The position numbers and the translations under genes are program-made. Under the pieces are notes generated by a model. The model worked only from the letters and a program-made list of their open reading frames with translations. It did not search any database and was not told where the DNA came from. Positions 1-32,242 of a stretch of 32,242 nucleotides of DNA are shown here, in pieces (the stretch's first letter is position 1; the number at the start of each line of letters is the position of its first letter). Origin of the DNA: an uncultured Candidatus Saccharibacteria bacterium (GTDB taxonomy: Bacteria > Patescibacteriota > UBA1384 > DATEAH01 > CAYPSR01); NCBI GenBank assembly GCA_964413595.1, contig CAYPSR010000003.1:7950-40191 (forward strand). Reading direction: 5' to 3'.

Positions 1-2
1 TG

Positions 3-848
3 TTAGTTGCTTTAGCAATTGTTTTTTTAATTATATTTAAACTTAAGCCCGGATTAGATTTTTCAGGTGGAACTCTCTTGGAATTGGAATTTAAATCAAC
101 CGTTAAATCAGAACAAATTGAGAAAGTCTTAACAGATCATTCGATCAAAGGGTTCTTAATACAAAAAACAGGGGATAAATCTTATTTTATTAAATTTCCA
201 AACATTGAAAAAAGCACTATTACAAAAATAAAAAACGATATAAAAAATAAAATAGGGGATAATACTGAAAAAAAATTTGAAACGGTTGGACCAAGTGTAA
301 GCAAAGACTTAACTATTAGGTCTTATTGGTCGGTTGGGATTGCATCACTATTTATTATTTTATTTATTGCATATGCGTTTAGAAAAATTCCAAAACCAGC
401 AAACTCGTTTAGATTTGGTGTAAGCGCTGTTATCGCATTAATACATGATAGCTTATTGGTTTTGGGTTTGTTTGCGTTTTTGGGGCGTTACTATGGGGTA
501 GAGATTGATTCAATGTTTATAACGGCAATTTTAACTGTTTTAGGTTTCTCGGTTCATGATACAATTGTTGTTTTTGATAGAATTAGAGAAAACTTAATGA
601 ATAATCCTGATGATAGTTTTGATGAAAACGCTGGGAAAAGTTTAATTCAAACTATAGACAGATCACTTAATACATCACTTACCGTAATGATTGTTTTAGG
701 AAGTTTACTAATATTTGGAGGAGAATCAATCAGGTGGTTTAATGTGGCACTTCTAGCTGGTGTATTCTTCGGAACATATTCTTCAATATTTGTGGCAACT
801 CAGTTTCTAAGTTATTGGCAGAAATGGGTGGGGAATAAAGATAAATAG
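3..848 (+). CDS. secF: Protein translocase subunit SecF (5' end lies outside the window)
   Basis: Frame is open from base 3 and reads KPGLDFSGGT upstream of the track start. VGPSV, HD, and GFSVHDTIVVFDRIREN / RSLNTSLT are SecF motifs. Confidence 0.96.
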   Translation, partial: LVALAIVFLIIFKLKPGLDFSGGTLLELEFKSTVKSEQIEKVLTDHSIKGFLIQKTGDKSYFIKFPNIEKSTITKIKNDIKNKIGDNTEKKFETVGPSVSKDLTIRSYWSVGIASLFIILFIAYAFRKIPKPANSFRFGVSAVIALIHDSLLVLGLFAFLGRYYGVEIDSMFITAILTVLGFSVHDTIVVFDRIRENLMNNPDDSFDENAGKSLIQTIDRSLNTSLTVMIVLGSLLIFGGESIRWFNVALLAGVFFGTYSSIFVATQFLSYWQKWVGNKDK

Positions 849-1341
849 AAAATACGATAAATAGATAGAAAGATAAAATGTTCTAAAACCAAGAATCAAT
901 TAGGATTATGGGAAGCCCACCTTTTGTGTTTTTTAGACAACCGACATTGTGCGACACTATTGTTTAAGTAAATATTCAATAATTTTCGAAAATGACCTAT
1001 TTTGAGGTCTTTGAAATGGATGATTGATTTAATTTAATTATTTATTAAAAAAGGGGAATTAAAGATTAGAAATTCATTGTTAATTATTTGATTAAAATCT
1101 ATCATTATTATCAGCGTTTATTACATGTAATATGAACCTGGTTATTATTGTTTTAGCCTTAATAACTCTTAGTATATATATGTCGTAAAGCCTCCTGAGT
1201 TATAAAAAGTGATGGTTGATGTATGGTGTATTTGAATAGAACGCAAGTTCTTTTGTTTGCGTAACTAGAACACTACGATAAGATCTAGTTCTACTAGGTT
1301 GTTTGAATGATCTATCTATTAACAACATTAAAACTAACACT

Positions 1342-1369
1342 ATGTCGCATAAGATATAATGTGCGACCG
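1342..1369. other. dif-like tyrosine-recombinase (Xer) site candidate
   Basis: ATGTCGCATAA-GATATA-ATGTGCGACCG: 11-bp imperfect inverted arms around a 6-bp spacer. The left arm and spacer resemble the E. coli dif XerC arm GGTGCGCATAA-TGTATA. It lies where gene orientation converges. Confidence 0.6.
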
Positions 1370-1448
1370 ATTATAAATATGTGTAAACTAGCTTTTTAGT
1401 TATTCTGGTTTGAAGGAGAAGAATCTAGCGAACTAAACAAGCGTGTCT

Positions 1449-1630
1449 AATGGCTTAGAAGGTTTTTGGGGATATTTAAAAAGAAAACTTGTTGCTAAGG
1501 GTGGCATCAGGAAATCAAGACTTCATCTTTATCTTGGTGAATATGTTTGGCGATACAATCACAGACATTTAAATGTTAAAGAACAGACCAAATATTTACT
1601 AAATTTGGTGGCAAAAATCTAACTATACCC
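1449..1630 (+). mobile_element. IS1595-family transposase C-terminal remnant with probable right end
   Basis: 1449-1622 translates as NGLEGFWGYLKRKLVAKGGIRKSRLHLYLGEYVWRYNHR...*, matching the IS1595 (ISXO2-like) N-x2-E-x-F-W ... L-x-E-x2-W-R-Y-N-x-R pattern. It ends in ...CTAACTATACCC, a probable terminal repeat. The upstream part is missing. Confidence 0.85.
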
Positions 1631-1853
1631 TAAATTATTTATAAATTATTATAGTTTATTTTATATTTATATTTTATAGATAATTGACAACTTATTATTT
1701 GATGTTTATACAAAAAATAGTTTTAACTCCCCTATTTTTTGTTGTTGTGTCATCAATATTTTAAAATATAATAAAAAAGTATTAATTTAATGTCGCACAA
1801 CACCTTGCATTATTTTCAATAGATTCATCAAATACTATCTTATTAAATAACAA

Positions 1854-1889
1854 AAAAACGATAAAATCAGCATTGATTCTGTCGTTTTT
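1854..1889. terminator. Probable bidirectional hairpin terminator
   Basis: AAAAACGA...AATCA-GCAT-TGATT...TCGTTTTT inverted repeat with A/T tracts on both sides, downstream of the minus-strand operon. Confidence 0.5.
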
Positions 1890-1964
1890 ATGATATACTT
1901 ATCAACTATATATTGTTATATCCCCTGTCGTACAAGTATTACCTTAATAATATAAATTACACTA

Positions 1965-2390
1965 TTAATGTTGATAGTGTTTTTGAAATTCTTGTTTTAA
2001 TAATAAATATCTTCTTTCTACACCTTGATAATATATTTTATTATCAGGATGATCGGAGTTAAGCATGGCATCTCTTGAAGCTTCTCCCTGTGTTTTAATT
2101 TTCAGCCTGCCTTCTTTAAATTGCCCATTTGTAAAATCTATTTCATCTCCGTTTGGGAGCTGGTTCCAATAGTGTCCTACATCATATGAAACTACAATTT
2201 TTCCACCACATATATCTTGAATAATTAAGGAGGTGGGCTCACATTGCCCTGCCGAAGGATTTTCTTCTGACCAATCTAAATAGCATGAAGTTTCTCTTGA
2301 CCAAGATTTTCTTAAAGCATCTGCTATTCTATTAAAAAATCCTTCCAATTCCCCTTTTTGAGTTTGGCTAAAATCAATTTTTTCAGTCAT
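1965..2390 (-). CDS. YunG-family protein
   Basis: WSRETS, NPSAGQC and HYWNQLPNGDEIDFTNGQF motifs as in YunG-like proteins; Cys/His/Asp are arranged like a possible catalytic triad. Confidence 0.7.
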   Translation of the reverse strand: MTEKIDFSQTQKGELEGFFNRIADALRKSWSRETSCYLDWSEENPSAGQCEPTSLIIQDICGGKIVVSYDVGHYWNQLPNGDEIDFTNGQFKEGRLKIKTQGEASRDAMLNSDHPDNKIYYQGVERRYLLLKQEFQKHYQH

Positions 2391-2402
2391 AATTTTTAGT
2401 TC

Positions 2403-5400
2403 TTATTTATCCTCATCAATATGAATGGGTTTATTAGGTTCGATAATTGTTGGTTGAATTGAGGTGCCATCAGTATTTTTTACACTTGGTAGTTGTTCCT
2501 CAACTTTATCTGCTTCTGGTCTTTCAAATATATTAGGTAAAGATGCAGAAGGCTGTGGAGTTAACACGGAATTTTGCGGAATTATATTAGACTGAGATTT
2601 CTCGTTTGCACTCGAAATGACGTCGGGAGGAGTTGCTTGAGGCGTCTGATGAGCTATTTGATGGATATTTGAATTTATAGTTGGCTCTTCGTGAACTACG
2701 TTTTCTTGGTTGGCTGGAACCTCGTTAGCTTGATTAATTTCTAGAGGCTGTATTGCAACCGTGGAATCTTGCGAAATTATCTTTTCAGCATCTAATCTCG
2801 AGTCGCCTGCTGGCTTTTGAGGAGATTCCTCGCCGTCGCTCAAAATGACAGTACTTACAGGTTCCTCTTGATACCATCTTTCTCCTTCGCTATCAACATA
2901 TTCATACCAGCGTTTCCTATTTGCTCTTATTACCGCAGAGGGTCCTTTGCCTTTTTTCTTTTCTTGTTGTTCTGGTTCTGTTTTACCAGCCGGTGTTTGA
3001 TTATATTGTAATGATTCTTCAATCATTTTTTCAACTTCATCTCGTGGTTTAGTGTTATTTGTGCGTGAGTTTTCAATAATATGTGTTGAAAAAGATTGGT
3101 CAGCAGTAATTGGTGGTAAAGTAATTGCGGAAAACGCAGGTGATGTTACACCATCAATCGACATTTTTACATAAATGTGAAATTTGTCTAAATTTATTAA
3201 ATCTGTTTCATCAAAAACTGGCGCCATTTCTTTGGCCAAATAAGGTGCGTCTTGAGCCCCAACTCTAAATGTAATTATTGTTCCAACATTGCCAAAAACA
3301 GCATCTCTTACCTCTTCTGGCATTTGTGCAATATATTGATTAGCAACTATAATCGACAATTTGTATTTTCGAGCTTCTGAAAAAATTGTTGCAAAACTCT
3401 CTGTGGCAAAATTTTGAAATTCATCAACATACATAAAGAAATCTTTTCTATCATCTTCATCCATGTATGCCCTATTCATTGCGGCTAGCTGAATTTTAGT
3501 AATTAACATGGCACCCAAAAGTGCTGAATTATCCTCACCTATTTTTCCTTTTGATAGATTAACAAGTAGGATTTTATTTCCGTTTATAATTTCATCTAAG
3601 TCAATTGTGCTTTTTGGTTGGCCAATAATATTTCTGATGATTGGAGATGATACAAATTGACCAACTTTGTTTTGGATTGGAGCAATTGCCTCGCTTCGCA
3701 GTTTGTCATTATATCCTTCAAATTCTTTTGTCCAAAACTCTCTAATTACTGGGTCTTGAATAGTATCAACAACAGATTGCCTGAAGGTTTTATCTGATAA
3801 AATTCTAAGAATATCAATCATGGTAGAGTTTGGGTAATCCATGAGCGCCATAATTGCATTTCTTAAAATATGTTCTAATCTTGGTCCCCAAGTAAACGCC
3901 CAAATCTTTTGAAATATTCCAATCATACCTGAGACAACAAGTGTTTTCATTTCTGGATTAATATTTTCAAGTAAATTAAATCCTATTGGATGTTCTGCAT
4001 CGGATGGATCAAAAATAACTACATCTTTAATTCTGTGTTCAGGGATGTTTTTTAAAACCCGCTCGTATGGATCACCATGAGGATCTATAAAGGCAATTCC
4101 ACGACCCTCTCTAATATCATCCATTGCCATGTTTTCTAGCATTGTAGATTTACCAACACCTGTTTTACCAACAACATAGGTATGTTTTCTCCGATCGTCT
4201 GTTTTAATACCAAAATCAATTACTGCATTTCTAAAATCAGTTTTTGCAAAAACTGTTAATTCATCTGCTGGAACTTTACCTTTTATTGGTAAATTAGATG
4301 GAGACTCTCCGCGCTTACTTCCCGCCCAGACAATGTTCGGTGTTTCAACAGTTACAGAAGGTAGATGAAAAATAGATGCAAGCTCTTCAATATTTAAAAT
4401 ATAAGCATTTTTATCAATTGCCCTGGTTTTATAATCAGAAATAGCGCCAATATCGTTTATGGAAATATTTTTAACAACAAAACCATTTTGGTTTGTGGTT
4501 GTAAATTGTTTAAAAACTCCAGCAAGATTTTGGAGCTTGTTTCTTGCGTCTTCAGCTGTGTTTGAAACAACGGCTAAGCGCATTTTTGTTTTATAACCCA
4601 AAAGCGTTGTTTTTGTTTCTATTGCTTTTAAAGCTTCTTCTAAAGTTGACGGAAGTTCTGGTTTTTCATCACTTTTTTCAGTCATTTCTTTTTGGTATTC
4701 GGGATTCATAATAGTCTTTACAAGATCTTTCCCGAGTTCTAGTGTTCCAGATGCGATTGCCTTTCCAAAACCACCATTTTTGGATTTGCCACTTCTGACA
4801 GAATCAACATAAGAGTTTCCGTCTTGTGTCCATTCGTCTGATGCTGGTTCAATAACTATTTGAATCCATAGATTTTCAAAATCTTGAGACTCTGTTAAGG
4901 CAGAAGTAATTCCAGCCAAAGGATCAACTTCAAAATTTGGAAAAGTTTTGATTGGATAAAACTGCTCTTTTGTTAGTTCTACATCAGCAGTTGCAACAAC
5001 TTTTTGTTCTAAATTGATATTATTTGTATAATCTTCAACTGTTTGAATAGAGACTTTTGGATACTGCGCATATATTTGTCCTTCTATATAACTCTTTAAA
5101 GTTTCTGGGACGTATGCATAAAAACGAATACTTTTTTCAGAAGATATAATTTCAAAAGACAAATGTTCTTGAATTCTCTCGTGAAATTTTACTTCATGTG
5201 GATCACGATAAATTCCATGAATTGCAGCAAACATTTGCTGGGCTGCTAGCGGAGTTTTGTCGTTGTCTTTTGGAACATCAATTTGTAATAAAAGATATTT
5301 TTTATTATCTACGACTTGAGATTTCTTTTTATTTTTTAAAGTTTGATAAATAAAAAAAATAATACCGATTACACCAGCAACAATAACGATCCATATAATT

Positions 5401-5405
5401 GTCAT
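2403..5405 (-). CDS. Membrane-anchored TrwB/VirD4/HerA-superfamily ATPase (CPR type IV secretion-like), copy B with long disordered C-tail
   Basis: N-terminal TM helix, Walker A GKTGVGKST, IDPHGD, Walker B FMYVDEFQNF, SEARKY, NQYIAQ. Start moved to ATG 5405 because an extended -10 lies 6 nt upstream and the track's TTG start overlaps it. Confidence 0.88.
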   Translation of the reverse strand: MTIIWIVIVAGVIGIIFFIYQTLKNKKKSQVVDNKKYLLLQIDVPKDNDKTPLAAQQMFAAIHGIYRDPHEVKFHERIQEHLSFEIISSEKSIRFYAYVPETLKSYIEGQIYAQYPKVSIQTVEDYTNNINLEQKVVATADVELTKEQFYPIKTFPNFEVDPLAGITSALTESQDFENLWIQIVIEPASDEWTQDGNSYVDSVRSGKSKNGGFGKAIASGTLELGKDLVKTIMNPEYQKEMTEKSDEKPELPSTLEEALKAIETKTTLLGYKTKMRLAVVSNTAEDARNKLQNLAGVFKQFTTTNQNGFVVKNISINDIGAISDYKTRAIDKNAYILNIEELASIFHLPSVTVETPNIVWAGSKRGESPSNLPIKGKVPADELTVFAKTDFRNAVIDFGIKTDDRRKHTYVVGKTGVGKSTMLENMAMDDIREGRGIAFIDPHGDPYERVLKNIPEHRIKDVVIFDPSDAEHPIGFNLLENINPEMKTLVVSGMIGIFQKIWAFTWGPRLEHILRNAIMALMDYPNSTMIDILRILSDKTFRQSVVDTIQDPVIREFWTKEFEGYNDKLRSEAIAPIQNKVGQFVSSPIIRNIIGQPKSTIDLDEIINGNKILLVNLSKGKIGEDNSALLGAMLITKIQLAAMNRAYMDEDDRKDFFMYVDEFQNFATESFATIFSEARKYKLSIIVANQYIAQMPEEVRDAVFGNVGTIITFRVGAQDAPYLAKEMAPVFDETDLINLDKFHIYVKMSIDGVTSPAFSAITLPPITADQSFSTHIIENSRTNNTKPRDEVEKMIEESLQYNQTPAGKTEPEQQEKKKGKGPSAVIRANRKRWYEYVDSEGERWYQEEPVSTVILSDGEESPQKPAGDSRLDAEKIISQDSTVAIQPLEINQANEVPANQENVVHEEPTINSNIHQIAHQTPQATPPDVISSANEKSQSNIIPQNSVLTPQPSASLPNIFERPEADKVEEQLPSVKNTDGTSIQPTIIEPNKPIHIDEDK
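2594..2621 (-). repeat. 28-bp dispersed palindromic repeat, in-frame within ATPase
   Basis: GTCATTTCGAGTGCAAACGAGAAATCTC; 25/28 identical to the intergenic copy at 12877-12904. Confidence 0.85.
2822..2849 (-). repeat. 28-bp dispersed palindromic repeat, second in-frame copy within ATPase
   Basis: GTCATTTTGAGCGACGGCGAGGAATCTC; same ends and length as the other copies. Confidence 0.75.
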
Positions 5406-5459
5406 AATTAGATAGTACCAGAATGATGTCAAAATAATCTCCTTTTTATAATAAAATTT

Positions 5460-5912
5460 TTATCTTCTAACCGCATCCATAGTATCAAGCATCTCTATTA
5501 CGCTTTTTGCCCATTTATCTCTTGTGGTCTGCACTTGTTCCATAAAATCCTCGCCGAATAATTCCTTACATACCGTTGGAAATAGTTGAGTTATTAAATC
5601 TAATGGCTCACTTCTTCCTACCAGAGGATGAAATACTCTTTCGTAGCGATCTGTTTTAATGTTATATCTTAATCCTGTATTTAAATGATTGAGAGATTCA
5701 ATCATTCCGTAATAATAATTCTCTGGGGACATAGCGGGCTTAACTATTCTTGACATATAATCAGCAAATTGATAAAGTTCCTCTGGTTGATCTGGAACTA
5801 AAGTTTTCATATCCACAAGCTTTCTTTGGGCATTATGAATAACAACTGGCTTTTCTTTAATCGATTTAAATCTAAGCATTTCCATTTTTTTCCTAATCCC
5901 CTTTTCTGTCAT
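5460..5912 (-). CDS. Hypothetical protein
   Basis: 150-aa ORF co-oriented with neighbours, no motif recognised. The start codon is supplied by an adjacent palindromic element, so the start is uncertain. Confidence 0.65.
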   Translation of the reverse strand: MTEKGIRKKMEMLRFKSIKEKPVVIHNAQRKLVDMKTLVPDQPEELYQFADYMSRIVKPAMSPENYYYGMIESLNHLNTGLRYNIKTDRYERVFHPLVGRSEPLDLITQLFPTVCKELFGEDFMEQVQTTRDKWAKSVIEMLDTMDAVRR

Positions 5913-6052
5913 TCCGGAATTTTGAAAAAATATCCGGAATCTATATAATAATAATTTCTATCTTGGATTCCTGCTTTCGACCTAAAGGGTCCCCGTTGGG
6001 GCAGGAATAACACGTTGGTTTAATTGAGATTTCTCACTTCGTTCGAAACGAC
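5908..6052. repeat. Cluster of REP-like palindromes
   Basis: GTCATTCCGGA...TCCGGAAT; ATTCCTGC...GCAGGAAT enclosing CCTAAAGGGTCCCCGTTGGG (similar to CCCAAAGGGTTCCCTTCGGG near 12672); and a GAGATTTCTC...TCGAAACGAC copy at 6026-6052. Confidence 0.7.
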
Positions 6053-6126
6053 AAATTCTTTTTTAATATATTATAGTTATCGCGAAGCAATACCATAATT
6101 TTTATTTTTTATTTTTAATTTTTAAT

Positions 6127-7155
6127 TTACTTCTTTGCCAGTCCCCACTCGTGCCCTTGGATTCGTTTGAACATTGGTTTTGAAACTAAATTCATTATAA
6201 TTGTGTTTTTAGCAACCTGTCTTTGGCCTAATACTTTTTCTATAATTTTGTCTTGATCCATTGTTTTTTCTTTGTTTAGCATCTCTATAATTAATTCTGC
6301 TACTGTTCCTTCATTATAACCCCATTTTCTCAAAGCATAAATACCTTTTCCAATTAAAACAAATCTGTTATCTGCAATTAATTCATTGTGAACAGTTGCG
6401 GTTGAAGGAACTTTTCCAGCAAATTTATAAAACTTAATCCTTTCACCAATATCTTTAAAATGTAATGGTTTATTTGCATATTCTAAAACATAGTTGATTT
6501 TATTTCTTGTATTTTTAGGATTAATTTCTGGCCAAAAAATCAAACCTACTTTATCTTCTCTGATAACAAATGTGTTGTATGAACCTTCTAAAAGTGATTT
6601 TAAAAACCTAGAGTCGAACTTAACAATATCTTTATCTAAAACTGAAATAAGTTCTTCAAGTTTTATAATTTTTCCTTTATTTTTTAAGTATTCTTGACCT
6701 TTTTCAATAACCCTATTTAAATCATCTTTATCAGCATTTTTAATTGTCCAAAATACATCTAGATGATCAACTTTTATGTTTTTTAATTTTGGGTTACTCT
6801 CAGCGATTAGGTTTACAGAACCTAGAATTTCTGGTTCATTTTCATGGCCAAAATGTTGGATTAAGGTTCTTTCGCCAATAACTCCACCGTTTTTTTGAAT
6901 ATAGTTTTCAATTAATATAAAAAGAGACTGGATCTTTGGATTCTTAATTTTTACCAATCTTTTTTTTGCTTGATTAATAATTTGCCTCGCACGCTCTCGA
7001 GTAATTTGAAATTTTTTTCCGATATTTTCTAAAGTCCAAAACGGCTCATTATTTAATCCATATCTTAAAATAATAATACTTTTTTCACGTTCTTTTAAGA
7101 CGTCGATTGAACCTAATACCTCTTTTACAAGTTGTTGGTTTTTTAGTTTTTTCAT
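6127..7155 (-). CDS. Sigma-70 region-4-like HTH fused to winged-HTH (HARE-HTH / RNAP delta-like) domains
   Basis: N-terminal EREK..LRYGL..TLENIGKKFQITRERARQI is sigma region 4. C-terminal PLHFKDI...TVHNELIADNRFVLIGKGIYALRKW is HARE-HTH-like. No sigma region 2 is visible. Confidence 0.8.
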   Translation of the reverse strand: MKKLKNQQLVKEVLGSIDVLKEREKSIIILRYGLNNEPFWTLENIGKKFQITRERARQIINQAKKRLVKIKNPKIQSLFILIENYIQKNGGVIGERTLIQHFGHENEPEILGSVNLIAESNPKLKNIKVDHLDVFWTIKNADKDDLNRVIEKGQEYLKNKGKIIKLEELISVLDKDIVKFDSRFLKSLLEGSYNTFVIREDKVGLIFWPEINPKNTRNKINYVLEYANKPLHFKDIGERIKFYKFAGKVPSTATVHNELIADNRFVLIGKGIYALRKWGYNEGTVAELIIEMLNKEKTMDQDKIIEKVLGQRQVAKNTIIMNLVSKPMFKRIQGHEWGLAKK

Positions 7156-7161
7156 AATGTA

Positions 7162-7205
7162 ATTATAACATATATTATATATAGAGTCAAGAGATTTTGA
7201 CTCTA
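7162..7205 (-). promoter_or_regulatory. Sigma-70 promoter (leaderless) with inverted repeat over -35
   Basis: TTGACT-17bp-TATAAT with TG extension, 6 nt from the ATG. TAGAGTCAA-N6-TTGACTCTA at 7182-7205. Confidence 0.75.
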
Positions 7206-7281
7206 AATAATTTTATTATTTTTTAATTTTAAGTTTTAAATTTTTAAATCAATATTAAATTAAATAATGATAATTGATAAA

Positions 7282-7632
7282 TTATTTCTTCCTAATTGTA
7301 AGAATGATCTTAGAAAATATTAGTGTTAATTCTTGGCACTCATTTAAAAGATCTTTTAGATACTTTTCTTTTTCGGGGTTTGTTTTTCAAAGTAACATTA
7401 ACCAGTATTTAGTCTCACGAGCTTCTTTTTTACATATGCATATTTTGTGAGTAATGGCGCCATTTGCTTCAAAATAATTAGCACCAACGCTTGTTGTAGA
7501 TTTCAAGATTTGTTTAATTATGTTTTGATTAATAATTGATATTTTAATTGATTTGCATAAATCTAAAACGTCTATGCTGAATTTAGTAGTTCTTTTTTCT
7601 AGATTAAATTTATTTTCTGGATTATTTATCAT
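7282..7632 (-). pseudogene. Four-helix-bundle (23S rRNA IVP / Avd-like) protein with in-frame TGA
   Basis: LEKRT..FS, KQILKS..SVGANY.EA and KEARETKYWL motifs. TGA at 7387-7389 is followed in frame by the typical last helix ECQELTLIFSKII, to TAA at 7282-7284. There is also an apparent short deletion after EANGA. Confidence 0.8.
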
Positions 7633-7685
7633 TTGATATTTTGCAATTAAAATTCAATTAAAATTTGTTATTTATAATTTAAAAT

Positions 7686-8228
7686 TTAGTTAACTGGTAT
7701 TATATTTTCTATCGCTGCATGTTTGCAATTATTGTTTTTTGCTACAATAATAGTTGCCTCATCTCCTTCTTTGGCTTTAAAATATGAAAGCGAGGCTTTT
7801 AAAAGATTATAATATTTGCCCTCACAATATGCACAAAGGTCATTGTTCTTTTTTTTGATCTGAGCCAACTTTGTTTCTCTTTCAATTGGTTCGATTTGTT
7901 TGAATATAAATGATCCGTCAGCGGTTATAATAAGCTTTAATATATCGCCTTCAACTAGCTTTGATTTAGAGGCATAATTTTCAGGTACGCTGAATTTTCT
8001 TTTGTTTTTATCAATTAGGTGTTGACCATTATATATGCCTTCAACAATTTGTACAAAACCATTATTATCGGATTCTTGATGATTATTTGAGCTGTAATAA
8101 AAACTTTTCCTATTTGATGGATTTTTGGACATTAATTTTTCCGCTTTTTCAAGCAGACTATTAGCTTTTTCAATCATCTTTTGAGCTTTTTCAAACTCTG
8201 CTTTCTGGTGATTCAATTGATCCTCCAT
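7686..8228 (-). CDS. Conserved CPR-type hypothetical protein (coiled coil + beta-rich domain)
   Basis: VPENYASKSKLVEGDILKL...DGSFIFKQI motif, recalled from uncharacterised CPR proteins; overlaps the upstream ATPase by 38 nt. Confidence 0.75.
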   Translation of the reverse strand: MEDQLNHQKAEFEKAQKMIEKANSLLEKAEKLMSKNPSNRKSFYYSSNNHQESDNNGFVQIVEGIYNGQHLIDKNKRKFSVPENYASKSKLVEGDILKLIITADGSFIFKQIEPIERETKLAQIKKKNNDLCAYCEGKYYNLLKASLSYFKAKEGDEATIIVAKNNNCKHAAIENIIPVN

Positions 8229-10698
8229 CCATTGGAATTTGACTTAAATCGCCTTTTTCCAATATTTTCTTTTCAACTGCTTCTCTGTGTTGACCATATT
8301 TTAATCTTGATAGTTGTATTATTTTGTCTCCCTTGTCCCTTTCCATTGGAATTGAATCTTTAATAGTTCTCATTGAAAAAGGATTAGAGGCAACCCCATC
8401 GATTAAAAGTTTTACATAGCAGTGGTATTTATCAACATTGATTAGATCTTCTTGATCAAAAACCGGCGCGTATTCTTTGGCAACATAATCAGCATCTTGC
8501 GCGCCAATTCTAAAACAAGCTAATGTTCCAATATTTCCAAAAACTGAATCGCGTATTTGTTCTGGAAGTTGAGCAATGTATTGATTGGTGATATTTAAAT
8601 TCAAACGATATTTTCTTGCTTCAGACAGGATTTGTGAAAAAGTATCTGTTGCAAAATTTTGGAACTCATCAACGTATAAATAAAAGTCTCTTCTTTGACC
8701 CTCTGGAATATCAGCGCGACTCATCGCCGCGGCTTGCAGTTTAGTTACTAAAATCATTCCCAAGAGATTTGAATTTATCTCGCCTATTTCGCCCTTTGAC
8801 AGATTGACTAATAATATTTTCCCTTCATCCATTATTTTTCTAAAATCAAATCCAGACTTTGCTTGGCCAATAATATTTCTCATCATTTCATTTGAAATAA
8901 AGCGTCCAAACTTTGATGTAAAATAATTAAGCATTTCTGATTTATGGAAATCAGCGGTTTGAGCAATTTGTTTTTGCCAGAACTGAACAACCTGTGGATC
9001 TTTGACATGTTTAATCATTTCTTCCATGTATGGCTTATCAATAAAAAGACGCGGAATATCAATTAATGTTCCGCCATCAGGATGGCTCATGACAGTAAGC
9101 GCAGCATTTCGCATCCAATGTTCCCATTGAGGGCCAACAATACCAGTTTTGTTTGGATCAAAAAGTTTGTAAAAAATTTGTATTGCTTCTTGAATTAAAA
9201 AGTCTTTTTGCTCAACTGTTCTCCATTCGAGCAAGTTTAAACCCATTGGGCGCTCAGTGTCAAAAGGATTAAAATAAATTACATCTTCTGCGCGCTCAGG
9301 CGGAATCTTTTGTAAAATATCTTCAACGGTATCCCCGTGAGGATCTAAATAGCATGCTCCTTTACCGCTTAAAATATCAGACATTATCATTGAAACAAAT
9401 AATGTTGATTTTCCAACGCCAGTCTTCCCTATTGCGTATAGATGTTTTCTTCTATCATCGTCTTTGATTCTAATTTGTCGTCTCTCGCCTCTAAAAATAC
9501 TTTCACCAATTATAAGACCTTCATTTGGAATGTTAGAGGGTGGCGCTGCATCTTTAGCAGCAAGCCAATTGATATTTGGAGTTTCGACAGTTGAATTTGG
9601 AAAATGATAAATTGATGCAATTTCCTCAGCATTTAAAGTCATAGATGAATCATCGCCATATGTTCTTAGCGCGTAGTCTGTTAATAATTCAGCTTTATTT
9701 TTAGGTTTGGTTTTAGCAAAAAGATTAAGTTCTGGATTAGAAAACTGTGAATAACTCGCGAGAATATTTGCACTTTGAGCTTCTGCTTCTTCGAGAGTGG
9801 GACAAGCAGTGATTATTCTTACTTTGGCATCAAAACCAACTTTGGAAATTTTTTCAGAAATTGATCGCATAAGATTTTCTTCAATTGGAGATACCTGGTG
9901 TGGTTTTTCATCTTCTGATTTAAGTTCTTTGCCAGCAGCGACTTTCGAGATATCTTTTGCAAGTCCTGACATTCCTTTAAATATTTTTGATCCTCCTCCT
10001 CCAAACATTGCTACATCTTTTCCGGACTGGATATCTTCAATTGCACTTTGTCCGGATTTTCGCCATGAGCTATCTTTCGGCCTAATCAATATTTGGATTA
10101 CACCAACAGAGTTATCGCCAAGTTTTGATAAAGCATTTGTTATTAATGATAATGGATCTGATTCTAAATAACGATAAGTTTTAATTGGTAACATTTCTTT
10201 TTTGGCAAGTTTTAATCCTGCAACTGCAATTTGTTGGTTTTCCGTAAAAGGATTATAATAAGGAACTTTTTCAACTAATGCTCCTGGATATTGAGCATGA
10301 ACTTGTTTTTCAACAAGGGATGAAAATTCATTCGGACAACTAACGTAAAAATTGATTTGTCCATCAACGGTTGCGATTTCAAAAGTTATATGGGGTTGAC
10401 CTACCATTTTTTGTTTCCACTCATCATTATATAAGCTAGAAAAAGAAGCGATCATTTGTTCAAATACGCCAACTAGTAATACAGATAATTCTTTTGAGTC
10501 TTTAATTTCTTCTTCTTTTTTTCCAGATCTTTTTGGTACTTTTATTAAAAACATCGTTCGTTTTAGGGCATTAGCTTTTTGGTGTTTTTTAGCCTTGTCT
10601 TTTTTATACATATTCCAACTAGAAATAGCCAAGGCTGCTCCAAGAATAATAGCAAATATGATAATAATTGTTGGTAGGTTGTTTAGAAAAAAATTCAT
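8191..10698 (-). CDS. Membrane-anchored TrwB/VirD4/HerA-superfamily ATPase, copy A
   Basis: N-terminal TM helix, Walker A GKTGVGKST, LDPHGD, Walker B YLYVDEFQNF, SEARKY, NQYIAQ; paralogous to 2403-5405 along its length. Confidence 0.9.
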   Translation of the reverse strand: MNFFLNNLPTIIIIFAIILGAALAISSWNMYKKDKAKKHQKANALKRTMFLIKVPKRSGKKEEEIKDSKELSVLLVGVFEQMIASFSSLYNDEWKQKMVGQPHITFEIATVDGQINFYVSCPNEFSSLVEKQVHAQYPGALVEKVPYYNPFTENQQIAVAGLKLAKKEMLPIKTYRYLESDPLSLITNALSKLGDNSVGVIQILIRPKDSSWRKSGQSAIEDIQSGKDVAMFGGGGSKIFKGMSGLAKDISKVAAGKELKSEDEKPHQVSPIEENLMRSISEKISKVGFDAKVRIITACPTLEEAEAQSANILASYSQFSNPELNLFAKTKPKNKAELLTDYALRTYGDDSSMTLNAEEIASIYHFPNSTVETPNINWLAAKDAAPPSNIPNEGLIIGESIFRGERRQIRIKDDDRRKHLYAIGKTGVGKSTLFVSMIMSDILSGKGACYLDPHGDTVEDILQKIPPERAEDVIYFNPFDTERPMGLNLLEWRTVEQKDFLIQEAIQIFYKLFDPNKTGIVGPQWEHWMRNAALTVMSHPDGGTLIDIPRLFIDKPYMEEMIKHVKDPQVVQFWQKQIAQTADFHKSEMLNYFTSKFGRFISNEMMRNIIGQAKSGFDFRKIMDEGKILLVNLSKGEIGEINSNLLGMILVTKLQAAAMSRADIPEGQRRDFYLYVDEFQNFATDTFSQILSEARKYRLNLNITNQYIAQLPEQIRDSVFGNIGTLACFRIGAQDADYVAKEYAPVFDQEDLINVDKYHCYVKLLIDGVASNPFSMRTIKDSIPMERDKGDKIIQLSRLKYGQHREAVEKKILEKGDLSQIPMDGGSIESPESRV

Positions 10699-10839
10699 AT
10701 TACTAGAAATTAATTACTACATATAATACAAATACTTACAAAAAATACGAATGATTTGTATAGTTTGTATATATTTATAAAATTCGTAGGATAAGATTTG
10801 TAAATTGTAATTTTGCCACCCCACACATATTTTTTGCAT

Positions 10840-10943
10840 ATATCCTTCGCAAAGCTACGGATATCAAGAAAGCCTTGGGTGGTCGTCCATAGCTTTTGGT
10901 GACGGACGATTTTTTACTCTAGCGTCAAATTATAACGTCTAGA
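10840..10943. repeat. Three short intergenic hairpins (REP-like)
   Basis: ATATCC-TTCGCAAAGCTAC-GGATAT, GTCGTCC-ATAGCTTTTGGTGAC-GGACGAT (a related core in the opposite orientation) and TCTAG...CTAGA. Confidence 0.55.
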
Positions 10944-10986
10944 TTCTGTTTTTATTTTTGTTTTCAGTATATCTTTTGATATTAAA

Positions 10987-11310
10987 TTAAGCAACTTCTG
11001 CTAAATTATCAGAGTTGTTTGTCTGGTTGATTTCGGCTATCACTCTTGATAATTCAGAGTCATCTGTAACTTGTGGTAATCCAACCGCATTTCTTGTGAT
11101 TTCTGTTTGGGCTTGAGCAGATTTTGTTTCATGGGCAGGTCTTGGCGCTTGATTATTTGTTGGTGTTTGCACAGAATTTAATGCTTGCTGTGTAGAGTTA
11201 TTTGCAAATTCAAAACCAGGAGCTGGTTGAGCTTCTGAATTTATGATTGGTTGTGTTGGTTGTCCAGAATCTGGTTGGGCTAATCTTGGCTGGGGTAAGT
11301 TATTTTCCAT
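10987..11310 (-). CDS. Hypothetical Q/P/N-rich disordered protein
   Basis: 107-aa ORF overlapping the upstream gene by 11 nt; low complexity. Confidence 0.7.
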   Translation of the reverse strand: MENNLPQPRLAQPDSGQPTQPIINSEAQPAPGFEFANNSTQQALNSVQTPTNNQAPRPAHETKSAQAQTEITRNAVGLPQVTDDSELSRVIAEINQTNNSDNLAEVA

Positions 11311-11650
11311 GGTTTGTTATGTTATTAAAATAATTTCTAATATTTTCCAGCTCTTGCTGATCTTGTTTATTTAATTCTCCCTTAATCATATTATCCAACT
11401 TTTTTTTGATTTTTGCAATAATTTCATCGTTGTACTTTTTAACTATCTTGTTTTTTTGATTTTTTAAATCTATTAATTTTGTTTTATTAGCATTGCTGGC
11501 TTTATATTTTTCTAAAACTTCTTTAATTGCCGGAATATCTTCGTCAGATAGGTTTTTAATTAAAAGTAACCAAAAATCTTTTTCAGAAATTGGCATTTGT
11601 GAAAATATGATTTGTTGTTTCAATTTTTGCAATTCGTTGTTATTTTCCAT
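11300..11650 (-). CDS. Hypothetical helical protein
   Basis: 116-aa ORF tightly packed between co-oriented genes. Confidence 0.7.
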   Translation of the reverse strand: MENNNELQKLKQQIIFSQMPISEKDFWLLLIKNLSDEDIPAIKEVLEKYKASNANKTKLIDLKNQKNKIVKKYNDEIIAKIKKKLDNMIKGELNKQDQQELENIRNYFNNITNHGK

Positions 11651-11660
11651 AATATTTATT

Positions 11661-12557
11661 TTAAGCTGCTTGGTCTAAATTTGATAAATCAACGCTTTGA
11701 ATTTCGTTGGATGTTTTAGGTATCGGAAGCTGAATAATTCCCAATTGTTCTTTTTTTGGCTTTGATGCTAAAGCTAGTTTTTGGTCGGATATTTTTGGTT
11801 GAGATTGAGCAATTGGGATTTTTTTATCTTGGTTATTTTCCAAAGTCATCATTTGTTTTTGATCAAGGCTAGCGCGTGAAAAATCAGGTCTAATAATTCC
11901 CATTTCACTTGCTTGGTTTTGAGTGGATATTTGAGAAGGGTTTTCAGCTATTGGTTGAGAAGAAGGAATTTGTTTTTGAGTTTGTGGTTGAGCATTAGCT
12001 TGAATGTTTTGGCCAGATGCGGTTTGAGAAATTGCGGGCTTAGTATCAACAACATCTTCAATTCGGGTTTCTATAGATGGTTCATCAGATTTTGATAATT
12101 CCTTGGTATAATATGAGTTGGTTGTTAGTTCTGGAATGTTTGGGGATTTTGAGAGGAGTTGTCTAGCAAGATTTTTAATTTCTTGGGCTAAAAGTTGGTC
12201 AGAACTTTCAATATCTTCAATCATTTTTTGAATATCAGTGTAACTTGGAGCCTTAATGCCCTCGTTCCAAGTTTGTACAATATCATTTATAATTCTTTGG
12301 ATTTTTTCTGGTTCCAATCTTTTTGATTCTAGCCAAATCTTTGATTCCTCACCCAAAACTTTTATAACTGCTGCAATATCAACTGGTTTTTCGTCTGGAA
12401 CCTCTTTTTGTCCAAATCTTGATGGTAATCCAAATCCTTCTGGACCGCCAAAACCGCCATCGCCCATTTGTGGGAAACCGCCTGGAAAACCTGATCCGCT
12501 TCCTTGTTGTCCTGAAGAACCATAATCGTAAGCCACAACCATCATCCCATTAGGCAT
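11661..12557 (-). CDS. Hypothetical protein (G/F/P-rich N-terminus, helical middle, Q-rich tail)
   Basis: 298-aa ORF, first gene after a consensus promoter. Confidence 0.75.
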   Translation of the reverse strand: MPNGMMVVAYDYGSSGQQGSGSGFPGGFPQMGDGGFGGPEGFGLPSRFGQKEVPDEKPVDIAAVIKVLGEESKIWLESKRLEPEKIQRIINDIVQTWNEGIKAPSYTDIQKMIEDIESSDQLLAQEIKNLARQLLSKSPNIPELTTNSYYTKELSKSDEPSIETRIEDVVDTKPAISQTASGQNIQANAQPQTQKQIPSSQPIAENPSQISTQNQASEMGIIRPDFSRASLDQKQMMTLENNQDKKIPIAQSQPKISDQKLALASKPKKEQLGIIQLPIPKTSNEIQSVDLSNLDQAA

Positions 12558-12834
12558 TTCAAAGAAATATACTTAAATCTCATCTAGCCCTACAGATATA
12601 CAGATCTATACAGATATTACAGATAAGATGTAAAGTCTATTTTATTGTGCCGTCTGGTCCTACTAATTTAACCCAAAGGGTTCCCTTCGGGACGAATTTA
12701 TACCCCAGTAAAATACTCGCTTTTCTCGTGGTTTCCATCCACACACCAAAGTGTCGTATTTACAGGGCAGGTAAATATTACTAATAAAATATAAGACAAA
12801 AAAATAAGGGGCCCCTTTTATTTATCTGAATTAA

Positions 12835-12863
12835 ATTATACTATTAAAATAAGTAAATGTCAA
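12835..12863 (-). promoter_or_regulatory. Consensus sigma-70 promoter for the 12557-> gene cluster
   Basis: Perfect TTGACA-17bp-TATAAT on the minus strand. Confidence 0.8.
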
Positions 12864-12876
12864 TGGTTTTGTCGTC

Positions 12877-12956
12877 GTCATTTCGAGTGTAAGTGAGAAA
12901 TCTCATTTTAGTATTGATTTTGGGATTTTTCAACCACGCTACTTTTTCAAAACGAC
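12877..12956 (+). repeat. 28-bp dispersed repeat with degenerate inverted partner
   Basis: GTCATTTCGAGTGTAAGTGAGAAATCTC (12877-12904), then GGGATTTTT...TCAAAACGAC. Confidence 0.75.
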
Positions 12957-12971
12957 AACTAAAATTTAAGT

Positions 12972-13424
12972 TTAGAGTTTGATTTTCTTAGCGATTTTTT
13001 CTAATTCTTTTGCGGAAAAAACTTTACCATATTTTGTAGGAAATTTTAAGCCAAAGCCGTCATTTAAATATCGTGGAATAATGTGGATATGAGCGTGTGG
13101 AATTTCTTGACCCGCCACTTCCCCATCGGCATAAAATAAATTGATACCTTTTGCATTGATTTCACCATCTCTTAGCACTTTGTTTATTTTTTTCATGACC
13201 TCAGCCATTTTACAAAGATCATTGACTTTAACATCTTTTAATAGTTCTGAGTGTTTTTTAGGAATTACTAAAACATGACCAGCATTTATTGGCTTTATGT
13301 CTAAAAAGGCTAAGACTTTGTCGTCTTCATAAATTTTTGCAGAAGGAATCTCGCCTTTAACAATTTTACAAAAAATACAACCATCATCCTTAACATTTTT
13401 TTTATTAAAATTTCTTTGTGCCAT
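12972..13424 (-). CDS. HIT (histidine triad) family hydrolase
   Basis: CIFCKI, AFLDIKP..GHVLVIPK.H, AGQEIPHAHIHIIPR. Confidence 0.95.
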   Translation of the reverse strand: MAQRNFNKKNVKDDGCIFCKIVKGEIPSAKIYEDDKVLAFLDIKPINAGHVLVIPKKHSELLKDVKVNDLCKMAEVMKKINKVLRDGEINAKGINLFYADGEVAGQEIPHAHIHIIPRYLNDGFGLKFPTKYGKVFSAKELEKIAKKIKL

Positions 13425-13617
13425 CTGTTCTACTAATTACGAATTTATACTAATATACTAATAAAACCAATCTGTAATATCTGTAGGATATTTTTGGGGA
13501 TTTAGGAATTCATTATTATTTGACTCCTCAAAGAGGGTGGAGAACTTCCGAGATTCCGGACTCCCACTTCGTTAAAACTCCGCAGGACCAGCAAACTTAA
13601 AATGACATAATTAAAAA

Positions 13618-14910
13618 TTACTTTGTGCCGATTCTTGTCATTACTTCTTTAATTACAGATTCTGGTGCAAAATTAGGTTGACTGTTTGAATTAATAGCAA
13701 TTGGGTTTATTTTAAATGATTGTATTTGATTATAGTCAAAATTTATATTAAGAGTCAAGCCTTGCTGAGTTTCCTCTGACCAATATTGATCAAAAACAAA
13801 ATTGCCAAGTGAATAAAAAATAAGACCATTTTTATAATATTCAAAATCTTGGGCAACGTGTGGATGAGATCCAATTATCAAATCTGCGCCTGAATCTATC
13901 ATTTCATGTGCAAAATCTTCTTGGTCGGCTCTGTGTTTTGGTGTATATTCGGTGCCTGCGTGCATACTAATTACAGTCAGATTAGCGGTTTTTTTAGCAT
14001 TTTCAAGACCACGATTAATTAGTGCTATTTGTTGCCAAGAACAAAGTCCAGGATATTTGTCATCGGCTCGATATGAAACTGGTGTTGAGTCAACTCCATC
14101 AACTGCTAAAAACGCAATTTTTAAACCTTTCACATCTATTATTTTTGGTTCACAAGATGTTTTATTAGTTTCGCCCGCTCCGGTATAGCCAATTTCATTT
14201 TGAGTTAAAAGTTTCATTGTGTAGCTCATACCAGCGTTTTGTTGGTTTCCAAAATGATTATTTGCTAAAGATAAAACATCAAATCCGGCTGTTTTTAATC
14301 CTTCCACAGCCTTAGGTTCTGCTCCAAAAACCATGCCTGTATCTGTTGGTTGTGCAGTTTCTGAAAATGGTGACTCTAGATTTGCAAAAGCTACATCGTA
14401 TTGGGAAATTGTCTTTGCAAGATATTTAAATGGAATTTGATAATCGTTTAAATTTGCCATTTTTACGCCAACGTGGCGCGCAAGCATTATATCGCCTGCG
14501 GCAAACATATTCCAAGTATTTTGGCTATATTTTGATACTAATTTGTCAATTTTATTGGTTTTAAAGTTTAAGTAAACAGAATCGTACTTTCTAATATATT
14601 CGTAGTTTCCCTGGTTTTCATAAGAATTTAAATATAACTTTCCCACTTCCTGAGATTTATAGTTTGAAATTTTAGTTTTTGAAACAATAATGTCAGCATT
14701 GTTTTCTTCACTTTGAACTTGAATTTTTTGATTGTTTTCTGTTGCCCACTCTCGAATTTTCGTTTCATATGTTTCACCTAGGTTTTCAGAAATAAAAACT
14801 TTGTAGGCATTGTCTGCACCCGTGGCATTTTGATGTAGCTTATTGGGTTTTAAAAAATAAACCAAAATCGCTATAACTAAAATTGTGAGAATCAAATATC
14901 TAAGCTTCAT
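13618..14910 (-). CDS. CapA / PGA_cap family metallophosphatase-fold protein, membrane-anchored
   Basis: GDIML, NLESP, SLANNH, HAGTEY, GSHPHV, YSLGNFVFDQ; N-terminal hydrophobic helix. Confidence 0.93.
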   Translation of the reverse strand: MKLRYLILTILVIAILVYFLKPNKLHQNATGADNAYKVFISENLGETYETKIREWATENNQKIQVQSEENNADIIVSKTKISNYKSQEVGKLYLNSYENQGNYEYIRKYDSVYLNFKTNKIDKLVSKYSQNTWNMFAAGDIMLARHVGVKMANLNDYQIPFKYLAKTISQYDVAFANLESPFSETAQPTDTGMVFGAEPKAVEGLKTAGFDVLSLANNHFGNQQNAGMSYTMKLLTQNEIGYTGAGETNKTSCEPKIIDVKGLKIAFLAVDGVDSTPVSYRADDKYPGLCSWQQIALINRGLENAKKTANLTVISMHAGTEYTPKHRADQEDFAHEMIDSGADLIIGSHPHVAQDFEYYKNGLIFYSLGNFVFDQYWSEETQQGLTLNINFDYNQIQSFKINPIAINSNSQPNFAPESVIKEVMTRIGTK

Positions 14911-14967
14911 AACTTAATTATAGCATAAAATAATAGTTATTAGCTATAAGTTAAAAGCTAATAGATT

Positions 14968-15097
14968 GTCATTTCGAGTGAAGGCGAGCAATCTCATAAA
15001 AATATTTATGCTCAAATCAAACACTGAGGTTTCTGCCTCTACCTGTGGCAGATAGGTGCTGGTAGGCAGGAATCGTCGTCAAGCTCCTCAAAATGAC
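14968..15097 (+). repeat. 28-bp dispersed repeat with interrupted inverted partner
   Basis: GTCATTTCGAGTGAAGGCGAGCAATCTC (14968-14995). The partner GAGGTTTC...CTCAAAATGAC contains a nested CTGCCT...AGGCAG palindrome. Confidence 0.7.
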
Positions 15098-15145
15098 AAC
15101 TTCAAATCCTTTAAAGTTTAATATGTTATGGACCACTATAATCTG

Positions 15146-15174
15146 TTGACTTTATTCAAAATTAAACTTATAAT
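15146..15174 (+). promoter_or_regulatory. Sigma-70 promoter
   Basis: TTGACT-17bp-TATAAT upstream of 15233. Confidence 0.7.
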
Positions 15175-15232
15175 TAATGCTAGAATATATAAAATTATTT
15201 TGATCTAACAAGATCAACTAGAGGGTAAATTA

Positions 15233-15760
15233 ATGTCTAAAACATTAAGTGTTTTAATAACTATCTTAGCTGTTGTAGTATTAGCTGGAATTGGTTATTA
15301 TTTTTTAAACCAAAACTTCCAGAATCAAAAAGATGATTTACAAGCTCAAATTACAGATTTACAATCTCAAGCAAAAACATCAGGTTCTTCTGCATCCGCA
15401 CCAGCCTTAGTTGATCAAGGTGACGGTATTACGGTATTAGAAACCAAAGAAGCAAAAGCAATTTGTAAAAGTCTTTATCCAGAATTAACTTATGTGTCCG
15501 AAATCAAAGACTCAATGGCTGCTAACTGTGGTATAAATAGAATTTATGGTGATTATGCAAAGGGCTTGTCCGGTAGCCAAGGTGCTGGTGCTAATTGGTT
15601 AGCAATAAAAACCAATAACAAGTGGAAAATAAAAACTATTTCACAAGCCGACTGGTTTTGCAACGAATTGCAAAAATATAACTTTCCGAGCGGAATACTT
15701 GGAAAAGATAGTGATGGCAAATGCTATAATGAAACCACAAATAAGCTAGAACTATATTAA
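15233..15760 (+). CDS. Hypothetical surface protein (N-terminal TM, short coiled coil, four Cys)
   Basis: GAGGG RBS, own promoter and terminator, hydrophobic N-terminus. Confidence 0.85.
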   Translation: MSKTLSVLITILAVVVLAGIGYYFLNQNFQNQKDDLQAQITDLQSQAKTSGSSASAPALVDQGDGITVLETKEAKAICKSLYPELTYVSEIKDSMAANCGINRIYGDYAKGLSGSQGAGANWLAIKTNNKWKIKTISQADWFCNELQKYNFPSGILGKDSDGKCYNETTNKLELY

Positions 15761-15780
15761 GCTTCATATTAATAAACATC

Positions 15781-15809
15781 AAAAGCCCGGTGTTTTTGCC
15801 GGGCTTTTT
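15781..15809 (+). terminator. Intrinsic terminator
   Basis: AAAAGCCCGG-N8-CCGGGCTTTTT directly after the stop codon. Confidence 0.85.
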
Positions 15810-15912
15810 GAATCTCAATAATTTTATAATTTACGACTGAATTACAATAAGATATCAACGATCAACGATATTTAGTTGTTTTCTAATTCAGTCATGAATA
15901 TTTTGCGGGGAC

Positions 15913-15941
15913 TTGACAAATATATCCATCCATGCTAAACT
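15913..15941 (+). promoter_or_regulatory. Sigma-70 promoter for transglycosylase gene
   Basis: TTGACA-17bp-TAAACT with TG extension. Confidence 0.8.
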
Positions 15942-15946
15942 AGTGA

Positions 15947-16094
15947 TGTTTTTGGGAAAAATAAGTATAAATTGAAGCTAATATAGCTTCATTTTTATTT
16001 AAGCACCATTGGCTTAAATAGGCTCGATTAATTGAGCTTTCGTCCCTAACGGGATATGTACTTACAGGAGGAATTTAAATATTGCCCAAAGACA
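15947..16094 (+). ncRNA. Candidate structured 5' leader RNA (multi-way junction)
   Basis: Six mutually compatible helices read from the sequence: two long-range stems enclosing four hairpins. It begins at the predicted transcription start. Confidence 0.6.
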
Positions 16095-16101
16095 AAAATG
16101 T

Positions 16102-16806
16102 ATGAAAAAAATCCTTATTGGATTTTTCATCTTCGCGGGATTAATTTCTTTAGCTGGAATCTTGCAATCAAAAGATACTGTAAAAAGACACGAAATTTCT
16201 TTAAACCTATCTTCAAGTTTTCCTTTAAAAACAGTTAAAGCAACAAAGTTAAAAAGAACTGAAATCAAATTTGGTAGTAAAAACACTCTAAAGATTGTTC
16301 GCAACAAAATTGAAATTGTTGCTGGACTTTCTAATGAGCAAATTGAACTTGCTAAAATCGCTGAATCTAAAAAAGCTAAGCAAACAGTAGTATTAAGTTA
16401 CACACCTGTTCCGGTTCAAGTAGCTGTTGTAACTTATGGTGGTAACTTTGATTCTTTGTATCAAGGAGCTGGTTCACAATATGGTGTTCCATGGCAGGTT
16501 TTGGCCGCCATTCACTCTGTTGAAACCGGACAATCTGGTGATACTTCTATTGGTTCATACGCTGGTGCTCAAGGTCCAATGCAATTTTTACCTTCAACAT
16601 GGAGGGCTTATGGGGTTGACGCTGATGGTGATGGAGTTGCTAGAATTACTTCTGTAGTTGATGCAATTTATGGCGCTGCTCACTACGTTTCTGCAAACAT
16701 GAGAACACGCGGTGGTTTAGTTGGTGGTATTTATGCATATAATCACTCGGGATCTTATGTAAACAAAGTTTTGTCTATTGCCAGATCTTGGGGATTTGCT
16801 GGATAA
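16102..16806 (+). CDS. Secreted lytic transglycosylase (SLT / lysozyme-like) domain protein
   Basis: Signal-like N-terminus; VPWQVLAAIHSVET (catalytic Glu), SYAGAQGPMQFLPSTW, DADGDG, AYNHS..YV. Confidence 0.92.
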   Translation: MKKILIGFFIFAGLISLAGILQSKDTVKRHEISLNLSSSFPLKTVKATKLKRTEIKFGSKNTLKIVRNKIEIVAGLSNEQIELAKIAESKKAKQTVVLSYTPVPVQVAVVTYGGNFDSLYQGAGSQYGVPWQVLAAIHSVETGQSGDTSIGSYAGAQGPMQFLPSTWRAYGVDADGDGVARITSVVDAIYGAAHYVSANMRTRGGLVGGIYAYNHSGSYVNKVLSIARSWGFAG

Positions 16807-16860
16807 TTGATGTAGATAATAAGTCATAAATAATAGATCAGAAAGAAAAATCTGACAAAG

Positions 16861-16889
16861 AAAACCCCCGCGTTCTTGCGGGGGTTTTT
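16861..16889 (+). terminator. Intrinsic (probably bidirectional) terminator
   Basis: AAAACCCCCGC-N7-GCGGGGGTTTTT between convergent genes. Confidence 0.88.
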
Positions 16890-16947
16890 GTATGGTGTTG
16901 TTTTGAACACATTCAATAAACCCAGTGTAAATCCAGTGAGAAATTTC

Positions 16948-17007
16948 GAGATTTCTCCTCGTTTTATTCGTCGAAATGACAAAATTTTTTACATTCGTCG
17001 AAATGAC
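16948..17007 (-). repeat. Variant of the 28-bp repeat plus a partial tandem copy
   Basis: GTCATTTCGACGAATAAAACGAGGAGAAATCTC, with a second ATTCGTCGAAATGAC 27 nt away. Confidence 0.7.
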
Positions 17008-17011
17008 TGTA

Positions 17012-17698
17012 TCATCTGTTTTGTATTTTGGCAATTGACATTATAAAAATCCATTTTATTGCATATAAAATTGCCACTACTATTAAAAATATTATCAATA
17101 GATTTACTGCCCATATTAAAGATGGCAAAATCATTAAAAAGTATGTTTGGGTAAATGTTACCCAGAAATACAAGAAAATCATGATTATCAGAAATAAAAT
17201 TAATCCTGCCCATGAAAGGCTTAGGTCTTGCTTGGAAGGTGCCATTGATGCCGCGATTGATAAAGATAAATATAGATACAAATATGTTAGCCATGAACTA
17301 TAGTTTAAAGACAAGAATATGTTTTTAATCTCTTTAAAAGATATAATTCCTTCTTGGCTAGCGAGTAAGTGGATATTAAATACTTTGTTTATTAAAAGCA
17401 AAACTGCGACTCCCACAATTATTGGCGCAAGTCCTATAATAATATTTGTAAAATTTGCTAGTTTTGGTTGAGAGTATTTAACTGATCCGCCCTTAGCATC
17501 AAAAATACGAAATTCTATAATTTTTCCACCAAAAATGAATGCAGTTAAAGCGTGCGCAGATTCATGGAGAAATATTCCAGGAGCTACAAAATATCTAAAT
17601 GCTTTCTCAGAAAAAACATAGGACAAAAAATATTCTACTGTAAATCCAAGCAGAAAGATTAAAAGAAATAAAAATATAAAATAATATATCGGAGACAT
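17012..17698 (-). CDS. M50B-like membrane zinc metallopeptidase
   Basis: PGIFLHESAH (HExxH), GGSV, IGLAP, MAPSKQD; multiple TM helices. Confidence 0.8.
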   Translation of the reverse strand: MSPIYYFIFLFLLIFLLGFTVEYFLSYVFSEKAFRYFVAPGIFLHESAHALTAFIFGGKIIEFRIFDAKGGSVKYSQPKLANFTNIIIGLAPIIVGVAVLLLINKVFNIHLLASQEGIISFKEIKNIFLSLNYSSWLTYLYLYLSLSIAASMAPSKQDLSLSWAGLILFLIIMIFLYFWVTFTQTYFLMILPSLIWAVNLLIIFLIVVAILYAIKWIFIMSIAKIQNR

Positions 17699-17844
17699 AA
17701 GTATTTAATGAAGTAATTTATAGTGTGGTAATTTTCAATGTTAATACAATAAAAATTGAAGTAATAAAAATTAAGAAATTTGATTTATGTTAGATTCTAT
17801 GCTTAAATCTATAATAGCAAGAAAAAGCTTAAGAATAAAGAATT

Positions 17845-18444
17845 ATGAAAAAAGAAACTGAACAACCTGTTCTTGGTTCTCAGAAAAAAGAAAGAAAAAA
17901 GTTGGTTTGGTATCCTAACAGAAGGAGACTTAGTCAAAACGAAAGAGAGAAATTTTTATTTTATCAAAAGCCGATTATTCAGATCTTTTTAGCTTTTTGT
18001 CCAATTTTGGATGAAGATTGTTTTATGGAATATTATACGTTTGGTAGAATATTTTTACCGGGTCGAGCTAGCGTTCCAGAATTTATGCAAGTAAATGGGC
18101 CTACTGGCAATTTAATAAAAGCAGAAGAAGACACTGATAATTTTAGAGGTTTTGAGGAAACACATAGCTATTGGTATGAGTTATATATTCGGGAAGAATT
18201 TAAGTCTGGATTTGGTAGAATATCTTTTGCGGAACAAAAAATGATTGAATACGCTCAAACACAATTCAGAAATTATGGAGTTGAATTATATCATCGATAT
18301 GGATATAAAATGCATCCGCTTGATTTTTTTACTTATCATTATCGTCCAAGTCAGTATCCAGAAGATCGTCCTACCCTTGAAGGATGTGATAATTCCCAGA
18401 CTGAATATTTATCAGCACTTAGGGGCAAAAAAACTAACATTTAA
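17845..18444 (+). CDS. Hypothetical protein
   Basis: 199-aa ORF in AT-rich context; no motif recognised. Confidence 0.7.
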   Translation: MKKETEQPVLGSQKKERKKLVWYPNRRRLSQNEREKFLFYQKPIIQIFLAFCPILDEDCFMEYYTFGRIFLPGRASVPEFMQVNGPTGNLIKAEEDTDNFRGFEETHSYWYELYIREEFKSGFGRISFAEQKMIEYAQTQFRNYGVELYHRYGYKMHPLDFFTYHYRPSQYPEDRPTLEGCDNSQTEYLSALRGKKTNI

Positions 18445-18592
18445 CTCTGAAAACTATTCCAAATAATTTTAGAACTTATATGTGTCAAAATTTTTAACTA
18501 TGCAGTTATATTTGCGACCGCTTTTTTAACGTCATACTTGGTTTTAAATATTAAATTTTGAGATCTGAGATCTAGATTTTAAGAAGACACAT

Positions 18593-18877
18593 TTACATTA
18601 CCTTTTGAATTGATTTAAAAATTATACTTCTAAGTTCTGGAAAGAGATAGAAGGTTTTATCAAGTGTATAATATTTTTTTCTTTTTTTTGTTTCTGTTTT
18701 TAAAAGTCCTAAATCTACTAAACGCTTAATTTCATATTGTACAGTAGACAGGCTATCGCCCATCGCTCGTACAATCTCTCTTTGATAAAATGTTTTTTCA
18801 GCATTTTTAAATAAAAAAGTTAAAAGCTTGGCTTGGGTTTTTGAGGCAAAAAGTTGTTCTAAAATTTCATCAGTCAT
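18593..18877 (-). CDS. Winged-HTH (ArsR/MarR-like) protein
   Basis: LF.SKT..KLL..LF...FYQREI.R....SLSTVQYEI.RL..LGLL...KKYY pattern. Confidence 0.8.
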   Translation of the reverse strand: MTDEILEQLFASKTQAKLLTFLFKNAEKTFYQREIVRAMGDSLSTVQYEIKRLVDLGLLKTETKKRKKYYTLDKTFYLFPELRSIIFKSIQKVM

Positions 18878-18947
18878 CTTAAATAGTTTAAAAGGAATAT
18901 TAAGTTAACGGATATTAATAAGTAATTGGAAAATTAGAATATAAAAA

Positions 18948-20273
18948 TTAATTTAAATTATATCTAATATTTACCTTGCTTATATTAGTATAAACAACAT
19001 TAGTAGTAGGGCTCCGAGTCTCATCAACAACCACAATAGTTCCGTTTAGCAAGATCTTTAGTCCCTTTATTTTTCTAAATGCAAGATTAGTATTAAATCC
19101 TTCAAAAAACAAATATTCTGATCCAGTGCCTTTTACATTTGCAGAATAGACTATTTCGTTTCTCGCATTAAATTGGACATTACTTACAGATGTAATGGTT
19201 TGAGACTGTTGATCAATTATTTTACCATTTCTAATAATTATATTTGATCCATTTATATCAGAAAGAACAAAAACCGGATCGTCATTTAAGTCAAATGATA
19301 TTTTTGTAATTTTGTAACCTTCTGGAACTTGAATGTCAAAAGGAAAATTATCTGGAGAAATTTGGGATGGATCTTCTGGGATAAAGATTGGTTTATCGTC
19401 TGGCATAGTTCCAACATATTTTTGACCTTCTGGAATCTCAAAGCACTGATCTTTAATAATTACCACATCTTTATCTTGGTCTTTAATTGCTGATTTATAA
19501 TGAGAAATAAAGACCAAATCACCTTTTTTTGTTTTATCAGCCGGGGCTGGAGACTCGAGATCTCCAAGATATTTGCCGTTATAAAGATAAGAATATCTTT
19601 TTTCATTTGTCGCCACGATCCCTAGTTGATTATTGCTTCCATAAAATAACTGCACAGCTTTAATAGGTTTATTACCCAGTGAGAGTGGCACTGATTTTTT
19701 GGATTCAAATATTGTGTTTCCTGCCTGATAAGCTCGTTGATCGTCTTTTCCTATCGCAAATATTCCTGTAAATCCAAGATGAGAAATTGGAATTTTACCC
19801 TTTTGACCTGCAATATATAGATTCAATCCCGCGAATCCGTATTTAGAATAATAAATTGCACCAGAGTCTGAGATTTGAAAGTCATTTACATCTGTTAATT
19901 CTTGTGAAGTTTCATTAATAATTAACTCATCTCCCCTTTTTACATGTTCTTTTTCAACACGATATTTTAATAATTCCCTTTCTTTTCTTGCCAATTCTTG
20001 TAAATTTTGTTTTCTTTCTTGTTCGGCTTGTTGGATAATAGGATAATCAACCCACCAGCCTTCTTCGTAGGCCTGTTGATACATTCGTTCTAACTCCAAA
20101 ATAGCAGTTTGGGCATCGGAGGTATGAAGTTTTAGGATAGCCCCAATCTTCGTGTTATAACCCGTGTCAAGTGAATATGCGGGCTGATGAAATGCATCTC
20201 TTGTTGCTTCGTCGACCTTTTTCATTTGATCTTTAAATTGCTCCCAGTTTGCCCCTTGAGGTTCTTTTTCCAT
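18948..20273 (-). CDS. Hypothetical protein (helical N-terminus, beta-strand repeat / propeller-like C-terminus)
   Basis: 441-aa ORF with AGGAG RBS; recurring short strand-turn units (FQISDSGAIYY, SFDLNDDPVFV, QFNARNEIVY). Confidence 0.75.
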   Translation of the reverse strand: MEKEPQGANWEQFKDQMKKVDEATRDAFHQPAYSLDTGYNTKIGAILKLHTSDAQTAILELERMYQQAYEEGWWVDYPIIQQAEQERKQNLQELARKERELLKYRVEKEHVKRGDELIINETSQELTDVNDFQISDSGAIYYSKYGFAGLNLYIAGQKGKIPISHLGFTGIFAIGKDDQRAYQAGNTIFESKKSVPLSLGNKPIKAVQLFYGSNNQLGIVATNEKRYSYLYNGKYLGDLESPAPADKTKKGDLVFISHYKSAIKDQDKDVVIIKDQCFEIPEGQKYVGTMPDDKPIFIPEDPSQISPDNFPFDIQVPEGYKITKISFDLNDDPVFVLSDINGSNIIIRNGKIIDQQSQTITSVSNVQFNARNEIVYSANVKGTGSEYLFFEGFNTNLAFRKIKGLKILLNGTIVVVDETRSPTTNVVYTNISKVNIRYNLN

Positions 20274-20348
20274 GGTTTCTCCTATAAAATTAATATTTAT
20301 AAATATTTGAAATTTATAAATTGGGCTTTGATTAGTGGTTTGGATTTA

Positions 20349-20723
20349 TTATTTAGAATTTTCTCTCAAGTTATATTCTAAAAACTCAACTTTCCCCTCT
20401 TCTACTAAATTCTTAATATGTTTTTGTTTTTGAGATAATTTTGAATCCGCAGTTTTAAATTCTACCAAAACGACCTTATTTTCTTCAAACTGTACTCCGT
20501 CAACTGGTGTTCCAATAAATCTAAATTTTGAACTGTCATATGGATAATTTTCTAAAAATGGTAGAAATTGTTCAGATAACTTTCCGTATCTAACGCTTTG
20601 GCTGATTTTACTATTATTCAAAACGAGGTAGTCACCCTTTATCTTTTTAATCCACCTAATTAAAATCCATATTACTAAAAGTAATATAATAATAGCAGTA
20701 ATTAGATAATAGGTCAAGCTCAT
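20349..20723 (-). CDS. Membrane-anchored Holliday-junction-resolvase-like PD-(D/E)xK endonuclease
   Basis: GKLSEQFLPFL, RFIGTPVDGVQF, VEFKT, LSQKQK..K..VEEGKV; N-terminal TM. Confidence 0.85.
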   Translation of the reverse strand: MSLTYYLITAIIILLLVIWILIRWIKKIKGDYLVLNNSKISQSVRYGKLSEQFLPFLENYPYDSSKFRFIGTPVDGVQFEENKVVLVEFKTADSKLSQKQKHIKNLVEEGKVEFLEYNLRENSK

Positions 20724-20821
20724 AGTTAAATATTTAATTTGTTAATTAGTTAAATAGTTGAAAATAAAAAATATTAACGTAAATCTGTGATATCAATAAT
20801 ATCTGCAATAATCTGCGTTTT

Positions 20822-21079
20822 TTAAACTAAAAAAACTTCGTCGTGTTCTCGGGCGTGATCATCAACCTTGATTCCAATCGCGTCTCCTTTTTTTGCGCTT
20901 TCAACGCTGTCTTTGTCAATCTGCATTGAATCTACTTTTTGAGTAAAATCAGTTGTGTGGCCTTTGATGTGGATAGTGTCTCCTGCTTTCAAGGCTCCAG
21001 TTAGTTCAATAGCAGCGACCTTGATTTCGGTATAGTAATGAACTACTTTACCGATAAGTTTTTCTTTTGCTTCTGCCAT
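20822..21079 (-). CDS. Translation elongation factor-like beta-barrel protein (U32 peptidase C-terminal-like)
   Basis: IGKVVHYY..I.VA.IEL...LK.GDTIHIKGHTTDFTQ.V.SMQID; GGAGG RBS. Confidence 0.85.
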   Translation of the reverse strand: MAEAKEKLIGKVVHYYTEIKVAAIELTGALKAGDTIHIKGHTTDFTQKVDSMQIDKDSVESAKKGDAIGIKVDDHAREHDEVFLV

Positions 21080-21102
21080 TTTTTACCTCCATTAGTATTA
21101 TT

Positions 21103-21522
21103 TCATAATTTTAACAACTTTAATCCAATTTTATTTGAAAACTTACGTGTAATATCTGAATTAAATTCTGTAAAATAAATTTCTAGCGTTGCTGCAACTA
21201 TTGCTGAATTTAGATGTCCGCCAATAAGATTAAAATCAGAATCAGACAGGTTTGCATGCGCGTGGATTGTTAAATCATCATTAAATTTTGAAAGGTTTCC
21301 GATGAGACATGTTACTTCCATTGGTTTATTAAAGTCTTTATCAAAATATTCTTTTTTATCCAGCTTATAAAATCCTAAATTTGCTTGGGAAACAGCTCCA
21401 ATGCCCCAAAAAAATCCAGATTTAATATTGTTTTTATTTGCAAAATCTAAAAGAGACTTTATTATTTCTTCCCCTTTTTCTAATCGTATCAACCAGCCAG
21501 TTTTTATTTTTAATATTCTCAT
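21103..21522 (-). CDS. PPC-domain (DUF296) protein
   Basis: RLEKGEEI, GIGA, E...L.GN, HAH..LSD, GGHL. Confidence 0.92.
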   Translation of the reverse strand: MRILKIKTGWLIRLEKGEEIIKSLLDFANKNNIKSGFFWGIGAVSQANLGFYKLDKKEYFDKDFNKPMEVTCLIGNLSKFNDDLTIHAHANLSDSDFNLIGGHLNSAIVAATLEIYFTEFNSDITRKFSNKIGLKLLKL

Positions 21523-21525
21523 AAA

Positions 21526-21684
21526 TTATTTTTTAAAATAAAGCGAATAAATTGCAAGTACAGCAGCGATTATCATCCATTGTGTTGATGCAAGCCAAAT
21601 GTCTTGACCAGCCGCTCCAATTATTGCTAAAATAATAGCGATAATTGATAGGATTAATACTACATAAGATGCTTTTTTTTCCAT
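21526..21684 (-). CDS. Small two-TM membrane protein (52 aa, not in ORF track)
   Basis: MEKKASYVVLILSIIAIILAIIGAAGQDIWLASTQWMIIAAVLAIYSLYFKK*; GAGGAGG RBS; the stop is 3 nt from the next start. Confidence 0.85.
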   Translation of the reverse strand: MEKKASYVVLILSIIAIILAIIGAAGQDIWLASTQWMIIAAVLAIYSLYFKK

Positions 21685-21753
21685 ATAACCTCCTCTGCCC
21701 CGAGTTTGTCGAGGGATTTATTAATATTTACCTTGTCAAAAAAATAACTAGAT

Positions 21754-22176
21754 TTAATACTTTAATGTTGCTTTTTGAAACTGTGATAGATTTTGGTTGG
21801 AATTAAAGTAAGTTTCTTGATTGTAAGTTTGCTTTTTACCATTTATTATTATGATTGTGGTCTGAGTTGCTTTGTATGTTTTTATTTCTGGTTGAGATTG
21901 CGAGGTTGGTGTTCCAGTTGGGGCTAGATATTGAATATTTTTTACTGGTTGAGACTGAGGTTGTGGATTTGTGGTTGTTTTTTCACTGACTGTTTTATCG
22001 TTTGTGGTTTTTGGCGTTGGCAGGTTTTCTAAATTATTTTGATCAGTCTTCTCTTCGTTTTGATTATTGAAAACTTTAAGATCAAAATAACCTTTTTTGC
22101 CGTAATTAAAACTGATGAAAGCAATAATTCCAACAATAATTATGAGAGCAATAACAGTAATAATTAAATTCCTCAT
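21754..22176 (-). CDS. Hypothetical membrane-anchored T/Q/P-rich protein
   Basis: N-terminal TM; AGGAG RBS. Confidence 0.8.
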   Translation of the reverse strand: MRNLIITVIALIIIVGIIAFISFNYGKKGYFDLKVFNNQNEEKTDQNNLENLPTPKTTNDKTVSEKTTTNPQPQSQPVKNIQYLAPTGTPTSQSQPEIKTYKATQTTIIIINGKKQTYNQETYFNSNQNLSQFQKATLKY

Positions 22177-22274
22177 ACCTAAACTCCTTTTTATCCCCTC
22201 CTGTTTTTACTAAATATATAGTTTACTTTAATTTTGATTTTTGATTTATTATTTTTGATTTTGAGCGAAGCGAA

Positions 22275-22472
22275 TCATATTTTACCTATAGCTTTTAAAA
22301 ACACTACAATGGCAACGGATATTAAGAAGGTTGTTAAAATTGGAAATCTAATAGTAATCTCATTTTTTAAAAACATAGTATCTTTGGGTAAAATTGGAAG
22401 AGCTTTAAAAATACTATATAAAATAGCTACAATAATAAATACAACAATAGTGATATAAATAAAACGTATCAT
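22275..22472 (-). CDS. Small membrane protein, DUF2905-like
   Basis: Two TM segments flanking LPKD...IRFPILTTFLIS, resembling the LPGD...FPI.T pattern. Confidence 0.6.
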   Translation of the reverse strand: MIRFIYITIVVFIIVAILYSIFKALPILPKDTMFLKNEITIRFPILTTFLISVAIVVFLKAIGKI

Positions 22473-22522
22473 ATTAATACCATTTAATCAGAAACTTGAT
22501 TTTTTGTCAAAAAAAAGACCTC

Positions 22523-22578
22523 TTGACAAGGGTTTTTATATATCTTAAACTGGAATTAGTGTATAACAATCTGTATAA
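22523..22578 (+). promoter_or_regulatory. lexA promoter and candidate operator
   Basis: TTGACA-17bp-TAAACT (22523-22551), followed by direct repeat TGTATAA-N5-TGTATAA (22560-22578). Confidence 0.65.
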
Positions 22579-22667
22579 GTTTAATATTACTTATGGGTTC
22601 GGAGCAGTCCCTCCTCTCCGAACTCCTAAAGAACATTAAACTTCAAGATCTAAATAAAGGAGGATCT

Positions 22668-23282
22668 TTGAAAAAGCTAAATTCAAAACAGAAAAGAATT
22701 TTAGAATTAATCGTTAATTCTTTAGAAAACATGGGAGAATCTCCTACTGTTCGCGAACTCATGGAAGACATAGGTGCTAAATCGCCGAGAACTATTTCTC
22801 ATCACCTAGAACAACTTGAAAAAATGGGGTATCTTTTGAGAACTGGTGATGCAAAAAGAAATATTATTATTACCGGTAAATTCCAAAATCCTTTGAAGAA
22901 TATTATGAAAGTTCCTTTGGTTGGTTGGACAGCCGGAGGAAGCGCAATTTTTGCTGATGAAAATATTTTAGACTGGATTCCGGTCTCTGCTCGCTTTTTT
23001 AAACTCCCAACAGACGAAATATTCCTTTTAAAAGTTAAAGGAAACTCTATGTCGCCAAATATTGAGGATGGTGATGTTGTAATAGTTAAAAAACAATATG
23101 CCGCTGATACTGGCGATACAGTTGTTGCACTACTTGAGGATGGCACAACAGTAAAAAAATATCTTCCGAGAGAAGATCATATAGTTTTACAGCCTACTAA
23201 TCCAGAGCATGAACCGATTGTTTGTTTTCCTGATGAATTAAGAATCCAGGGAATTGTAAAAGGGGTTTTAAAATATTACTAA
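22668..23282 (+). CDS. lexA: LexA repressor
   Basis: wHTH (SPTVREL...HLEQLEKMGYL), Ala-Gly cleavage site (TAG), catalytic Ser (GNSM) and Lys (TVKK). TTG at 22668 follows AGGAGG and matches the usual LexA N-terminus better than ATG 22593. Confidence 0.93.
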   Translation: MKKLNSKQKRILELIVNSLENMGESPTVRELMEDIGAKSPRTISHHLEQLEKMGYLLRTGDAKRNIIITGKFQNPLKNIMKVPLVGWTAGGSAIFADENILDWIPVSARFFKLPTDEIFLLKVKGNSMSPNIEDGDVVIVKKQYAADTGDTVVALLEDGTTVKKYLPREDHIVLQPTNPEHEPIVCFPDELRIQGIVKGVLKYY

Positions 23283-23327
23283 GTTTATCAAGTTCATATA
23301 GTAAAAAGTATATAAAGTTAATTGATT

Positions 23328-23741
23328 ATGTCAGATCCAAGACCAAAAGTTTTACAAAAATATATGTTTGATTTTAATTGGGACGATAAAAAGGTTTGGA
23401 AACTTCCAATTAAATCTGAAAAAATGCAGGTAAAAAAATTGCTTTGGCATTTAGATTTGCCAGTTTGGGAGAAAGAAAATACAGATGACTGGAATTTAAC
23501 CCCAAAGGAAGTTTTAAAAAATCCTCGAGAAGAACCTAATCATTCTAAAAAAATCAAAAATTCAAATCTAAAATATCCGATTGATATTATGATGAATAAT
23601 GGGAGATATACACTTTCGGACGGATACCATCGCCTGGCAAAAGCTTATAAATTAGGACTAAAAACAGTTGAAGTAAGAAAAATACCTAGAGAATTTATTC
23701 CTAAAATAAAAACTTATTTATGGAAAGATTATAAGAAATAA
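23328..23741 (+). CDS. ParB/Srx N-terminal-like domain protein
   Basis: LKYPIDI......LSDGYHRLAKA..LG...V.V motif. Confidence 0.75.
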   Translation: MSDPRPKVLQKYMFDFNWDDKKVWKLPIKSEKMQVKKLLWHLDLPVWEKENTDDWNLTPKEVLKNPREEPNHSKKIKNSNLKYPIDIMMNNGRYTLSDGYHRLAKAYKLGLKTVEVRKIPREFIPKIKTYLWKDYKK

Positions 23742-23797
23742 TTTTATTGTTTGAGTGAATGGAATGAGTCGAAAATTATACCCTTTTTTATTCATGT

Positions 23798-24373
23798 TTA
23801 TTCATAAGTTATAATGGCTTGGTCGATATCATAATCTTTGATTTTTCCTTCGATTGCTAATTGTTTCAATCTTGGGTCGGTATTAATTGCATAATCCATT
23901 AAAAATTGTCTTTTTACATCAGGATTAGTAATATCTAGTTCTTTTTCAAAAACGACTTGTAATTCTTCTTCTAGCCCAGTGTCTGGCCTGACAAGATTTA
24001 AAAATATTGTTGCATAACTATCACCAGCATCTTTGTATGGAGTCCACTTGGGATTTTTAAACCAATCTTCTGGAAAAATTTCTTCTTGGCAATCAATCAA
24101 AAATCTTATTTGATCTTTTAAGTATTGTCTCTCTTGATTTTTAATAATCACATAATTTTGGTTTCTAATTATTGGATAAAGATATTTTAATTCCATTGAT
24201 AAAAGCGTTAGGCCTGCTAGCAATGCAAGATTAAAAAGCGGATGGTTTAAAACCTCCTGAACTTGTTCGGGAATAGTAACTTCTTGTTCTTGTTGGCTTG
24301 CTCTTTCTTCGCGTTCAACCCTTTGTTGTCTAGAAACTTCTGCTATTCTTTGACTTATCCTATCTCTTATCAT
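23798..24373 (-). CDS. Hypothetical protein
   Basis: 191-aa ORF with ATGA overlap to truB and GAGGAG RBS. Confidence 0.75.
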   Translation of the reverse strand: MIRDRISQRIAEVSRQQRVEREERASQQEQEVTIPEQVQEVLNHPLFNLALLAGLTLLSMELKYLYPIIRNQNYVIIKNQERQYLKDQIRFLIDCQEEIFPEDWFKNPKWTPYKDAGDSYATIFLNLVRPDTGLEEELQVVFEKELDITNPDVKRQFLMDYAINTDPRLKQLAIEGKIKDYDIDQAIITYE

Positions 24374-25044
24374 ATGAACTCCTCTAATTTAATTGCATTT
24401 TTAATATTAAATGTTCCTGATTTTGTTCGGCGGAGATTGAATATGCAAGAATCAATTCCCATTCTTTTTCCTATTTCTTCGCCTATCGAACGAATATATG
24501 TTCCCTTTGAACAGTTAATCTTTATTTTAGCAGTATTTTCATATAAATCAAGTAATTTGATTGAATAAATTTCAAAAACGCGGGTCGGTATATCAGATTC
24601 TTTTATTTTCCCGCTACGAGCAAGGTTGTATAATTTTTTTCCTTTGACTTTTATTGCAGAATAAGCAGGAACTTTTAATTCTACTTTTCCTTTTAAAGAT
24701 TCTATGATTTCTTTTAGTTTTGATTTATGAATTTTATTTTTAATTTTTAATTTTTTATTTTTTATTTCTAGAGGATCAATATCTCCAGTTTTTGTTTTTA
24801 TTCCAAATAAAACGTTAAAAACATATTCTTTGTCTCCGGCCATATATTTGTCAGAATTTTTTGTTTCAGTTCCTATTAAAACAACCAAAAGGCCATTTGC
24901 TAAAGGATCTAATGTTCCGGCATGGCCGACTTTTATTTTTTGTTCAGGATATTTATTTTGTAAATTCTTTTTTATTTTAAAAACAACATCGTGTGATGTC
25001 ATTTTAGATGGTTTGTCAATTAACAAGACTTTCCCGGGTATCAT
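24370..25044 (-). CDS. truB: tRNA pseudouridine(55) synthase
   Basis: IDKP..MTSHDVV, KVGHAGTLDPLA.G, PAYSAIKV.GKKLY.LAR, CSKGTYIRS, LRRT..G.F. Confidence 0.97.
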   Translation of the reverse strand: MIPGKVLLIDKPSKMTSHDVVFKIKKNLQNKYPEQKIKVGHAGTLDPLANGLLVVLIGTETKNSDKYMAGDKEYVFNVLFGIKTKTGDIDPLEIKNKKLKIKNKIHKSKLKEIIESLKGKVELKVPAYSAIKVKGKKLYNLARSGKIKESDIPTRVFEIYSIKLLDLYENTAKIKINCSKGTYIRSIGEEIGKRMGIDSCIFNLRRTKSGTFNIKNAIKLEEFI

Positions 25045-25054
25045 ATAAGTATTA

Positions 25055-25492
25055 TTATTTGAGTTTTTTGATTGGTTTTGCAGGGCTTCCAGCTGCTAAG
25101 TAATTGGCTGGAATATTTTTATTTACAACAGAGTTTGCGCCGATAATAGATTTTTCTCCAATTATAATTCCAGGCAAAACAACACATCCTGTTCCAATCA
25201 TTACATTGTTGCCTATTTTGACTTTTGCCATTTTTTGTTTTTTACCCAGACTAAAAAAGTAAGATTCATCATGTGATGTAATAAAACAACGCGAGGCAAT
25301 ACACCCACCTTCGCCAATTAAAATATTATCTGGATAATTGTGGTCTATTATAACAAAATATCCGATGTAAGTACCTTTTCCAATTTTTACTCCCCTTAGA
25401 ATATGGAAAAAACGTCGCAGACTTGACATTGGCATAAACCATGCAGGAAATAGAAAAAAACGTGAAATAATCTTAATAAATATTCGTTTCAT
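25055..25492 (-). CDS. Hexapeptide-repeat (LbH) acyltransferase
   Basis: GVKIGKGTYIG, VKIGNNVMIG, IGANSVV..NIP....AAGSPAKPI. Confidence 0.92.
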   Translation of the reverse strand: MKRIFIKIISRFFLFPAWFMPMSSLRRFFHILRGVKIGKGTYIGYFVIIDHNYPDNILIGEGGCIASRCFITSHDESYFFSLGKKQKMAKVKIGNNVMIGTGCVVLPGIIIGEKSIIGANSVVNKNIPANYLAAGSPAKPIKKLK

Positions 25493-25524
25493 ATTTTTCT
25501 TTACTATCCCCTGTTTTTGTTGGG

Positions 25525-26808
25525 TTATTTTAACTTTCCTTTTAAATTATCAACTAGTTTTTCTTGTTCAACAACTTCTTGCACTCCTTCGCCCATGCTT
25601 CTAATTATCGCTGTTCCATCTAGTATTTCTCGCTGACCAATAATGACTGTATATTGAGCTTTCAATTTATCAGCTAATTTTAACTGTGATTTTAAAGTAT
25701 TTTTAGAAAGGGCTGCACGGGCTGAAATACCTTCTGTTTTTAATAATTCTAATATTGTTAAAGCTTTTCGTTTTGCATCTTCTCCAAGCTGAGCAACAAA
25801 AACTCCGATTTTATCAGTAATATCTACTTTAATCTTTTGATTTTTTAAAGCTTCAACCATTCTCTCAATTCCAAAAGCAAAGCCAATGGCAGGAGTTGAT
25901 TTTTCTCCATATGTTTCAAATAAACCATCATATCTTCCGCCTCCCAAAATTACCAATTCTTTGTTTTTATCTTCTTTTAAAGAAACCTCAAAAACTGTTC
26001 GCGTGTAATAATCTAAGCCGCGTACTAGGTTATTGTTAACATTAAAAGTTACTCTTGATTCTTTAAGGAAGTCTTTCACTTGTGAAAAATGATCTTTACA
26101 TTGCTCGCAAACTTGTTCTTCAAACGGAGGTAGATCTTTAAAGGCTTTTTGGCAGGTAGATTTTTTGCAATCTAAAATTCGCATTGGATTTTTTGAAAGC
26201 CTTGCAAGACAATCTTTACATAAAACAGCTTTTTTCTTATTAAAATATGATTTTAAATAATCGGCTACTGGTTTTTTACATGAATTACATCCTAGGGTAT
26301 TAATTTCTAAAGAAAAGTTTTTTAATCTTAGCTCTTTTAACAAACTAAAAACTAAAGATATCATCCTAGAATCTGTTGCCGGATCTCCTGCCCCAAAAGA
26401 TTCAAAATCTATTTGATTAAATTGTCTAAATCGTCCTGACTGAGGTCTTTCATATCTAAAGCAAGGTCCCCAAGTGTAAAGCTGGACTGGTTGGGGCCAT
26501 TCGCGCATCCCGTGATTTACATACGCTCGAACTAATCCCGGGGTAATTTCTGGTCTTAATACTTGTTTATCTTTATCATCTGTTGGTTCATTACCTAGTC
26601 TTGAAACTTCAAACATTTGTTTCCCAACGATTTCAGTATCAGTTCCAGTGCCCTTTTCATACAATGAAAGATATTCAATTAATGGAGTATCAACTTTTTC
26701 AAAACCATTTATTTCAGCACTATGATTTATTGCATTTAAAATGTATGTCCAATATTTATTGTTTTCTGGCAAAATGTCTTGTGTGCCACGAACGTTTTGA
26801 AATTTCAT
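25525..26808 (-). CDS. hisS: Histidine--tRNA ligase
   Basis: RGTQDILP, LRPEIT, FRYERPQSGRFRQF, LVRGLDYYT, GGGRYD, GFAFGIER. Confidence 0.98.
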   Translation of the reverse strand: MKFQNVRGTQDILPENNKYWTYILNAINHSAEINGFEKVDTPLIEYLSLYEKGTGTDTEIVGKQMFEVSRLGNEPTDDKDKQVLRPEITPGLVRAYVNHGMREWPQPVQLYTWGPCFRYERPQSGRFRQFNQIDFESFGAGDPATDSRMISLVFSLLKELRLKNFSLEINTLGCNSCKKPVADYLKSYFNKKKAVLCKDCLARLSKNPMRILDCKKSTCQKAFKDLPPFEEQVCEQCKDHFSQVKDFLKESRVTFNVNNNLVRGLDYYTRTVFEVSLKEDKNKELVILGGGRYDGLFETYGEKSTPAIGFAFGIERMVEALKNQKIKVDITDKIGVFVAQLGEDAKRKALTILELLKTEGISARAALSKNTLKSQLKLADKLKAQYTVIIGQREILDGTAIIRSMGEGVQEVVEQEKLVDNLKGKLK

Positions 26809-26997
26809 AGGTGCCCTTTCTCTTTGTTGATGTTATTAAATATGTTTGATGTTGTTTATTGTTTAGATTAAATTTATCATGATTGGTCTACTAATTTACA
26901 AATTTGTACAAATTTTACTAATAATTTTAGCAACGTGATACCAAAACTTTAATTTTTTAGCTTTGTTTTTTAATTTAACTATTATATTTTATCACAA

Positions 26998-27023
26998 AAA
27001 CCAACCCAAAATCAAGTTGGTTT
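26998..27023 (-). terminator. Probable terminator after clpC
   Basis: AAACCAAC-N10-GTTGGTTT followed by T's on the minus strand. Confidence 0.55.
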
Positions 27024-27051
27024 AATATAAAAAACTATTTTAATGAGCACA

Positions 27052-29532
27052 TTACTTCTTTTTGATAATTATCTTGCGATCATAATTTATCAGTAGTTTT
27101 AAAGTTTTTTTTCTGGGATTATTGCGGGAAAAATTCTTTCCTAAATCAATCAAATAATCTGACAAGGGTTCTTCTATTAGATCTTGGATGGCTCTTCTGA
27201 TTGGTCTGGCTCCATTTTCAGGGTCATAGCCCATTTTCATAATTTTATCCTCAACATTGGTATTTACTTCAACCATAATATCATGATCTTTTAAGCGATC
27301 ATTTAGATCTTGAATCTGTAATTTAATGATTGATTGTAAAACTTTTCGTGTTAGTGGTTTGAAAAATATAATTTTATCCACTCTGTTTAAAAACTCAGGC
27401 CTAAAATGGTTTTTTAATTCTTTGGTAATTTTAGATTTGTAGTCCTCGTATTGTGATAGAATATCTTTTACATTATCTTTGCTAAATCCAATTTTTGCAG
27501 CGTTTCTAAATTCTTTTAATCCAATATTTGAGGTTAATATCACTATTGTATTTTTAAAATTTACTTTTTTGCCTTTAGAATCTGTTAAGTATCCATCTTC
27601 TAAAACCTGCAACAGAATATTTTGAAAATCAGGATGTGCTTTTTCGATTTCGTCAAACAGTACGACAGAATAAGGATTTCTTCTTACAGCCTCTGTCAAT
27701 TTTCCGCTGTCATCATAACCAACATATCCAGGCGGTGCACCAATCAGTTTTGAAACATTATGTTTTTCTGAGAATTCTGACATATCAAATTTGATCAAAG
27801 CCTCTGAATTTTGAAATACTTTTTCAGCAACAATCTTTGCGAGTTCGGTTTTCCCAACGCCTGTTGGACCCAAAAATATAAATGATCCCAAGGGTTTTCT
27901 TGGGTTTGAAACGCCGGTCCTTGCCCTTTTAATAGTTGATGCCACTTCTTTGGTTGCCTCATCTTGACCCTTGATATATTCTTTTAATATTTTTTCAATA
28001 TTAGTAAGTTTTTCAGCTTCGTTATAGACAATTTCCCCGAGTGGAATTCCAGTAACTTGTGAAACAACTCGTGCAACGTCTTCGGGAGTTAAATCATTAC
28101 TTTTTATTCTTATGATATTTTTATGATTTTTAATATTTTGTTTTAATGCATTTTGCTTATCTCTTATTTTTGCAGCTTTTTCAAATTCTTGATTACTAAT
28201 ATGTTCTTTTTTCTTTTCTTCTAGAATCGTTATTTGATTAAGTAAAGATTTTTTGTCGGTTTTCGATTCTTGCAATTTTAAAGATTTTTCTGATGCTGCT
28301 TCATCTAAAATATCTATTGCTTTGTCTGGGAAAAATCTATCGTTGATATACCTTTTACTAAGTTTAATTATATTTTCTAGTGTATCGTTTGGAATTGAAA
28401 TCTGATGATGTTTTTCGTATTTTGGTTTCAAGCCCTTTAAAATATCTAAGGTTTCATCAGCACTTGGTTCATGAATTACAATTTTAGCCATCCTTCGTTC
28501 TAATGCAGAATCTTTTTCGATATGTTTTCTATAATCATCAAAAGTGGTGGCTCCAATGACTCGTATCTCGCCACGTGCAAGAGCGGGTTTTAATATATTT
28601 GCTGCATCCATGGATCCCTCAGCCGATCCCGCGCCCATAATGTTGTGTATTTCATCAACAAATAAAATTGAATTTTTGTCTTTTTTGAGTCGTTTTATTG
28701 CTTTTGTCAGTCGTTCCTCAAATTCTCCACGATATTTAGTTCCAGATATCATAGATGCTAAGTCTAGACTATATATTCTTTTATTCATCAATGCAGTAGG
28801 AGCTTTACCATATGCTATAAGTTGAGCTATGCCCTCGACTATTGCGGTTTTTCCAGTTCCTGCATCACCAACTAAAACCGGGTTATTTTTAGTTTTTCGA
28901 TTTAAAACTACTATCATTCTTTCGATTTCTTTTTTTCTGCCTATTACTGGGTCTAGCTTGCCTTTTTTTGCTTTTTCAATTAAATCTGTAGCAAATTCAG
29001 TCAAGATATTTTTATTTTTTGGTTTTGACATTAAACCGGTTGAAGAAAGAATTGAATCGATTTTATCAAAATTAAAAATATCATCAAGGGGATTTTGTGT
29101 TAAACTCTCATCGCTAGATTGTTTTGGGTTAGTAAGCTTATTTGCTATGCCTTGGATATCTGCGCCATTTTCCAAAAGTATTTTATAGGCTTTGGAGTAT
29201 TTTGTTTTTAAAATTGCAAGGGTTAGGTGCTTTGGTAAAACAAATTTTGTTTTTTCTTTATGGGCCAAATAATATGCTTTTTCAATTATTGTTTTTGATT
29301 CGTCAGCCAAAACAGGTTCAGCAAAATTTACAAATTTTTGCAAACTAATGGTTAGGTGAATTTTGTCAAAGCTTATCCCCTGCATAGCAAAGATATTAGA
29401 AACCTCTTCGTTAACTTCTAAAATTCCAAGCAAAATATGCTCACTTGAAAGCGGGGTTTTCATTGTATCAGCGAATTCTTGAGCGCTATTTAAAATATTT
29501 TTTGATTCTTTTGAAAATCTATCAAAGTTCAT
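27052..29532 (-). CDS. clpC: ATP-dependent Clp protease ATPase subunit, ClpC-like
   Basis: Clp N-repeat, two AAA modules (GDAGTGKT / GPTGVGKT), UVR-type middle domain (QEFEKAAKIRD), KLIGAPPGYVGY, IGF loop. Start ATG 29532 follows AAGGAG. Confidence 0.92.
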   Translation of the reverse strand: MNFDRFSKESKNILNSAQEFADTMKTPLSSEHILLGILEVNEEVSNIFAMQGISFDKIHLTISLQKFVNFAEPVLADESKTIIEKAYYLAHKEKTKFVLPKHLTLAILKTKYSKAYKILLENGADIQGIANKLTNPKQSSDESLTQNPLDDIFNFDKIDSILSSTGLMSKPKNKNILTEFATDLIEKAKKGKLDPVIGRKKEIERMIVVLNRKTKNNPVLVGDAGTGKTAIVEGIAQLIAYGKAPTALMNKRIYSLDLASMISGTKYRGEFEERLTKAIKRLKKDKNSILFVDEIHNIMGAGSAEGSMDAANILKPALARGEIRVIGATTFDDYRKHIEKDSALERRMAKIVIHEPSADETLDILKGLKPKYEKHHQISIPNDTLENIIKLSKRYINDRFFPDKAIDILDEAASEKSLKLQESKTDKKSLLNQITILEEKKKEHISNQEFEKAAKIRDKQNALKQNIKNHKNIIRIKSNDLTPEDVARVVSQVTGIPLGEIVYNEAEKLTNIEKILKEYIKGQDEATKEVASTIKRARTGVSNPRKPLGSFIFLGPTGVGKTELAKIVAEKVFQNSEALIKFDMSEFSEKHNVSKLIGAPPGYVGYDDSGKLTEAVRRNPYSVVLFDEIEKAHPDFQNILLQVLEDGYLTDSKGKKVNFKNTIVILTSNIGLKEFRNAAKIGFSKDNVKDILSQYEDYKSKITKELKNHFRPEFLNRVDKIIFFKPLTRKVLQSIIKLQIQDLNDRLKDHDIMVEVNTNVEDKIMKMGYDPENGARPIRRAIQDLIEEPLSDYLIDLGKNFSRNNPRKKTLKLLINYDRKIIIKKK

Positions 29533-29643
29533 AAAACTCCTTTTGGTTAGATTATTAGATAAATAGAGAATCAGATAATTAGAGAACACAAAAACTTTTT
29601 ATCCATTTTTCTTTTTAACTATTTATCTTTATTGTTTCCTTCC

Positions 29644-29672
29644 AGTATAATATATATCTAAAAACAGGTCAA
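29644..29672 (-). promoter_or_regulatory. Sigma-70 promoter for clpC
   Basis: TTGACC-17bp-TATACT. Confidence 0.7.
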
Positions 29673-29676
29673 GGGG

Positions 29677-30240
29677 TTAAGCGGTGGTCGTTAAGGTTTC
29701 TAATCGTTTTAAATATTTCGTCGCGATATCTTTCTTATCGTTTGGTAATTCATCAATTGAAACAGCAATTTTAGGCATATCGAATCTCCCGTGGCCTATC
29801 CCGGAAGAATAAAATGGTAGAAAAACATCGCAATAAACAATATTTCCGCTTTGATCGACCAAGTAGTTTTTATAGTTTGTATCTAGTCTATATCCCGTTT
29901 TTTCTAATACAGAATCGATTAATTCTTTTCGTTTTACGTAATCTTTAGCGTAATCGATATAAATAATTCTTTGTCTTATTTCAAAAAATGGTTCAGAGCA
30001 TGCTGACCTAATATCTGCAATGTTATTTGGAAATATAGAATGAACCAGCTTTGTTAAATAAAAACTAGCCTTAATAAAATTTTCATTAGAAATTTCGTTG
30101 GGAATACATTTATTGGCGAAATAATGTCTATATTTGCAAAGAACCCAATTTGAATCTTCGGGGTGGACAATAACCTCTCTATGAAAGCCCCCGCCTAGAT
30201 ATCGGGTTGGTTCTTTTTCTGAAAATGGTTGAATAATCAT
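29677..30240 (-). CDS. Small protein-kinase-like fold protein (YrbL-like N-terminus)
   Basis: LGGGFHREVIVHPEDSNWVLCK (Gly-rich loop and Lys), LDTNYKNYLV (D-x4-N catalytic loop), IVYCD (Mg-binding Asp). Confidence 0.6.
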   Translation of the reverse strand: MIIQPFSEKEPTRYLGGGFHREVIVHPEDSNWVLCKYRHYFANKCIPNEISNENFIKASFYLTKLVHSIFPNNIADIRSACSEPFFEIRQRIIYIDYAKDYVKRKELIDSVLEKTGYRLDTNYKNYLVDQSGNIVYCDVFLPFYSSGIGHGRFDMPKIAVSIDELPNDKKDIATKYLKRLETLTTTA

Positions 30241-30257
30241 TTTTTAGAGCAAATTTA

Positions 30258-31574
30258 TTATTCTTCGGGTTCTTTTTTGACTTTTTCTGATTTTATATTT
30301 ATGTTAGTTTTTTTGTCAGTTGTTTTAGCGTCAGTATCTTTCTTAGATTTTTTTGCTGGTTTTTTAGGTTTTTCTTCGACCTTCGTATCTTTTGAACCTT
30401 TTTTGGTTTTTTTTGCAGGCTTTTTTGTCTCTGGTTTATTTTCTTTTATTTTGTCTTTTAATTTCTTATCTTCATCGGTTTTTTCCGTTTCTTTTTTTTC
30501 AGATGTTTCTTCTTGATTCTTAGCCCCCGACTCTTTTTTCTTGTCTTTTGCTTTTTCAATATCAATTTCATAACCAGTTAGTTTTGATGCTAATCTAACA
30601 TTTTGACCTTCTCGACCAATGGCAAGCGACAGCTGATCTTCGTCAACCACAACTTTTGCAACACCATTCTTTTTGCTTATGATCACTTTTTTAACTTTTG
30701 CTGGAGAAAGTGAGTTTTCTATAAAAGCCTTTGGCTCTTTATTCCATAAAACAATATCAATTTTTTCTTCACCAACTTCTGCTAAAACGGACTGAACTCT
30801 TGTTCCCCGCTGGCCAACACAAGACCCAATTGGATCAACTCCGTCTTGAGTTGCTATTACTGCCAGTTTTGTTCTTTTGCCTGCTTCTCTGGAAATTGCT
30901 TTAACCTCGATTGATCCAGAATTGATTTCTGGTACTTCAAGTTCGAAAAGCTTTCTAATTAGTTCTGGATGAGCGCGAGAAACCAAAATTAAAGGACCGC
31001 GGTTTGTTTTGTCAACCGTTGCTAAATATACTTTTAGTCTTTGTCCAATATAATATTTTTCATTATGCATTTGCTCAGACGGAAAAATAACACCGTTGGC
31101 TTTTCCTAGGTTAATTATTACATTTGGCCCTTCTATTTGCTGAACAACCCCAGTTAACAGACTTCCCTCTTTATCTTTAAATTCTTCAAAAATAACATCT
31201 CTTTCAAGTTCTCTGATTTTTTGAATAATAACTTGCTTAGCAGTTTGAGCAGCTATTCTGCCATACTCTTTAGGTGCTTTTAATTTTTCTTTAATTTCAT
31301 CACCAACTTTGGCTTTTTTAGATTTAACCTTTGTATTATTAATCAAAACTTCTGCTTCTGGGTTTTCAATTTCTTCAACAATCTCGAAAATTCGATAAAA
31401 CTTAGTTTCACCTGTTTTTTTATCAAATTCAGCCTCAATTTTTTGACCCTGATCACCGTAATCTTTTCTATATGCTGCAGCCAGTGCTGATTCGATGGTT
31501 GATAAAACCATGTCTTCTGTAAGACCTTTTTCGTCTGAAATTTGTCTAATTGCTGATAAAAACTCTTTATCCAT
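30258..31574 (-). CDS. nusA: Transcription termination/antitermination factor NusA with Lys-rich tail
   Basis: GRIAAQTAKQVI.QKIRE, S1 and KH domains, REAG.RTK.AV, DQLSLAIGREGQNVRLA.KLTG..IDI. Confidence 0.98.
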   Translation of the reverse strand: MDKEFLSAIRQISDEKGLTEDMVLSTIESALAAAYRKDYGDQGQKIEAEFDKKTGETKFYRIFEIVEEIENPEAEVLINNTKVKSKKAKVGDEIKEKLKAPKEYGRIAAQTAKQVIIQKIRELERDVIFEEFKDKEGSLLTGVVQQIEGPNVIINLGKANGVIFPSEQMHNEKYYIGQRLKVYLATVDKTNRGPLILVSRAHPELIRKLFELEVPEINSGSIEVKAISREAGKRTKLAVIATQDGVDPIGSCVGQRGTRVQSVLAEVGEEKIDIVLWNKEPKAFIENSLSPAKVKKVIISKKNGVAKVVVDEDQLSLAIGREGQNVRLASKLTGYEIDIEKAKDKKKESGAKNQEETSEKKETEKTDEDKKLKDKIKENKPETKKPAKKTKKGSKDTKVEEKPKKPAKKSKKDTDAKTTDKKTNINIKSEKVKKEPEE

Positions 31575-31721
31575 TTTTTCCTTTCGTGTTATTTGTCATT
31601 TATAAATAATAGTTATTTGATTTTGTTATTTTCTAATCTATTTAGGATCATGGTCTACTTATTTACTAATTTGATACTTATTTTACGAATTTTTAACATT
31701 TGTAAGATTTGTAAAAATTAG

Positions 31722-31778
31722 TCCCGACATAAAGTCGGGATCCCGATCACTATAATATTATACAGAAAAATATCGGGA
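31722..31778. repeat. Tandem TCCCGA...TCGGGA palindromes
   Basis: TCCCGAC-ATAAA-GTCGGGA immediately followed by TCCCGAT-N24-ATCGGGA. Confidence 0.65.
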
Positions 31779-31841
31779 TAAATTAGTATAATCAGATAGT
31801 GCTAGGTGTTATCTTCGGTACGCCTGATTGAGTAATGTTTT

Positions 31842-31867
31842 AAAAAATGCGTGGATTTCTCCGCGCA
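31842..31867 (-). terminator. Promoter-proximal attenuator hairpin in nusA leader
   Basis: TGCGCGGA-GAAA-TCCACGCA-TTTTTT, a few nt after the predicted transcription start. Confidence 0.65.
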
Positions 31868-31878
31868 CTTCTATGGTT

Positions 31879-31908
31879 ATATTAACATATCTAACCTTAT
31901 CTTGTCAA
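31879..31908 (-). promoter_or_regulatory. Sigma-70 promoter for nusA
   Basis: TTGACA-18bp-TAATAT with TG extension. Confidence 0.65.
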
Positions 31909-31911
31909 TAT

Positions 31912-32242
31912 TTATGCTACTTTTGTTTCTAGTTTTTTAACTCTTTTCTTTAATTTTTCAAAATCTTCAACAATTGCCATAGTATCTTCAAATTCCATTT
32001 TTTTAATTTGGTCTAGTTTTTGGATAATAGCTGAATGTTCTTTTTGATTTTCTGCAATGCTAATATCTAATTTTTGTTCTAAACTATCAATCCTTGCTCT
32101 CAAAGATTCTGCACCGGAATCAACCAACTTACCTATTTTGACATTATTTTCATCAATGCTTAAATCAACCAACTTACCTATCTTAATATTATTTTCATCA
32201 ATGCTTAAATCAACCAACTTACCTATCTTAATATTATTTTCA
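31912..32242 (-). CDS. Coiled-coil protein with 15-aa tandem repeats (5' end outside the window)
   Basis: Frame stays open to the window end (..ENNIKIGKLVDLSID..); heptad-like C-terminus. Confidence 0.75.
   Translation of the reverse strand, partial: ENNIKIGKLVDLSIDENNIKIGKLVDLSIDENNVKIGKLVDSGAESLRARIDSLEQKLDISIAENQKEHSAIIQKLDQIKKMEFEDTMAIVEDFEKLKKRVKKLETKVA
32118..32242. repeat. 45-bp coding tandem repeat, at least 2.8 copies
   Basis: AATCAACCAACTTACCTAT... begins at 32118, 32163 and 32208 with no spacers; it runs off the window. Confidence 0.95.

Follow-up and report, generated by a model that had tools for sequence, protein, structure and literature searches.

A probable chromosomal dif site with inverted arms at a gene-orientation convergence point in an uncultured Candidatus Saccharibacteria bacterium

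Introduction

What is the short, nearly symmetric sequence that lies where two opposed sets of genes meet in the genome of an uncultured Candidatus Saccharibacteria bacterium, and is it the site at which the dimers of its chromosome are resolved? The sequence is 28 bp long and was found in a stretch of 32,242 nucleotides (G000:C3:7950-40191), which as a whole is referred to below as the window. The source genome, G000, comprises 980 kb in 102 contigs and is 93% complete.

A site of this kind is of practical interest: most genomes of Patescibacteria, or CPR bacteria, are fragmented metagenome assemblies, in which a marker of the terminus that occurs once per genome is useful. Such a dif marker can serve as an anchor for checking and orienting assemblies, for the placement of replichores, and as a landmark for estimates of replication rate from read depth. 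The original prediction stated that no characterised dif was known for this lineage, and a search of the open literature, supplements and subscription journals aside, likewise returned no paper on a dif site of Patescibacteria/CPR.

The 28-mer is, with high confidence, the chromosomal dif site of this lineage. It belongs to a known kind of site (Xer/dif), of which the copy in this lineage is a new instance, and dif sites are an expected kind of terminus marker in CPR-type genomes. The dif site itself is unsurprising; the only unusual part of the locus is a set of single, polar arms that flank it.

Anatomy of the 28-bp site

The site and its parts occupy the following positions of the window:

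1342 to 1369, no strand assigned: the 28-bp dif site, consisting of left arm ATGTCGCATAA, central region GATATA, and right arm ATGTGCGACCG
1342 to 1352: left arm
1353 to 1358: central region GATATA
1359 to 1369: right arm

Two imperfect inverted arms of about 11 bp, separated by a 6-bp central region, are the feature by which dif sites are recognised, and the 28-mer possesses both elements. The window sequence reads GTCGCA at 1344-1349 and its complement TGCGAC at 1362-1367, and 7 of the 11 positions of the left arm match the reverse-complemented right arm. The 11-6-11 arrangement with GTCGCA in both arms, as originally proposed, is therefore confirmed by the sequence at 1342-1369. Searching the window for GTCGCA-N12-TGCGAC with at most one mismatch gives a single match, against 0.01 expected from 100 shuffles of the window.

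Aligned copies from the class yield the consensus ATGTCGCACAA-TGTATC-TTGTGCGACAT, in which the arms are identical and form a perfect palindrome. Copies in relatives read ...GCATAA-TGTATG-TTATGC..., and the inner base of the right arm in G000 is A, not T. Established dif sites share this inner arm sequence (...ATAA / TTAT...) and a TGTATA-like centre. The dif of Escherichia coli, as printed in Kono et al. 2011 (PMC3025954), a paper earlier than these genomes, has an XerC arm that ends CGCATAA, in agreement with the original prediction; the 28-mer shares 15 of 28 positions with that printed sequence, including CGCATAA and four of the six central bases.

A single copy, conserved across the phylum

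Relatives were scanned with the pattern GTCGCAYAA-N6-WTRTGCGAC, allowing at most two mismatches, and the reversed pattern was used as a control. Two samples were covered: 61 genomes of the class (G000 included) and 201 genomes of the phylum, each at least 90% complete. The full site occurs once in the 980 kb of G000, where the reversed control finds nothing. It is present in 43 of the 61 class genomes, nearly always once per genome, and the reversed control matches few genomes; in the phylum sample it is present in 115 of the 201, again nearly always as one copy each. One copy per chromosome, as expected of dif, is thus seen in G000, in most relatives, and in the 768-kb contig G026:C1. The wider form of the motif originally put forward for such a scan (TGTCGCAYAA-N6-WTRTGCGAC) has, on these counts, a conserved and mostly single-copy counterpart in relatives; a motif scattered through the genome or absent from related genomes would have spoken against a dif site, and neither pattern is seen.

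At up to two mismatches, the pattern has no match in 18 of the 61 class genomes and in 86 of the 201 phylum genomes. In three of four such class genomes that were inspected (G002, G012, and G035), however, a diverged copy lies downstream of secF, and since the copy is in place in these, the actual coverage of the class exceeds 43 of 61.

A scan with the exact pattern was extended to the genomes of 185,579 species and returned at least 120 stretches, of which 80 records were classed by their titles. Among these matches listed, the names belong to the Patescibacteria group in 42 records and to archaea in 16 (Poseidoniales in 11 of these), and the other 22 have different or unspecific names. The form GTCGCAYAA-N6-TTRTGCGAC stands at archaeal-named loci L085, L104, L105, L111, L118, L130, L149, L151, L161-L163, and others. 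Records with Chloroflexi-type and actinobacterial names, also among the matches listed, carry the same site.

Position at the convergence of gene strands and at the GC-skew maximum

The genes around the site, all in window coordinates, are as follows:

3 to 848, plus strand: 3' part of secF, last gene of the left plus-strand replichore (SecD_SecF_C, E 3.8e-53)
1437 to 1622, plus strand: remnant of an IS1595/ISXO2-type transposase, its last 61 residues, outside the dif mechanism
1965 to 2390, minus strand: YunG-family gene, first gene of the right, minus-strand side (PF24585, E 9e-27)
2403 to 5432, minus strand: gene for a 1009-aa VirD4/TrwB-like coupling ATPase, whose place beside dif is conserved in the class
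8191 to 10698, minus strand: gene for another VirD4/TrwB-like ATPase (835 aa), which accompanies the first in relatives

The site sits in a gap of 1116 bases between secF on the plus strand and the YunG-family gene on the minus strand. This gap had been described as 1.1 kb of non-coding DNA; the length is right, but the gap holds the 61-residue transposase tail. Rfam and tRNA scans of the window detected no RNA genes.

Over contig C3 as a whole, the left 8.8 kb contain ORFs on the plus strand only and have a GC skew of +0.16 to +0.28, and on the right side the ORFs are mostly on the minus strand and the skew is mostly negative. The cumulative GC skew of C3 peaks at 9-10 kb, which corresponds to 1-2 kb of the window, that is, at the site. 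The meeting of plus-strand genes with mostly minus-strand genes is accordingly upheld on the full contig, and the change from G-rich to C-rich sequence, at first judged by eye, is borne out as a computed inversion of skew with its cumulative maximum at the site. The original prediction called its own skew argument weak, with a single gene visible on the left; on the full contig, the argument holds over the 8.8-kb left flank. The terminus of G000 cannot be placed on the whole chromosome because the genome is in 102 contigs. Runs of 100 N, representing scaffold gaps, border the window on both sides (G000:C3:7850-7949 and 40192-40291), the left one lying within the secD/secF frame.

The flanks were also compared across 20 class genomes, with 10 kb taken on each side of the site; one locus had no right flank. 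To the left of the site, the nearest ORFs are on the plus strand in all 20 genomes, and to the right they are on the minus strand in all 19 for which this flank is available, so that plus- and minus-strand genes converge at the site in each of these 19. In 18 of the 20 genomes, the 10-kb flank on the left has the higher GC skew, and in L031 and L035 it is the one on the right; a strict inversion of sign, positive on the left and negative on the right over the same flanks, occurs in just 9 of 20.

Two long contigs were rebuilt for a view at chromosome scale, one of 768,650 bp (G026:C1) and one of 671,273 bp from a genome of about 900 kb (G058:C1):

G026:C1: one site, at 437,060; GC-skew maximum at 436,201; coding-strand maximum in the ORF at 435,881-436,807; skew minimum at 765,899
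G058:C1: one site, at 144,120; GC-skew maximum at 41,678; coding-strand maximum in the ORF at 142,412-143,314; skew minimum at 518,122

In G026:C1, the site lies 0.9 kb from the global maximum of cumulative GC skew and adjoins the coding-strand maximum, and all measures there are consistent with the terminus lying at the site. The site of G058:C1 likewise adjoins the coding-strand maximum and a sustained fall in skew begins there, but the cumulative skew maximum is 102 kb away; this contig supports the terminus reading only partly. The site thus stands at the shift point of GC skew, the skew maximum of G058:C1 being the exception. Between that maximum and dif, at about 40-80 kb of G058:C1, lies a stretch of about 40 kb with opposite GC skew and mixed gene orientation, which could be an inversion or inserted DNA.

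Conserved neighbours and gene-linked explanations

One side of the site is occupied in most of the 20 relatives by secD-secF, in some cases with a DUF1290 gene after it, and the other by two VirD4/TrwB-like ATPase genes, of about 900-1100 aa and about 800 aa. The layout of the window is the same, with secF on one side and the ATPase genes at 2403-5432 and 8191-10698 on the other. With a neighbourhood as constant as this, the conservation of the site could partly reflect a role linked to these genes, and synteny is the main reason for weighing an operator, an attachment site, or a transfer origin against a dif site.

An operator would be a palindromic site for a regulator of secDF or of the VirD4-like genes, conserved along with them, and the recurrence of the same neighbours (secF with or without the DUF1290 gene, and the larger, 900-1100-aa ATPase) in most of the 20 relatives is what such a role predicts. 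The site, however, is downstream of both convergent genes and upstream of neither, and it is kept at the convergence point in L027, L031, and L041, where one of the usual neighbours has been replaced. An operator also leaves the match to dif in geometry, inner arm, and central bases unaccounted for, as it does the occurrence of the same site across the phylum and, among the matches listed, under archaeal names. Such a role is very unlikely.

The presence of two genes for coupling-protein-like ATPases beside the site could instead point to a mobile element that carries VirD4-like genes, with the 28-mer as its attachment site or transfer origin; the extra single arms and the transposase remnant do resemble traces of mobile DNA. 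Against this, genomes carry the 28-mer singly and not as a pair at the two ends of an island, the site in G026:C1 falls at the global maximum of both skew and coding strand, and the ATPase genes keep the same place in at least 20 families, in the manner of core genes and not of an island. A mobile origin for the site is highly improbable.

It is barely credible that the sequence acts solely at the RNA level, as a hairpin that terminates transcription from both of the convergent genes. The region does fold into a hairpin of eight pairs (-10.5 kcal/mol, z -3.26) at a suitable place between convergent genes, but it has no T run, and a terminator scan of 800-2050 reports 0 sites. Unlike terminators, moreover, the site keeps its primary sequence across the phylum, including the loop formed by the central region, and it is unique in a genome with many convergent gene pairs.

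A pair of VirD4/TrwB-like ATPases directly beside the terminus, opposite secDF, recurs in most of the 20 class genomes (L023-L042). A type IV secretion system of Patescibacteria is reportedly treated in a preprint (10.1101/2025.01.22.634366).

The Xer recombinase and FtsK

A dif site calls for a cognate recombinase of the Xer family of tyrosine recombinases, and G000 encodes a candidate. Two tyrosine recombinase genes are present, encoding proteins of 359 aa (contig C36) and 270 aa (contig C26), and it is the 359-aa protein on C36 that is identified here as the Xer-like recombinase whose identification had been proposed as a check of the site. It comprises Phage_integrase and SAM-like domains and scores 241 bits against XerC (cut-off 335) and 233 bits against XerD (cut-off 330), below both thresholds, but 234.7 bits against the NCBIfam model XerA_Arch, above the cut-off of 220. 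Its best solved relatives are the XerA proteins of Pyrococcus abyssi (4a8e, E 1.4e-40) and Thermoplasma acidophilum (5hxy), with E. coli XerD ranking behind both structures. The alignment to 4a8e spans the conserved motifs, HxLRH and the region of the C-terminal Tyr among them.

An ortholog of the 359-aa protein, with 45-64% identity, is found in 61 of 61 class genomes. A second gene, with roughly 32-37% identity to the 359-aa query, occurs in only 11 of the 61, G000 counted, so that 50 of the 61 have a single Xer-type gene by this query. Two paralogs acting on two different arms, as in XerC/XerD systems, are hence not the pattern of the class: 50 of 61 genomes have the single gene, and the arms of the consensus are identical. 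The suggestion that near-symmetric arms would suit a single-recombinase system fits the class, where one Xer gene is universal and most genomes have no second; G000 itself does have a second Xer-like gene. This 270-aa paralog on C26 is sporadically distributed in the class, and G000 might use a two-protein reaction.

The recombinase gene lies apart from the site. In G000, xer is on contig C36 and dif on C3, whose 44.6 kb contain no xer; the distance between them is 229 kb in G026 (665,824 versus 437,060) and 370 kb in G058. An arrangement of the XerS/difSL type, with the recombinase gene beside the site, is thus not found.

In six genomes (G007, G029, G047, G024, G049, and G033), the match to the Xer ortholog falls into two parts inside a single open frame; a few dozen residues appear to have been inserted in the protein near position 215-220.

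The genome also encodes FtsK, a protein of 689 aa on contig C11 with 4TM, alpha, motor, and gamma domains. When 7- and 8-mers in G026:C1 and G058:C1 were ranked by leading-strand bias, no KOPS-like polar word directed towards the site emerged: biases were weak, and no 8-mer was common to both contigs. The few 7-mers common to both were considered as KOPS and rejected, as they resemble coding-strand purine effects.

Proposed mechanism

In the proposed reaction, the two copies of the site on a replicated chromosome dimer would meet at the division septum. Each arm would be bound by one monomer of the conserved 359-aa Xer-type recombinase, and the four monomers, acting as a homo-tetramer, would carry out strand exchange where the arms meet the 6-base central region, the presumed positions of cleavage, and thereby convert the dimer into two monomers. 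FtsK, which has a gamma domain, would probably deliver the sites and activate the reaction, as it does in other bacteria. A defined 28-mer and a defined 359-aa protein lend themselves to a simple biochemical test of these steps.

Comparison with known Xer systems

The site resembles that of the XerC/XerD systems of E. coli and Bacillus subtilis in being a 28-bp site present once per chromosome, at the terminus, in a host whose FtsK has a gamma domain. It differs in that the arms are alike, in that most class genomes have one Xer gene, and in that the recombinase falls below the equivalog cut-offs for XerC and XerD.

Likeness is closer to the archaeal XerA/dif systems of Pyrococcus, Thermococcus, and Thermoplasma, in which one recombinase acts on an 11-6-11 site with near-identical arms. 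The 359-aa protein passes the XerA_Arch threshold and has archaeal XerA proteins as its nearest structures. P. abyssi XerA works without a partner in vitro (PMC2958812), and according to the same paper (Cortez et al. 2010), archaeal dif sites agree with the bacterial consensus at 14-18 of 28 positions and are not adjacent to xerA; the xer gene is similarly remote from dif here, as in G026. Of the 28 positions of the class consensus, 17 are the same in the dif of Thermococcus kodakarensis as given in PMC11840125, and the 24-mer pattern recurs in the 16 archaeal-named records of the 80 among the matches listed. The host, in contrast, is a bacterium that has a full FtsK, gamma domain included. 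Judged by sequence, this is an Xer/dif system whose closest counterpart is the single-protein XerA type, though its bacterial host has retained FtsK-gamma.

Single-recombinase systems are also known in bacteria. One is XerS/difSL of streptococci and lactococci, in which difSL is longer than the canonical site, asymmetric, and located beside xerS. The present site, by contrast, has the canonical length of 28 bp, and its xer gene lies on another contig in G000 and at a great distance from dif in G026 and G058. A second is XerH/difH of Helicobacter and Campylobacter (PMC3325230). Both share with the present system the use of one recombinase in a bacterial host (review PMC5357621), but the matches of the 359-aa protein to XerS (127 bits) and XerH (48 bits) are far weaker than those to XerA, XerC, and XerD. 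Smyshlyaev et al. (10.1101/542381) describe a 'Cand' subgroup of simple tyrosine recombinases that are related to Xer and confined to candidate phyla. The 359-aa protein is probably a member; the passages of the preprint that describe the subgroup name no target site.

These comparisons point to a single-recombinase, near-palindromic Xer/dif system in bacteria that, by sequence, is closest to archaeal XerA/dif, and they bear on the relation between one-protein and two-protein Xer systems.

Single arms flanking the probable dif site

Besides the two arms of dif, the gap contains further copies of the arm sequence:

947 to 956, minus strand: extra single arm TGTCGCACAA, followed by TGT, left of dif
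930 to 946: outer side of this arm, a degenerate partner arm, with which it forms the degenerate site TTTTTAGACAA-CCGACA-TTGTGCGACAC
1790 to 1800, plus strand: extra single arm ATGTCGCACAA, right of dif, with no recognisable partner arm
1926 to 1935, plus strand: weaker arm-like copy TGTCGTACAA, with one mismatch

The TGT that follows the arm at 947-956 is the start of the consensus central region. The word TGTCGCAYAA has four copies in the 980 kb of G000, three of which lie in this one gap (947-956 on the minus strand, the left arm of dif, and 1791-1800 on the plus strand). The copy at 1926-1935 could be due to chance, the background of one-mismatch copies being about 0.08 per kb. A sister genus (G001) keeps both the left arm (-412, minus strand) and the right arm (+236, plus strand), although the rest of the gap no longer aligns. 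Single arms near dif also occur in relatives L026, L028, L029, L031, L038, and L015, often together with the first three bases of the central region.

Extra arms were tallied in 22 class genomes within 3 kb of dif, 132 kb in total. Nine are exact, five on the minus strand to the left of dif and four on the plus strand to the right, with none on the plus strand to the left or the minus strand to the right; mirror-image polarity is thus seen in 9 of 9. With one mismatch allowed, the corresponding counts are 10 and 10, against one on the left in plus orientation and three on the right in minus orientation. Exact arms in the background number one in the 768,650 bp of G026:C1 outside dif and five in the 671,273 bp of G058:C1 with any in dif counted, from which about half a copy would be expected in the 132 kb searched. 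A wider set of 80 named loci, from the phylum and outside it, has 14 exact extra arms with a more even distribution (left minus 3, left plus 5, right minus 2, right plus 4): seven fit the mirror-image polarity and seven do not, the relatives compared being non-independent.

Several origins for the arms were considered. The transposase remnant in the gap matches the last 39 positions of the DDE_Tnp_IS1595 profile (E 9.4e-4, 19.7 bits, missing the cut-off of 27), and no full copy of its transposase exists in G000. Similar remnants occur in G003, G010, and G014 alone among 60 other genomes, and none is accompanied by dif arms; the arms were accordingly rejected as ends of an IS1595-type element. 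It is next to impossible that the whole locus is a junction of two abutting IS or MITE ends (947...1352 and 1359...1800) resembling dif arms by chance: the four arm copies would fit a pair of elements with inverted ends, separated by 6 bases, the second of which encloses the transposase remnant, but neither segment has further copies in the genome, the related remnants elsewhere lack such ends, and relatives such as G026 hold the full site with no flanking arms.

Simple scars of Xer-exploiting mobile elements (IMEX) were likewise rejected for the class. As derived in this analysis, a circle with one good arm that integrates into dif leaves an arm in plus orientation on the left or in minus orientation on the right, the opposite of the five left-minus and four right-plus arms observed. 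Given the mixed polarity across the phylum and the opposite polarity in the class, such scars may explain the arms of some lineages but not of this one. This leaves two readings of the arms, as scars of Xer-mediated events more complex than these or as functional half-sites for Xer.

For the second of these, a parallel may exist in the XDS of B. subtilis, dif-like sequences in the terminus at which XerD unloads SMC (Karaboja et al. 2021, as cited in PMC11840125 and PMC12322038); these are additional sequences near dif that bind Xer but do not recombine. The SMC hinge family (PF06470), the one family searched, is found, however, in 0 of 31 class genomes (G000-G030; 27 of them with completeness of at least 90% and contamination of no more than 5%); the same search finds it in 10 of 14 reference genomes. 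With the hinge family absent from all 31, unloading of SMC in the manner of XDS is an unlikely function for the arms. That they are working Xer-binding half-sites, which form a polar device around the terminus distinct from the Bacillus XDS, is a tentative reading and a rather doubtful one; such a device might act, for example, as a stop for FtsK or for replication forks, or as an aid to synapsis. A number of the arms fall within ORFs: one is in secF, and the majority are towards the 3' end of the ATPase gene, on its antisense strand.

Follow-up and report, generated by a model that had tools for sequence, protein, structure and literature searches.

A structured 5' leader, probably a new RNA control element, ahead of a lytic transglycosylase gene in a Patescibacteria-like genome

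The lytic transglycosylase gene (SLT/SLT_2) found in the window, i.e. the whole stretch of 32,242 nucleotides that was analysed, is preceded by a structured 5' leader at 15947-16105 on the plus strand, lying between a promoter-like site and the coding sequence. Folding z-scores, together with conservation in two orthologous loci, confirmed that the leader is more than chance. As two known relatives have the branched structure too, a new RNA element that sets the amount of the enzyme is the probable explanation. The reading we prefer, to which we give an even chance, is that of a lineage-specific cis-acting leader in which a long-range helix (P1) would hold the 5' end of the mRNA against the region where translation starts; initiation would be gated in this way, and the 5' end is probably shielded as well. 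The leader itself is a new family; control of wall-cutting enzyme genes by leader RNAs is already known.

Position and fold of the leader

The source, an ultra-small bacterium from a lake, has a Patescibacteria-like genome (~1 Mb, 32% G+C) that carries the leader as a single copy. The features of the locus are as follows, those marked "both folds" being present in the minimum free energy (MFE) fold and in the centroid.

15913..15941, plus strand: promoter-like site with 10/12 consensus matches, TG included
15913-18 and 15936-41, plus strand: -35 TTGACA and -10 TAAACT, separated by a 17-nt spacer with TG at 15933-34
15947..15956, plus strand: P1 5' strand UGUUUUUGGG, both folds; predicted 5' end of the transcript
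15957..15961, plus strand: A-run (AAAAA) at the P1/P2 junction, with 4-6 A in the orthologues
15962..15969, plus strand: P2 5' strand, both folds
15973..15991 (15973-80 / 15984-91), plus strand: H1 hairpin UGAAGCUA-AUA-UAGCUUCA, terminator-like, the best-conserved inner element
15992-16000, plus strand: U-run UUUUUAUUU directly 3' of H1
15996..16020 (15996-16004 / 16012-20), plus strand: H2 hairpin, both folds
16021..16038 (16021-27 / 16032-38), plus strand: H3 hairpin, both folds; absent from G001 and G002
16042..16055 (16042-46 / 16051-55), plus strand: H4 hairpin, both folds; absent from G001 and G002
16057..16064, plus strand: P2 3' strand, both folds
16065..16084, plus strand: 20-nt single-stranded junction, unpaired in both folds
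16066-71, plus strand: AGGAGG, inside the 20-nt junction
16081-83 and 16082-84, plus strand: ATT and TTG of the AUUG at the 3' end of the junction
16085..16094, plus strand: P1 3' strand CCCAAAGACA, both folds, 7 nt ahead of ATG 16102
16102..16130 (16102-14 / 16120-30), plus strand: A-U-rich hairpin over the annotated start codon, -7.7 kcal/mol, z -2.4
16102..16806, plus strand: ORF of the membrane-anchored lytic transglycosylase, SLT_2/SLT, 234 aa (PF13406, 3.6e-17; PF01464, 9.9e-09)

The unconstrained MFE fold of 15947-16105 on the plus strand is identical to the centroid and to the drawing in a preliminary description of this DNA, whose helices P1, P2 and H1-H4 are all found, in the sequence and in the MFE fold, at the positions listed above. 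The leader has an energy of -46.7 kcal/mol compared with -27.3 +/- 3.6 for 200 dinucleotide shuffles, giving a z-score of -5.34; as none of the 200 shuffles was as stable, the folding energy is not typical of shuffles, a check that the same description had proposed. This z-score and the PF13406 and PF01464 matches bear out one part of its interpretation, a structured 5' leader on the plus strand before an SLT lytic transglycosylase gene. The fold did not change when the stretch was extended to 16140 (z -4.92). The G-U pairs of the helices had been taken to favour the plus strand; consistent with this, the minus strand of the leader folds at -37.8 kcal/mol (z -4.42), 9 kcal/mol weaker than the plus strand. 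Also as described, the only AGGAGG of the leader lies between P2 and P1, exactly 30 nt ahead of ATG 16102. The hairpin over the start codon (16102-16130) is doubtful as a part of the element, because it is not conserved in G001 or G002.

Transcription is predicted to start at ~15947, downstream of the arrangement TTGACA-17-TGnTAAACT. Promoter-like sites are not rarer in the region than by chance (9, against 6.8 +/- 2.4 in shuffles), and the +1 of the leader is therefore to be taken as a prediction. In G001 and G002 the same promoter arrangement lies 5-6 nt ahead of P1, and the distance from the -10 box to the start of P1 is 5-6 nt in all three genomes. Among public RNA runs none containing the leader sequence was found. 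Contigs from four lake-water runs over 15700-16900 cover the leader in part and at low depth, too thinly to be of use, with no variant inside 15947-16105 away from contig ends. As to other identities of the stretch, a repeat or mobile element was ruled out, no tRNA or tmRNA-like gene was found, and two further ORFs, one of 60 aa (16056-16238) and one of 81 aa on the minus strand (16062-16307), overlap the SLT frame and are unsupported.

Conservation in two orthologous leaders

The order of the source genome comprises three genomes in the collection searched, so that the comparison consisted of the window locus, G001 and G002. The orthologues in these only other genomes of the order have the same leader design with compensatory changes. 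Their leaders each fold alone with the same P1, at -34.0 kcal/mol in G001 (z -3.3, 1/200 shuffles) and at -43.7 kcal/mol in G002 (z -5.5, 0/200 shuffles). A covariance model built from the window leader alone (R1) was searched in 10.8 kb of the three loci; it matched the G001 leader with 39.2 bits (E 2.5e-7) and, marginally, the G002 leader with 18.3 bits (E 0.012 in 10.8 kb, 0.061 in 54 kb), in both cases exactly ahead of the orthologous gene, the next match reaching 15.4 bits.

In the alignment of the three sequences 96.2% of cells pair, compared with 89.0 +/- 1.9 in shuffles (0/500), and sliding the partners gives at most 51.5% pairing; these pairing figures are inflated, because the alignment had been fitted to the structure, and three sequences make thin statistics. 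In the same model-fitted alignment eight pairs are changed on both sides, two each in P1, P2, H1 and H2. Of the ten pairs of P1, two are changed on both sides in G001 and G002 and one on one side. G001 retains P2, where compensatory changes are seen, and G002 has an analogous helix stacked on H1. The stem of H1, with two of eight pairs changed on both sides, reads GAGGCUA/UAGCCUC in G001 and GAAGCUA/UAGCUUC in G002, a conserved GARGCUA hairpin being enclosed by P1 in all three leaders. At the position of H2 both orthologues have a shorter hairpin. The preliminary description had also shown P2 closing a five-way junction of four hairpins, which stands for the MFE fold of the window and fails for the relatives: the window has four inner hairpins, G001 two, and G002 two that are stacked differently, a five-way junction being found in the source genome alone. 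Downstream, 3/3 orthologues have GGAGG and, after a further 8-13 nt, an AUU(U)G adjoining the P1 3' strand, and the P1 3' strand ends 7 nt (window), 9 nt (G001) or 12 nt (G002) before the ATG. The orthologous leaders, whose collection had been suggested as a check, thus retain P1, P2 and H1 as well as the GGAGG of the junction, and compensatory changes are seen among the three sequences. The position between promoter and start, the coding strand and the compensatory changes (three genomes, model-fitted alignment) are those of a generic cis-regulatory 5' leader.

An independent MAFFT/RNAalifold alignment of the three leaders mis-aligned their 3' halves and recovered neither P1 nor P2. When the leader was compared with 60 relatives by BLASTN, nothing beyond chance matches appeared (best E ~1e-3 over 26 nt). 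A whole-genome search of 151 genomes with R1 returned the window itself and two weak matches (E 0.05 and 0.9); the negatives of this search are unreliable, because the G001 leader, a 39-bit match in the local search, was not among its matches. In two Patescibacteria loci obtained from a genome contig scan (L032, L033), no leader of the window type was seen upstream, by eye or with R1.

Start codons, proposed working and other readings

The lytic transglycosylase has 1508 homologues, the close ones sharing the N-terminus MKKIL; the closest proteins are P0002 (79% identical) and P0003 (75%), and those of the three genomes compared are ~50% identical to each other. An ATT in frame with the ATG is present in 3/3 genomes, 21 nt upstream in the window and 24 nt upstream in both G001 and G002, and of the three frames it is frame 0 that stays open furthest upstream of the ATG (22, 19 and 26 codons, compared with 0-18 in the other frames). 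The TTG at 16082-84 opens a 7-codon uORF ending on the ATG, in the window and G002 and not in G001. GGAG or GAGG within 20 nt of the first start was found in only 125 of the 718 long ORFs of the source genome, so that an AUG at 16102 lacking a Shine-Dalgarno (SD) sequence is ordinary there. The usual spacing of these motifs is 4-7 nt, with 9-10 nt in 8/125; that from AGGAGG to AUU/UUG is poor, 9-10 nt in the window and 13-14 nt in G002, and AUU is a rare initiator. The leader also raises a start-codon question, AUU or UUG behind a distant SD versus an SD-less AUG. A split ribosome-binding site was considered and rejected for the window: with P1 omitted, no hairpin bridging GGAGG and AUG was found in any of the three leaders (z -0.2 to -0.6).

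According to the working that we propose from the folds, the first ten bases of the transcript would pair with ten bases that follow the GGAGG...AUUG segment and precede the annotated AUG, while P1 and P2 enclose a variable set of hairpins. In this folded state the ground needed by the 30S subunit would be occupied by P1, which would cover +4 to +13 if translation starts at AUU 16081 or UUG 16082 behind the AGGAGG, and -17 to -8 if it starts at AUG 16102; since this ground is covered with either start, P1 would have to melt before the enzyme is synthesized. The AGGAGG exposed in the 20-nt junction may be the true ribosome-binding site or a standby site, and, with every base at its 5' end paired, the mRNA would be protected against 5'-end-dependent decay. 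The direction of control would presumably be that of repression, with a wall-cutting enzyme made tightly, at a low level and conditionally releasable, and the fold might be shifted by a ligand, a protein or temperature.

The 5' end of the leader would also suit a pure stabiliser, in which 5'-end-dependent ribonucleases are kept off a highly transcribed mRNA by P1 and the compact fold, with neither translation gating nor switching; 5'-terminal stem-loops are known to stabilise bacterial mRNAs such as E. coli ompA and the B. subtilis ermC and aprE leaders. P1 starts at the predicted +1 in 3/3 genomes, and SLT leaders elsewhere in the class open with a hairpin near the -10 box (61/93 loci), which makes a paired 5' end the sole feature common to all leader types. 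However, a simple 5' hairpin would suffice for such protection, which leaves unexplained both the conserved single-stranded GGAGG and the placing of the P1 partner 140 nt away, between the GGAGG-AUUG block and the start codon, in 3/3 genomes; we hold this reading to be unlikely. A little less probable still is a true riboswitch, where the P1/P2 junction would bind a small-molecule ligand, such as a cyclic dinucleotide or a cell-wall precursor, and stabilise or release P1, acting on translation. The layout is the classic one of a riboswitch, in which several helices meet in a junction whose closing helix, P1, reaches the expression platform. In 3/3 genomes this closing helix overlaps the platform, with the P1 3' strand placed downstream of GGAGG-AUUG and upstream of the ATG, and the A-run, GGAGG and AUUG are conserved unpaired blocks. 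The gene class is under known or candidate riboswitches such as c-di-AMP, lysM-TM7, lysM-Actino, lysM-Prevotella and M23 (PMC5737381), and the YjbJ motif is placed ahead of a streptococcal lytic transglycosylase (PMC11109978). Nevertheless, the number and geometry of the junction helices vary among the three orthologues, unlike a ligand-binding core; a conserved purine-rich core, the SD-like sequence apart, was not seen in them; no Rfam riboswitch was matched even at E <= 10; and three sequences are too few to define a binding pocket. Of the earlier suggestion of an undescribed riboswitch-like leader, "undescribed" holds, there being no Rfam match, and "riboswitch-like" suffers from an inner junction architecture that differs among the three; that the enzyme is potentially host- or self-lytic, as the same description had it, is conjectural.

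Two further readings appear highly improbable to us, the first by a shade the less so. H1 and its U-run (15973-16000) could form a leader terminator whose read-through is set by the surrounding helices; H1 followed by UUUUUAUUU scored as terminator-like, G002 has the same hairpin followed by UUUUUAGUUU, and a hairpin with a U-tract is the commonest feature of the SLT leaders of the class. G001, however, has no U-run directly 3' of H1, H1 contains only 3 G-C pairs, no upstream anti-terminator is possible before H1 forms (RNA polymerase has already passed the U-run when it reaches the strands that pair with the 5' halves of P1 and P2), and a 12-nt inverted repeat joins the U-run to the A-rich 5' flank. 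Finally, the fold could lack any function, as a by-product of low-G+C intergenic inverted repeats, the likeness of the three leaders being residual sequence homology. The sample is indeed three related genomes, the inner hairpins are not conserved and the minus strand also folds strongly, as if inverted repeats in the DNA drove the signal. Against this, P1, P2, H1 and GGAGG-AUUG persist, with two-sided pair changes, although the proteins are only ~50% identical and BLASTN showed no DNA similarity to 60 relatives; the G-U pairs make the plus strand the more stable one; and the element always adjoins a promoter and a start codon.

Known RNA families and leaders across the class

Rfam gave no match at gathering score over the whole window, nor in 20 loci including G001 and G002, nor in 20 type-A loci (defined below); at E <= 10 there were 34 matches within 15750-16250, none of them to c-di-AMP/ydaO, lysM or M23. 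The lysM-TM7, lysM-Actino, lysM-Prevotella and M23 motifs are presumably included in Rfam 15. The Rfam scan asked for in the preliminary description therefore found no family at gathering score, and the c-di-AMP consensus, which its author had not recognised, was not seen here either. The c-di-AMP riboswitch (ydaO-yuaA) is found before rpfA and other wall hydrolase genes; it resembles the leader in controlling peptidoglycan hydrolase genes and in being long, its closing helix lying close to the expression platform, and differs in its pseudo-two-fold symmetry and conserved cores, not seen here, where the inner junction is variable. Ribosome standby at structured initiation regions is known for E. 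coli tisB and the MS2 coat gene, and inhibitory leaders for phage lysis genes such as T4 gene e. In those systems a stable structure hides the start and a single-stranded stretch lets the 30S subunit wait, resulting in tight dosing of lytic enzymes; the likeness is one of analogy, not homology, and standby is putative in our leader.

The lysM and M23 motifs, described by Weinberg et al. 2017 (PMC5737381) as candidate cis-regulatory RNAs within the 5' UTRs of wall-degrading enzyme genes, are orphans; one of them comes from TM7/Saccharibacteria, and Weinberg et al. did not observe binding of c-di-AMP. Our leader shares with them the 5' UTR of a wall-degrading enzyme gene and, with TM7, the same phylum-level radiation, whereas their genes carry LysM and M23 peptidase domains and our leader is far larger and multi-branched. 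The YjbJ motif (PMC11109978) is a small weak riboswitch candidate (WRC-39-1) restricted to Streptococcus; it is unrelated in sequence to our leader, whose SD-like sequence, 30 nt away from the AUG, is enclosed by the structure.

Patescibacteria have tiny genomes with few recognisable regulators. About 100 SLT orthologues across the class have long, clade-specific leaders, and one leader type, also unnamed, shows strong covariation over 25 loci. Control of the SLT gene at the RNA level consequently looks general, the class orthologues having long structured leaders and one type covarying strongly. By a strict scan, 61/93 SLT loci with a promoter-like site have a hairpin only a few bases from the -10 box, compared with 93/2057 random positions. 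Lytic transglycosylases of Patescibacteria have been proposed as tools to breach host cell envelopes (PMC11665869). The elaborate conserved leader and the ~100 class leaders suggest that setting the dose of such a dangerous enzyme at the RNA level is an important control point in these organisms. Being short RNAs (~90-160 nt), the leaders are concrete material for probing and ligand screens, and they could become native regulatory parts in a group that has no inducible expression tools.

It is conceivable, if doubtful, that our leader is one of several unrelated-looking, clade-specific sensor RNAs placed before the same gene class-wide, a new riboswitch-like class in which the P1 of this order, with its 140-nt span, would hide the landing zone behind an exposed SD and an AUU start. 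If so, each sensor RNA would couple the wall-cutting enzyme to a signal, e.g. host contact, a muropeptide or a nucleotide second messenger, in ultra-small, probably host-attached bacteria, and the expression platform would be unusual.

The type A leader, found on SLT genes of families f28/f38 of the same class and represented by covariance model R3, allows a direct comparison. R3 at E <= 1 did not match the leaders of the window, G001 and G002 (L115, L116, L117), the only L115 match lying elsewhere (E 0.64), and R1 does not match type A leaders. MAFFT and RNAalifold on 12 type-A seeds predicted no pairs, owing to register shifts. Type A has in common with the window the gene, the class, a strong promoter and a long-range P1 ending 8-9 nt before the AUG, and its GG-(A)AUAAG junction and A-rich linker resemble the GGG-AAAAAUAAG ... 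CCCAAAGAC-AAAAAUGU-AUG of the window. In type A, AGG/GAG lies 5' of P1 and a separate hairpin with a U-tract precedes the domain, while in the window GGAGG is inside and P1 is at the 5' end. The third Patescibacteria locus from the genome contig scan, L034, coincides with G132, a carrier of type A.

Fold and locus of the leader

The leader lies upstream of a gene encoding a lytic transglycosylase (SLT), in a genome of 980 kb (102 contigs, 32.5% G+C).

Features of the leader locus
13618-14910, minus strand: PGA_cap/CapA-like protein, a neighbour
15233-15760: 175-aa ORF with an N-terminal anchor, of no known family
15781-15808: G+C-rich hairpin of 10 bp flanked by A- and T-runs, 20 nt past the stop of the 175-aa ORF
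15913-41: promoter-like site, TTGACA, 17 nt, TAAACT, with TG upstream; score 10/12
15947-16105, plus strand: the leader, between the 175-aa and 234-aa ORFs
16102-16806, plus strand: 234-aa ORF (SLT_2 3.6e-17, SLT 9.9e-09) with a hydrophobic anchor at its start
16102-16130: A-U-rich hairpin, in which 16120-30 pairs with the annotated AUG and the A-run after it; -7.7 kcal/mol, z -2.4
17012-17698, minus strand: M50B-like membrane peptidase, a neighbour

The hairpin at 15781-15808 looks like a bidirectional intrinsic terminator, which would make the SLT gene a separate transcription unit. The promoter-like site places +1 near 15947, a start that is a prediction, since such sites are not enriched in the region (9, against 6.8 +/- 2.4 in shuffles). 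Searches of Pfam at E <= 1e-3 gave no match for the 175-aa ORF or for a 199-aa ORF at 17845-18444. The proteins closest to the SLT product, P0002 (79% identical) and P0003 (75%), both come from metagenomes, and its named homologues belong to Patescibacteria, Berkelbacteria and Doudnabacteria included. Lytic transglycosylases are proposed host-envelope tools in a review of Patescibacteria (PMC11665869), where riboswitches come up, in the passages concerned, only as parts for later engineering.

The preliminary description had drawn two nested long-range helices, P1 and P2, with P2 closing a five-way junction of four hairpins (H1 to H4); every helix is present where it was placed, and the drawing is identical to both the unconstrained MFE structure and the centroid of the plus strand. 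The fold reaches -46.7 kcal/mol against -27.3 +/- 3.6 in dinucleotide shuffles (z -5.34), none of 200 being as stable. The reverse strand folds more weakly (-37.8 kcal/mol, z -4.42), as expected from the G-U pairs that had been taken to favour the plus strand, and the AGGAGG at 16066-71, 30 nt upstream of the ATG, is unpaired within a 20-nt junction. When the stretch is extended by 35 coding nucleotides, the leader folds as before and the A-U-rich hairpin that includes the AUG appears as well, a hairpin absent from the two other genomes of the order, G001 and G002. The stretch is single copy in its own genome; a tRNA-like or repeat identity was considered, and neither was found.

The Rfam scan that had been proposed (cmscan, Rfam 15) returned no match at gathering score over the whole window. 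Within 15750-16250 there were 34 matches at E <= 10, all far under threshold, and none was a riboswitch or a wall-hydrolase-associated motif; the best, the enterobacterial sRNA STnc420 (22.9 bits, gathering 70), is spurious and due to the A-U-rich hairpin that includes the AUG. The streptococcal YjbJ motif (PMC11109978) is among the closest known elements, none of which has a model match to the leader. No account of the leader was found in full-text searches on riboswitches, lytic transglycosylase, Patescibacteria and lysM motifs.

Orthologous leaders within the order

Three genomes represent the order in the collection searched, and both of the others carry an SLT orthologue (50-51% identity). 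No DNA similarity to the leader was seen by BLASTN against 60 relatives; a common design can nevertheless be read in the upstream DNA of G001, G002 and the window. In G001 and G002 a promoter of the form TTGAC(T)-17-(extended) -10 is followed after 5-6 nt by the P1 5' strand (UGUUUUUAGG and GUCUUUGG, respectively), a run of A, a hairpin whose stem is GAGGCUA/UAGCCUC or GAAGCUA/UAGCUUC, one more hairpin, GGAGG and, 8-13 nt on, AUU(U)G; right behind it stands the P1 3' strand (CCUAAAAACA in G001, CCAAAGGC in G002), with the ATG 9-12 nt further. Folded alone, both leaders are closed by P1, at -34.0 kcal/mol in G001 (z -3.3, 1/200 shuffles) and -43.7 kcal/mol in G002 (z -5.5, 0/200).

R1, a covariance model built from the window sequence only and run with filters off, gave 39.2 bits (E 2.5e-7) for the leader of G001 and 18.3 bits (E 0.012) for that of G002 over the three loci, the best unrelated match scoring 15.4 bits. 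Over 105 SLT-upstream loci from the class and beyond, these two (E 1.2e-6 and 0.061) were, besides the window itself, the only ones over noise. A whole-genome RNA-model search missed the same G001 leader that direct locus search with filters off scored at 39 bits, so that a lack of matches in such a search over many genomes does not amount to absence.

A sequence-only alignment of the three leaders failed. The pairing figures come from an alignment leaning to the model: the share of paired cells is 96.2%, compared with 89.0 +/- 1.9 for shuffles (0/500) and no more than 51.5% when partners are slid. In these three sequences eight pairs show changes in both partners (P1, P2, H1 and H2 have two apiece); H3 and H4 are confined to the window. 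The leader is a real and new family among structured cis-regulatory leaders, with a comparative depth that is thin.

SLT leaders across the class

The window leader is part of a striking class-wide pattern. An SLT orthologue (E <= 1e-25) is present in 105 of 162 class genomes, and of the 100 loci for which upstream DNA was taken, almost all combine a long leader with a promoter close to consensus. In the 93 loci that have a promoter-like site, a strict scan finds 61 with a hairpin and trailing U-tract that begin no more than 25 nt from the -10 box; at random positions the scan finds them 93 times in 2057. In the window's order this hairpin is absent from that place. Across L119-L218 the first 25-45 nt past the -10 mostly hold a hairpin of 8-12 bp and then UUUUUU(A/G)AUU, at the predicted transcription start, the 5' arm often being pyrimidine-rich and the 3' arm purine-rich and SD-like. 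The hairpin may be a terminator close to the promoter, may stabilise the 5' end or may have some other role.

Downstream of it the leaders are clade-specific. Family f16 (L129, L131, L134, L135, L137, L141, L156, L173) shows UUCUG(U/G)GCGCAAG, a hairpin, CGAACGCCAGAAU and ACGUAC-AUG, without an SD; in f32 (L122, L139, L144 and others) AAUCCUUAA and UUAAGGAU form a long-range helix, by which the SD would be sequestered; and f5 (L174, L192, L194, L198, L201, L207) carries the conserved block CGAACCCCGGUUAAUACCCGG-N-GCAGUAGC.

A further design, the strongly covarying type A, was modelled iteratively from families f28 and f38 (models R2, then R3), with matches at E <= 0.03 in 26 of 103 loci.

Loci with the type A leader
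L123, L140, L149, L154, L155, L159-L161, L165, L167, L171, L175-L177
L179-L182, L185, L187, L188, L191, L206, L210, L214, L216

It is roughly 85-140 nt long, with its 3' end about 25 nt inside the SLT ORF, and comprises AGG/GAG, its own P1 (UCUGG/CCAGA), an AAUAAG junction, P2, a conserved CUGAAU in a loop, a CGAAAU junction, an invariant AUG 8-9 nt past P1 and a hairpin after the AUG whose arms covary through codons 2-7. Among 25 aligned sequences the share of paired cells is 86.9%, compared with 73.8 +/- 1.3 for shuffles (0/500) and no more than 54.8% when partners are slid; both partners have changed in 12 of the 17 pairs (71 cells). Type A was found once per genome, at the SLT locus, in 5/5 whole genomes, with one extra match at E 0.54, and had no match in Rfam. 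This P1, once folded, would place the AGG at a normal SD distance from the AUG. By eye, GGG-AAAAAUAAG ... CCCAAAGAC-AAAAAUGU-AUG in the window is like UCUGG-AAUAAG ... CCAGAC-AAAAUC-AUG in type A; R3 had no match in the window's order nor R1 in type A, so the likeness stays a visual one.

Start-codon choice and proposed working

Kept in 3/3 genomes are a P1 linking the 5' end to the segment right before the AUG, a single-stranded GGAGG in the junction and an AUUG adjoining the P1 3' strand. With P1 left out, no hairpin bridges the 30-nt gap, and the AGGAGG is thus unable to serve the AUG at 16102 directly. Three start scenarios remain: AUU 16081, UUG 16082 and the annotated AUG. The AUU is in frame with the ATG in 3/3 genomes (21, 24 and 24 nt upstream, 8-13 nt past GGAGG), and its use is favoured by the longest open upstream frame being frame 0 in each (22, 19 and 26 codons), but AUU is a rare initiator, which counts against it. 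In the window and G002, but not in G001, the UUG is the start of a 7-codon uORF that ends in a stop overlapping the ATG. An annotated AUG without an SD would be ordinary here, GGAG/GAGG lying within 20 nt of the first start in only 125 of 718 long ORFs; the SD spacing in this genome is usually 4-7 nt, and 9-10 nt in 8 of the 125.

Whichever start is used, the 30S footprint covers the P1 3' strand, and initiation therefore requires P1 to open; a subunit may wait at the unpaired GGAGG junction, and the fully paired 5' end would fit protection against 5'-dependent decay. For these reasons we favour, with about even confidence, a cis-acting translational gate that is also a 5' shield. A pure stabiliser, for which the paired 5' end would likewise speak, appears rather unlikely. 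Of the riboswitch-like or protein-binding leader suggested in the preliminary description, the structured cis-regulatory leader stands, whereas a small-molecule riboswitch is weakened by the variable inner junction and is now distinctly unlikely. That H1 acts as an attenuator is improbable, its U-run being missing in G001 and an anti-terminator impossible, and a leader without function, set beside a P1, GGAGG and AUUG common to the order, seems the least probable reading. A paired 5' end is the one trait that the window leader has in common with the 5' hairpins elsewhere in the class.
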